Shown here: positions 1-52,047 of the stretch, piece after piece
Position numbering within the stretch: the first letter of the stretch is position 1
Layout: every line of letters starts with the position of its first letter
Virus record (IMG/VR): IMGVR_UViG_3300046780_000286
Location: 1 to 52,047 of that record
Direction: 5' to 3' (one strand)
Length of the DNA: 52,047 nucleotides
Origin: a virus
Lineage: Duplodnaviria > Caudoviricetes
The notes under the pieces: model-generated
Seen by the model: only the letters and a program-made list of their open reading frames with translations
The model's database searches: none
Told to the model about the DNA's origin: nothing
Translations under genes and position numbers: made by a program

Positions 1-127
1 GCCAGAGAAACTCGCAGTAACGGGTTCGGCTGGGCAAATTTTCCAAATCAACCCAACCGCTACGGCTTGGACACTGGTTGACGCAAGTCAGATATTCTTG
101 CCGGGTACGATCACGCTGGATAAGATT
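1..127. repeat. Terminal overlap identical to 51921-52047 (circular assembly overlap)
   Basis: gccagagaaactcgc...ctggataagatt occurs at both ends, and an ORF reads through the junction in frame. Confidence 0.97.
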
Positions 128-799
128 TTTCCCGGATTGGGTTTCGTTTATTCGGATGGCGTATCGGTATTTTACCAAACACTTAATCCTACACTCATTA
201 ACGATGCACTTGGTGACGGAAATCTTGTCTGGACGACAATCGCAGTTGGTGATCCATTGCAAGTTCTTAGGACTAACCCAGCCGGAACCTTGACAGAATG
301 GGTATCGGTCGTTGATGCAGTTCAAAATAGCTCTTTGCCAATTACTAAGCTATCACCCGGAACGGCAAACAACTCCAAAGTTGCTACCGTTTCCGCCGAT
401 GGACTTACCGTTGGCTGGGCAACACCAGCAGCGGTTCCTGTTTCGCGAGTTAGCCGTTCTGGTTCGATTACACTACCTGCTGCTACTGCAACCACGGCGG
501 CATTCTTGCCGGGTATGGGTGCCGAACCAACGGGGATTGAAGCGAGGTTCTACTGTACTGTGGATAATAATGGATACTTTGCTTCTTCTGGAGATTTTAT
601 CCAACATTACGCAGTCTTCTCCACTATTGGTGCTGATACACAGCAGCAAGCATATCAGATGAGTGGAAACGCCACTCAACTCTTTATGACAGCTTCCAAT
701 GTCGCTGTTTTGTTCTTCATGTCCAAAACCAATGGTGTTGTCGTTACATTCAATCCAGCACAATGGGTTCTAGTTTGGGTCACAACACTTATCGCATAA
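1..799 (+). CDS. 3' part of a 377-aa virion/tail protein that starts at 51586 and crosses the circular junction
   Basis: The frame of ORF 98..799 is open back to base 1 and continues to the ATG at 51586 (335+799 nt = 378 codons). It is T/V/G-rich and sits in the structural module. Confidence 0.8.
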   Translation, partial: PEKLAVTGSAGQIFQINPTATAWTLVDASQIFLPGTITLDKIFPGLGFVYSDGVSVFYQTLNPTLINDALGDGNLVWTTIAVGDPLQVLRTNPAGTLTEWVSVVDAVQNSSLPITKLSPGTANNSKVATVSADGLTVGWATPAAVPVSRVSRSGSITLPAATATTAAFLPGMGAEPTGIEARFYCTVDNNGYFASSGDFIQHYAVFSTIGADTQQQAYQMSGNATQLFMTASNVAVLFFMSKTNGVVVTFNPAQWVLVWVTTLIA

Positions 800-809
800 G
801 GATTTATTT

Positions 810-1805
810 ATGTTTTCTGACATGCTAACAGAATTGCAGGACAGCATCAGCGATGCTTCGAGAGAAGTTCTCGCTAGATATCTGAATCGCGGTTACAAAG
901 AACTTTACGACACGTTCGATCTACCTTGTTCCGTAACGGACGAGTTCTTTGAGATTGATGGACAAGACGGACAGATTGTACTACCAGAATACGTCGATCA
1001 GATTAGAGGTGCTGGTTCGCGAATGGACTATGTGCCTATTACCGTATCCGATTTCAGGTCTGGCTATAGAATGACACCGTCGTTCCAGCGTCCTTATGAG
1101 TGGCGAATTCGTGGAGAAGTACCATTGGTGACTCAACTGGATGCGACCGATAAACTTCGAGTGACGCTTTTCGGCGTCGAGGAATCTGCCGTTAACGTCA
1201 TGATCATCGGCGAAACCGCACAAGCTGCAACGCACACAGAAACCGTTACTCTCTTGGCTGGTGAAACTACTAAACTGACCGAGGCTCAATGGATTGCTGA
1301 TAATCCCTATGCGATGACTTCGATCACGAAGGATATCACGACGGATAATGACATTGCGCTGACTGTTGCTAGCACCGGCACTGAGGTTTCTAGACTCAGG
1401 AATCGCTTGCTAAAGGCTAGATATCAGCTGCTTCAACTAACCGATCAAAACCCGCAGATTCCCTCGGGTTTCTGGAACGGACCTCCAGGCGCGCAGATCG
1501 TCTACAAGAAAACCCTCATCCCGCTGGTCTTCGACACGGACGAAATCATCTACCCCAAAGCCGAATCGGCTGTGTGCTGGAAAGCGCGTGAGCTTTGGTA
1601 TAATCAGAAAACGGATCAAGCCTCGTTCGCTGCGACAGAACAAGCCAAAACCAAGTGCAATGATCTGATTAACAACATCATGATAAATCAGGAATCCGCT
1701 GGCGAAAAGAAAGTAAACTTCGCTCGGAATCCCTACGTCAATAGCTGGGCATATACTCGCGGTCGTGGACTTCGTTACGGAAATTATTATGGCTACAATA
1801 GGTAA
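810..1805 (+). CDS. Putative head-tail adaptor / tail tubular protein A-like
   Basis: 331 aa. N-terminal helical pattern (LARYLNRGYKELY) and position just before the tube-B-like gene. Confidence 0.5.
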   Translation: MFSDMLTELQDSISDASREVLARYLNRGYKELYDTFDLPCSVTDEFFEIDGQDGQIVLPEYVDQIRGAGSRMDYVPITVSDFRSGYRMTPSFQRPYEWRIRGEVPLVTQLDATDKLRVTLFGVEESAVNVMIIGETAQAATHTETVTLLAGETTKLTEAQWIADNPYAMTSITKDITTDNDIALTVASTGTEVSRLRNRLLKARYQLLQLTDQNPQIPSGFWNGPPGAQIVYKKTLIPLVFDTDEIIYPKAESAVCWKARELWYNQKTDQASFAATEQAKTKCNDLINNIMINQESAGEKKVNFARNPYVNSWAYTRGRGLRYGNYYGYNR

Positions 1806-4227
1806 AATGGATTGGTACGGTGGAATCAATCAACTTCCTGACCGGAGCAAGATTGACTTTGCAACGGAGTACGGCCTTCTTATCAATGGTCGTGTTCGCA
1901 CGAACGAAGTCACACCCGTTGTCGGACCACTTGATATTACTTCTGGACTTCCGACAACGGCTGAGCGCCAAGGACTTTACGCATTTGGATCGTTGCTCTT
2001 AGCATTTGCGGGCGGTAAAGCCTATTACAAAGAAACTACCGCAACGGTTCCAAGCTGGACGCCGGTTACTGCTTTGCAATTATCTCTCACGGAGAAGATC
2101 GAAGCGGTTGCGATTCCGGCATCGAGCATAAACTACAAACGCTATTCGACCGATGCTAGTAATGTCAAAGCGCCAGTTCGTCTTCAAGATGCTCGAAACG
2201 CATCGCCGGCTGCGGTTCTAGTCACAGATGGAGTAAACCAATCTTGGCTCATATTCGCAGACGGTACCTCAAGGCCGACTAAGACCTATGCACAATGGAC
2301 CATTGACGATCCTGAGTATGTTCCTGTAATGCGGATGCCTTACATGTCCTCAGATGGGATATTGTATTGCGTTGGTAAAGATAACAATGGCGTCTATAAC
2401 CAGATTTTCCGTTCGGTTACAGGAAGTCCTTTGAATTTTGTCATTGTTGTCAATACAGCAGGAAACAAATCCGGTACCGAAGCCGAAGGTGGCGCTCCGG
2501 CACTTGCCGAGCGAGCTTCGTTTTCGCCGATTACGTTCCTAGGTGGGATCAATGCCGTCGATGGATCGTTCTTAGTTACAACTGCGACATCGTCGACAGT
2601 ATTTACACCAGACTACGATAGACTTATTTGTTCCGAGCCGACCTACATCAAACAATACCTGTTCGACATCGGTGCCGTTAACGAGAACTCGGTAGCTAAT
2701 GTTCTAGGTGATACGACCATCGTAAATTCTAGAGGTATAAGGTCTTTTAACGGCGTTCAGCAACTCAAGTTCGAGGGCTCTTTTGCGCCGTTCAATATCA
2801 ACGTCAACAGAATCTTCGGTGACATCGTTCAAACAACCACGGCAGTAACGACCTTCGACAACTATGCGGTATATGCGATCCAGACTATCTATGGTTACGG
2901 AATTCTTTGGTACGATATGCTTCTTGCGAAATGGGTATCGCTGGACCTTTATGATAACCAGTCTGCGATTGTTCAGTTTGCTTCGGTTACTGTCGGGGCT
3001 TTGAACGAGTTGTACTTTCTCACTGAGTCCGGGCACATTTTCCAATGCTTCGCGGGTGACGTGCAAAAATGCACCGTTTACCTCGCAGATATTATCCCAC
3101 CAAACAGCGCCACTAGGCAAAGCATGGAAGCCGTTGCGGTAACATTTAGCGGAGGAGACACTGACGGATTTTGCGCGATAGGTTCTTACACTGACGGACG
3201 GTACTCCGGTGCTCTTACACTTCCTCTCGCTGCGGAGAATGTTGCACCAACTGGTGGCGTAGAACCTACTACGGGTCAGCTAGTGCTGGATTCCAATTCA
3301 ACTATTCCTTTGGTGTTCTCTCTTAAGGAAATAAGCACTCAGGGAACTCGTTTAGGAACTAGCATCTCTTGGAACACGAGCGCTCGGCTACTCTCTACTG
3401 TTGTAGAAACGGATGAGGTTGGTCCGACGAACGTGAAAGCGATTCCAGATAACTACGTTAGGTGCTTGAAGATTATTCTGCTTGGGTATGATGGCGTTTG
3501 CAATCCTCAGCAACGCGCGGTCAATCTCAGAATCCAGAAAGAGAATCCAGACTATATCATTGGCCTTGGTTCACACACAGTCGACGGAACTTCTAGCTCA
3601 GTGGCTACGTACTTAAAAGCACATTGGAATAATCAACATGAGAAAGGCACGTTTTATGCTATTCCCGGACCATCCGAGCTAGACACTAGCGTTGGGGAAC
3701 CATTCTTTCAGTATGTTCTCCAAGCACCGTCACGATACAGCATACTATCTCTCGCAGCTGCTAACTTTTATCTCCTCAACTCCGGCATTGATTCGTCCGG
3801 CGGTCAAGTTGAGCCAGATAACTCTGACGGTTCCTCGCTTGCTACGTCCACGCAAGCATTGTGGCTCGAATCCCAAGTCAACGCTAATCGCGCGAAATTC
3901 AATTTCGTCCTGCTCGGAACTCCACCACGAAGTTCCGTTGATGGATTGTCGTCTGCTGCTTGGAACGAGGTAGATTATGCAGGAATCGGCGTTGATGGCG
4001 TGTTCAGCGGACAGGGTTCTTACGAGCGAATCGAGGACTCTCGACGAGTCGTGTTTGTCAATTCCGGAACTGGCGGAGAACCCTTACAAACCTTTGGCGT
4101 CGTTCGAGAGGATTCCGCTGTCAGAATTGAGTCTTTCGGTTACACACGAATCACCATCACGCCACTATCGGCACTCATCGAATTCGTCTCGGTTGATGGC
4201 GAAGTGCTTGATAGACGATTGCTGTGA
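1789..4227 (+). CDS. Tail tubular protein B / stabilisation (nozzle) protein with a C-terminal degenerate metallophosphoesterase-fold domain
   Basis: N-terminal W-x-GG-I-N motif and beta-rich body in podovirus synteny. The last ~255 aa follow calcineurin-like phosphoesterase motif spacing. ATG at 1789 preferred to the track start at 1765. Confidence 0.6.
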   Translation: MATIGKMDWYGGINQLPDRSKIDFATEYGLLINGRVRTNEVTPVVGPLDITSGLPTTAERQGLYAFGSLLLAFAGGKAYYKETTATVPSWTPVTALQLSLTEKIEAVAIPASSINYKRYSTDASNVKAPVRLQDARNASPAAVLVTDGVNQSWLIFADGTSRPTKTYAQWTIDDPEYVPVMRMPYMSSDGILYCVGKDNNGVYNQIFRSVTGSPLNFVIVVNTAGNKSGTEAEGGAPALAERASFSPITFLGGINAVDGSFLVTTATSSTVFTPDYDRLICSEPTYIKQYLFDIGAVNENSVANVLGDTTIVNSRGIRSFNGVQQLKFEGSFAPFNINVNRIFGDIVQTTTAVTTFDNYAVYAIQTIYGYGILWYDMLLAKWVSLDLYDNQSAIVQFASVTVGALNELYFLTESGHIFQCFAGDVQKCTVYLADIIPPNSATRQSMEAVAVTFSGGDTDGFCAIGSYTDGRYSGALTLPLAAENVAPTGGVEPTTGQLVLDSNSTIPLVFSLKEISTQGTRLGTSISWNTSARLLSTVVETDEVGPTNVKAIPDNYVRCLKIILLGYDGVCNPQQRAVNLRIQKENPDYIIGLGSHTVDGTSSSVATYLKAHWNNQHEKGTFYAIPGPSELDTSVGEPFFQYVLQAPSRYSILSLAAANFYLLNSGIDSSGGQVEPDNSDGSSLATSTQALWLESQVNANRAKFNFVLLGTPPRSSVDGLSSAAWNEVDYAGIGVDGVFSGQGSYERIEDSRRVVFVNSGTGGEPLQTFGVVREDSAVRIESFGYTRITITPLSALIEFVSVDGEVLDRRLL

Positions 4228-4555
4228 CAATGAATGGATTCGCGAGATTCTAGACTTTAGGACACCCCGTGTTCGCAAGCTGTTCGGTGCTAATTGGGAG
4301 AGGGAGCAAGTCGTAAAGTTGGTTGTCTTTACGATCATGTCGGGGGTAGTACTGGCTTCGGCGCGGGGTGTCCTTTTGGGTCGCTTCAGAGCTAAAAACG
4401 TGATAGTGGTAGACGTTATCTTCGGTGAGAGAAAATTTATTTCAGAAGTTCTAAAGGCTTGGCGGGATTTATACCCCGGATTTCAAGTGCAGGGAAATAG
4501 GCACGGTAAACTTCACAATTTCAAAAAACTATATGGGCGCACCAGATGTAAATAG
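4196..4555 (+). CDS. Small virion assembly protein (about 119 aa), possibly GNAT-like
   Basis: In-frame ATG at 4196 inside track ORF 3977..4555. It lies between the tube and ejection genes, a slot often held by GNAT-like proteins in podoviruses. Confidence 0.45.
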   Translation: MAKCLIDDCCDNEWIREILDFRTPRVRKLFGANWEREQVVKLVVFTIMSGVVLASARGVLLGRFRAKNVIVVDVIFGERKFISEVLKAWRDLYPGFQVQGNRHGKLHNFKKLYGRTRCK

Positions 4556-5381
4556 CAACGAGATTTCTGCACAAAGCATGCAGAATCTAGTACAGTATCT
4601 TCCGCAATATTTGCAAGCGGCAAATTCGCAAGTATTGCCAACCGAACAAGCCAAACTCGCAGCCGAGCAGGCTACCGCGCCAGGTCGAGCTCAGCTTGAG
4701 TTGGATCAGTACAAACAATTCGCACCGCAGTTCAGCGAACTCGGAACAGCGATTGGCAAGCAGCAGCAGCAAGGGCAAGCCGCGAATGATCTGGCTACGG
4801 TGCAAGGAACTGGCGGTCAACTAGCGACAGCTTTGACGGATGCGCAGAGGAAAGCTGATCCTGAGTTCTATGCGCTTCGAGCACTAGCCGCGCAGCAAGG
4901 CCAGCGGTTGAATGATTCGATTGTTGATCCCAATTCTGGTCTATCTCCAACAGAAAGAATCGAAATCGATAGGTCACTTGCTAGGGATAATAACCGACGA
5001 GGCACAGAAGCTCCAACCGCTACGTCCACGGTCAGTAATGCGATGGCGTTTGGAAATGCAGGTGAAGCTCGTAGGTCAGCTAGGCAGCAGCAACTTGCTG
5101 GGATTTTTGGTGCAACCTCGCAAGCCGCGCCGGCAACGAAATCTGGTATTGACGTGGGTTCGGCGATTCTTAATAGGCCAATTATTAACAACGGCGAAAA
5201 TCGCTTCACTAATCCGCAAACTGCTGGACAGGAATCTTATTCAGCTGCTGGTAATCTATTTAACTCCTTTCAAAATACTGGTCTATCCGCAGCGCAAGGA
5301 AACCAAAACAAGAAGACTGCTCTCGATCAGGCTATTGCTGGCGTTTCGGCTGCGGGAAGTTTGCTTGGTGGGAAAGTTTAG
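4533..5381 (+). CDS. Internal virion / DNA ejection (pilot) protein
   Basis: 282 aa, A/Q/G-rich and helical, with a G-rich hydrophobic C-terminus. Synteny supports the call. Confidence 0.6.
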   Translation: MGAPDVNSNEISAQSMQNLVQYLPQYLQAANSQVLPTEQAKLAAEQATAPGRAQLELDQYKQFAPQFSELGTAIGKQQQQGQAANDLATVQGTGGQLATALTDAQRKADPEFYALRALAAQQGQRLNDSIVDPNSGLSPTERIEIDRSLARDNNRRGTEAPTATSTVSNAMAFGNAGEARRSARQQQLAGIFGATSQAAPATKSGIDVGSAILNRPIINNGENRFTNPQTAGQESYSAAGNLFNSFQNTGLSAAQGNQNKKTALDQAIAGVSAAGSLLGGKV

Positions 5382-5401
5382 AGAATCTAATCCAATTTCT
5401 T

Positions 5402-6199
5402 ATGCCTACTTATAACGTAAAAGACAATCCGTACTACGACCAGTGGCGTGGTAACAATCTAATCTCCGATCTTCTAGCCAATGCGACTCAGAGCTTTTCC
5501 GCGCCACAAACTGGTCCTTATGGCGAACGAAAGGGATTCTTTAGGTCTTTGATTGGTGACCAAACCAATCGAATGAACTCTGCGGCCGCTATGCGACAGC
5601 AGGATGTCGATGCTGGTGCGGTGCCTTTTCAGAAGGAAGTCGCGCAAGAAGACGTTATCAACAAGGCTAATAATGAAGGCGCTGCGAGTAGGCAGGCTGC
5701 TGGCGAAGCTGCTAGGATGCAGGTCGCGAAGTTCGAGCAAGAACAAGAAAACAAACGAGCGGAGACTAGACAGAATTCTGCTGAACGCCAAGCGAATATC
5801 GCCGATCAGTGGCAGAATCAAACGCGTCATGACCAGATGGAGAATGATAGAATCCTTCGGCAGGCTGCTACTGAACAACAGCTTAGAAAGCAGGCTAACT
5901 TACAAGGCGAACGCGGTGCCATTATGCGTGAGCAGATGCAGAAGCCATATACTAGTAATGATTTCTTGGTTGACCCAAAAGCCGGAACGATGACAAGGAC
6001 TCGTGCGGCACGGTATGGACAAGCCGGTGACGAAGTATCTACCGGTCAGGAACAGATGCTTACTCCAGACAAACTCAAGTGGCTTGAGCAGGGCGATTCG
6101 GATGAAGCCACCGCTAGTCCTTTGCCTAGTTACCAACCGCCTGTAGATATCGATTCGCTACTAAAGGGTAGCCAATTCAATCCTTCTTTGCGCTATTAA
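5402..6199 (+). CDS. Internal virion / ejection protein
   Basis: 265 aa, Q/A/R-rich coiled coil, between the pilot-like gene and the giant virion gene. Confidence 0.55.
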   Translation: MPTYNVKDNPYYDQWRGNNLISDLLANATQSFSAPQTGPYGERKGFFRSLIGDQTNRMNSAAAMRQQDVDAGAVPFQKEVAQEDVINKANNEGAASRQAAGEAARMQVAKFEQEQENKRAETRQNSAERQANIADQWQNQTRHDQMENDRILRQAATEQQLRKQANLQGERGAIMREQMQKPYTSNDFLVDPKAGTMTRTRAARYGQAGDEVSTGQEQMLTPDKLKWLEQGDSDEATASPLPSYQPPVDIDSLLKGSQFNPSLRY

Positions 6200-6218
6200 C
6201 ATCTAGACTTATTTCGCT

Positions 6219-9200
6219 ATGGCTAAAACGACACGTGAACAGCGAGAAGCTCAGCTTCTGCAACAGATTGGAAAAGACCCAGCGAGTTTCGCAATCGACT
6301 CATCTGGTAAGGTAATTCCTCGTACGACGCCAGAAGCTCCCGCGCCAGAATCACCGACGGGTCCTTGGGAAACCTTTGGACGATCGGCTGTCGGTGCCAT
6401 TCCAGAAACTGTTGGATCGCTTGTTGGCGGTGGGCTTGGTGCTGCGGGCGGAACTCTGGTAGCTCCCGCATTTGGACCGGCTGCTCCTCTTGTGCCGTTT
6501 GCGGGTGGCTTGGCTGGCTCAATCGGCGGAGGTATGGCTGCGCATGAATTAGAAAAAGAACTTCCTAAAGGCTATCAAGACTTCGTTAGCAAAGGTGCTA
6601 GAGAGAATCCTATCTCAGCCGAACTCGGTGATGTTTTGCCACAGTTGTTGACGTCTAACCCGGTTAAATCCGCGCGAGTTATTGGTGCTCTCGCTAGGGG
6701 TATTCCTACGCTTACTAGATTCACAGGTCAGCAGCTCGGTCATCTTGCCGGCATTGGCATCGGTACTGGAACTGGCGCGGTTGGACCAATCGCTGAGGAT
6801 TGGGATCGTCCAGAAGGTCTAGGACTAGACACGGCTAAACGCTCGGCGATTAGGGGCGTGGCTGGTTTGTTGGGCAGCCAACAGAATCGTTTGGGTAATC
6901 TATTCTCTTCAGGAAAGTTTGCACCTAGTCCCGACGTCGGCGATAGATGGGCAGATGCTGGTCGTGTTGCGCGGGATTCGATGCAGCAAAGCGGACGCGC
7001 ACCTGTGTTCGAGGGCGAGCCAGTTACGAGCCGACCTGAGCCGATTGATGCGGATGTGGTTGAGGCGACGCAGGTTGATAATCCTGCGCAACAGAACAGA
7101 GGACTTCTCGGTAATTCCCCACAGGACAGGGGTGTTGAGTCAGTTACTTCTCAGACCGAAACCGATGCCGCAATGGCTAAAGCGGCTGCGGATTTGGAAG
7201 CGTCGCGAGCGAAGATTCAGCCTGAACAGCCTGCGAAAAGTCAGTGGAATGACACGCCAGAAAATCGCGCTAAGCTGCTAGCAAAAATCCAAGCAGATAA
7301 TGCTGCACGTAATCGTCCTCCACCTTTCGATCCCGTTCATGCACGTGAGGAAGTCAATCCTAGCGTTCAAGGTCCAGTCGAACCTCAGGCTGATGAGCCT
7401 AACTTCTCATTGCCCTATCGGCAAGGCCAAGGCGCAGCTAGACCTCAACTCCCAGAACCTCCGTATCAACGGCCGCAAGGAGAAATTCCTGAAAGTCAAT
7501 TCGCAAAGGAGAAACGTCTAGCTCAGCGCGCTGGCGTTCCTCTCGAAAGGCAACAGGGTCAAGAAGGTGGACAGCTAGGATTGACTTCCCCAGAATGGGA
7601 CGAGATCATTAGGAACGTTGGCGGAAGCGACTACGGTTCTGATGTCGTTACTGGAGAACATAACCTAAGGGGTTCTGATGGAACGCCGCTCGCTGGTAAG
7701 GTTGAGCTTCCAACCGATCTAGAGAAAGGTTTGGTACGCATTGCTAAAAACGCTGGCGTTGATACTGGACCACATGAACTCTTACACGTAATCGTCAACG
7801 ATGTATTGGAAAGGGGTACCAAGGGCGAAAAAGCTTTCATCCAACGCGTTCTGGAACAAGCCGGCGGCGAGGAAGCACTCGTACAAGGCGGTGGCAATCT
7901 GTTCACTAAGAGACTTGTTAATGAAGGCGCAGGTTCTAAGGAATCAGAAGGACTTGGTGGAGACTTGATTGCGTTTATTAAGGCGCGGTTTTTGAGAAAT
8001 GCTACGCCAGCAGATTTGAAACGACTAGCAGCACGAACGCTTCGATCTGGTTCTGGCTCAGAGCAGTATCGTCCCGGCGGTGCTGGACTTAAATCCCAGA
8101 TCATGGAGGATGAGCAGAGCCTAAAAAAATCAAGTAATGTTAGGAATCAGCCGACAGTAAGTCAAGCATCACCTGAATACGGTAATTTTCCAGAATCATT
8201 TACAGATGTTGATATAGCTAATGTCAACAAGGATCGAGCTAGCTACGGTCTTGGTCCATTAACTCGTATACCAAAGGAAGCACAGGAGTCATTTAGGGCA
8301 GCTGAACGTGCTGTAGATGTTGGTAGAAATCGTGAATTTACTCCGGCTATCATAGGTAAGGATGGTCACATCTATGCAGCTGCTGGTCACAGTGAAGCCT
8401 CGATAATGGCTGATAAGGCAGGAACTTCGGAAGTCAGACGCGGATTCGTTACTAGGGATGGTAGGTTCCTTACCTTGATGGAAGTAGCTAAGGAGCAAAG
8501 GGCCAAGAAAGTCCGCGAGAATCCTGTTCCAGAAACCCGTGAGACGATAGCTAAGCAACTAGAAGTTACACTCGATCCCGATTCGGGAAAGGCTGTCACG
8601 CACATACCGCTGGGTTCTGAGATTCCAGCGAAGATCCCCTCGGGTTTGGAAATGGTCCGCACACCTAAAGGCACGGCGATCTTCAACCCCACAAAGGTTT
8701 CTCGTGCTGAGGTTCTCACTGCTGGTCAAGGTGAGAACTTTGACGGGCGTTTGCTTGGGATGAGTCAAGCTGAGAAACCACTTGTTTCGGACAAGGTTGT
8801 TACCACGTCTAAGGATGGTGTGAGGGATGTAGTCACTGAGGTTGTTTCACCTGGTAGCGAGCGCGCCGCAATGGCTGCTCACGAGAAGGCTGTTCCGGGT
8901 GGCGTTTCGGAGGTTAAGCCAATCGCGGATGTACTTAATGAAAGGACTCAACCGCTAGGTCCGAGAGAGACTTATGATCCTTCAGATATTAAGAAGCCGA
9001 TTCCTTATGGTTTTTGGATAGAGCCAAATGGTAAGTTTAGGCCAGTCGAATCGCGAGGTCATTTTGCTGAAGCCAGTAAAATCGCAGATGAAATAGGATT
9101 GAAACCTGGAATGAATGGTTTACAATATGATCAACTTAAAGAAAAAGGTTACGCACGTGCTCATTATGATAGAGACAAAAACCGCCTAACTGTAGAGAGT

Positions 9201-11615
9201 TTCGCTAATTCTCCGAATAAGGAATCGTTAATTAGACTTATTAAGAAATTTGGTAAGGATCGCAATGTAACAGTGGCACATGAACTTGGCGGCGGTCCAA
9301 ATTGGCCAACCTCCAAGATAGTCCATGAAGCTACCGGAGAACGATACCAACCTTTAGGTCCTCGTGAGACTTATGGTCCAGAGGAAAAGCCTAAGTTCTC
9401 AGTCTTCTCCGGCCCAGTTCAACGCCTAGCAGAATCTTCCGATCCTGCGCGTCAGAAAGCCGCGGACGTCTTTAATCGTCTATTCTCAAACCGCGACGCT
9501 TTGCGCGGTAAATACTCAGGAGTTATCACCGAGATTAACAAAGACCCAGTCCTAGCGCGTAAGGCTCAAGAGGCAATGATCGAACGTGAGCGCACAGGTC
9601 GTGTTCCGGTTATGCCTCTGCCTGTGAAACGTGTTTACGATGTGATGTCAGACACGTATAAGCAAATGCGTCTGGATCAGATTGCTGCTGGTCAAAAGAT
9701 TAACGGACGACAGGCTGGCGTTGATCCTTTAGGAATGTTTACTGTTGCTAGTCCGGACGTATTCAAAACGCTGAACACAGCTGATAAGAATTCACCTAGA
9801 TACAAGAGCCTTAAGGCGGATTACATTAACGAGCAAATCTCTAGGGGATTCTCTACTGCTGGTGCTGAAAACGCGTTCAACAAATACGTCGAAGGAATGT
9901 CCACTTCTAGCGATCCGTCGTCGAGTGTGGATTTTAAGGCGGTCTCGGGTGCAGAAGGAACTAAACTTCCCGCGTCTTGGATCGAGCCTGACCCAGCTAC
10001 GGCTTGGGAACGGTACATTGATAGGTTCACTTCTGCTAGAACATGGCATGATGTCGTCGAGAAAGACCCATCTGTTCGAGCTTTGTTCGAGGGAACAGAC
10101 TCCATCGCTAGAGACCCTTCCGTGACGGAAGCTTTCAACTCATACCGAGGCGTAACTAAGAACGGTTTGAAGGGAGCGGTTGGCGGCGTCGATAGGGCTA
10201 TCAAGTCAGTGATTCTTGGGCCAGTAACGAGAGTTATTGACATGGCTACGACACCTATATCCGCGTTGAAATATACGCCATTTTCACATTGGCCAGAACT
10301 CGCGTCAGAGCTTACCAAGTTCCGCAAGTATTCAGATGCTTCTATCACCTCTGGGTTAAATAAGCCTAACCGAGATAGCTACTACCGAGAGAATGTTGGC
10401 GCTGGTGAATATGCGAATCACGTTCTCGACAAAGCTGCTAAGAAAATCTCTGAATATCAGGGCGCGAATAAAGTTGAGTTCGGTGCGAGAGTTATTGCGC
10501 AAGCTGCCGGTCAAAGTCTTGGTGGCCTGTACAAAGCGCGAGCCTTAGCGGGTGATGCTGAGGCGGCGAAGATGCTAGACAAGCTTGGCTCGGATTGGCG
10601 AACGATTTCTCCAGAGGAGTTAGGTGCAAGATTCGGTCGAATCTGGCAAGGCACTTATGATGCAAGGAATCTCCCGGCTTGGATTATTGATTCTCCTATC
10701 TCGCCGTTTTTCTCGATGGCTAAGTGGAGCACAGAGCAGTGGAATAACATGATTCGTTTCGGGGTTGAGCCCGCACTTAGAGGAAAGCCAGGTCCTTTGA
10801 TTCAGCAGTTGCTTATCTCTCTCGCGCTAGGTGGACCCGCGTTGGCAATGCTTCGAGAGAAGATGACGGGCAAGAAACCTTACATCGCTACGATCGAGGA
10901 GATTAAAAATGCGCCTGATAAAGTTGCCGCAATTAAAGCCGCTTCGGCGAAGATTGCAAACTTCATGCAGGCTACGTCGCAGCTTGGGATCGTTGGCGAT
11001 CTTGTGAACGAGCTTGCGCTTAAACCGATGTCTGGTCAGATTTCCTCCGGCGGTCCGACTTGGCCCGGTGCAGAAATCACCAAGGACATTACGCTTAGAT
11101 CGGCAAAGGCTCTCGAAGCAGTCTTGTCGGGTGCTGATCTAGGAGACGTGTTGAAACAATACACCAAGGATGTCGTCGGACGTAATGCACAAGTATGGCA
11201 GATTGTGAATTCGCATTCGGAAGATACTAGGTTGAAGAATCTCGCGCGAGACTATAGGGTTTATCGACGACTTCAAGGAAAGAAAGATATCACGCCAGTT
11301 TCGTCCGTGGACTATACGCGTTCTAGTGAACGCGCTTTGGATAGCATGAATTCTAAAGAGGGCTTGGCTAAACGCAAAGAACTCAATGTAGCAGTTGCTA
11401 AGAAATTCTCGCCCGGTTCGGAAGCCTATGACAAGGAGATGAACAAATTAGACACGTCTAGGCAAAACTTCTTCCCGACTGATCCTATGGAGCAACGTGC
11501 GTACATGACGTGGTTGACTAAGACCCAAAGCAAAGAAAAAGCCCTCGAAGCGCAGAACGCTTGGAAGGCTTGGGTGAAACAGGAAGCTGGGAAGAGAACC
11601 TATAGGACTAAGTAA
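6219..11615 (+). CDS. Large internal virion (ejection) protein of polyvalent-protein type
   Basis: 1798 aa. G/A-rich membrane-type N-terminal segment, HELLH zincin motif at 7773-7787, modular middle and helical C-terminal half. Last gene of the late arm. Confidence 0.7.
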   Translation: MAKTTREQREAQLLQQIGKDPASFAIDSSGKVIPRTTPEAPAPESPTGPWETFGRSAVGAIPETVGSLVGGGLGAAGGTLVAPAFGPAAPLVPFAGGLAGSIGGGMAAHELEKELPKGYQDFVSKGARENPISAELGDVLPQLLTSNPVKSARVIGALARGIPTLTRFTGQQLGHLAGIGIGTGTGAVGPIAEDWDRPEGLGLDTAKRSAIRGVAGLLGSQQNRLGNLFSSGKFAPSPDVGDRWADAGRVARDSMQQSGRAPVFEGEPVTSRPEPIDADVVEATQVDNPAQQNRGLLGNSPQDRGVESVTSQTETDAAMAKAAADLEASRAKIQPEQPAKSQWNDTPENRAKLLAKIQADNAARNRPPPFDPVHAREEVNPSVQGPVEPQADEPNFSLPYRQGQGAARPQLPEPPYQRPQGEIPESQFAKEKRLAQRAGVPLERQQGQEGGQLGLTSPEWDEIIRNVGGSDYGSDVVTGEHNLRGSDGTPLAGKVELPTDLEKGLVRIAKNAGVDTGPHELLHVIVNDVLERGTKGEKAFIQRVLEQAGGEEALVQGGGNLFTKRLVNEGAGSKESEGLGGDLIAFIKARFLRNATPADLKRLAARTLRSGSGSEQYRPGGAGLKSQIMEDEQSLKKSSNVRNQPTVSQASPEYGNFPESFTDVDIANVNKDRASYGLGPLTRIPKEAQESFRAAERAVDVGRNREFTPAIIGKDGHIYAAAGHSEASIMADKAGTSEVRRGFVTRDGRFLTLMEVAKEQRAKKVRENPVPETRETIAKQLEVTLDPDSGKAVTHIPLGSEIPAKIPSGLEMVRTPKGTAIFNPTKVSRAEVLTAGQGENFDGRLLGMSQAEKPLVSDKVVTTSKDGVRDVVTEVVSPGSERAAMAAHEKAVPGGVSEVKPIADVLNERTQPLGPRETYDPSDIKKPIPYGFWIEPNGKFRPVESRGHFAEASKIADEIGLKPGMNGLQYDQLKEKGYARAHYDRDKNRLTVESFANSPNKESLIRLIKKFGKDRNVTVAHELGGGPNWPTSKIVHEATGERYQPLGPRETYGPEEKPKFSVFSGPVQRLAESSDPARQKAADVFNRLFSNRDALRGKYSGVITEINKDPVLARKAQEAMIERERTGRVPVMPLPVKRVYDVMSDTYKQMRLDQIAAGQKINGRQAGVDPLGMFTVASPDVFKTLNTADKNSPRYKSLKADYINEQISRGFSTAGAENAFNKYVEGMSTSSDPSSSVDFKAVSGAEGTKLPASWIEPDPATAWERYIDRFTSARTWHDVVEKDPSVRALFEGTDSIARDPSVTEAFNSYRGVTKNGLKGAVGGVDRAIKSVILGPVTRVIDMATTPISALKYTPFSHWPELASELTKFRKYSDASITSGLNKPNRDSYYRENVGAGEYANHVLDKAAKKISEYQGANKVEFGARVIAQAAGQSLGGLYKARALAGDAEAAKMLDKLGSDWRTISPEELGARFGRIWQGTYDARNLPAWIIDSPISPFFSMAKWSTEQWNNMIRFGVEPALRGKPGPLIQQLLISLALGGPALAMLREKMTGKKPYIATIEEIKNAPDKVAAIKAASAKIANFMQATSQLGIVGDLVNELALKPMSGQISSGGPTWPGAEITKDITLRSAKALEAVLSGADLGDVLKQYTKDVVGRNAQVWQIVNSHSEDTRLKNLARDYRVYRRLQGKKDITPVSSVDYTRSSERALDSMNSKEGLAKRKELNVAVAKKFSPGSEAYDKEMNKLDTSRQNFFPTDPMEQRAYMTWLTKTQSKEKALEAQNAWKAWVKQEAGKRTYRTK

Positions 11616-11619
11616 TCAG

Positions 11620-11982
11620 TTATAGGTTAAAAGAAGCTTGAGCACTAGCCCCTTCACTCGAAGGGGTTTTTTCTTTTTGCTTAACGGCGAGTTTCTTAGG
11701 TTCCAATAAGGAGATCAATGAATCCCATTCGCTAGCAGAATGGTTATCTGCACTGTTCCTTAATCCTTGCGCGAGTTTATGCGCGCGCTCCCTTCGCATC
11801 TCCTCCGCAGTCAAGTAGGCCCAAAGGTCATAGCATTCTTGCTTAGCTTCCGCGATGCAATCTTTGTCTGTAATTGGCGAGGTGTATTTCTTTCCACCCG
11901 CGATAAACTTGGGCGGGAATTCCTCGTTGAATAGGGTTACTGCACGGGCGAGGACTTGTTCGTCGGTGATCTTGGTGTTCAT
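11620..11982 (-). CDS. Small all-alpha nucleotide pyrophosphohydrolase-like (MazG-like) protein
   Basis: G-x-KKY...AEAKQECYDLWAYL resembles the GxxKYG...A.EE..D...Y pattern of phage MazG-like proteins. Confidence 0.4.
   Translation of the reverse strand: MNTKITDEQVLARAVTLFNEEFPPKFIAGGKKYTSPITDKDCIAEAKQECYDLWAYLTAEEMRRERAHKLAQGLRNSADNHSASEWDSLISLLEPKKLAVKQKEKTPSSEGASAQASFNL
11649..11678 (+). terminator. Intrinsic terminator ending the late arm
   Basis: CCCCTTC-ACTC-GAAGGGG then TTTTTTCTTTTT, about 34 nt after the stop of the 1798-aa gene. Confidence 0.85.
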
Positions 11983-12488
11983 TTTTTAATTAGTCTAGCT
12001 GCTTGCTTCTCTGCATGTTTTAGGCTACCGCAAGATTTGCATGTACCTTGTAAGCCGGTAGGTACACTCCTATTCTGTGAAAAATCTGCCTTATCTTTTA
12101 CCAATTTACATTGTGGGCACCATTTACTAAGTTCATTTATCTTAGTATAGTCAGACCAAGCACACTTTGTGTTTCCATGCGCAGTATTACATGAGCAACA
12201 AATCCATGAGACTTCTCCACTTTGCCAGTGTTGCAAGGAGATAACATCGCCATGATAACCCAGTTCCCTATTCCAAATCATTTCTCGATTGCATTCGCTA
12301 CAGCGCATATCATGCGGAATAATACTCATGAGATACTCGAAACTTGGCGTAACTTTTCCATAGGATTTTGAGCTTCTCATTGCTACTAACACACGATAAT
12401 GTCTATAGCAATAATCACAGCAACCTTGTGTTCTAACACCCAGTTCGAGAATACCCATTTTAACACACTTAGGACAATAGTCTTTCAT
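11979..12488 (-). CDS. Zn-binding HNH / endonuclease VII-like nuclease
   Basis: Several CxxC pairs, SLQH...ICCSCN core and C-terminal KWCPQC...DF...GLQGTCKSC. More AT-rich than its neighbours. Confidence 0.6.
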   Translation of the reverse strand: MKDYCPKCVKMGILELGVRTQGCCDYCYRHYRVLVAMRSSKSYGKVTPSFEYLMSIIPHDMRCSECNREMIWNRELGYHGDVISLQHWQSGEVSWICCSCNTAHGNTKCAWSDYTKINELSKWCPQCKLVKDKADFSQNRSVPTGLQGTCKSCGSLKHAEKQAARLIKK

Positions 12489-13711
12489 GTAGTCAGTTTG
12501 ATTTTATTTTTAGAAACTTTCCCTTCTTTATCTACGGTAATAGCTCCTGCTGCCTGTAGATCATTAGTCACTTCTACGAATTCTGTCATCGTTAATTTGA
12601 GCATGAACGGAGGATAAAGGTTACCAAGACTCATTGGCCTGTCCTCCAATTCTAGTCTCTTTAACAGCATTTGTTTAACCTCAGCCGAATCGTTTCTAGC
12701 CACAGGATTGAACGGCAAATGCATGTTCCTTTCAACCGATTTGAGAAACTCAATCGCAGCCTTTACCGAGGATAATTGTATTTCCATTTCAGTCGATTCA
12801 GAGAAATGATAAGCCATCGAAAACTTCATTACGTGCACCTGCTTAGACTGATAATAATCCTTTAGAAAAGGCGACTTGTTTGTAATCCATTTTGATTCAT
12901 CTGAAAACCATTCAGTTACATAGGCCATTGCCTCAGGTGAAAATGTAACCGGTCCATAAAGCTTTGATAGCTTAAGTGTGTGCTTTAGGAATTCCATCCT
13001 AGACCTAAGTTGATCTTCTGTGTGTGGTGGAATAAGAAACATTCTAGATCGTGGAACTGATTCGTAGATCATAATGCTTCTACGCAGAAACCCTGATCCA
13101 ATTACCTTGGCTCCTCTGATATCTGAGAATGTATCAGGCTGAGTACCTCCAAGAATGTTTACACAGAGGTTTGTAATACAACGTTCACCGGCGCCGATTT
13201 TATCATCGACGTATCTACTTGCACAGTCCCAACCTTCAAGAAGAAACGTCATAGTTTCCTGCGCCTGATGTTTGAAGACTGACGTGAGTTCCGCAAGGAT
13301 AAACGCCGCGCTTGCGTGCGTATACGGGGGCTGTACCGAGGAGACAAATTGTGGATGTCTAGCGAGAACGTCCATGAATTTCTCCCTGCTCGTACTTGTC
13401 GCCGAGATCGGGTACATGTACTGCGGGGTACCAGTGCTCTGGCCGACCGGTTTCCCGTGCTTGTCGTAGAACCCAAGTGTTTCCCTGACATCCTTTACTA
13501 TGTCCTTGCCAACTCCTGGGTCCGCTATAAACCAGACGTATTGATTCGGGAATACGATCTTGCCAGAGTTTATCCAAACCCTTCGTTGGAGACAGGCAGC
13601 TATCGTAAAAAGCCACGAGGCTGTAATGTAGCTTTCGGGTGAGGGATAGAACTGGCAATACCGACGCCAGTGGGAAAGGTTTGTTTGCACCGGCTGCTGT
13701 GAAAGTGACAT
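12485..13711 (-). CDS. DUF3987-like P-loop replicative helicase
   Basis: SPESY...LQRRVW...FPNQYV...DPGVGKD Walker A region, LLEGWD, NILGGTQP, GFLRR, and a possible C-terminal winged helix. Confidence 0.7.
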   Translation of the reverse strand: MSLSQQPVQTNLSHWRRYCQFYPSPESYITASWLFTIAACLQRRVWINSGKIVFPNQYVWFIADPGVGKDIVKDVRETLGFYDKHGKPVGQSTGTPQYMYPISATSTSREKFMDVLARHPQFVSSVQPPYTHASAAFILAELTSVFKHQAQETMTFLLEGWDCASRYVDDKIGAGERCITNLCVNILGGTQPDTFSDIRGAKVIGSGFLRRSIMIYESVPRSRMFLIPPHTEDQLRSRMEFLKHTLKLSKLYGPVTFSPEAMAYVTEWFSDESKWITNKSPFLKDYYQSKQVHVMKFSMAYHFSESTEMEIQLSSVKAAIEFLKSVERNMHLPFNPVARNDSAEVKQMLLKRLELEDRPMSLGNLYPPFMLKLTMTEFVEVTNDLQAAGAITVDKEGKVSKNKIKLTT

Positions 13712-13723
13712 GTGATTTAGTTT

Positions 13724-13921
13724 TCACTTCGTAAGTGTTTCAATTAGACCTACCGCAAAGTCGCCCGGAAACTCAGCAGGCAGTTCCGTTACTTTAAGTC
13801 CATAGATATGGCTAGGCGAATTCGTTTCCACGTAGGATAGGAACACGTGTGTCGCGTCGACGCCATGCTTGGCTCGGAATTCGCCTTTGGCTTGGAGGAT
13901 TTTTGCGAGGAGGGAGGTCAT
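13724..13921 (-). CDS. Hypothetical protein (65 aa)
   Basis: ATGA-coupled to the upstream ORF. Confidence 0.6.
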   Translation of the reverse strand: MTSLLAKILQAKGEFRAKHGVDATHVFLSYVETNSPSHIYGLKVTELPAEFPGDFAVGLIETLTK

Positions 13922-14097
13922 GATACGTTGTATCCACGTTCGATTAAGAATCGTTTTTGCTCTTGGAATTCTTCCTCACTCAAACGAGGTTTTGTCTGAT
14001 CGAAAATTAGGCAAGAACCAATCGCACCAGTGACTGGATAATACAGAAGCTCTGCATATTCAGGATTCGGAATCCATTCTTTCTTCTCATCACTCAT
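13918..14097 (-). CDS. Hypothetical protein (59 aa, not in the ORF track)
   Basis: Hand-translated MSDEKKEWIPNPEYAELL...GYNVS. It fills the gap with ATGA overlaps at both ends. Confidence 0.65.
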   Translation of the reverse strand: MSDEKKEWIPNPEYAELLYYPVTGAIGSCLIFDQTKPRLSEEEFQEQKRFLIERGYNVS

Positions 14098-15092
14098 AGT
14101 TGTATTTCTTTCATCCCAATCGGGTTATGTTCTTCATCATAGTGGCCCCAGTTCTTACCCACAGCCACCGATGATTTCATCCTAAAGCTTTTACCGTCTC
14201 GTCCAACTAAGACGAAAGACTTGATTGCATCCGAAGCAACCTTAGCAGCCTCGTTAATCTCCACGTCGGGAACCTCTAGCAAGATTGAATCATGTTTTTG
14301 GTTCAAGAGATTCCAGCGCTTGTTCTCACGTTGGATGTAATCTTCCACGATGAAGATTGCCTCTGTCGAAAGACAACCCACAGTTGACTGAGGTATCCAA
14401 GAGATAATCTCGCGTTCGTATGAAGGCGTAAAGATTCTTTCAAAGCGCCTAGGATAGCCGAACATATTCACAAGTTCGCGATACTTCTTTGCCATGAATA
14501 TGACCTCCGTTTGCCACTGTTTAATCTCAGGAAAGAGCTTATGGAACATCTCAAGGAACACCTTAGCCTCGGCTGCAGTCATAATCAAAGCACCCTTGGA
14601 TTGCTTCAAGGCGTTGTCCATAAAAGTTTTCCAACCACCGCCATAAGAAGACATATGGACTACCATCTTGCCGACTTTGTAGGGCTTGCCGGAGTTCGCT
14701 ATCCTAGACTTGAGCGTTTTCCAATGAGGTAGTTTAACGAGTTCGCTTGGGGTTAGCTCCGCGAGATAGACTTCTTTAGGAAGAATGCCCGCGAACCATT
14801 GCGGATTCGTTGCTGCGAAAAGATGCAGCGCGATTAAGGTATGTGGTTTCTCACCTACGTTCAACAGGTCTAGATAACGACCGGCCGGGGCTAGATTCGC
14901 GACGACTGCTGACTCGGCGCCGGATTGGTCTGGCTGGACGAAGAAACATCCTTGACGAGCTTGAAGCAGGCAGAGAATTTCTTCGTCAGGATTCTGGAGA
15001 TTTAGTCCTTGGTCGAATAGCTGGCTAGACGACAAGCGGTACGATTTTGTGCCCGCTACTTTGAACGTGCAGATCGCGCGAGGGAGGCTCAT
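14094..15092 (-). CDS. polA: DNA polymerase family A, palm/fingers subunit (C-terminal part of split polymerase)
   Basis: T-x-SYRLSS...NLQN, motif A QPDQSGAE, motif B KVGKMVVHMSSYG, PQST, motif C KHDS. Confidence 0.9.
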   Translation of the reverse strand: MSLPRAICTFKVAGTKSYRLSSSQLFDQGLNLQNPDEEILCLLQARQGCFFVQPDQSGAESAVVANLAPAGRYLDLLNVGEKPHTLIALHLFAATNPQWFAGILPKEVYLAELTPSELVKLPHWKTLKSRIANSGKPYKVGKMVVHMSSYGGGWKTFMDNALKQSKGALIMTAAEAKVFLEMFHKLFPEIKQWQTEVIFMAKKYRELVNMFGYPRRFERIFTPSYEREIISWIPQSTVGCLSTEAIFIVEDYIQRENKRWNLLNQKHDSILLEVPDVEINEAAKVASDAIKSFVLVGRDGKSFRMKSSVAVGKNWGHYDEEHNPIGMKEIQL

Positions 15093-15099
15093 GGGTTAC

Positions 15100-15288
15100 T
15101 TATGAAACTTTTTCCCAACCACAATTTCCACAATGGTTTATTACTCGATCGCTCATGGAAATTCTTGCTATTCTATCTCCACACTCCGGGCACCGTTCGC
15201 TCGGTTTAACATAGCCAACTTGCCAAGGATACTTAGCAGGCTGTTCTTCTGGTTGGTCACCAGCACAATGTATGTCTCGGTCGGTCAT
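15100..15288 (-). CDS. Small Zn-ribbon protein between the two polymerase genes
   Basis: 62 aa with CPECG...CGNCG. Confidence 0.6.
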   Translation of the reverse strand: MTDRDIHCAGDQPEEQPAKYPWQVGYVKPSERCPECGDRIARISMSDRVINHCGNCGWEKVS

Positions 15289-15293
15289 AGCTG

Positions 15294-16679
15294 TTACCTT
15301 TCTTCAATTCTGTAATACGGCTTAAACTTAAGCAAGTCACGACATTTAAGAACCTCTCTCAACGCAAGCAAAACCCTAATGCTAACGACACGAGGATTCT
15401 TAACAGCGAGAGAATACATAGCATCGGCAGCGGTTGAGTCTTTCTCGGCGGCGGTTTGATAAGTGGAAGTCAGGCCGAGTTGCTTGAAGAAATACTCACC
15501 TAGCTGTTGCGGCGAGGAGACTAGGACGGAACTCCCGGCTAGCATCTGGAACACACGAGTAAGTCCTCTAATCTTTGTCTCTAGCTGTCTTAGTTTAGCC
15601 GCGCGCAAGTCTTCGCGAAACTCGAACCCCGTAAAGCCAGCCCTTAGGTAAATCTCTAGTGACCTATTCGCGGAATCAACTGAAGCTTTTAGTCCCGGTC
15701 TAGCTTCTATATAGCTTCGTTGAGCTAGATACACAGCTCTAGTCGCGAGTACATCAAGTGCGTTATATCTGAGAAGCTGTTGATATTGGTGGTGATTCCT
15801 AGGATACCATGTTCCTGCAGCATCCTTGTGATAGGGAACATTGATCCAGAAAGAGATAACGTGACCAAGAGACTTTTCACTCTCCGGAAAAACGCGATGG
15901 TGCTGGATCATAGTATCTCTTAGATTTGGTCCCCAAGGAATCCCATGGAACATCGCGAGAAATCCTAGGTCAAAAGAGATGTTATGGCCGACAATCACGC
16001 AGCGTTTAAAAGCTCTAGTCAGAGCGGCAAAGAAACGCGGTGGTTGCTTAAGACTACCGTCGTAATTATAGACCGGAATCGAATAAACTGGTCCGGTTTC
16101 TCTAGAGATGGCTAGACATTGTACGACACTAGCCGAGGGCCAAGTTTCGATATCGATGAACAATAACTCACCCGCTTTGAAGCTATCTAGATACCCGGCT
16201 AGATCGGCGTTCCAGATGATATCTTCTTTGTAACCCGAGCGACGTTCATTAAGCAAGAGTTTTCTTATATCGCTCATTGCCCAAAATCGGTAGTTCGCAC
16301 GCGAGGTAATAGATAGGTCTTTGCTGTTGTCAGAGTCTGATCCAGAACCTTCGTCATCTTCATTATCCCACTCGCCATTGAAGGCTTCGGCGCAGTCGAT
16401 AGGGTTGAATGTGGCGACAATGTTGGAAGCCCGCGCGGTGTGGACGTAGCCTCTGAGAGTGGTGATATCTTGGGGTTTGCCACGCCACCTACTAGCTGCT
16501 GGAAAGCCGCAGAGAATCACTGGCCTACCAATACTAGCTGGGTGATAATCTAAATCATCAGTCACGTCGAAATCGCCGCCTATTGCCTCTGCGAGAAAGT
16601 CCGCTGATGGACCGCAGAGCAAGGTGTTCGAGGCTCGGGCGAATCTATCTCTAGACGAAAGAACTACAAGCGGTTTCAT
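15294..16679 (-). CDS. polA: DNA polymerase family A, N-terminal subunit: degenerate UDG-like domain, 3'-5' exonuclease and thumb
   Basis: UDG-like GPS...ILCG..A...ITTLRG...ATFNP; ExoI IDIET, ExoII GHNISFD, ExoIII YNALD; thumb SPQQL. Confidence 0.85.
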   Translation of the reverse strand: MKPLVVLSSRDRFARASNTLLCGPSADFLAEAIGGDFDVTDDLDYHPASIGRPVILCGFPAASRWRGKPQDITTLRGYVHTARASNIVATFNPIDCAEAFNGEWDNEDDEGSGSDSDNSKDLSITSRANYRFWAMSDIRKLLLNERRSGYKEDIIWNADLAGYLDSFKAGELLFIDIETWPSASVVQCLAISRETGPVYSIPVYNYDGSLKQPPRFFAALTRAFKRCVIVGHNISFDLGFLAMFHGIPWGPNLRDTMIQHHRVFPESEKSLGHVISFWINVPYHKDAAGTWYPRNHHQYQQLLRYNALDVLATRAVYLAQRSYIEARPGLKASVDSANRSLEIYLRAGFTGFEFREDLRAAKLRQLETKIRGLTRVFQMLAGSSVLVSSPQQLGEYFFKQLGLTSTYQTAAEKDSTAADAMYSLAVKNPRVVSIRVLLALREVLKCRDLLKFKPYYRIEER

Positions 16680-16864
16680 ACAGAACGCTGTTTTAACATG
16701 TCCCTAATTTCCCACCTACAGTCTAGGATCATGCACTTTTCGACGCGTTCGTTTTCTGTTACATCAAACAAAGGCAAATCACTTTCCAGATACTGAATTG
16801 ATCTAGCTACACTTTGTGCTAGTTTTCGCAGTTGCTCTAACGATTCTTTTCTTTTAGTATCCAT
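16676..16864 (-). CDS. Hypothetical protein
   Basis: ATG at 16864 within track ORF 16676..16930, ATGA-coupled to the polymerase gene. Confidence 0.55.
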   Translation of the reverse strand: MDTKRKESLEQLRKLAQSVARSIQYLESDLPLFDVTENERVEKCMILDCRWEIRDMLKQRSV

Positions 16865-16907
16865 AAGTCTCAAAAGGAACGGCTTATTGCTAAGCCGCTC
16901 GTGTTTG

Positions 16908-17450
16908 TTACTCAGGCAAGCTAAGAACATCTGCGAGGTCTACTTCATTCGAGTAGCCTTTGACCATCTTCTCACCGGTCTCCGGATCGAGCAAGACGCG
17001 TCCAGTATAGTTACCGTTGTCGGTGTGGTAGTACGGCTTCGACGTAACCTTTGCCAAGAAGCGCTTGCGCGCGAGCAGCTTAGTGAGGTCTTGAATCGCC
17101 GGGATCGTTTTATAGGCACCGCTAGTGACTTCGACCGTAGTCGGGACTTCCAACTCGCCCCACTCTTCGCGAGTAAGAACCACGCCAATTTTCGGGAGGT
17201 GTTCTTGCAGACGCTTGAGGGTCTTTGGCGAATAGACGATTCGCATCGTGGCCTTTCGACCAGCGCAGCCAATCTTGTCCTCGCCGACCATCACGTCAGG
17301 CGGGTCGAGAATCTCCAACTCGAACGTGTCCATGCAGCTACCCTTGGAAGAGGGTTCTTGTTTGAGATCAGTGACACCTACAGTGTACTCTCCCGAGGGA
17401 ATTGGGAGACTTGTGTCGGGGAGTTCGTTGACGTTAATTTTTTCTGGCAT
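16908..17450 (-). CDS. Single-stranded DNA-binding protein, DUF669-like
   Basis: LPIPSGEY...SSKG..M...LEI pattern, next to the AAA_24 ATPase, with a long A/C-rich leader. Confidence 0.6.
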   Translation of the reverse strand: MPEKINVNELPDTSLPIPSGEYTVGVTDLKQEPSSKGSCMDTFELEILDPPDVMVGEDKIGCAGRKATMRIVYSPKTLKRLQEHLPKIGVVLTREEWGELEVPTTVEVTSGAYKTIPAIQDLTKLLARKRFLAKVTSKPYYHTDNGNYTGRVLLDPETGEKMVKGYSNEVDLADVLSLPE

Positions 17451-17492
17451 TTTGTTTTTGTGTTTATTTGTTTTTGTTTTTACGCCCTCTTG

Positions 17493-17843
17493 TTAGAGGG
17501 AAATTCGCTGAGTAATTTCTTTCAACTTACAGTCAATACTTTTGATACTTTTGTAGACGTTGAACAGCTTGATAGAAATATTGCACCCGATAGGTTCTGG
17601 TGTTAAAGGAATGCTATCAGGAGGTGAGGGAATAGTAAGCGCTGGACCAAGCTTATCGCACAGATGCTCTAGTTTTTCGGCTAGAAAATTCATCTCGTTC
17701 TCTAGGATACCTAGCAACTCTGTTACTCGCATCTCGGCATTGATTGGCTTACTTTCTGCCAAGGAGTTTACAAGCTTTGTAGTATCTTGATAGGGATAAT
17801 AGGGTGCATTTTGCCCACCAAGTTTAGCAGAAATGTTACTCAT
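17493..17843 (-). CDS. Hypothetical coiled-coil protein
   Basis: 116 aa, ATGA-coupled to groES. Confidence 0.6.
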   Translation of the reverse strand: MSNISAKLGGQNAPYYPYQDTTKLVNSLAESKPINAEMRVTELLGILENEMNFLAEKLEHLCDKLGPALTIPSPPDSIPLTPEPIGCNISIKLFNVYKSIKSIDCKLKEITQRISL

Positions 17844-18136
17844 TTCTTAATCCTCCGCATCACCGCAAAGATTTCTTCTTCCTTAAGAACCCTATGAAGC
17901 ACAGAGCCAACCATAAACGGTGTCCCGGCATGAACGCTATGGATCACTCGATCCCCTACGCAAGCATGATACGGACCGTCTGCGGTTCCAAGTTCGACAA
18001 CTTCTGATTCAAGTTGCGCGACGCGTTGCTCTACGGAATCGGGAATTAGGATCAGTCCGACGTGTTTAGCCTTAGGCGTATCCTTAACTAGATACTTTTT
18101 ACCGGCTGCAAATACTTCAAATCCTTCGTGTTTCAT
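17840..18136 (-). CDS. groES: Co-chaperonin GroES (Cpn10)-like protein
   Basis: GLILIPDS mobile loop, EVVELG, VGDRVI...AGT, VLKEEEIFAV. Confidence 0.85.
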   Translation of the reverse strand: MKHEGFEVFAAGKKYLVKDTPKAKHVGLILIPDSVEQRVAQLESEVVELGTADGPYHACVGDRVIHSVHAGTPFMVGSVLHRVLKEEEIFAVMRRIKK

Positions 18137-18142
18137 TTTTTG

Positions 18143-18847
18143 TTATTGCGTTGTTGTTTTTTGTGTGCTGTTCTTATCAATAACCTTCAAAACTTCTGCA
18201 AGGTCATTAGGAATAACCTGGTCCTTGAACCAACCCATAGGGGTTTTTGCCGAGCAGATGCCGTCGGTGTTAGTGATAAAATTGTAAGTCATTCCGGTCG
18301 CCGGCGCGGGAGCTTTCTTGACCGAGGTGTAGAAGACACAGAGGAATTCCTTCTCGACCTTTCCTTCCCATTCTTTTCCATGCACGAAGAGTCGACGCGC
18401 TGTGGTTTCGCCGCCGGATTCTGAGGAAATCTTAAGGGTTTCTGGAATCCCTGTAACGATGAAAATCTGTTCAGTTGAGCGAAGAGAATTCAATAAGTCT
18501 CGCACTCCTGCCGAGTATGCTTTGTAGATGTCGTAGCCTTTGTATGCGGCGGAACATTCAGCGAGATTGTGCTCGAAGAATTTTGTAATAGAATCAAGCA
18601 CAACGTACCTGATGGCTTTGTTCTTTTTCGCGTTGATGATGGCGCGGGCTACGTCAGTCATGGTCTTAGCCGCGACATAGTTCTCGCCCATTTTCGAGTA
18701 GTCAAATGGCAGACCTTTGCACTCGTTGTCGATGAATAGTGTTCGCGTCCAGTCGAGATTCCTCAGCGATGTGGATTTACCGGTGCCTGAGTCACCTATG
18801 ATTGCGACTAGTGGTTGAGGGAATGTTATCATATTAGCGACGTTCAA
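18143..18847 (-). CDS. AAA_24 / Sak4-like P-loop ATPase (recombination)
   Basis: IIGDSGTGKSTSLRNL, IDNE, VVLDS, SAKTPMG. Confidence 0.8.
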   Translation of the reverse strand: MNVANMITFPQPLVAIIGDSGTGKSTSLRNLDWTRTLFIDNECKGLPFDYSKMGENYVAAKTMTDVARAIINAKKNKAIRYVVLDSITKFFEHNLAECSAAYKGYDIYKAYSAGVRDLLNSLRSTEQIFIVTGIPETLKISSESGGETTARRLFVHGKEWEGKVEKEFLCVFYTSVKKAPAPATGMTYNFITNTDGICSAKTPMGWFKDQVIPNDLAEVLKVIDKNSTQKTTTQ

Positions 18848-19145
18848 TGATGCGTTTGTTTACGTAATCAGTAAGTTTGCTGGCTAAGTCTTCTACCTTC
18901 TGAAATTCCTTAATCATTTCTGTGAAGTCATAGCTGTAAAACGTAGGTCTTTTCACGTCCAGGGCATCTCGCTGGCAAGCGTGACAGAAATGCATGTCAA
19001 TCTCGAAACCATCGCCATCTATATTAGTGCTGATATTTATTCCTTTGTAGCCAGAATAGAATTGCTTCGTAGGCAAAGTAATAATTCCTCTTAACGGTTC
19101 TTTCTCACATTCTTTTTGGCACTTGTCACAAAATGTCTTAGTCAT
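18834..19145 (-). CDS. Hypothetical Zn-finger protein
   Basis: CDKC...CHAC, 103 aa. Confidence 0.65.
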   Translation of the reverse strand: MTKTFCDKCQKECEKEPLRGIITLPTKQFYSGYKGINISTNIDGDGFEIDMHFCHACQRDALDVKRPTFYSYDFTEMIKEFQKVEDLASKLTDYVNKRIIERR

Positions 19146-19150
19146 TGTTG

Positions 19151-20068
19151 TTATTTTTCAGTTGTATTTTTTCCATGCTGCCTAGGATCATGTGTCCTAG
19201 TCAGAAAGAGTTTGTCTTTAATCACATCGTACATTTCCGTACGCGCATGACAGAGAACATTGTAATCACACCTAGGACAGAGGTTCTTAATCCAGCCGTC
19301 GCGATTAGGAGATTCGTCGGAGAGAATTGGCAAGAGCATCCTTGAGAGAAGGTCCCTAAGCTCCATTTCAAAATCCGCGAAGACTTCCTCCGTGAAAGAT
19401 TTTGCGTCGCCGACTTTCCACTTTGCGGGTTTAGTCGTCAAGTGGCCTATGACAGGAGTTGAAGTAATCTTAAGCGACCTAGCCGCATCGGCCATTGTCT
19501 TATCAGAGAAGATATTATAGGCGAACTTCCACAAGACCCAAGGATAGAAGATGAACTGCACATCGTTATTGTATCCGGCAAGTGCTTCTTCGGACTTCCA
19601 TTTTTTCGTGGTCTTATAATCAAAAACTCTCAACGTATCGTTCGTAAAGGACAGATGATCCATCGTGCCGCAGACTAGAATCGTGTAGCGTTTTCCAGCA
19701 ACTACGGTTTCTAGCCACGGAACCTCGAAGTAGAATTCTTCAGCCGATTTACCGAAGATAACTGCTGGCGCTGGAAGTAGGTTCGAGGGGTATGCGGAAC
19801 AGAGTCCGACTACTAGACGCTCGTCAACAGCTGTGGACTTTGCGTAATCCGTAGCCGCTTTCAACGCACCTAGCATGTCCTCGCGTTGCTTAGAAATGAA
19901 CAGATGAACGGAGGTTCCTAGCGCGTAGGATTCGTTGATAGCTTTAGTGCGTAGTCCTTTAAGTGTGAACGAGAAAGCGGTCTGGCAAAAAGATTTCTTT
20001 AGCAACGATGCATCAACCCTAATGACGGTTGAATCTGGTGCGATAGTTTCGGTGAAGGTAAATGTCAT
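19151..20068 (-). CDS. PD-(D/E)XK exonuclease (Cas4/RecB-like)
   Basis: LGTSVH, GTMD...VFDYKT, Q...Y and C-terminal CPRCDYNVLC. Confidence 0.8.
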   Translation of the reverse strand: MTFTFTETIAPDSTVIRVDASLLKKSFCQTAFSFTLKGLRTKAINESYALGTSVHLFISKQREDMLGALKAATDYAKSTAVDERLVVGLCSAYPSNLLPAPAVIFGKSAEEFYFEVPWLETVVAGKRYTILVCGTMDHLSFTNDTLRVFDYKTTKKWKSEEALAGYNNDVQFIFYPWVLWKFAYNIFSDKTMADAARSLKITSTPVIGHLTTKPAKWKVGDAKSFTEEVFADFEMELRDLLSRMLLPILSDESPNRDGWIKNLCPRCDYNVLCHARTEMYDVIKDKLFLTRTHDPRQHGKNTTEK

Positions 20069-20073
20069 AGCTG

Positions 20074-20283
20074 TTATCGGACTCGTCGTGTTAGTTTAAC
20101 CGCATTCTTAACCGGCTCGGTTTCAATTCCCATAAGCTTCGCAAGTTTATCAGCCATTACTTCTGTGTGTGGTTTAATCCCAAGAGGTCTAGTGTAAGGG
20201 AAATAAACCGCTAGATATTCCTCCAGTTTCTTATCGGTGATCGTATCCAAAGAAGGCATTGCTAAGAGTTCTTCGATAGTCAT
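20074..20283 (-). CDS. Hypothetical protein
   Basis: 69 aa in a tightly packed operon. Confidence 0.6.
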   Translation of the reverse strand: MTIEELLAMPSLDTITDKKLEEYLAVYFPYTRPLGIKPHTEVMADKLAKLMGIETEPVKNAVKLTRRVR

Positions 20284-20480
20284 TTGGATTGGGTGAAGTA
20301 GCGATGGGCTAGGTTGAACATATCGTGTTCTTCAGCGTTTGTTCGTAGTTCTGAAAACCTCTTGCACATCTCCACAAGAAGCTCGGCTTCTCGCGCGTCA
20401 ATGAACGTGGCATAGAGTCGGCCGTCAGACCAGCGAACAGCGTGCGGATTTGTTTTATCTAGGACGAGTTTTTGTTTCAT
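20280..20480 (-). CDS. Hypothetical protein
   Basis: 66 aa with ATGA overlaps. Confidence 0.6.
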   Translation of the reverse strand: MKQKLVLDKTNPHAVRWSDGRLYATFIDAREAELLVEMCKRFSELRTNAEEHDMFNLAHRYFTQSK

Positions 20481-21130
20481 GAGTCAGTCCTTCCTGAATT
20501 CTTAAGACCGATTTCGACAGGAGACATTGCATAAGCTACGAAAACACCATTGTATCCGACAGATATGTCGCACATAAAGCTACCGGTTGAGTCAACTAGT
20601 TCTTCTAGTTCACGTTTTGAATCAGGATCAATCGACAGGATTCTGTGGAACCGAGGACGTTTGTTCTTATCGACGCCATCGTACGACGTTCGCGAGAACC
20701 ACTGGATCACATCGCCTTTGAGCTTCTCGACCTCGGCGATTTTACGTGTCGCGCTTGGCGGAATATCAGAAGGTCCCGGCGTGGTAGCATTAGAGTTTAC
20801 CGAAGCAACCAAATCGACAGCTTTCTTTCTCGCGTACCCCAGCATGAATCCACGCTCGTCGGGAGTTTTGTATAGACCGACTCGCTCGACGAGTTCTTGC
20901 TGTTCTGCTGTACCCATTTCCCTTAACCACCTCAAACCACCATTGAGTTTAGAATAGAGTGTAGTTTTTGGGCACTTGAGTCGCACGCTATCCCATTCGA
21001 GCAAGGGCTCTCCGTTAGCACGCCAAGCGGCAAGTTCTTTCCATAGACTAGCACCGTATCGTTCATCGAAGTAGGGGATTTTAGAGGGATTGTATTCCCG
21101 TGGGGATAGGGAAGATTTTGTTAGGCGCAT
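20477..21130 (-). CDS. Hypothetical protein (217 aa)
   Basis: Long ORF in the operon, no motif recognised. Confidence 0.7.
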   Translation of the reverse strand: MRLTKSSLSPREYNPSKIPYFDERYGASLWKELAAWRANGEPLLEWDSVRLKCPKTTLYSKLNGGLRWLREMGTAEQQELVERVGLYKTPDERGFMLGYARKKAVDLVASVNSNATTPGPSDIPPSATRKIAEVEKLKGDVIQWFSRTSYDGVDKNKRPRFHRILSIDPDSKRELEELVDSTGSFMCDISVGYNGVFVAYAMSPVEIGLKNSGRTDS

Positions 21131-21135
21131 AGATG

Positions 21136-21339
21136 TTAGGTGATAGAAGTTTTAACCTGCCCGACTATTACCCAATTAGTTTTTGGGCTGTGCTTGCGAG
21201 CCAATTCTAAAAGATGCACAGCTTCTGGTAATTCCTTTACTACCCCACCAAAACTATCCTGACCCATACCACCTTCTTCATTCCAAAAAGCTTCAACTGT
21301 AAAGCTTACGGTATGCTCTGTGACGATTTTAATATTCAT
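21136..21339 (-). CDS. Hypothetical protein
   Basis: 67 aa, AT-rich. Confidence 0.55.
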   Translation of the reverse strand: MNIKIVTEHTVSFTVEAFWNEEGGMGQDSFGGVVKELPEAVHLLELARKHSPKTNWVIVGQVKTSIT

Positions 21340-21393
21340 TGTTAAAACATAGAAGCATTTCTAGGACCAAAGTTCTAGAGATTTTTTAATGGG

Positions 21394-22305
21394 TTATAAG
21401 TCTCGAAGACATTCTTCTAATGACATGCCTAGTATGTAAAATCGCACTAGATACGATTCAATTCCCCTAACATTTCCTTCCTCATAACAAGCTCTCGGAA
21501 TTATCTCGTCGCCGGCTTCGACGCGTTTATCTAGGTCTTTATCAAAGACATCCTTGATCCCTAGGTTATCAGCGATCCTGCTTGCGATTGGAATGACATC
21601 GAGAGGTCTATCGCGTAGAGGAGTTGTGCGTAGAACGATCTTGTTGATTCGATGGTACAAGTCACTCCTGAACTCACCCTTCGCGATCATGTCCTTAAGG
21701 TTCTTGTTCGTGGCGAAGACGAACTTGCACTCGACCGTATACTCGGAACTGCCACCTACGGCACGAGCCTGACGAGTTTGAAGAACCCTTAGCAACTTCG
21801 TTTGTTGATTAGGCGGTAGATCACCAACCTCGTCGAAGAAAAGCGTACCAGTTCCAGCCGTTCTGAAGAGACCCTCGGTGGAGTGGTCTGCGCCAGTGAA
21901 CGCGCCTTTCGTGTGACCGAAAAGTAGAGACTCGAATAGACTATCAACAATCCCTGAACAATTCACTGCATGAAAAGAATCCTTCGTGACGATTGTAGTC
22001 CGTCCGATGATTTTCTGCTCATTGTTATTGCCATGGAAGATTCTAGCTAGGAGTTCTTTGCCTGTGCCAGTTTCGCCAAGAATTAATACGGGAAAGTCGA
22101 ACTCGCTAGCATCACGAGCGATTTCTACTACGCGCAACATGGCTGGATCGTAGGTAACGAATTCCGCGATGGCAAGTTTTTGCGGGGTCGGTGCGATCGT
22201 GATGCCTTGACGACGCGCGGCTCCGGCTAGGATGCTATTGACATCGGCGACGGTCTTAGGTGCGACAGGTGTAGTTAAAGTGTCGGCGAATTTGGTTAGT
22301 TTCAT
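21394..22305 (-). CDS. Sigma54-dependent transcriptional activator (bEBP): AAA+ domain only, no receiver domain, no HTH
   Basis: GETGTGKE, AVNC, ESLLFGHTKGAFTGA, LFFDEV, QTKLLRVLQ, ATNKNL, FRSDLYHRI, PLRDR and GNVR in order. The protein ends about 25 aa after sensor II. Confidence 0.95.
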   Translation of the reverse strand: MKLTKFADTLTTPVAPKTVADVNSILAGAARRQGITIAPTPQKLAIAEFVTYDPAMLRVVEIARDASEFDFPVLILGETGTGKELLARIFHGNNNEQKIIGRTTIVTKDSFHAVNCSGIVDSLFESLLFGHTKGAFTGADHSTEGLFRTAGTGTLFFDEVGDLPPNQQTKLLRVLQTRQARAVGGSSEYTVECKFVFATNKNLKDMIAKGEFRSDLYHRINKIVLRTTPLRDRPLDVIPIASRIADNLGIKDVFDKDLDKRVEAGDEIIPRACYEEGNVRGIESYLVRFYILGMSLEECLRDL

Positions 22306-24509
22306 TCTTCTTCCTCCTCATCAGAATCTTCGTCTGTTATGATCTCTCCGATTTCGACTGCGACTGGTTCGGACAATTTATAGTCCAAAGGTTTGAGTTT
22401 TTCTTTAGCGGCTGCGTCCGCGAGTTTAGATTCTAGGTCTAGGTCTAGGCCAGTAGAAGCCGTAAGTGACGTGAGTTTCTTTACGAGAATAGGTACAACA
22501 TGTTCAGTTACGATCGTTCCCTCGAACAAGACCATCCATTGATATGCATCTGATAAAGTATATTCTCGGTAGATGCGTCCGAATCCTTGCACGAATTCTT
22601 CGGCATAATAACACGGAAACGCGAGCATCGTCCTAGGCCTGACGGTTTCGATCTGTTGATCTAGGTCTAGTCCTGTGCCGGCTTTAGACAAGGTACCAAT
22701 GCAGAACTCCGTTCGGCCTTCTTGGAAGTTGTCGATCTCATCCTGAAGTCCTTCATCGCTCTGAGCATAAAGCTTCATGGTCTTGAGCCACTTGTCCATG
22801 TCCGCCTGTTCCTCGGCAGAACGCTCGGTCTTCATGGCGGTGTTCCAATATTTTGTGGAACGATTATACTTCGCCCGCGCTTTCTTATCGGTCCAGACGA
22901 AGTTTTCATCGGTGGAAACTTTATGATGTTGACGCATCCAGTCATAGACCGACAAGCAGTTCTCGGCTGTGATGTTTGGTTCGCCGCCGTAGATAACGCT
23001 GATACGAGAGCGATCTATACCCCTTTTTGCAAACTCCATAAGGCACATCTTGATAGTCTCCTTATAGCTGCACATGATAACTGGCGCTCGGCCTTTGCCG
23101 TGTTCGATCATCGCGAGTTCGACAACGGACTCGGCGCCTTCGCGCTCGGCGGCTTGTCGGAAATTCCCAAACGCCGTGAGACGTGCGGCCCAGTCGTCTG
23201 GCTCCTTACCATTTTTGCGGCAGAGTTCTAGCCACTTTTCTTGCGCGCGTTCGTAGCGATCCTGAGATTCTTTAGTCTTGAAGTGGATGAACTTAACGCC
23301 GTTGTAGGACTTATGTTTCCTGGGGTCAGCAGGTGGATTAACTATTGCGGAAGCTACGCGATCATAATAGGAGAAGATATTTGCGACGGTATGTTCACCC
23401 CTAACGAGTCGTGTTAGACTTCCTTCACCAACTTGCCGACCGAAGTTCGGCCAAGAGATATCATCTACGATCGAACCACCCCAAGAAAGCTGACTCGCGA
23501 GACCGAAAAGCTTGAGATCTTCGCCGATGATGGCTGGCGTGGCAGACATGAAAAGGAACTTCGTACTTGGGGAGATAAAACCTAGTGCCCTTTTAAATGC
23601 CGCTGAGCCCTTGCGTTTGAGCTTATGGCTCTCGTCGAAGATTACAAGCGCAGGTTTTCCTAGCTTGAATTTGAATGCTTGTTCTGGTTCGTTGTTATAG
23701 GGATTAACCCTAGTGTATTCGGTAAAGAGTTCTCTCATCGAGGAAGACCTCAATTCGGAATAGGTCCTAACGATGATGTCATTCTCTAGATGCTGTCCCA
23801 ATCCACAGCGTATTAGTTCGCGAGTGAACTTGATCTTCGTAGCTTTCGGTACGATACATATGACATTCCACAGCGGCATGTTCTTGCCGTTTCCGAAACC
23901 GTAATAGTCATTTTTAAGGAGATCATCAATGACTGCGGCGGCTATGATAGTCTTGCCAGTACCAGTTCCAAGTGGCAAGAGTACCGAGGAGGACTTGCGC
24001 TGGACGAAAAGAGCGTGTCGGATTTTGAACAGACATTTCTTTTGCCTAGGTTTAAGAGTCCTAGCACCTAGCTTTACTGTTCCGAGTTCATCGGATGTGG
24101 GAATTTTGACTGGTCCATCAGGCGTGTACACGACGTCGGTTTTAACGTCGAAGTTAGCAACTGGTGCAGGTTCTACGAAAGACTTCTGCGACTCTGTCAC
24201 GGCCATCTCGACAAAATGGTCGCAGAATTTGAGCACGTTTAGATAGGTGCAAGGAATAGACTTGAACGAGATAGGAACGACTACGCTGTACCTAACAGTT
24301 AGATCATCCCAGGATTTGAACCTGATATCTTTCGCGTAATTCGCTATTGCTTTTGTCCTAGCGACCGCTGCTGAGCGTGCGGCGGCGGTGTTTTGATCGT
24401 CTAACGAGAGACTAGAATGTGACGATGGCTGACTAGCCTTCTTGCTAGGCGCTACTGGAATCTTGCTAGGAATACTAGCTGACACTAGACCGCTTCGGAT
24501 TATTTTCAT
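22302..24509 (-). CDS. Superfamily 2 helicase
   Basis: GTGTGKT, DESH, SAT, GTGLDL, QGFGRIYR and an acidic tail. Confidence 0.85.
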   Translation of the reverse strand: MKIIRSGLVSASIPSKIPVAPSKKASQPSSHSSLSLDDQNTAAARSAAVARTKAIANYAKDIRFKSWDDLTVRYSVVVPISFKSIPCTYLNVLKFCDHFVEMAVTESQKSFVEPAPVANFDVKTDVVYTPDGPVKIPTSDELGTVKLGARTLKPRQKKCLFKIRHALFVQRKSSSVLLPLGTGTGKTIIAAAVIDDLLKNDYYGFGNGKNMPLWNVICIVPKATKIKFTRELIRCGLGQHLENDIIVRTYSELRSSSMRELFTEYTRVNPYNNEPEQAFKFKLGKPALVIFDESHKLKRKGSAAFKRALGFISPSTKFLFMSATPAIIGEDLKLFGLASQLSWGGSIVDDISWPNFGRQVGEGSLTRLVRGEHTVANIFSYYDRVASAIVNPPADPRKHKSYNGVKFIHFKTKESQDRYERAQEKWLELCRKNGKEPDDWAARLTAFGNFRQAAEREGAESVVELAMIEHGKGRAPVIMCSYKETIKMCLMEFAKRGIDRSRISVIYGGEPNITAENCLSVYDWMRQHHKVSTDENFVWTDKKARAKYNRSTKYWNTAMKTERSAEEQADMDKWLKTMKLYAQSDEGLQDEIDNFQEGRTEFCIGTLSKAGTGLDLDQQIETVRPRTMLAFPCYYAEEFVQGFGRIYREYTLSDAYQWMVLFEGTIVTEHVVPILVKKLTSLTASTGLDLDLESKLADAAAKEKLKPLDYKLSEPVAVEIGEIITDEDSDEEEEE

Positions 24510-25045
24510 TGTGTTACCTTATCAACTTCTGCAATAAAGAGTTTGATTTTCTCTACGTCGTACTTAGCTCTGATAGAGAACTCGATTATCTGATTGAAGA
24601 ACTGTTCTCTGTTATGCTTTCCGAATCGACGCCCTAGGCGCTCGGCACAGAGGCTTGCTTCTTCAATACAAGCTTCCTTGATTCTCAGGTCTCTGCGCCA
24701 TTCAGAATCCTCATACTTGGACAAGCGGGATTTCTCTTGCGACTCGTTCCAAGTGATCGGTGTCCAAGCTGTGTAAACTGCGAGAGCTTTTGTTATATGA
24801 GGAATAAACAACTCGACGTCACTCTGCAAGGTTTTGGAGTAAGTGAACAAATCCACTGGATAAGAGATGACTTTTATGATCGCGCCATCTTTATCCTGCG
24901 CGCGAATCTGTTCAGCTAACTCCTGCTTGATAACAGTACAGTCTGGAAGAGCAGACGTGTTTCGCATTAGCCATGCGCGCTCTAGCGCGAGGTCGTCATC
25001 AATATCTAGCAGCGCTCTGAGGTCTGTTATGGAGAGGGTTATCAT
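24506..25045 (-). CDS. Hypothetical protein
   Basis: ATG at 25045 within track ORF 24506..25078, coupled to the helicase gene. Confidence 0.65.
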   Translation of the reverse strand: MITLSITDLRALLDIDDDLALERAWLMRNTSALPDCTVIKQELAEQIRAQDKDGAIIKVISYPVDLFTYSKTLQSDVELFIPHITKALAVYTAWTPITWNESQEKSRLSKYEDSEWRRDLRIKEACIEEASLCAERLGRRFGKHNREQFFNQIIEFSIRAKYDVEKIKLFIAEVDKVTQ

Positions 25046-25218
25046 CTTGCCAGAGGTAAAGGATTCGGCCGGCACCAAAAACAGTCTGTCGTACGCTGTG
25101 GTTTAGTACAGCCCTTTTTATAACAGTAGGCAGAATTCTTCTCTCTACAACGCAGACATCTGTGTGAGTGACGCTTTCTAGGAAAGGGTCCGGTGTATTC
25201 AACGAGGAGGTTTGTCAT
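25042..25218 (-). CDS. Small Cys-rich protein
   Basis: CLRC...CYKKGC...CFWC; ATG at 25218 chosen as start. Confidence 0.5.
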   Translation of the reverse strand: MTNLLVEYTGPFPRKRHSHRCLRCREKNSAYCYKKGCTKPQRTTDCFWCRPNPLPLAR

Positions 25219-25219
25219 A

Positions 25220-25459
25220 TTATTTTTGATCTTCAATGACATCAATACGCGCGATTAGTTCGGCATCTTTAACCTGCTTTACAGTAAGTCCAATACTTCG
25301 TCCATACTCTTTCAGCTTATTCATTTCACGCGTGGTTTTCCAACGACGTTCTTGCACAAGTTTAAAAAGTCTACGAGCCTCATTGCGATGGTCAATGAGA
25401 AGCTGCAACATCTCCAATTCTAGCGCGAGGATTGCTGTGCCCTGTTTTAATGGCTTCAT
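25220..25459 (-). CDS. Hypothetical basic helical protein
   Basis: 79 aa in the operon. Confidence 0.6.
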   Translation of the reverse strand: MKPLKQGTAILALELEMLQLLIDHRNEARRLFKLVQERRWKTTREMNKLKEYGRSIGLTVKQVKDAELIARIDVIEDQK

Positions 25460-25503
25460 AAAAAAGAAAAAAGCCCTCTAGTAATGGTTAGTCACTAGAG
25501 GGC
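25460..25503 (-). terminator. Intrinsic terminator after the 217-aa gene
   Basis: Minus strand GCCCTCTAGTGAC...TTACTAGAGGGC then TTTTTTCTTTTT. Confidence 0.85.
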
Positions 25504-25542
25504 CACAGTTTGTTGCGTTTTGGTTCCTACCGTTTCGTTCCT

Positions 25543-26196
25543 TTAGGCTACGACCGTCTCAGTCTTAGCGGCCTTATCGGCAGCGACCTTCGCGGCCTTC
25601 TTCTCGCGCATGGACTTCGACTTCTGCTCCTTCGCAGCGAGCAACTCCTTCTGAAGCAGCGCAAGATCGCGCGAACGCTGGATAAGCGCCTTGCCTTCCT
25701 GCGCGAACGTGACCGAGTTCTGACCGCGCTCCTTGAGTAGAGCCTCGAAGCCGTCAGGATTGAGCAACTGCTCCTGAAGGTCAGACATGTGCTGCGTGAG
25801 CGCAGATGTGAGAGCCGCTTGCTGGGACTCAACCTCTTTCAATGAGGTCTTAGCAATAGCAACGCTAACGAACGCAGAAACAATCTTGTCCTCAAAGATC
25901 GCGCCATCCTTGGAGAAGACGATCTCGGCAACGTCGTCGAAGTAATCGCCGAAAATCTTGCTGAACAAGACCTTGCCGGAGTCGGCAGTGTGCGAGTCGG
26001 CTTCGTTCAAAACCGCCGTGAGGAAAGAACCGGCGGCGGTGTTGTCTTCGAGGATCGGCTCAAGAGTGACGTTCTCAGGAATAGTCCCGTCCTTCTTCTT
26101 GCGACCCTGCGTGATGATCTCTTCAAAGTCAAAGACGATTCCGTCAAAAGTGGCCGGAACGGTTGAGACTTCTTGATTATTGGTATCTTCTGACAT
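25543..26196 (-). CDS. Hypothetical protein with coiled-coil and K/A-rich tail, apparently monocistronic
   Basis: 217 aa with an A/C-rich leader, its own promoter motif and its own terminator. Confidence 0.8.
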   Translation of the reverse strand: MSEDTNNQEVSTVPATFDGIVFDFEEIITQGRKKKDGTIPENVTLEPILEDNTAAGSFLTAVLNEADSHTADSGKVLFSKIFGDYFDDVAEIVFSKDGAIFEDKIVSAFVSVAIAKTSLKEVESQQAALTSALTQHMSDLQEQLLNPDGFEALLKERGQNSVTFAQEGKALIQRSRDLALLQKELLAAKEQKSKSMREKKAAKVAADKAAKTETVVA

Positions 26197-26278
26197 ATAA
26201 CTAGTGTTTTATTGTTGTTGTTTTTACTGCGCAGTAACCTAAGGAGGCTACTAAAATTTGTGCTGGGGAATGTAGCTT

Positions 26279-26294
26279 AGCTGGAGGTATGCCA
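26279..26294 (-). promoter_or_regulatory. Candidate sigma54 (-24/-12) promoter
   Basis: Minus strand TGGCATACCTCCAGCT (GG-N10-GC), intergenic, about 80 nt upstream of the start at 26196. Confidence 0.55.
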
Positions 26295-26304
26295 CGTTTA
26301 TTCG

Positions 26305-26505
26305 TTAAATTAACGTGATAAACTTGTTAGCTATCCATTCTCCGGGTGAAAGATCCGATTCAAAGTTCCATTTCTCTACAGATTTCACGAATGCTCCCGT
26401 GGTCGTCTCGGAGGTAATATAACCTCGAAAAGTCTTGTTGTCGGTGAGTCGAACGAGAACGTTCTGACGAGGCGTCGGTTCGGATTTTGTGAGTGTTTCG
26501 TTCAT
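26305..26505 (-). CDS. Hypothetical protein
   Basis: ATG at 26505 within track ORF 26305..26643. Confidence 0.55.
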   Translation of the reverse strand: MNETLTKSEPTPRQNVLVRLTDNKTFRGYITSETTTGAFVKSVEKWNFESDLSPGEWIANKFITLI

Positions 26506-26507
26506 AA

Positions 26508-26711
26508 TCAATTCCCTCCCAGCAACTGTCCGCATTCTTCGTCGGTCATATACAGGTTCTCTTGTCGCAGATATTGTGCCGGCCACGCGACGGAACCAAG
26601 TTCGGAAGATTCTACGTAAACTCGTACTTGCTCGTAGACACAACGTCTAGGCTCTCCTGAGAAGAATACTGGCGGCGTGATGTAGAGCATTGAGGGTGTG
26701 GGGATGTTCAT
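26508..26711 (-). CDS. Hypothetical protein
   Basis: ATG at 26711, ATGA-coupled. Confidence 0.5.
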   Translation of the reverse strand: MNIPTPSMLYITPPVFFSGEPRRCVYEQVRVYVESSELGSVAWPAQYLRQENLYMTDEECGQLLGGN

Positions 26712-26893
26712 TTTGGAAGAGTTCCGGCGGCGAAACAAATAATAGCGAGAATGGCTAATCCAAAGCTGGTTAAAGCTAGATATTCTCGATCAATGTGAAA
26801 GTGCTCGAATAAAGTTACAAGTCCTATAATGCTTAAACCAAAAAGGAAAAGTGCTACGCAGAGGCAAGTAATGATAATTAGATAGGTTTTCAT
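26708..26893 (-). CDS. Small two-TM membrane protein
   Basis: 61 aa with two hydrophobic stretches. Confidence 0.6.
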   Translation of the reverse strand: MKTYLIIITCLCVALFLFGLSIIGLVTLFEHFHIDREYLALTSFGLAILAIICFAAGTLPK

Positions 26894-27057
26894 TTGTCCT
26901 TTTGGTCTCCAACGAAATTAATCATCATGATGAAAAAGATACCAAGGATAACAAGTAAAGTTCCTAGAATAGGAAAAGCGTCACACTTACTGATACCTGT
27001 GGAGATTTCGATTATTCCACATATTAGGTTCATGCGTTGTTTAATGTTCATAGAGTT

Positions 27058-33751: not shown

Positions 33752-34381
33752 ATGAAGATCATCAAAAGCACCGGTTCGGAAGAAGCCGTTACAATAGAAG
33801 ACTTGCGAGCATTCATGCCGGCGCCCAGTACGAATTTCAAATCGCGAGAGATTGAACAAGAAACCGAAAAGCCCTTAGTTGAAACAGCAGTCGAAGTAAC
33901 TGAACCCACCGGCGCCCTCCCCGCGCCCGTCGCCGTTTCAACAAGAAAACATCCCAACGTCGAAGCAATCGTCAACGCCTACGAAGGTGAAGGGATTTCG
34001 GTTGATAACATCGCACAGATGTTCGATTGGGAAGCTTCTCTCGTAAGGATCATTCTCGCACAAAAGTCCAAGCTATACCGAATCCAAGAGAATGTCAACA
34101 CTGATGGATCAAAATTCGAGTTAGTATCTGATGAAGACTTTTTCGAGATTAAAGATGCGTTTCTCACGATGGTTAAAAGCGAGAACGTTCTCAAACCCGC
34201 AGATCGAGCTAAGAATATGCGATGGCTTCTTGACGAGAAGAAGGGTCGCAATGATGCAATCAAAACCGCGCCCGTTACCAATAACATCGTTTCTCTTAAC
34301 CAGTTCATTAAGTCGAACCGTGAGAAGTACGAAAAACGGATCGAGCGATTGAGAGGCTCGAAAGAGGCCATTGAAGCATGA
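33752..34381 (+). CDS. Putative terminase small subunit
   Basis: 209 aa with an HTH-like segment (ISVDNIAQMFDW), ATGA-coupled to the large terminase. Confidence 0.6.
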   Translation: MKIIKSTGSEEAVTIEDLRAFMPAPSTNFKSREIEQETEKPLVETAVEVTEPTGALPAPVAVSTRKHPNVEAIVNAYEGEGISVDNIAQMFDWEASLVRIILAQKSKLYRIQENVNTDGSKFELVSDEDFFEIKDAFLTMVKSENVLKPADRAKNMRWLLDEKKGRNDAIKTAPVTNNIVSLNQFIKSNREKYEKRIERLRGSKEAIEA

Positions 34382-36159
34382 GCTTCGACGCGAATGACTC
34401 TGAAGGTTTTGCAACGCATGACGAGTTTCTCTCGATCATGCGCAAAAAGATTGACGGGAACAATCATGTCGTGGAAGAACCTCCACCGGCGCGAGCAACC
34501 CGAAAAGCCAGCGAGAACATGGAGGTCCCCTCAAAAGGTCTCCATGATTTCTCCGGGAACAAAGAATATGAACCACTTGAATTCGCATCTGCTTACGAGT
34601 TCATGCTAACGTATCACGACGAGTTCGAGTTGTACGATTGGCAGATCGAGGAACTAGAAAGACTCTCCGGTTGGAACGAAGAAACTGGAACATACATCCA
34701 ACCTACGTCTGTCGAGCCAATGCAGTACTCTCTCGCAGCAGCAAACGGCTCTGGTAAGGATAACGTGCTCATAGCAGGATTTATCTTGTGGTTCTTAGCC
34801 ACTAAGACACACGGCCAAGTTCGTGTCACTTCTAACACCGCGGCACAAATCGACGCGCAGACATTCGCGCACGCGAAATACTATGCGCAGAAAATTAACC
34901 GCTCTGGAGTCTATGGCGAAGAGCTATTCCAAATTAAACACCTCCATATCGAATGTGAACGTACTGGGGCGAAATGCCTTATGTTCGTCACGAATGAAGC
35001 TGGACGCGCGGAAGGCTTTCACGCCAAGTTCGGAAACCCCTTTGCAGTTATCATCAACGAAGCTAAATCTATCGACGACGCCTTGTTTGGTGGATTTGTT
35101 CGTTACACAGGCTGGACGCATTGGATAGAAATCTCTTCAACAGGATACCGACGTGGACACTTCTACCGTAAATTTACTTCGCCAGAAGCTCTCTCATATC
35201 CGAAACCACTCCAATATGGCATTCTGTGGAATCGAAAAATCAAGGCTAGTGATTGCCCGCATATCATGTCGGGCAAAGCGCGAATCGCCGAGATCATGCG
35301 TGATTTCGGATCGGACAGCATCGAATACCATTCCGCAATCGCAAGCGAGTTCTCAGACGGGTCGTCAAATGACATTCTGATTAAGGGCAAGTACTGTGAA
35401 TATGCTGATCCAAAAGAAGACACATACGGATTACCGAAAGTCGCTGGTGTCGATTTATCTCTCGGCGGAGATGAAACCGTAGTGAGCATTTGGCAAGGAA
35501 ACTACAGGGTTGCACAAGTTTGTCTCAAGGAGCGCTACGAGCCCACGTTACACTTTCGTCTCATAGAGATTTTCAAAGAGCATGAACTCTTGCCGGAGAA
35601 CATCATCGCAGATGCAGGCGGTCTAGGAAAGCCAATCATCCACAGACTTGCTGAGGCAGGCTGGCCCGTTGACATGTTCAACTTCGGAGGTTCCGCTAGG
35701 AACAAATCGTACTACACGAACATCGGCGCCGAGCTATGGATGATAGTGAAAAGGCTAGTCGAGGAGAAGCTAATAGTCCTGCCAAGAATGGACTACAAAT
35801 TGCTAGAGCAATTAACCTCGCGTAGGTACGACACGTTGTCAGGGAAGATCAAACTTGAGTCGAAAGAAGATGTTCGTTCAAGAGGTGAGGATTCTCCCGA
35901 TCGTGCCGACGCGATGATAATGGCGTGGAGTCGTTATGATATTGATGCTTTTCGAGCTCTGGCGAAACCCGGATCGGTTAAAGGTGCTAAGCCGTTGCCG
36001 AATACGCGTACGGCGCCGGAGCCAGTCTCGTTCAATTTCCAAGCGATACAAGCTGAGATGGAACGGCGGCGAGAATCCGGCGCGGGAATTACTTTTGGTG
36101 GTCAACGTAGTAAACAACGTAGAGGAGGATTTATATGGGCTATGACAAATTGTCGATGA
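34378..36159 (+). CDS. terL: Terminase large subunit
   Basis: AANGSGKD Walker A, EGFH...VIINEA Walker B, ISST, nuclease GVDLSLGG-D, IADAGGLG, SPDRADA. Confidence 0.9.
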   Translation: MSFDANDSEGFATHDEFLSIMRKKIDGNNHVVEEPPPARATRKASENMEVPSKGLHDFSGNKEYEPLEFASAYEFMLTYHDEFELYDWQIEELERLSGWNEETGTYIQPTSVEPMQYSLAAANGSGKDNVLIAGFILWFLATKTHGQVRVTSNTAAQIDAQTFAHAKYYAQKINRSGVYGEELFQIKHLHIECERTGAKCLMFVTNEAGRAEGFHAKFGNPFAVIINEAKSIDDALFGGFVRYTGWTHWIEISSTGYRRGHFYRKFTSPEALSYPKPLQYGILWNRKIKASDCPHIMSGKARIAEIMRDFGSDSIEYHSAIASEFSDGSSNDILIKGKYCEYADPKEDTYGLPKVAGVDLSLGGDETVVSIWQGNYRVAQVCLKERYEPTLHFRLIEIFKEHELLPENIIADAGGLGKPIIHRLAEAGWPVDMFNFGGSARNKSYYTNIGAELWMIVKRLVEEKLIVLPRMDYKLLEQLTSRRYDTLSGKIKLESKEDVRSRGEDSPDRADAMIMAWSRYDIDAFRALAKPGSVKGAKPLPNTRTAPEPVSFNFQAIQAEMERRRESGAGITFGGQRSKQRRGGFIWAMTNCR

Positions 36160-36422
36160 AGAAAAGCAACAAGACACCTTTTAATGACAAGCAAGAAGCG
36201 AGTTCTGACAAAGGCGATCAGTCTCATGAATTCATAGATCGTTTCATCGAAGGACTTTCTAAAGAGGAAAAAACCTATGCTTGTGACAAACTGCAATCTG
36301 CGATCAATGAGGAAGATGGCGAGAGCGAATCTCCCATGATCGACATGGAAAAGCTCAAGTCATCCGATTTTGATCTGACTGATAAGAGCGACGACGCAGA
36401 AGAACTCGACGACGAGGCTTAA
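36135..36422 (+). CDS. Small acidic protein
   Basis: 95 aa, D/E-rich, between terminase and portal. Confidence 0.65.
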   Translation: MGYDKLSMKKSNKTPFNDKQEASSDKGDQSHEFIDRFIEGLSKEEKTYACDKLQSAINEEDGESESPMIDMEKLKSSDFDLTDKSDDAEELDDEA

Positions 36423-36427
36423 TTTCT

Positions 36428-38308
36428 ATGAACGAACTCAACACCAACAGCGCCGGTGTCGCTGCAGTTCAAGCGCCGGCGATAATCTCTTTGTCGAACT
36501 TCTCGCGGTTTAAGCAGTACTTCACAACTCTCTACGAAGGATTCAATGAAAGTGTCATTAACGACCAGTGGAATGCTAGGAACATCCGGCGGCTGGAGGT
36601 CTCAGTCGATTCGCTCCAGCAGTCGGGCAAGCTCGAAGCAGACGAAACCTACATCCCCGTCCGAATCATTGACCGAAACGTCAAAGCGCGAATGCCTAGT
36701 CGACTTGCCTATCTCAAGTCAGCCAATCGCCTCGCCATCTTTGAAGCGCAATTCTCGCTCGAAGCCATCGATATCCAGCCCAACACCTCACGACTCGAAT
36801 CCGAATTCTGGCGAGTCCTCACCTACGACAACTGGGAAACATCCTACATCGCTTCCTCAGACGGAGCCGAGTTTGTCGGATGGAACTGGCTCGAAGTCCT
36901 CTACACGCCGACGGAAGGTTACGAAGGCCACTGCGGAATCTTCCAAGTCGGACGCGAAAACCTGATCTTCGACACCGGAGTAGATGACATTCAGAAATCT
37001 AAAATCGTCGTAAAGCGAATTCCGATCACACTTGTCACGCTTGCAGAATACGCAAAAGTCTTCGCGTTCAAGCCAGCATTCGTAGCGAAATTGATGGAGC
37101 AAGTCAATCTTGTCGATACCAATTCCGGGCCTGGGAGCGCGAGCTATGATAACGCAGATGACTCATGCATCTACATCTTTCGAGCATTTTGGAAAGAAGG
37201 CGGAGTTGTTAAAACCGCTTTCTACGCCGACGACCTAGAAGACTGGCTCAACGATCCGCACGATTTTTACAATGGCGTTGACAAGGAAGTTGAACAAGCT
37301 CCAGTAGTTCAGCCGGGTTCGCTAGTTCCAGAAGCCACGAAAGTCTGGCAAAAGGAACCTTCGCGAGAATATCCTTTCGTACCGGTTCTTAGGTCAATCA
37401 CAGAAGACTTGCGCATAGCACAGACACAGGGTTCCGTTTCGGCTGATTACGGAATCCAAGAAGCAGCTTGTTCCGTGTTCTCAGCACTGGTCAACATGGG
37501 CAATAGACACGCGCAGACCATGTGGTCGCCGGCTGGTGACAATTATGACAAGACCGGCGCTCCAAAGCAGCTTTCGATGAAGCTTGAACGCGGGCAAATT
37601 TGGGATCGTCCAATGGCTGCATTCTCCACGCCGCCACCAGACTCCACGCTTCCGAACATCATTCAAGCTCTTGAACAGTGCAACGCGCAGAATAACCAAC
37701 AGATCGCATGGGCAGTTAATAACCGTAAGGATTCTAGAAAAACCGCAACCGAAGTCGGCGAAGCGGCAAGGACTCAGTCCGAGATCAACTCGTCCGAGAC
37801 GTTCATGTTTAGCATGTGTCTTAGGCAAGCATGGTCTATGGCTTGGCCAATCATCCAGTCGCAAGCGTTGCAAGGATTGATTGTGTTTTGTCCCATGCCT
37901 GACGGTACGAACGACGTAGAGTTGATTCGCAAGTCCTACAAGCTCAAAGCCGCCGGCGATACTGATTACGTTGAGAAGCAAAAGACAATCGTGAACATGC
38001 AGCAAGACATGCCTACCATGTTGCCGACGCCGGCGGGGCCAATGTTCCTAACGCATTATCTTAGACTCAGATATCCTGCTGAAGCGGATACCTACATCAA
38101 AGCACTCGATGCACAACGTGCGCAAGAAGAACAACAAAAGAACGCTTTGTTGAAAACCGCCGTTACTGACCCGCACACAGGTGAACTCGAACCGGAGTTC
38201 CAGCCATATCAGGCACAAATCGCACAGATGCTAGCACCGAAGCAAGCTGGCGCTAAGACTAGTCAGCAACAACCCCAACAATCTCCCCCGCAGCAACAAG
38301 CAGCATAA
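36428..38308 (+). CDS. Portal protein (podovirus type)
   Basis: 626 aa after terL, with YPFVP, KTATEV and a Q-rich C-terminal tail. Confidence 0.8.
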   Translation: MNELNTNSAGVAAVQAPAIISLSNFSRFKQYFTTLYEGFNESVINDQWNARNIRRLEVSVDSLQQSGKLEADETYIPVRIIDRNVKARMPSRLAYLKSANRLAIFEAQFSLEAIDIQPNTSRLESEFWRVLTYDNWETSYIASSDGAEFVGWNWLEVLYTPTEGYEGHCGIFQVGRENLIFDTGVDDIQKSKIVVKRIPITLVTLAEYAKVFAFKPAFVAKLMEQVNLVDTNSGPGSASYDNADDSCIYIFRAFWKEGGVVKTAFYADDLEDWLNDPHDFYNGVDKEVEQAPVVQPGSLVPEATKVWQKEPSREYPFVPVLRSITEDLRIAQTQGSVSADYGIQEAACSVFSALVNMGNRHAQTMWSPAGDNYDKTGAPKQLSMKLERGQIWDRPMAAFSTPPPDSTLPNIIQALEQCNAQNNQQIAWAVNNRKDSRKTATEVGEAARTQSEINSSETFMFSMCLRQAWSMAWPIIQSQALQGLIVFCPMPDGTNDVELIRKSYKLKAAGDTDYVEKQKTIVNMQQDMPTMLPTPAGPMFLTHYLRLRYPAEADTYIKALDAQRAQEEQQKNALLKTAVTDPHTGELEPEFQPYQAQIAQMLAPKQAGAKTSQQQPQQSPPQQQAA

Positions 38309-38318
38309 AACAACAAAT

Positions 38319-38573
38319 ATGAATGTAACAATGAGAGACGCGATTGCGTCTGTAAAACCAGTAGAAGAAACATCGCCGAAGGAATTGACTGATTATCAGG
38401 TTTGGTTGACTCATCCACAGACGAAGCGATTTAAAGCTATGCTAGAATCTGCACGACAAGACTTTCTTGAACGCGCGGAAAAAGCCAACATGACTGATAA
38501 TGATGAACATGTCAAAGCTTGCCTTGCTTCGGCTCTGACTCTTAACAACATTATTCATATCAATCTCGTTTAA
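38319..38573 (+). CDS. Small head-associated hypothetical protein
   Basis: 84 aa with W..HP.T, directly after the portal gene. Confidence 0.6.
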   Translation: MNVTMRDAIASVKPVEETSPKELTDYQVWLTHPQTKRFKAMLESARQDFLERAEKANMTDNDEHVKACLASALTLNNIIHINLV

Positions 38574-39910
38574 TGAAAACCACCTCCTCCACTCCCTCCG
38601 CACCAGTCTCGCGTCCTGTTTCTAGGTCTAATCCAGTCTCTACTCCGGGACTCACAGAGCGAGACTTTGACCAAGACTCAACACACATCGGTAATGAAAC
38701 CACCAACCCAAGTGCTGGTAACATTGACTTGCTTAGCCTTGCTGACGGGCGCAGTAGCCAGTCTGACCCCGTGCGTCCCGACGGGCGTTCGCCGATTAAG
38801 ACTATCGATGCGAATGACTTGCGAAAGTCTGCGAAAGAAAAAGACCCGTTTAAGAAGTTAAAAGAACCCGAGCAAAAAGCACAGGATGATCCTAGTGCTG
38901 ATGGTGAGGAAGTCGTTGCTCAGGACAGCACCGATAGCAAAACTCTTGAAACCGCTGCCAAGACCTCGCTAGAACTTGAGCCAGTTCTAGACGACGAAAC
39001 TGAAACCGCTGCCGCGTCAGCTGAGAACGCAGCCGGTGCTGGTTCGGGTGACGGTGTTGTCAAACCTGACGAGAAGCGCGCTAGGGATTACTCACAGTTC
39101 AGCGATCCCGACTTCGTAGCCTACGCGAAAAAACTCCCCAACGACGCCTTCGCGAGACTCACGAAAAAGTTCCAAGACTTCGAGAAAGAAAAAACCGAAG
39201 TCAAGCAACTCAAGGAAGTCTTGGCAAAAGCGCCAACCGTGCCTTATGAACAAGAAGGCGGTTACGTCATGGACCCGAATTGGAAGAACGTCACAAACGC
39301 ATTCAACGCCTATCAGTACGAAGCGAACCACTGGGACGTACAGCGCGACAGGATCGAAGCCGGCGAAGCTTGGCAAGACTTCCGAGGCTTCGACAAGGAC
39401 GGCCAGCCAGTGCTCGTTACGATCGCTGCGCCGGAAAACGGCATCGTCAACAAGCAGCATCTTAAAGCGGTCGAGCGTGCCTATCTGAAAGCCGATTCTG
39501 ACTTGAATCGTACACGCGATTCGGCTGCTGGTTTGATTAACAATCACCAACAGCGCGTTCAGCAAAATCGCGCCGGCATGGCCGAAATGCGCAAGAAGCT
39601 GTTTCCAAAATCGCATGAGTTCGACAAGCTCGAAGGCGAAGACAAAAAGAACTTCAACCTAGCAGCGAGTCTGTTTGAGCCTCAATACAGAGAGAATCCA
39701 TTCGTCATCAACAACTGTCTCGCTTATGTCGAAATGGCTAAGTGGTCAGTTGCTGCGGCGAAAATCGGTGCTGAGAACAAACGTCTGAAAGCAATGCTCA
39801 ACGGCCAAAAAGCCTCAGGCAATATCTCGCTGCCGAGTTCGGCTAGTCCTGACAAGGACGGCTCAGAAGGTCCGATGATTAACCTGAGGAAACTTGCACA
39901 GGGGATGTAA
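38573..39910 (+). CDS. Putative capsid scaffolding protein
   Basis: 445 aa with a disordered acidic N-half and helical C-half, between portal and capsid genes. Confidence 0.6.
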   Translation: MKTTSSTPSAPVSRPVSRSNPVSTPGLTERDFDQDSTHIGNETTNPSAGNIDLLSLADGRSSQSDPVRPDGRSPIKTIDANDLRKSAKEKDPFKKLKEPEQKAQDDPSADGEEVVAQDSTDSKTLETAAKTSLELEPVLDDETETAAASAENAAGAGSGDGVVKPDEKRARDYSQFSDPDFVAYAKKLPNDAFARLTKKFQDFEKEKTEVKQLKEVLAKAPTVPYEQEGGYVMDPNWKNVTNAFNAYQYEANHWDVQRDRIEAGEAWQDFRGFDKDGQPVLVTIAAPENGIVNKQHLKAVERAYLKADSDLNRTRDSAAGLINNHQQRVQQNRAGMAEMRKKLFPKSHEFDKLEGEDKKNFNLAASLFEPQYRENPFVINNCLAYVEMAKWSVAAAKIGAENKRLKAMLNGQKASGNISLPSSASPDKDGSEGPMINLRKLAQGM

Positions 39911-39929
39911 CTCATAACACAACTAAATT

Positions 39930-40172
39930 ATGCCCGTACTTCATGGAGTCCTAGGACATGTCGGAACAATGCAGCAGCATGTTGCTCCACCTGAGCGCAC
40001 AGAGCCTTTGTTGCAAGCGGCTAATATGCTTGCCGGAATTGCCTGTCAGAAAATCAAAACCGTTTCCGAGCGAGAAGAACTTCTAGCCGATCTACAAACT
40101 TGGCTAAACAAACTGCGTAAGTTTGAGGAAGAACAGCAAGCGAAAACTATTGTTAGGCCTTTGATTCGTTAA
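39930..40172 (+). CDS. Hypothetical protein
   Basis: 80 aa with an A/C-rich leader. Confidence 0.6.
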   Translation: MPVLHGVLGHVGTMQQHVAPPERTEPLLQAANMLAGIACQKIKTVSEREELLADLQTWLNKLRKFEEEQQAKTIVRPLIR

Positions 40173-40198
40173 GAACAAAAACAACAGTAATACAGCAT

Positions 40199-40525
40199 AT
40201 GAAAACATTGACAGAAGGACACAAGTACGAATTGGATCATTTTGAAAGCTTTGGATTACCTGGTTGCAAGGTACAGACTTTGCAGTTCATTGAGAAGATT
40301 CCAAAGTTCGGCTCGATGACAAACGAACTAACCACCGTTAATGATGGCACTACCAACGAGGAAGTTTTGCGTATGCTCATTGATCGTATGCAATACCTAC
40401 AAAATAAGTTTCCTTGTCGTGAGAATGCTTTGGTTATTACCAAACTTGAAGAGTCCTTGATGTGGCTAGAAAAACGCACAGCTGATCGTAAAAATCGTGG
40501 AGTCGAAGGTAAACAGCTCAAGTAA
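40199..40525 (+). CDS. tad1: Tad1/Acb2-family anti-defence (immune signal sponge) protein
   Basis: H.Y...LQF...GTTNEEVL..LIDRM..LQ.KFPCRENALVITKLEESLMWLEKRTADR..RGVEG matches the Tad1 pattern as I recall it. Confidence 0.8.
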   Translation: MKTLTEGHKYELDHFESFGLPGCKVQTLQFIEKIPKFGSMTNELTTVNDGTTNEEVLRMLIDRMQYLQNKFPCRENALVITKLEESLMWLEKRTADRKNRGVEGKQLK

Positions 40526-40526
40526 A

Positions 40527-40545
40527 CTTGGCACGAATAAAGCTA
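40527..40545 (+). promoter_or_regulatory. Sigma54 (-24/-12) promoter upstream of the major capsid gene
   Basis: CTTGGCACGAATAAAGCTA, with GG at 40530-31 and GC at 40542-43, intergenic. Confidence 0.75.
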
Positions 40546-40581
40546 ATCATCTCTCAAGCGATAAATTCGCAAACGACAATC

Positions 40582-40694
40582 GGAGTAAGTTAGTCTCTAA
40601 CTTGCTTCTGCTAGAGACGCCAACGGCGGCTCAAAGCGAACAAAGAGTGCAAACTCTCATGTTTCTTTGACCAGTCGTTGGCGTTTTTATTTTT
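40582..40694 (+). promoter_or_regulatory. Structured leader of the capsid mRNA (two hairpins, the second followed by a U-tract)
   Basis: GGAGTAAGTTAG/CTAACTTGCTTC hairpin, then ACGCCAACGGC...GCAA loop...GTCGTTGGCGT followed by TTTTATTTTT. Confidence 0.6.
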
Positions 40695-40730
40695 CGCGAA
40701 ACAGTAGCTAATCAGTTAACACTAAATAAT

Positions 40731-42029
40731 ATGCCGGTATTCTATAACCTTGCTCCAACGAATCCGTTGCTGAGCGAAATTCAGAACACAAGCTGGTACA
40801 ATGAGTTGCCGGTTTGGATGGCCATGCAGGAAGTGAACGATCTTATCGACTTTCCTCGCTGGACTAAAAAGTACAAGAAGCGGTCGTGGAAGCCGAACAT
40901 GGGTCCGCTACTCCAGACCGTGATCGCTGAGCGTTCTCCGAAATCTTCTCAGGTCAACACGCCTGCGAACATGAACGAGACCACGCTCTCGACGGTCGTG
41001 GCTCATTACGAGCGCGCGAACTACGCGAACATGAAAGTGCAGAACTTTCAGTCGTTCCAGTTTCATTGGCTTCCTTCGCAGGAAGACTTCCGAACTGGTC
41101 AAGTTGCTACCGCTAAGGACGATCTCATGCGCCAAATCTCTTTTGCGTATGACGACTTCATTCGTTGGCAGGCTTTCAACACCGCGCCGAATGTTTATGT
41201 TGTAGGCAAGGCTGGTGGTGGTCTTACGCCAGTTCTGTACGGTGAAGCTACGCCCACGTCTACTTGGCGTGATGCTAACTTCCTTACCACACAGGGCAAC
41301 AACGTCGGAGCGGTCGGTGCAGGTTTCTTGAACTACGAGCAAATCTGTGCAATCAGGACGATCTTTGAAACCATCGTCGGTGCCACGCCTTGGAATGGTT
41401 CGCCGGGAACTCCGGCCGAGAACGCCACGCTCAAGGGCAAGTTCATCCTGACTGGCGGCTCTGACATCTATGACGCTCTTGCGTTTGATCGTTGGGTCTT
41501 GGACAATCGTCCGATTCAGATGAACCTGCTGAACTCCTTGTTCCGCGGTGCCATCTCGGATAACATCACGTTCCTTCAGGAAAAGTGGCCCATCGCGTTT
41601 ACTGAGGCTGGTGTCCAGCCGCCTGAGGAAATCGAAATGCAGTTGCCGAACCTCACCTATGGTTCGCAGTTCAACTACGAAGTCATTCCTAATCCGGACT
41701 ACGTTAACGCTCCTTATCGCGTTGCGTTCCTTGAGGGAAATGAGCCGAGCGAAATCCTCGAAATTGGCCCGCCGCCCGCGCCGTTCTCCCAGCAGAACAT
41801 CTCGCAAGAGAAGTTCGTGAAGATGAAGTGGAACGGCGAAGTCAAGCTCACCGATAACTTGCTCATTAACTATGGTAACGGAATCACTCCCGATACCAAC
41901 AAGTACGGTGAACTCGTTCAGCTGATCGCTAAGTGTGCGATGGGTTTCGTGCCTAAGAAATCCCGTTGGTGCTTGCCGATTATCTATCGCGTGAATCTCA
42001 CGCCGTCGCTCAATGGCAACGCGGCCTAA
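40731..42029 (+). CDS. Major capsid protein (putative)
   Basis: 432 aa after the scaffold, with its own promoter and strong codon bias. Assigned by synteny. Confidence 0.7.
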   Translation: MPVFYNLAPTNPLLSEIQNTSWYNELPVWMAMQEVNDLIDFPRWTKKYKKRSWKPNMGPLLQTVIAERSPKSSQVNTPANMNETTLSTVVAHYERANYANMKVQNFQSFQFHWLPSQEDFRTGQVATAKDDLMRQISFAYDDFIRWQAFNTAPNVYVVGKAGGGLTPVLYGEATPTSTWRDANFLTTQGNNVGAVGAGFLNYEQICAIRTIFETIVGATPWNGSPGTPAENATLKGKFILTGGSDIYDALAFDRWVLDNRPIQMNLLNSLFRGAISDNITFLQEKWPIAFTEAGVQPPEEIEMQLPNLTYGSQFNYEVIPNPDYVNAPYRVAFLEGNEPSEILEIGPPPAPFSQQNISQEKFVKMKWNGEVKLTDNLLINYGNGITPDTNKYGELVQLIAKCAMGFVPKKSRWCLPIIYRVNLTPSLNGNAA

Positions 42030-42054
42030 GTTGTAAACCATAATAATAACTAAA

Positions 42055-42561
42055 ATGAAAAACTATCTTAAGTCTCTCATTCTCGTTGCTCTTGCTTGCT
42101 TCGGCTTGCAGGCGCAGACTATCAGTTCCGGCGCGTTGACCGCCGCGACTAACAATCTCGTTTCGACGACCGGCGTTGCGATTAACGTCTTGACGCTTTT
42201 CGATACGTCCGGTTCGGCGAATCCGATGATTGTTTATGACAACGACGTAGTTACCACGACGAACATTACTCGTCCGGCCTACGTTTCTGTCACCAAGTAC
42301 AACACGAACGTAACCAGCACGTTTACGAATATCTATGGCGTTATTAGCACTAACACCAGCGCATACTTGTACACGCTCTACACGACTAACGCGCAGGCCA
42401 CGGCCGAGGCGAATCGCGTATTGACTGTGGTTGTTCCAGCGAGCGGTAGCGTTACGTTTGATGCTGCTACGTACGGAGTGCTCGGTACCACGCGTGGACT
42501 CGTCATCAAGTCCACGGGTGCTGGCCAGTACCTCACTTCGTTCAAGTCATTGCCTTATTAA
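42055..42561 (+). CDS. T/N-rich beta protein with signal peptide (capsid decoration-like)
   Basis: MKNYLKSLILVALACFGLQA-Q; directly follows the capsid gene. Confidence 0.6.
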   Translation: MKNYLKSLILVALACFGLQAQTISSGALTAATNNLVSTTGVAINVLTLFDTSGSANPMIVYDNDVVTTTNITRPAYVSVTKYNTNVTSTFTNIYGVISTNTSAYLYTLYTTNAQATAEANRVLTVVVPASGSVTFDAATYGVLGTTRGLVIKSTGAGQYLTSFKSLPY

Positions 42562-42629
42562 GCAATGATCTAACAGAGCGATTCAGAAATGGATCGCTCC
42601 AATTAGCTCATTCTTTTTCGTTAGTCTCT

Positions 42630-43571
42630 ATGGCTTATTTTAATCTTCGTTGGAATCGGGCAGTTGCCACGTACCAAACCGTGGCCGCTGTTACGACACA
42701 GGTTCTAACGCCTTATGTCCAAAACGAATCTCCTTTAGTTGGCGAGGATGAAGGAGCGATTTTAGTCACACTAGCAGATGACACGTCTGGTGCGACGATT
42801 CGGTATACGATTGACAATACATCAGTAACAGAAGACTCGCCTGAGTATACCGCGCCGTTTGTTGTCTCCTCAGGAACAACCTTTCTCAGGGCAGCAGCGT
42901 TTAAAACTGGCATGGTTGATAGCGACGAAATGCTTGCTATCTACATCATCGGCGAAGTCGCTGATAAAGTCGCCACTCCAACATTCTCGCCCACGAATGG
43001 CAACTTCGCCTCAACAGTTACGGTCACGCTTACTTGCGCGACAGTTGGTGCGGACATGTACTACACGCTCGACGGCACCACACCAAGCATCTTGTCGTTC
43101 CCTTATACGGTTCCTTTCAATCTTGCGGCAACTACGCAAGTTAAAGCTATTGGGATTAAATCCGGTTTAACTGATTCAAACGTGGCTAGCAAAACTTACA
43201 CTAAGACCTCCGCCGCCGAGGCGGTTTATTGGGGACCGACGCCGCTTCGAGTTCTTACCGAAGCTGATGTTCTTGCTCTTGCGAATACCTCGCTTGAACT
43301 TGATTTCTTCCGCACATATCCATTTGGAGGAACAGTAGCAGATTACTTTGCTTGGTGGAGTCCTGATGTGTTTGCAGTTCCTCGTTTAACGGATGGCTTC
43401 TATCTCGCACCGTTCCCGGTTTCTATGGCAACGCCTTCTGAGGGATACGTTGATGGACCTACAAACGGCTGGTACTATTACAATCTGACTGTAAATGGTG
43501 TTCCGGGAAAAGTTTTTGCAACCTTCTTCCAACTCGGTTCGGGATCAACTCAGAACATCGTCGTTCAATGA
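42630..43571 (+). CDS. Virion protein with two Fn3-associated / chitobiase-C Ig-like domains
   Basis: GATIRYTID...YTAPF and VATPTFSP...GADMYYTLDGTTPS...YTVPF repeats. Confidence 0.75.
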   Translation: MAYFNLRWNRAVATYQTVAAVTTQVLTPYVQNESPLVGEDEGAILVTLADDTSGATIRYTIDNTSVTEDSPEYTAPFVVSSGTTFLRAAAFKTGMVDSDEMLAIYIIGEVADKVATPTFSPTNGNFASTVTVTLTCATVGADMYYTLDGTTPSILSFPYTVPFNLAATTQVKAIGIKSGLTDSNVASKTYTKTSAAEAVYWGPTPLRVLTEADVLALANTSLELDFFRTYPFGGTVADYFAWWSPDVFAVPRLTDGFYLAPFPVSMATPSEGYVDGPTNGWYYYNLTVNGVPGKVFATFFQLGSGSTQNIVVQ

Positions 43572-46500
43572 AATACTTCTTTCTTAGTTCCGTACTAGCC
43601 TTGGTTCTAGCGACGCAACTCAAGGCCCAAATTCCTGGAACCGTTGCAGTCTCTGCTCCGGTCGCCCCACCAGCGACAAATAGTCCTTTTGGCTCAACTG
43701 ATACTCGTTGGGCAAAAGGCGGCTATGGAACATGGGCCACAAACTATAGTCAGTTAACCAACATAAACTGGCGTCCTTCTGCAAGGAAACAAGTGGGAGA
43801 ACAGCAATATGTTGCTGGTTCTGTCTACCAACTTGGACCAGACTTGGTTACTTGGACCAAAGTTGAAGGTAATACTCCCCAACAGTTTGGGGCTAAGGGT
43901 GATGGAACAACGGACGATAGTGCTGCGTTTGTTGCTGCATTTGCTGCCTCAAGGAACGGTACTTTGTACATACCTCCCGGTTCCTACAAACTTCGTCCAT
44001 ACGTAGGAATGTCTCAATACAGCACCTCTCTTGGCGCTGTGTTTGGAACCTACGATTTCGTAATGTCTGTTACGAATGTGAATATAGTTGGAATTGGAAA
44101 CCCAACCATCACGCTAGACCGAAATACTTACGTAACCGACCGACTGGGATTCTTCTACTTCACAGGAAACTGCTCAATTGATGGGGTTCAGTTCGTGTTC
44201 CCTCAGCCGAGCACTGTTGCCCCTGCCTACAACTTGGATGTGGCCGTATTCTCTGGAACAAGCACCAACGACACGGCACGCGTTACGGTCAAAAACTCCT
44301 ATTTTGGTGGTGGGTACACTCAGATTCGACTTAACGATTACATCGAATCGGCTTCGATTACTGAATCTACGATTGCCTGTCGTGTAGCTGGTGGAACGAA
44401 TGGTGGTGCCTATGGCATATTCGTTCTGGACCCGAACTACATGAAGAACATCAACATCGCTGATTGTGTAATCACGAACGATGTTGCGAACACTACCGGT
44501 GCCGATGCGGTAATCTTCAACGTCGATAACATTTCGGGACGCCTGACCGACACAAATTACTGGAGAAACCTTCAGAACTTCCAAGTAGATCACTGCTACA
44601 TTGGCGACTTCACGGGCCACACCAGTGCCTTCGTTCAGGGCGGACTCGGCGTGGCTGGTCCAGTTCAGGGAATGATCTTCTCTCGAAACACAATCCGAAA
44701 CACCAAGAACGCCATCTGGTGCGAATGGTTGTACGACGATACGGCGCATATTGCTCTTCGTTCTGATCCGTGGAGGGTTACTGTCACCGACAACGATATT
44801 GAGTTTACGCACCGAGGAATCTCAATCGAATCGGCTGACTTGGATGAGCGGGATACTACTACTGGATATACCAACAACGTAGACCGGTTGGCCATCGTAT
44901 CGAACAACCGAATGGTTGCTGCCTCAAACAACTACATGGGGTTCAAGTGGGGAATGACAATTTACGGAAATGCTGTAGTGAAAGGAAACCAGATCATCGG
45001 AACCAATTCACCAGTTCCATCTGACCACACAACGTCAGTCCTTGGCATGTCTGGAGTTACTTTTCGAGGCGGTGACATCGTGTTTGAAGGGAATACGGTC
45101 CGTGGTTGGGATAACGGAATGCTTCTTTCAGGAAGCCAGCAGGTTGATACCTACACGATTTCTGGAAACCAGTTCGTGTACAACGCTGCTTCCTACCGCG
45201 TGAACAACGGTGGCAACGCCATCAACAAACCTGTTTACAACATCTACGGAAATTCCCACGACGGAAACAAGTCCCTGTTCCTTTCCGATACCACGGCTAC
45301 TCGTATCGCGGTTCGTGACGAGTGGGTTGTTGGGGAGTTGATAGTTGAAAATGCATGGCTTCGTTCTGGTGCAATGGCGGGATACGGGATTGAGGAGGTT
45401 TCAGGTCTTAAGCACGGATATTTCTCCACCGGAGTTTCCGCCTACTGGCAGCAGTTGGGTGCATTCGCTGGTCAGGATATGCGCCAAGATGGAACTCCTG
45501 CTCGGTATCTAACTACTTGTGGAAACGCATCGTACGATGGTTTCTACATGAACACGAATGCGTTCCAGTACATGTTCACGGGAGTTGCAGGCGATCCCTA
45601 CGTTACGTCAGTAGGTGGTACAAACTTCCCCAGCCAATTCCGACCCGGAACCTTTGTCCAGTTCTATGACGGTGCGAACACGCACTTCTACACAAACACA
45701 TTCGTAATCGCAGTCGATCCGGCCAACTCGCGTTGGTATCTGTCCACGAACTGCCCGGCCAGCTTTACCGGCATGGCAAACTTCCCTATCGCAACACTTG
45801 GCGGAGGTAGGATAGTTGATGGAACTCTCACTGTGAACGGAAACGTTGCGGTAGCTGGTCTGCAAACGATCACCTCAACCAACGGTCAGGCGAACCTGTT
45901 CACGCTTAACACAACCTCCATGACGGATAACCATATTCTCGCCTTCAAAAGCGCGAATCTGACCGAGTGGTATTTGGGTGTGGTTGGATCTACCAAAGAG
46001 TTCCTGCTGGCCGACACGAACAATGTTCCTCGCATGTCGTTTGGAAGAACAACGGGTGTCGAGTTCAATAGCTCGACCTCCTTGGACGCCGTGTTCAGTG
46101 CGTCAGCTACCAACGGCCACGTTGCCCTTCAGTTTCAGCAGCAGAACACGAACTGGTGGTCACTCTACATGCATGAGTCCGAGTACAGCCTTATCATGCT
46201 GGACAGGCTGTTCAATCGAACCTTCCAAGTGGGTCAGGACGGGAAGACGACAACTATCGGACTGGTCACATCCAACCTGTACGCACTCAACTCAACGAAT
46301 GTAAACACACTGACCACCGGACGCCTGACTAGTGTAGGGATGATTACCGCTAGTGCTGGACTGAAAGTTCCCATAGCGTTCAAGTCTTCTAACTTCACGG
46401 TAAGCACAAACGAGCTGGCCCTACTGGTTGATCCGACACTTGGATCAATCACAGTCGCGCTCCCTCCAGCGGCCACCTACTCAGGGCAGGTGTACATGCT

Positions 46501-46648
46501 GATGAACACCGCGCCCGCATCCCTGAATACGGTCACAATCGACCCTGATGGAGCAGAGACGATCAACAACGCAGCGACAAGGGTAGTCACCAATGCCTGC
46601 CAAGTAATCAGCTACGGAACTGGATGGTGGACCCTGAGTAGCAACTGA
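43568..46648 (+). CDS. Tailspike / depolymerase (pectate-lyase-like beta helix) with signal peptide
   Basis: QFGAKGDGTTDDSAAF...LYIPPGSY, beta-helix repeats, and C-terminal ITVALPPAA...VTIDPDGAETIN. Confidence 0.8.
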   Translation: MKYFFLSSVLALVLATQLKAQIPGTVAVSAPVAPPATNSPFGSTDTRWAKGGYGTWATNYSQLTNINWRPSARKQVGEQQYVAGSVYQLGPDLVTWTKVEGNTPQQFGAKGDGTTDDSAAFVAAFAASRNGTLYIPPGSYKLRPYVGMSQYSTSLGAVFGTYDFVMSVTNVNIVGIGNPTITLDRNTYVTDRLGFFYFTGNCSIDGVQFVFPQPSTVAPAYNLDVAVFSGTSTNDTARVTVKNSYFGGGYTQIRLNDYIESASITESTIACRVAGGTNGGAYGIFVLDPNYMKNINIADCVITNDVANTTGADAVIFNVDNISGRLTDTNYWRNLQNFQVDHCYIGDFTGHTSAFVQGGLGVAGPVQGMIFSRNTIRNTKNAIWCEWLYDDTAHIALRSDPWRVTVTDNDIEFTHRGISIESADLDERDTTTGYTNNVDRLAIVSNNRMVAASNNYMGFKWGMTIYGNAVVKGNQIIGTNSPVPSDHTTSVLGMSGVTFRGGDIVFEGNTVRGWDNGMLLSGSQQVDTYTISGNQFVYNAASYRVNNGGNAINKPVYNIYGNSHDGNKSLFLSDTTATRIAVRDEWVVGELIVENAWLRSGAMAGYGIEEVSGLKHGYFSTGVSAYWQQLGAFAGQDMRQDGTPARYLTTCGNASYDGFYMNTNAFQYMFTGVAGDPYVTSVGGTNFPSQFRPGTFVQFYDGANTHFYTNTFVIAVDPANSRWYLSTNCPASFTGMANFPIATLGGGRIVDGTLTVNGNVAVAGLQTITSTNGQANLFTLNTTSMTDNHILAFKSANLTEWYLGVVGSTKEFLLADTNNVPRMSFGRTTGVEFNSSTSLDAVFSASATNGHVALQFQQQNTNWWSLYMHESEYSLIMLDRLFNRTFQVGQDGKTTTIGLVTSNLYALNSTNVNTLTTGRLTSVGMITASAGLKVPIAFKSSNFTVSTNELALLVDPTLGSITVALPPAATYSGQVYMLMNTAPASLNTVTIDPDGAETINNAATRVVTNACQVISYGTGWWTLSSN

Positions 46649-46650
46649 CA

Positions 46651-46809
46651 ATGAGGACCACCATTATCATCGCTTCCATTCTTCTCTGCGCAGGCTGTAC
46701 CGTGATTGCGTGGAACAAAGGAGACGTTCGGGTAGAGGACTCCGACTCCCACAACGCATCCGGAACGAATAACGCTCGAAGTGTGGACCTTACAATTTCT
46801 CCCAGATAA
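46651..46809 (+). CDS. Small lipoprotein (52 aa, not in track), possible outer-membrane spanin
   Basis: Hand-translated MRTTIIIASILLCAG-CTV..., which contains a lipobox. Confidence 0.55.
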   Translation: MRTTIIIASILLCAGCTVIAWNKGDVRVEDSDSHNASGTNNARSVDLTISPR

Positions 46810-46840
46810 GAAAAACACCATACAACCATGAAAGACAACC

Positions 46841-47122
46841 ATGATGGCAAAAGAGACAGTAGAAAACTTCAAAAGCCTTACAGACATTGCGTTCAAATGG
46901 GGTTACCTGATCCTATTCTGCCTAGTGTTTTACTTCCGAAGTTCGTTTGCGAACAAGGATGAGTTCAACCAGTTACGAGACAGCGTAAATCTTCTTATTG
47001 AGAGACAGAAGCACGACGAGATTCAGGATCGACAGATTCTTGATCTAGGTAACCGGGTTCGGGACATCGAACTTCAGCGAGTAGCCGGAGATTCACGATA
47101 CAATCAAGCCTACCCAAAATGA
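46841..47122 (+). CDS. Single-TM coiled-coil protein (holin/spanin-like)
   Basis: WGYLILFCLVFYF followed by a coiled coil. Confidence 0.55.
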   Translation: MMAKETVENFKSLTDIAFKWGYLILFCLVFYFRSSFANKDEFNQLRDSVNLLIERQKHDEIQDRQILDLGNRVRDIELQRVAGDSRYNQAYPK

Positions 47123-47349
47123 AGAAACTTACCCAAGACGAAAAGGAGCACATCGAAATCACTAAGCACCTGCACGCATTGCGAAAACTGATCGGGACAC
47201 CGTTCTCGCTAAACGTAAACGGAGGTGGCCCGTTGCTGATCCTGAATCCGGGTGATCCAATCCCTCCTGACGAAGACTCTCCTGTAGTCGGTCCTAAAAT
47301 CCACAACGACACCCCTGCCGGCAAAGGCAAAACCGTCATCATGGCATGA
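47119..47349 (+). CDS. Hypothetical protein
   Basis: 76 aa with ATGA overlaps on both sides. Confidence 0.55.
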   Translation: MKKLTQDEKEHIEITKHLHALRKLIGTPFSLNVNGGGPLLILNPGDPIPPDEDSPVVGPKIHNDTPAGKGKTVIMA

Positions 47350-48353
47350 ACACACTTCTCTTAGTTGTCGAACAACCTCTCCTTCCGCAGATTACTTCTA
47401 GTCTTGATACGTACTCAAAAGAGAGAATGGAGGCCGGCTACACTGTTCGAGTCATAGCTGCACCGACCTTTCCTGATTCTATTCAGTCCGCGAATTGGAT
47501 CAGGTCGAACATATGGCCGATTCTGGATACGAATACATCCGTGTTTCTCATCGGAAACGTGCCTATGCCCAGAAGCGGAATGCTTCTGAATCCTGACGGT
47601 CATGTTACTTGGGGTGCATACAGCGCGCCGGCATATTACGTAACGCCTTCGGACAAATGGGCCGATCAGTGGTCTAATGGCGTGAAGGGTTCATTTGGTA
47701 ACTTGCCGAATGATGGCAAATTTGATAATGATACACTTCCAGCCAAACCGATCTGTGGTCTAGGAATGTTGACCTTCGGTAAGATTGCCAATGAGTCTGT
47801 TGTAGCTGATGCGTACTTCAAGCGTTTATCTGACTATAGGGCTGGAAAGTGGAACGTCCTGCCAGTTGCCACCTATGCCTACGCCGCGAATGCCACCCAA
47901 TGGGCGCAGGCACCGGCCACAATTCCTAAGATGCAATCCGTCTTTGCTTCTGGAGTAAAGTACAAAGCTGAGGGAGCCTTGCTGAAAGCTACCACGAAAG
48001 GTCAGCCATCCGTTCAAGTCATTCTCCTCAAGACTGCAAACTACGCATCGGTTCTTTGGAAATGCCAAGAACCACCGTCTGTTGCATGGGAAGCGTACAA
48101 CTCTGGACAGTTTGAACTAAGAGTCTCACCACATTGCGCTGACGTGTTTGCTTCAATCCGCGCGGCAAAGGGTCCATTAGTTATTGCGCTGAATCATCCC
48201 GATTGGACTTTAGACCTTAAAGCCGGCGAGACTTGGGGGAACATTTGGAAGAACACTTTCTCGAAACCTAATGCACCGACTTGGTCTTGGGTCATGGGTG
48301 ATCCTACGATTGTTCTTGCGGGTGCGAAACCGTTTATAATCTCCGACAAATGA
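47346..48353 (+). CDS. Peptidase C25 (gingipain)-fold-like protein
   Basis: LLLVVE...LDTY.....GYTV...VFLIGNVP...PDGH...AYY resembles the N-terminal half of C25-like proteins. Catalytic residues not identified. Confidence 0.45.
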   Translation: MNTLLLVVEQPLLPQITSSLDTYSKERMEAGYTVRVIAAPTFPDSIQSANWIRSNIWPILDTNTSVFLIGNVPMPRSGMLLNPDGHVTWGAYSAPAYYVTPSDKWADQWSNGVKGSFGNLPNDGKFDNDTLPAKPICGLGMLTFGKIANESVVADAYFKRLSDYRAGKWNVLPVATYAYAANATQWAQAPATIPKMQSVFASGVKYKAEGALLKATTKGQPSVQVILLKTANYASVLWKCQEPPSVAWEAYNSGQFELRVSPHCADVFASIRAAKGPLVIALNHPDWTLDLKAGETWGNIWKNTFSKPNAPTWSWVMGDPTIVLAGAKPFIISDK

Positions 48354-48562
48354 AAGACTGGACGCCACGTGACATCGCCAACATCATGGTCATTGGAACC
48401 GTGTGCGTGATTTTACTCACAATCGAAGCTGGGATAGTTTGGCGCTCTACGCCATCAGACGTCTCCGAATCGCGCGGTCTTCTTACAGATACAGTTAGCC
48501 TAGTTATTGGTCTTGTAGCCGGTTACTTTATTCGGCATAGCGACGGAGATAAAAAACCCTAG
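48350..48562 (+). CDS. Two-TM membrane protein (holin candidate)
   Basis: 70 aa with two hydrophobic helices and a charged tail. Confidence 0.5.
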
Positions 48563-48563
48563 T

Positions 48564-50807
48564 ATGAAAAAACTTCTTCTTTTAGCATTAGTATCCTTCT
48601 CCGCCTTTGCGCAGATTCCCGGTACGCTTACTGTAACGGCGCCGATAGCGCCAACGGCTACGAACAGTCCTTATTCGGCGACAGACACGCGATGGCAGAA
48701 GGGAGGATATGGAACATGGGCTACCAATTTTAGCCAAATCACTGATTTAGATTGGCTGCCTGCGGCGCGGCGTGAAGCCGGCATGCTCCAGTATGTCTCT
48801 GGAACAACCTATGTTCTAGGTGCTGACTTAGTTACGTGGACAGTTTATGGTGGCGGAGGTGGTGGAATCGGTGGTTCTGGAACTATCGGAACTATTCCTA
48901 TCTTCACTGCCGGAACGACGATTGGTGATGGTCCGCTATCACTAGAGCCTCTGGGTACTTACGTTCATTCCACTGTACCTATTGATGTAGCTACTACAAA
49001 TGGAAGAATCCTGTCTCTTAGGTCTGACGTAGCTGCATCGCTTGACATAGAGTTCTTTACTGATCCAGCCCAACCTACAAGTCCTGGTGGCCAAATCCAT
49101 GTCGACCAGAATGGCAATTTTGAATTTCGCACCTATCGGCTGATCCCACTTGGATCGCCTAATGGCTTTTACTTTATCGGATTCGATCCCGCGACTGAGT
49201 TATACTGCCAAGTTCCGGCCAACTTTTCCGAAGGTATTACCGTAACTGGTGATGTCTCAGCGACTACCTTTAACGGAGGTTCGCTCCCTTCGGGAAGTGT
49301 TACATCAGTTTCGGCATCGGTTCCTTCGTTCTTGTCTATCACTGGTTCTCCAATTACTAGTTCAGGAACGCTAGCAATAGGTTATTCTGGAACGGCGCTT
49401 CCAGTTGCAAATGGTGGCAGTGGCGCTGTCACACTGACTGGTTATGTTAAGGGCAATGGAGCTAGTGCCTTCACAGCTAATGCGACGATTCCTTTGTCAG
49501 ATACCACGGGTAACCTACCGGTTTCACAGCTTAATAGCGGAACCTCTGCCAGTGGAACGACTTTCTGGCGCGGTGATGGGACTTGGGCAACACCTGCTTC
49601 TGGGTCAGGAACGGTTACTTCGGTATCAGTCACAACGGCTAATGGTGTTTCTGGTTCGGTCGCAACGGCTACGACTACTCCAGCAATCACGCTAACATTA
49701 GGTGCTATCACGCCCTCATCGGTTGCATCGTCTGGTGCAGTCAGCGGAACAAGTTTCACTGATTCTGGGTTGACTTCTGGACGTGTTCCATTTGCATCCA
49801 CGGGTGGATTGCTTGCTGACTCTTCCGCCTTTACATTTTCTGGCGGAACTGTTACAGCGACTACGTTTGCTGGTGCGTTGACTGGAAACTCCTCTACTGC
49901 AACGGCGCTTCAAACGGCTCGCAATATCAACGGAACTAGCTTCAACGGCACCGCTGACATAACCGTAACGGCCGCCGCAGGAACTTTAACCGGTACAACC
50001 TTGGCTGCTGGTGTCACGTCCTCCTCGCTCACATCGGTTGGAACAATCACTTCTGGAACTTGGGACGGAACCGATGTCGCAGTTACCGCTGGCGGAACTG
50101 GTGCTGCGACTTTCACCGATGGCGGCGTAATCATAGGTAATGGAACTGGTGCGTTGCAGGCGACGACTGCGGGTACGGCTGGACAGGTTCTAACATCTAA
50201 CGGTTCCGGTGTTGACCCAACTTTCCAGAATTCCTATTCAGATGACATCATGATCTTGCAGGCTATGGGATCTGAATTGAAAGCACAGACGATTGGCTTG
50301 CCTATTGTTGCTGCAAACGCAGCGGCGTTGTCAGTTACCGACGCAGCCCTTCGTTGCACGGCTCTATGGCTATCGCAGAATGCAACCCTAACAGGTGTTG
50401 CTTTCTTCCTACGCACGCAGGGCAATTTCACAGCGGACAACAACAACAAGGTGGGTTTGTACAGCTATTCTAGTGGCACTTTGACGCTGGTTGCGTCCAG
50501 TGCGGATGACCCGACGACAATTTGGAAGGGAACAGGTAACACATTGATTAAAGTACCTTTCACGGGAACTTACGCCGCCGCCAAGGGATTGTATTTCGTT
50601 GCGTTCCTCTACAACAACAGTGCGCAGGTGACTGCGCCAGCTATTGCTGTCGGTACGACGCTCGCAACCGCGAACATGGGCGTGCTAGACTTCACGAACA
50701 GCGGCAAGTTGGTTACGTCGCTTGGTTTACAGACAGACCTTCCTACACCGACCGCATTGAGTGGGCACGTCGCCGCAACGTCTATTCCTTGGGTGGCAGT
50801 TTATTAA
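48564..50807 (+). CDS. Tail fibre protein with signal peptide
   Basis: G/T/S-rich fibre repeats ([30 protein letters not shown]). The N-terminal ~80 aa are paralogous to 43568..46648. Confidence 0.8.
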
Positions 50808-50825
50808 ACTAAGTAGCATAAATCT

Positions 50826-51128
50826 ATGGAAACTCCAAAAATCTTCAAAAACAATGGTCATTTGCGTGGGTTGATCTATGTTGGTCTTCCCGCAGTTTCA
50901 ACAATCGGAGCGGCTTTCGCTACTTGGGCCGACGCGCCGCCGAAAAACTTCTACGTTATTGGCGTAGTTCTATGTGCGACTATCGTAAACGCCGGAACTG
51001 CCCTTAGGGGTTATCTAGACCAGCACTTGTCTCGCGCTGCCGAAGAAGGAGAGCCGAGCGAGGTGAACACGGATACGGTCATAATCCCGAAACCTGTTGT
51101 AACCAATCCTATTACAGGCCACAAGTGA
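50826..51128 (+). CDS. Two-TM membrane protein (holin candidate)
   Basis: 100 aa with two hydrophobic segments. Confidence 0.5.
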   Translation: METPKIFKNNGHLRGLIYVGLPAVSTIGAAFATWADAPPKNFYVIGVVLCATIVNAGTALRGYLDQHLSRAAEEGEPSEVNTDTVIIPKPVVTNPITGHK

Positions 51129-51574
51129 GCACTTACTACAACAACAGACAATTCCGTCCAGCTAGGCCAATTAGGTTCATTCCCTCTTTGCTATCGCTAG
51201 AAGCATTCTCTTTCTCATACGAGGTCTGGGCCGATGCCTCGTACGCGCTAGGAACTATCGCAGCCAATCCGGGATTCGATTATGCGTTCACGCTTCCGAT
51301 TGTCGCGCAATCTACGGCATTCGTTCCCGTTATTCGCTGGAATGATGGAGACACCTATTATCGTTACAAGCTTTGGACGACTGGAACGGAGATGGTTCCA
51401 TACGGACTTTACGCCGGCGAAACGATACCTACTGCCCAAAACCCAGTTCTGGAGATTTGGAACGTGAATGGGATGTTGGTTATGACCATGCCGGCTTGGA
51501 CTATGGAAATTTCTTCGATATCCACGCCAGTTTCGCTAAGAGACATTACGCCGATTACTTACACAGCTAACTAA
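51125..51574 (+). CDS. Hypothetical virion protein
   Basis: 149 aa, GTG start overlapping the previous stop. Confidence 0.6.
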   Translation: MSTYYNNRQFRPARPIRFIPSLLSLEAFSFSYEVWADASYALGTIAANPGFDYAFTLPIVAQSTAFVPVIRWNDGDTYYRYKLWTTGTEMVPYGLYAGETIPTAQNPVLEIWNVNGMLVMTMPAWTMEISSISTPVSLRDITPITYTAN

Positions 51575-51585
51575 AAAGGATTATT

Positions 51586-52047
51586 ATGGGCTATCCAGTG
51601 CTAGAAGATTATGTATTTGAAGTAGGAGCAGATCCAACGTCTGTCTTTCCTACTGACGAAGCAACGCTGTTGCTTAGCTTTGGTCGCTTGATGACCACGA
51701 ATGAGTATCATGGAATCGTGATTCATTCCGAAGATACGCCAACCACGTCCGGACAGCCAGCAGGCTATCCGGCCGATTGGTACGCGTGGAATAAGCGCAA
51801 TCTCTGGCATAAGCCATCAACGAACGAGGTTTTTGGCTACCACACCGGCCTAGGTTGGGAGCCGCTTCCAGTTGGTGATGCCACGATTGGCACTGATCAA
51901 ATCATTGACGGCTCTATAACGCCAGAGAAACTCGCAGTAACGGGTTCGGCTGGGCAAATTTTCCAAATCAACCCAACCGCTACGGCTTGGACACTGGTTG
52001 ACGCAAGTCAGATATTCTTGCCGGGTACGATCACGCTGGATAAGATT
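51586..52047 (+). CDS. 5' part of the 377-aa protein that continues at 128..799
   Basis: ATG at 51586 (MGYPVLEDYVFEVG...) is open to the end of the window and in frame with ORF 98..799. Confidence 0.8.
   Translation, partial: MGYPVLEDYVFEVGADPTSVFPTDEATLLLSFGRLMTTNEYHGIVIHSEDTPTTSGQPAGYPADWYAWNKRNLWHKPSTNEVFGYHTGLGWEPLPVGDATIGTDQIIDGSITPEKLAVTGSAGQIFQINPTATAWTLVDASQIFLPGTITLDKI

What the first reader, a model, noticed from the sequence alone, without database searches (positions are those of the whole stretch)
21394..22305. Phage-encoded stand-alone sigma54 activator (GAFTGA bEBP without sensor or DNA-binding domain)
Seen: all core bEBP AAA+ motifs are present in order (Walker A, ESxLFGH-KGAFTGA, Walker B, FRxDLYxR arginine-finger region, GNVR). 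There are only about 45 aa before the domain and about 25 aa after it. Known: sigma54 holoenzyme cannot melt promoters without a bEBP, and HTH-less bEBPs such as Helicobacter FlgR and Chlamydia CtcC act without enhancers. Inference: this is a constitutive, enhancer-independent activator that works as the phage's temporal switch, in place of the RNA polymerase or sigma factor it seems to lack. It may also fire host sigma54 promoters. I know of no characterised phage that does this.
Basis: partly seen in the sequence, partly recalled or inferred. Interest (0 to 1): 0.92.

Follow-up and report, generated by a model that had tools for sequence, protein, structure and literature searches.

The report
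Phage-encoded minimal sigma-54 activator
A complete 52-kb genome of an uncultured soil phage encodes a stripped-down copy of the bacterial ATPase that switches on sigma-54 RNA polymerase, and it and its relatives carry matching sigma-54 promoters before their capsid and packaging genes, so this phage family probably runs its later genes through the host's sigma-54 machinery.

Summary
ORF 21394-22305 (-) encodes a 303-aa protein that is a complete sigma-54-activator AAA+ core (Pfam Sigma54_activat, E 2e-54). All catalytic and sigma-54-contact motifs are present. It has no receiver, sensor or HTH domain.

The window is a whole phage genome with terminal repeats. I found no sigma-54, sigma-70 or T7-type polymerase gene in it.

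- Capsid-gene promoters: 39 of 48 distinct upstream regions of capsid-gene homologues carry TGGCAY-N7-GC on the coding strand. Other spacings or the reverse strand give 0-1.
- Core gene: 31 of 31 near-complete relatives carry a short activator gene.
- Around the activator gene: in 70 non-redundant viral loci the strict sigma-54 consensus occurs 43 times on the gene's strand at the right spacing, against 0-6 otherwise.
- In the window: five -24/-12 sites lie in intergenic DNA facing genes (shuffles: mean 0.3). Two of them precede the first packaging gene and the capsid gene.

Activity, sigma-54 dependence, constitutive action and the host are not tested. I found no paper describing this (8 searches). 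This scan noted the same kind of gene before, in other phage genomes.

The parts
21394..22305 (-). Gene for the 303-aa stand-alone sigma-54 activator (AAA+ core only, with an intact GAFTGA loop)
   Evidence: ORF. Pfam Sigma54_activat 2e-54. NtrC1 alignment over residues 33-289. AF2 model and Foldseek hits to bEBP central domains. Motifs are invariant in 19 short homologues.
22302..24509 (-). ResIII/DEAD helicase gene just upstream; its stop overlaps the activator's start by 4 nt, so the two are probably one transcript
   Evidence: The helicase-activator order is kept in G001-G004.
40529..40544 (+). Sigma-54-type promoter TGGCACGAATAAAGCT, about 190 nt before the major capsid gene (40731-42029)
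   Evidence: Intergenic and co-oriented. Best PWM hit in the window. A site at the same place occurs in 39 of 48 distinct relatives' upstream regions and in G001-G005.
33719..33734 (+). Sigma-54-type promoter TGGCATAGATCATGCA at the head of the plus-strand packaging/virion block (first gene starts at 33752)
   Evidence: Sites at the equivalent place in G001 and G002. Caveat: the GC is only 18 nt before the ATG, which leaves a leader of about 6-7 nt.
26279..26294 (-). Sigma-54-type promoter TGGCATACCTCCAGCT before a single 217-aa gene (25543-26196), which is followed by a strong terminator
   Evidence: The equivalent site TGGCACGCCACAAGCT lies before the homologous gene in G001.
31280..31295 (-). 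Candidate sigma-54-type promoter TGGCCTGTTCTATGCT before gene 30791-31132
   Evidence: Intergenic and co-oriented. Conservation in relatives was not tested.
29935..29950 (-). Candidate sigma-54-type promoter TGGCATAGACCTTGCG. It is the only exact TGGCAY-N5-TTGC match in the window, and lies upstream of the tRNA region
   Evidence: It lies inside a doubtful 78-aa ORF, so it was not counted as intergenic.
29763..29778 (-). Weak candidate sigma-54-type site TGGCCGTTTTAATGCT, about 100 nt before tRNA-Arg (29581-29663)
   Evidence: It overlaps the T-run of a terminator-like hairpin, so it may be a chance match.
21354..21369 (-). Weak candidate site TGGTCCTAGAAATGCT in the 54-nt gap right after the activator's stop codon
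   Evidence: Correct GG-N10-GC spacing but a poor -24 element. In about 21 more distant relatives a consensus site sits at or shortly after this position, but not in G001 or G002.
25472..25504 (-). Strong intrinsic-terminator-like hairpin (13 bp plus a T-run) between the 217-aa gene and the helicase-activator operon
25368..25395 (-). Sigma-70-like promoter match (TTGACC-16-TAGACT) that could start the helicase-activator operon
   Evidence: This is a consensus match only; the number of such matches in the region was not above shuffles.

Best explanation
The gene encodes a working sigma-54 activator reduced to its AAA+ motor. It is made from the replication (early/middle) arm of the phage, probably together with the helicase.

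Proposed mechanism:
1. The protein assembles into the usual ring.
2. Using ATP and its GAFTGA loops, it remodels host RNA polymerase-sigma-54 closed complexes waiting at -24/-12 promoters on the phage DNA.
3. This switches on the packaging block (33719), the capsid gene (40529) and some middle units (26294, perhaps 31295 and 29950).

Because it has no sensor domain and no DNA-binding domain, it most likely acts from solution as soon as it accumulates. Its own synthesis would then be the timer.

Shown here: the domain make-up, motif integrity, the fold, conservation as a core gene of the phage family, and the conserved, correctly spaced and oriented sigma-54-type promoters.

Inferred: ATPase activity, contact with host sigma-54, enhancer independence, and timing.
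For: Protein:
- Pfam Sigma54_activat 2e-54, with no other domain.
- All AAA+ and L1 motifs are invariant across 19 short homologues.
- The full AAA+ module aligns to NtrC1.
- A confident model matches bEBP central domains.

Family:
- 62 of the 71 homologous viral ORFs that are complete (of 80 loci) are 235-330 aa. 73 of all 80 ORFs, cut ones included, keep a GAFTGA-type loop.
- All 62 short viral forms lie outside a 99%-supported clade that holds all 90 long metagenome forms.
- 31 of 31 records that are at least 90% complete and have a capsid homologue carry the gene, in frames of 230-323 aa.

Promoters in relatives:
- Strict TGGCA[CT]-N5-TTGC: 54 found against 4 expected in 1.21 Mb.
- In 70 non-redundant loci, 43 on the activator's strand and 6 opposite at spacer 5, against 0-6 for spacers 1-4 and 6-10.
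- 39 of 48 distinct capsid-upstream regions have forward TGGCAY-N7-GC at 124-253 nt. Other spacers and the reverse strand give 0-1.

Window:
- 5 of the 12 TGGC-N9-GC-W sites are intergenic and face genes. 2000 shuffles gave a mean of 0.30 and a maximum of 3; other spacers gave 0-1.
- Sites at orthologous places in G001 and G002.

Other:
- No sigma-54 or sigma-70 domain in the genome.
- Precedent: the AAA+-only DctD250 activates diverse sigma-54 promoters without an enhancer (PMC3844500, passages read).
Against: - Within this window, sigma-54-like sites are not more numerous than chance genome-wide: 21 found against 23 expected at up to 2 mismatches, and the PWM maximum of 15.9 compares with a shuffle mean maximum of 13.9. 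Only their placement is non-random.
- Their -12 elements are off-consensus (ATGC, AAGC, CAGC instead of TTGC).
- The 33719 site leaves a leader of only about 6-7 nt.
- The 40529 site is followed by a long hairpin with a U-run that looks like a terminator, before the capsid ATG.
- The pattern and the gene list used were fixed after I had looked at the sequence.
- 9 of 48 capsid-upstream regions lack the motif.
- The host is unknown, so the presence of rpoN in it is assumed.
- There are no expression data: no RNA run holds the sequence.
- The closest relatives (83% and 66% identity) could not be fetched.
Confidence: 0.8

Rival explanations
1. The phage protein is a FleT-like subunit. It cannot act alone, and instead co-assembles with a DNA-binding host activator (as FleT does with FleQ) to redirect that host protein, or its enhancer sites, to phage promoters.
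For: FleT of Rhodobacter sphaeroides is the one natural activator described as lacking both the N-terminal domain and the HTH. It is required together with FleQ at most target promoters (PMC10084136, passage read). The phage protein has the same bare architecture.
Against: The family spans phages with G+C from 43% to 59%, so presumably many hosts, which makes dependence on one host partner awkward. The engineered AAA+-only DctD250 works alone. I did not look for conserved upstream activator sites near the phage promoters, so this is not excluded.
Confidence: 0.12
2. The protein is an anti-host device. It would be a decoy that titrates sigma-54 or poisons host activator rings to shut down host stress responses (for example the Psp or RtcR responses), and the phage promoters would be served by host activators.
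For: Several sigma-54 regulons are stress or envelope responses (PMC3844500 passages). A protein without a DNA-binding domain could interfere in trans.
Against: Walker A, Walker B, sensor I, the arginine fingers, sensor II and GAFTGA are all invariant in the family, which a pure decoy would not need. The gene co-occurs with canonical sigma-54 promoters on the phage itself, on the same strand and often right next to it. Host activators would need enhancers that a phage family with varied hosts cannot count on.
Confidence: 0.05
3. The gene is a recently captured, functionless fragment of a host activator gene, and the -24/-12 matches in this window are chance.
For: The genome-wide motif count in the window is at chance level.
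Against: The gene is present and intact in 31 of 31 near-complete relatives whose capsid proteins are only 26-50% identical. The short viral forms are separated from all long forms by a 99%-supported branch. Promoter sites are conserved in position while their spacer bases vary.
Confidence: 0.02

Closest known systems
FleT of Rhodobacter (Cereibacter) sphaeroides
   Same: A natural sigma-54 activator described as lacking both the N-terminal regulatory domain and the HTH (PMC10084136, passage read). It is therefore an AAA+ core only, like this protein.
   Different: FleT is chromosomal and part of a flagellar hierarchy. It is reported to act with the DNA-binding activator FleQ. The phage protein is a core gene of a virus family with its own promoters, and no partner is known. 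I did not compare the sequence with FleT.
Engineered AAA+-only activators: DctD250 (residues 141-390 of S. meliloti DctD) and PspF 1-275
   Same: The central domain alone. DctD250 is constitutive and promiscuous, and activates sigma-54 promoters from solution without an enhancer (PMC3844500, passages read). PspF AAA+ structures are among the fold matches.
   Different: These are laboratory truncations. Activation by DctD250 was about 10-fold weaker than by the cognate enhancer-bound NtrC at one promoter. The phage protein is a natural, conserved gene with a roughly 45-aa N-terminal extension and a 10-20-aa insert after the Walker A helix.
FlgR (Helicobacter/Campylobacter) and CtcC (Chlamydia), group 5 bEBPs
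   Same: They lack the DNA-binding domain (table in review PMC7175178, read).
   Different: They keep a receiver domain and are switched by phosphorylation. The phage protein has no receiver.
PspF and HrpR/HrpS, group 4 bEBPs
   Same: They have no N-terminal sensor domain and their activity is controlled in trans by a partner protein (PMC7175178 table).
   Different: They keep the C-terminal HTH. No PspA- or HrpV-like partner was identified here.
Phage Htm (Gp204), bioRxiv 10.64898/2026.10.06.757011
   Same: [quoted passage not shown] Its authors hypothesise action on sigma-54 polymerase (passages read).
   Different: According to the authors, Htm lacks the GAFTGA loop and motif. The protein here has an intact GAFTGA, and its phage carries canonical -24/-12 promoters.
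Classical phage late-gene switches (T4 gp55/gp33 with the sliding clamp, lambda Q, Mu C/Mor, T7 RNA polymerase). This comparison is recalled, not tested; only Mor/C appeared in a search listing.
   Same: A phage-made factor produced early turns on virion genes later.
   Different: Those switches use a phage sigma or polymerase, antitermination, or sigma-70 activators. None uses sigma-54 and an ATP-driven activator.

Membership tests
Bacterial enhancer-binding proteins (sigma-54 activators; Pfam PF00158; clade 6 AAA+) | Match to the Sigma54_activat profile above the curated cut-off | tested here: met
   184.2 bits against a cut-off of 20.2, E 2e-54, residues 51-225. 185.6 bits in the six-frame search.
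Bacterial enhancer-binding proteins (sigma-54 activators; Pfam PF00158; clade 6 AAA+) | Walker A, Walker B, sensor I, arginine fingers and sensor II intact | tested here: met
   GETGTGKE 77-84, D158/E159, ATN 198-200, R213/R219, N278/R280. All are invariant in 19 short homologues.
Bacterial enhancer-binding proteins (sigma-54 activators; Pfam PF00158; clade 6 AAA+) | GAFTGA signature in loop L1, the sigma-54 contact (PMC7175178) | tested here: met
   GAFTGA at residues 134-139. 73 of 80 viral homologues keep a GAFTGA-type loop.
Bacterial enhancer-binding proteins (sigma-54 activators; Pfam PF00158; clade 6 AAA+) | AAA+ fold with alpha/beta and lid subdomains like solved activators | tested here: met
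   AF2 pLDDT 83.6. Foldseek hits to NtrC4, NtrC1, FleQ, FlrC and PspF with probability 1.00 and target TM about 0.78.
Bacterial enhancer-binding proteins (sigma-54 activators; Pfam PF00158; clade 6 AAA+) | C-terminal HTH that binds enhancer DNA (typical, but absent from groups such as FlgR/CtcC) | tested here: not met
   No HTH_8 hit at E <= 1. Only about 14 residues follow the AAA+ module. It is therefore an activator core, not strictly an 'enhancer-binding' protein.
Bacterial enhancer-binding proteins (sigma-54 activators; Pfam PF00158; clade 6 AAA+) | ATP-dependent activation of sigma-54 holoenzyme | not testable with these tools
   Needs biochemistry or reporters. The indirect support is the cognate -24/-12 promoters conserved in the phage family.
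FleT-like activators (core only, no regulatory domain and no HTH) | Lacks both the N-terminal regulatory domain and the HTH | tested here: met
   The definition is from the PMC10084136 passage.
FleT-like activators (core only, no regulatory domain and no HTH) | Works as a hetero-oligomer with a DNA-binding activator | not tested
   No partner was sought or found.
Sigma-54 (-24/-12) promoters, for the DNA sites | GG and GC exactly 10 nt apart within TGGCAC-N5-TTGC-like elements, upstream of and co-oriented with genes (consensus recalled) | tested here: met
   Window sites at 40529, 33719, 26294, 31295 and 29950. Spacing and strand are specific in relatives. The -12 elements in the window deviate from TTGC.
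Sigma-54 (-24/-12) promoters, for the DNA sites | Transcription starts about 12 nt downstream and depends on rpoN | not testable with these tools
   No RNA run holds the sequence.

The most novel reading that the evidence does not exclude
A whole, widespread family of roughly 50-kb tailed phages from soil, freshwater and marine metagenomes has given up phage sigma factors and polymerases. It runs its middle and late programme entirely through host sigma-54 RNA polymerase, driven by its own constitutive, enhancer-independent AAA+ activator with positive feedback. This would be a mode of viral gene control without a described precedent. As a side effect it would fire the host's entire sigma-54 regulon during infection.
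Probability: 0.5. Interest if true: 0.88.

Novelty: new variant of a known kind. Interest (0 to 1): 0.8.

Why it matters
Sigma-54 transcription is the one bacterial system that is fully off until an ATPase fires it. A virus that carries its own minimal activator gets a tight, built-in timer for its virion genes, using only host polymerase and a host sigma factor.

No characterised phage is known to me to work this way, and eight full-text searches found none.

If confirmed, the finding would:
- add a new strategy to the short list of phage temporal switches;
- explain a core gene of a large uncultured phage family;
- predict that these phages depend on host rpoN, which would be a resistance route and a clue to the host;
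- offer natural, compact, enhancer-independent activators and matched promoters for orthogonal gene circuits.

Tried and rejected
Searches and steps that led nowhere:
- Phage collection (INPHARED). tblastn with the protein gave 65 records, all under 60% identity. To judge by their names and annotation (whole-genome-shotgun accessions, host genes such as glnG, prpR and atoC), most listed rows look like bacterial contigs or fragments filed as phage; I did not open them. No cultured phage with a close homologue appeared. Megablast with 20 kb of the window found nothing.
- A single-protein scan of the viral contigs found no relative. The alignment-based scan did.
It did not return the 83% and 66% relatives seen, so those could not be examined.
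- A genome-contig scan with a capsid alignment found no relative, so there is no prophage and no host clue.
- Genome-wide consensus counting in the window is at chance level. Only the placement test is significant.
- Rfam found no family in the window.
- No RNA holder was listed for the sequence.
- Pfam and PHROGs gave nothing for most virion proteins or for the 217-aa gene behind the 26294 site.
- I did not run complex prediction. Ring formation is assumed from the family.
- I did not look for upstream activator sites or IHF sites.
- Literature searches that found no phage sigma-54 programme. The library lacks most subscription journals, and supplements are closed, so absence from print is not proven.
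Full report
**What is there.** The ORF at 21394-22305 (minus strand) is real and encodes 303 residues. Pfam gives Sigma54_activat at E 2e-54 over residues 51-225, plus the related Sigma54_activ_2. Even at E <= 1 it gives no receiver, GAF, PAS, V4R or HTH_8 domain. NCBIfam matches only the central parts of many named activators (RtcR, NifA, NorR, NtrC and others), all far below their full-length cut-offs.
- Walker A: GETGTGKE, 77-84.
- L1 loop: ESLLFGHTKGAFTGA, 125-139.
- Walker B: D158/E159.
- Sensor I: ATN, 198-200.
- Arginine-finger region: FRSDLYHR, 212-219.
- Sensor II: GNVR, 277-280.

phmmer against solved structures aligns residues 33-289 with residues 131-374 of Aquifex NtrC1, which is the complete AAA+ module including the lid. 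That leaves about 45 residues in front and about 14 behind. An AlphaFold2 model built on 19 homologues has mean pLDDT 83.6, with low confidence only in the first 40 residues and in an insert at 92-110. Foldseek returns only sigma-54 activator central domains at the top: NtrC4, NtrC1, FleQ, FlrC, LuxO, ZraR and PspF, with target TM about 0.78.

**Context.** The window is an entire IMG/VR virus record of 52,047 bp with 127-bp direct terminal repeats.
- The minus-strand arm (about 11.6-32.8 kb) carries small early genes, a ResIII/DEAD helicase, the activator, a PD-(D/E)XK-type exonuclease, an AAA_24 protein, a split family-A DNA polymerase and a primase.
- The plus-strand arm (33.75 kb through the end to 11.6 kb) carries large virion genes.
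- The activator's start codon overlaps the helicase stop, so it is expressed with the replication genes.
- Six-frame searches found no Sigma54_DBD, no Sigma70_r2 and no T7-type RNA_pol. The last control rang in no control genome, so that blank is weak.

**Relatives.** The protein search found a graded series of short homologues (275-303 aa; 83%, 66%, 53% ... 40% identity) on contigs of 48-56 kb. Long bacterial activators with receiver and HTH domains follow below them.
- An alignment-based scan of viral contigs returned 108 relatives, of which the best 80 were kept.
- 71 of those 80 ORFs are complete. Of these, 62 are 235-330 aa and 9 are longer. 73 of the 80 keep a GAFTGA-type loop.
- In a FastTree of 191 rows, all 90 long metagenome forms, 8 of the 9 long viral ones and 2 short forms fall in one clade with 99% local support. 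All 62 short viral forms lie outside it. The query sits in a 98%-supported group of 44 short forms. The bacterial rows are only those nearest to the query and the root is arbitrary. This shows separation, not a dated origin.
- L002, L003 and L004 are syntenic with the window across the helicase, activator, exonuclease, polymerase and primase genes.
- Five whole relatives (G001-G005) share the virion genes too.

**The promoter test in relatives.** They have them.
- Across the 80 activator-centred loci plus the window (1.21 Mb), the strict pattern TGGCA[CT]-N5-TTGC occurs 54 times against 4.0 expected from mononucleotide shuffles.
- After removing 10 near-duplicate loci, spacer 5 gives 43 matches on the activator's strand and 6 on the other. 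Spacers 1-4 and 6-10 give 0-6 each.
- Most matches lie in short open frames, that is, non-coding DNA. About 21 sit within a few hundred bases after the activator's stop codon.
- A second, independent sampling used the capsid protein. 57 viral loci encode a homologue, and 56 of them have at least 320 nt of upstream sequence, giving 48 distinct upstream regions. Of these 48, 39 have TGGCAY-N7-GC on the coding strand, 124-253 nt before the start codon. Every other spacer from 3 to 11, and the reverse strand, gives 0 or 1.
- These 39 are not 39 independent lineages. Twelve regions share one identical site, and I count about 26 distinct site sequences. The -24 and -12 elements stay fixed while the five spacer bases vary.
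- The consensus of the 40 sites (the window included) is T-TGGCAY-G/A-N4-TTGC-T-A. This is the textbook sigma-54 promoter as I recall it.
- The 9 regions without a site belong mostly to one subgroup with a shifted capsid alignment.
- Of 43 records behind the capsid loci that could be searched (one was not held), 38 have a Sigma54_activat match. All 31 records rated at least 90% complete have one, in frames of 230-323 aa. The five without are 15-66% complete fragments.
- The activator is therefore a core gene of this phage family and travels with sigma-54 promoters.

**The window itself.** Here the signal is weaker in sequence but clear in placement.
- Genome-wide counts are at chance: 21 found against 23 expected at up to 2 mismatches, and a PWM built from relatives' sites peaks at 15.9 against a shuffle mean maximum of 13.9.
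- Yet of the 12 TGGC-N9-GC-W matches, five lie in the 9% of the genome that is intergenic, and all five face the downstream gene: 26294(-), 29778(-), 31295(-), 33719(+) and 40529(+). Shuffling the intergenic segments 2000 times gave a mean of 0.30 and never more than 3. Spacers 5-8 and 10-13 gave 0-1.
- I fixed the pattern and the curated gene list after looking at the sequence. The spacer control is the fairer guide.
- A sixth site, the only exact TGGCAY-N5-TTGC match (29950, minus strand), lies in a doubtful 78-aa ORF.
- A seventh, weak site (TGGTCC...ATGCT) fills the gap right after the activator gene.

Three window sites have counterparts at orthologous places:
- Before the capsid gene: W 40529, G001 TGGCATGAATCCTGCG, G002 7054, G003 47080, G004 46127 and 46249, G005 5437.
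- Before the first packaging-arm gene: W 33719, G001 13373, G002 55697.
- Before the homologue of gene 25543-26196: W 26294, G001 21630.

In G001 and G002 a further site precedes the operon that contains the helicase and the activator itself (22406 and 43348). This suggests positive feedback. At that place in the window I see only a poor GG-N10-GC match (25416) and a sigma-70-like match (25395-25368), both downstream of a strong terminator (25504-25472).

**Mechanism.** The best reading is that host sigma-54 holoenzyme binds these phage promoters in the closed state, and the phage-made AAA+ ring opens them with ATP.
- The steps from sequence to 'active ATPase that contacts sigma-54' rest on intact, family-wide conserved motifs and on what is established for the family (review PMC7175178; passages and table read).
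- That it needs no enhancer and no signal is inferred from the missing domains. It is also supported by DctD250, the central domain of DctD alone, which activates unrelated sigma-54 promoters from solution in Salmonella and E. coli, although about 10-fold less well than enhancer-bound NtrC at one promoter (PMC3844500, passages read).
- Timing would then follow from when the activator accumulates.

Points that do not fit neatly:
- The leader at 33719 is very short.
- The -12 elements in this subclade are off-consensus.
- A 180-nt capsid leader folds into two long hairpins (-63.7 kcal/mol, z -7.05), the second followed by a U-run like a terminator. This leader is conserved in sequence in G001, and the closer relatives keep a strongly folding leader with a T-run 39-51 nt before the ATG.

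**Rivals.**
- A FleT-like role, as an obligatory partner of a DNA-binding host activator, is not excluded (PMC10084136 passage).
- A decoy role fits poorly with the invariant catalytic residues and with the phage-borne promoters.
- A dead captured fragment is contradicted.

**Novelty.**
- The protein family and its truncated forms are known. A virus family that carries such an activator as a core gene, with its own sigma-54 promoters, is not something I could find described.
- Eight full-text searches returned no such report.
- The nearest is a 2026 preprint on phage protein Htm, which its authors say lacks the GAFTGA loop (passages read).
- The library omits most subscription journals, and I could not see supplements.
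- Earlier notes of this same scan describe the same kind of gene in other phage genomes (e1-3444291, e1-6286161, e1-6318548). First-reader notes flag the 33719, 40529 and 26294 sites of this window (e1-6293684, -685, -686). I took the FleT comparison from them as a lead and checked it in a paper. The promoter claims I tested myself.

**Verdict.** Function is still untested at the bench.

Noticed in passing
window 40556-40735 (+): The roughly 190-nt leader between the 40529 site and the capsid ATG folds into two long hairpins (-63.7 kcal/mol, z -7.05). The second is followed by TTTTTATTTTT, like an intrinsic terminator. The sequence is conserved in G001, and the closer relatives also have a strongly folding leader with a T-run 39-51 nt before the ATG. 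It could be a terminator or attenuator, an RNase III site or an mRNA stabiliser.
   Followed up: partly
window 25472-26294 (-): A one-gene unit: a sigma-54-type site (26294), a 217-aa ORF with no family hit (25543-26196), then a 13-bp hairpin terminator (25504-25472). The site and gene are also present in G001.
   Followed up: partly
window 29581-29663 (-): tRNA-Arg (anticodon GCG) in the early arm, with two sigma-54-like sites (29950, 29778) upstream. A sigma-54-driven tRNA would be unusual.
   Followed up: no
window 14094-16679 (-): The family-A DNA polymerase is split into an exonuclease-containing part (15294-16679) and a polymerase part (14094-15092), with a 62-aa ORF between them. The split is kept in G002-G005.
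   Followed up: no
window 32782-33751: A 970-bp non-coding region between the two arms holds a (TA)n-rich stretch at about 33300-33340 and back-to-back sigma-70-like promoter matches (33394-33423 plus strand, 33405-33376 minus strand). These are likely the early promoters and perhaps an origin.
   Followed up: no
loci L009, L018-L022, L025-L029, L032-L034, L041, L042, L044, L046, L047: In a large, more distant subclade a consensus sigma-54 promoter sits directly after the activator's stop codon (or up to about 600 nt after it in L017, L027, L028 and L047), usually before an ORF of about 135 aa. This tight activator-promoter cassette is absent from the window's nearest relatives G001 and G002.
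   Followed up: partly
window 1765-4227 (+): An 820-aa virion-arm protein ends in a Metallophos_C domain (E 2.2e-05).
   Followed up: no
residues 92-110 and 290-303 of the activator (window 21394-22305): A 10-20-aa insert after the Walker A helix, variable in the family and of low model confidence, and a short conserved C-terminal tail (LG..-.EA..DL) in the window's subclade. Neither is present in NtrC1. Their role is unknown.
   Followed up: no
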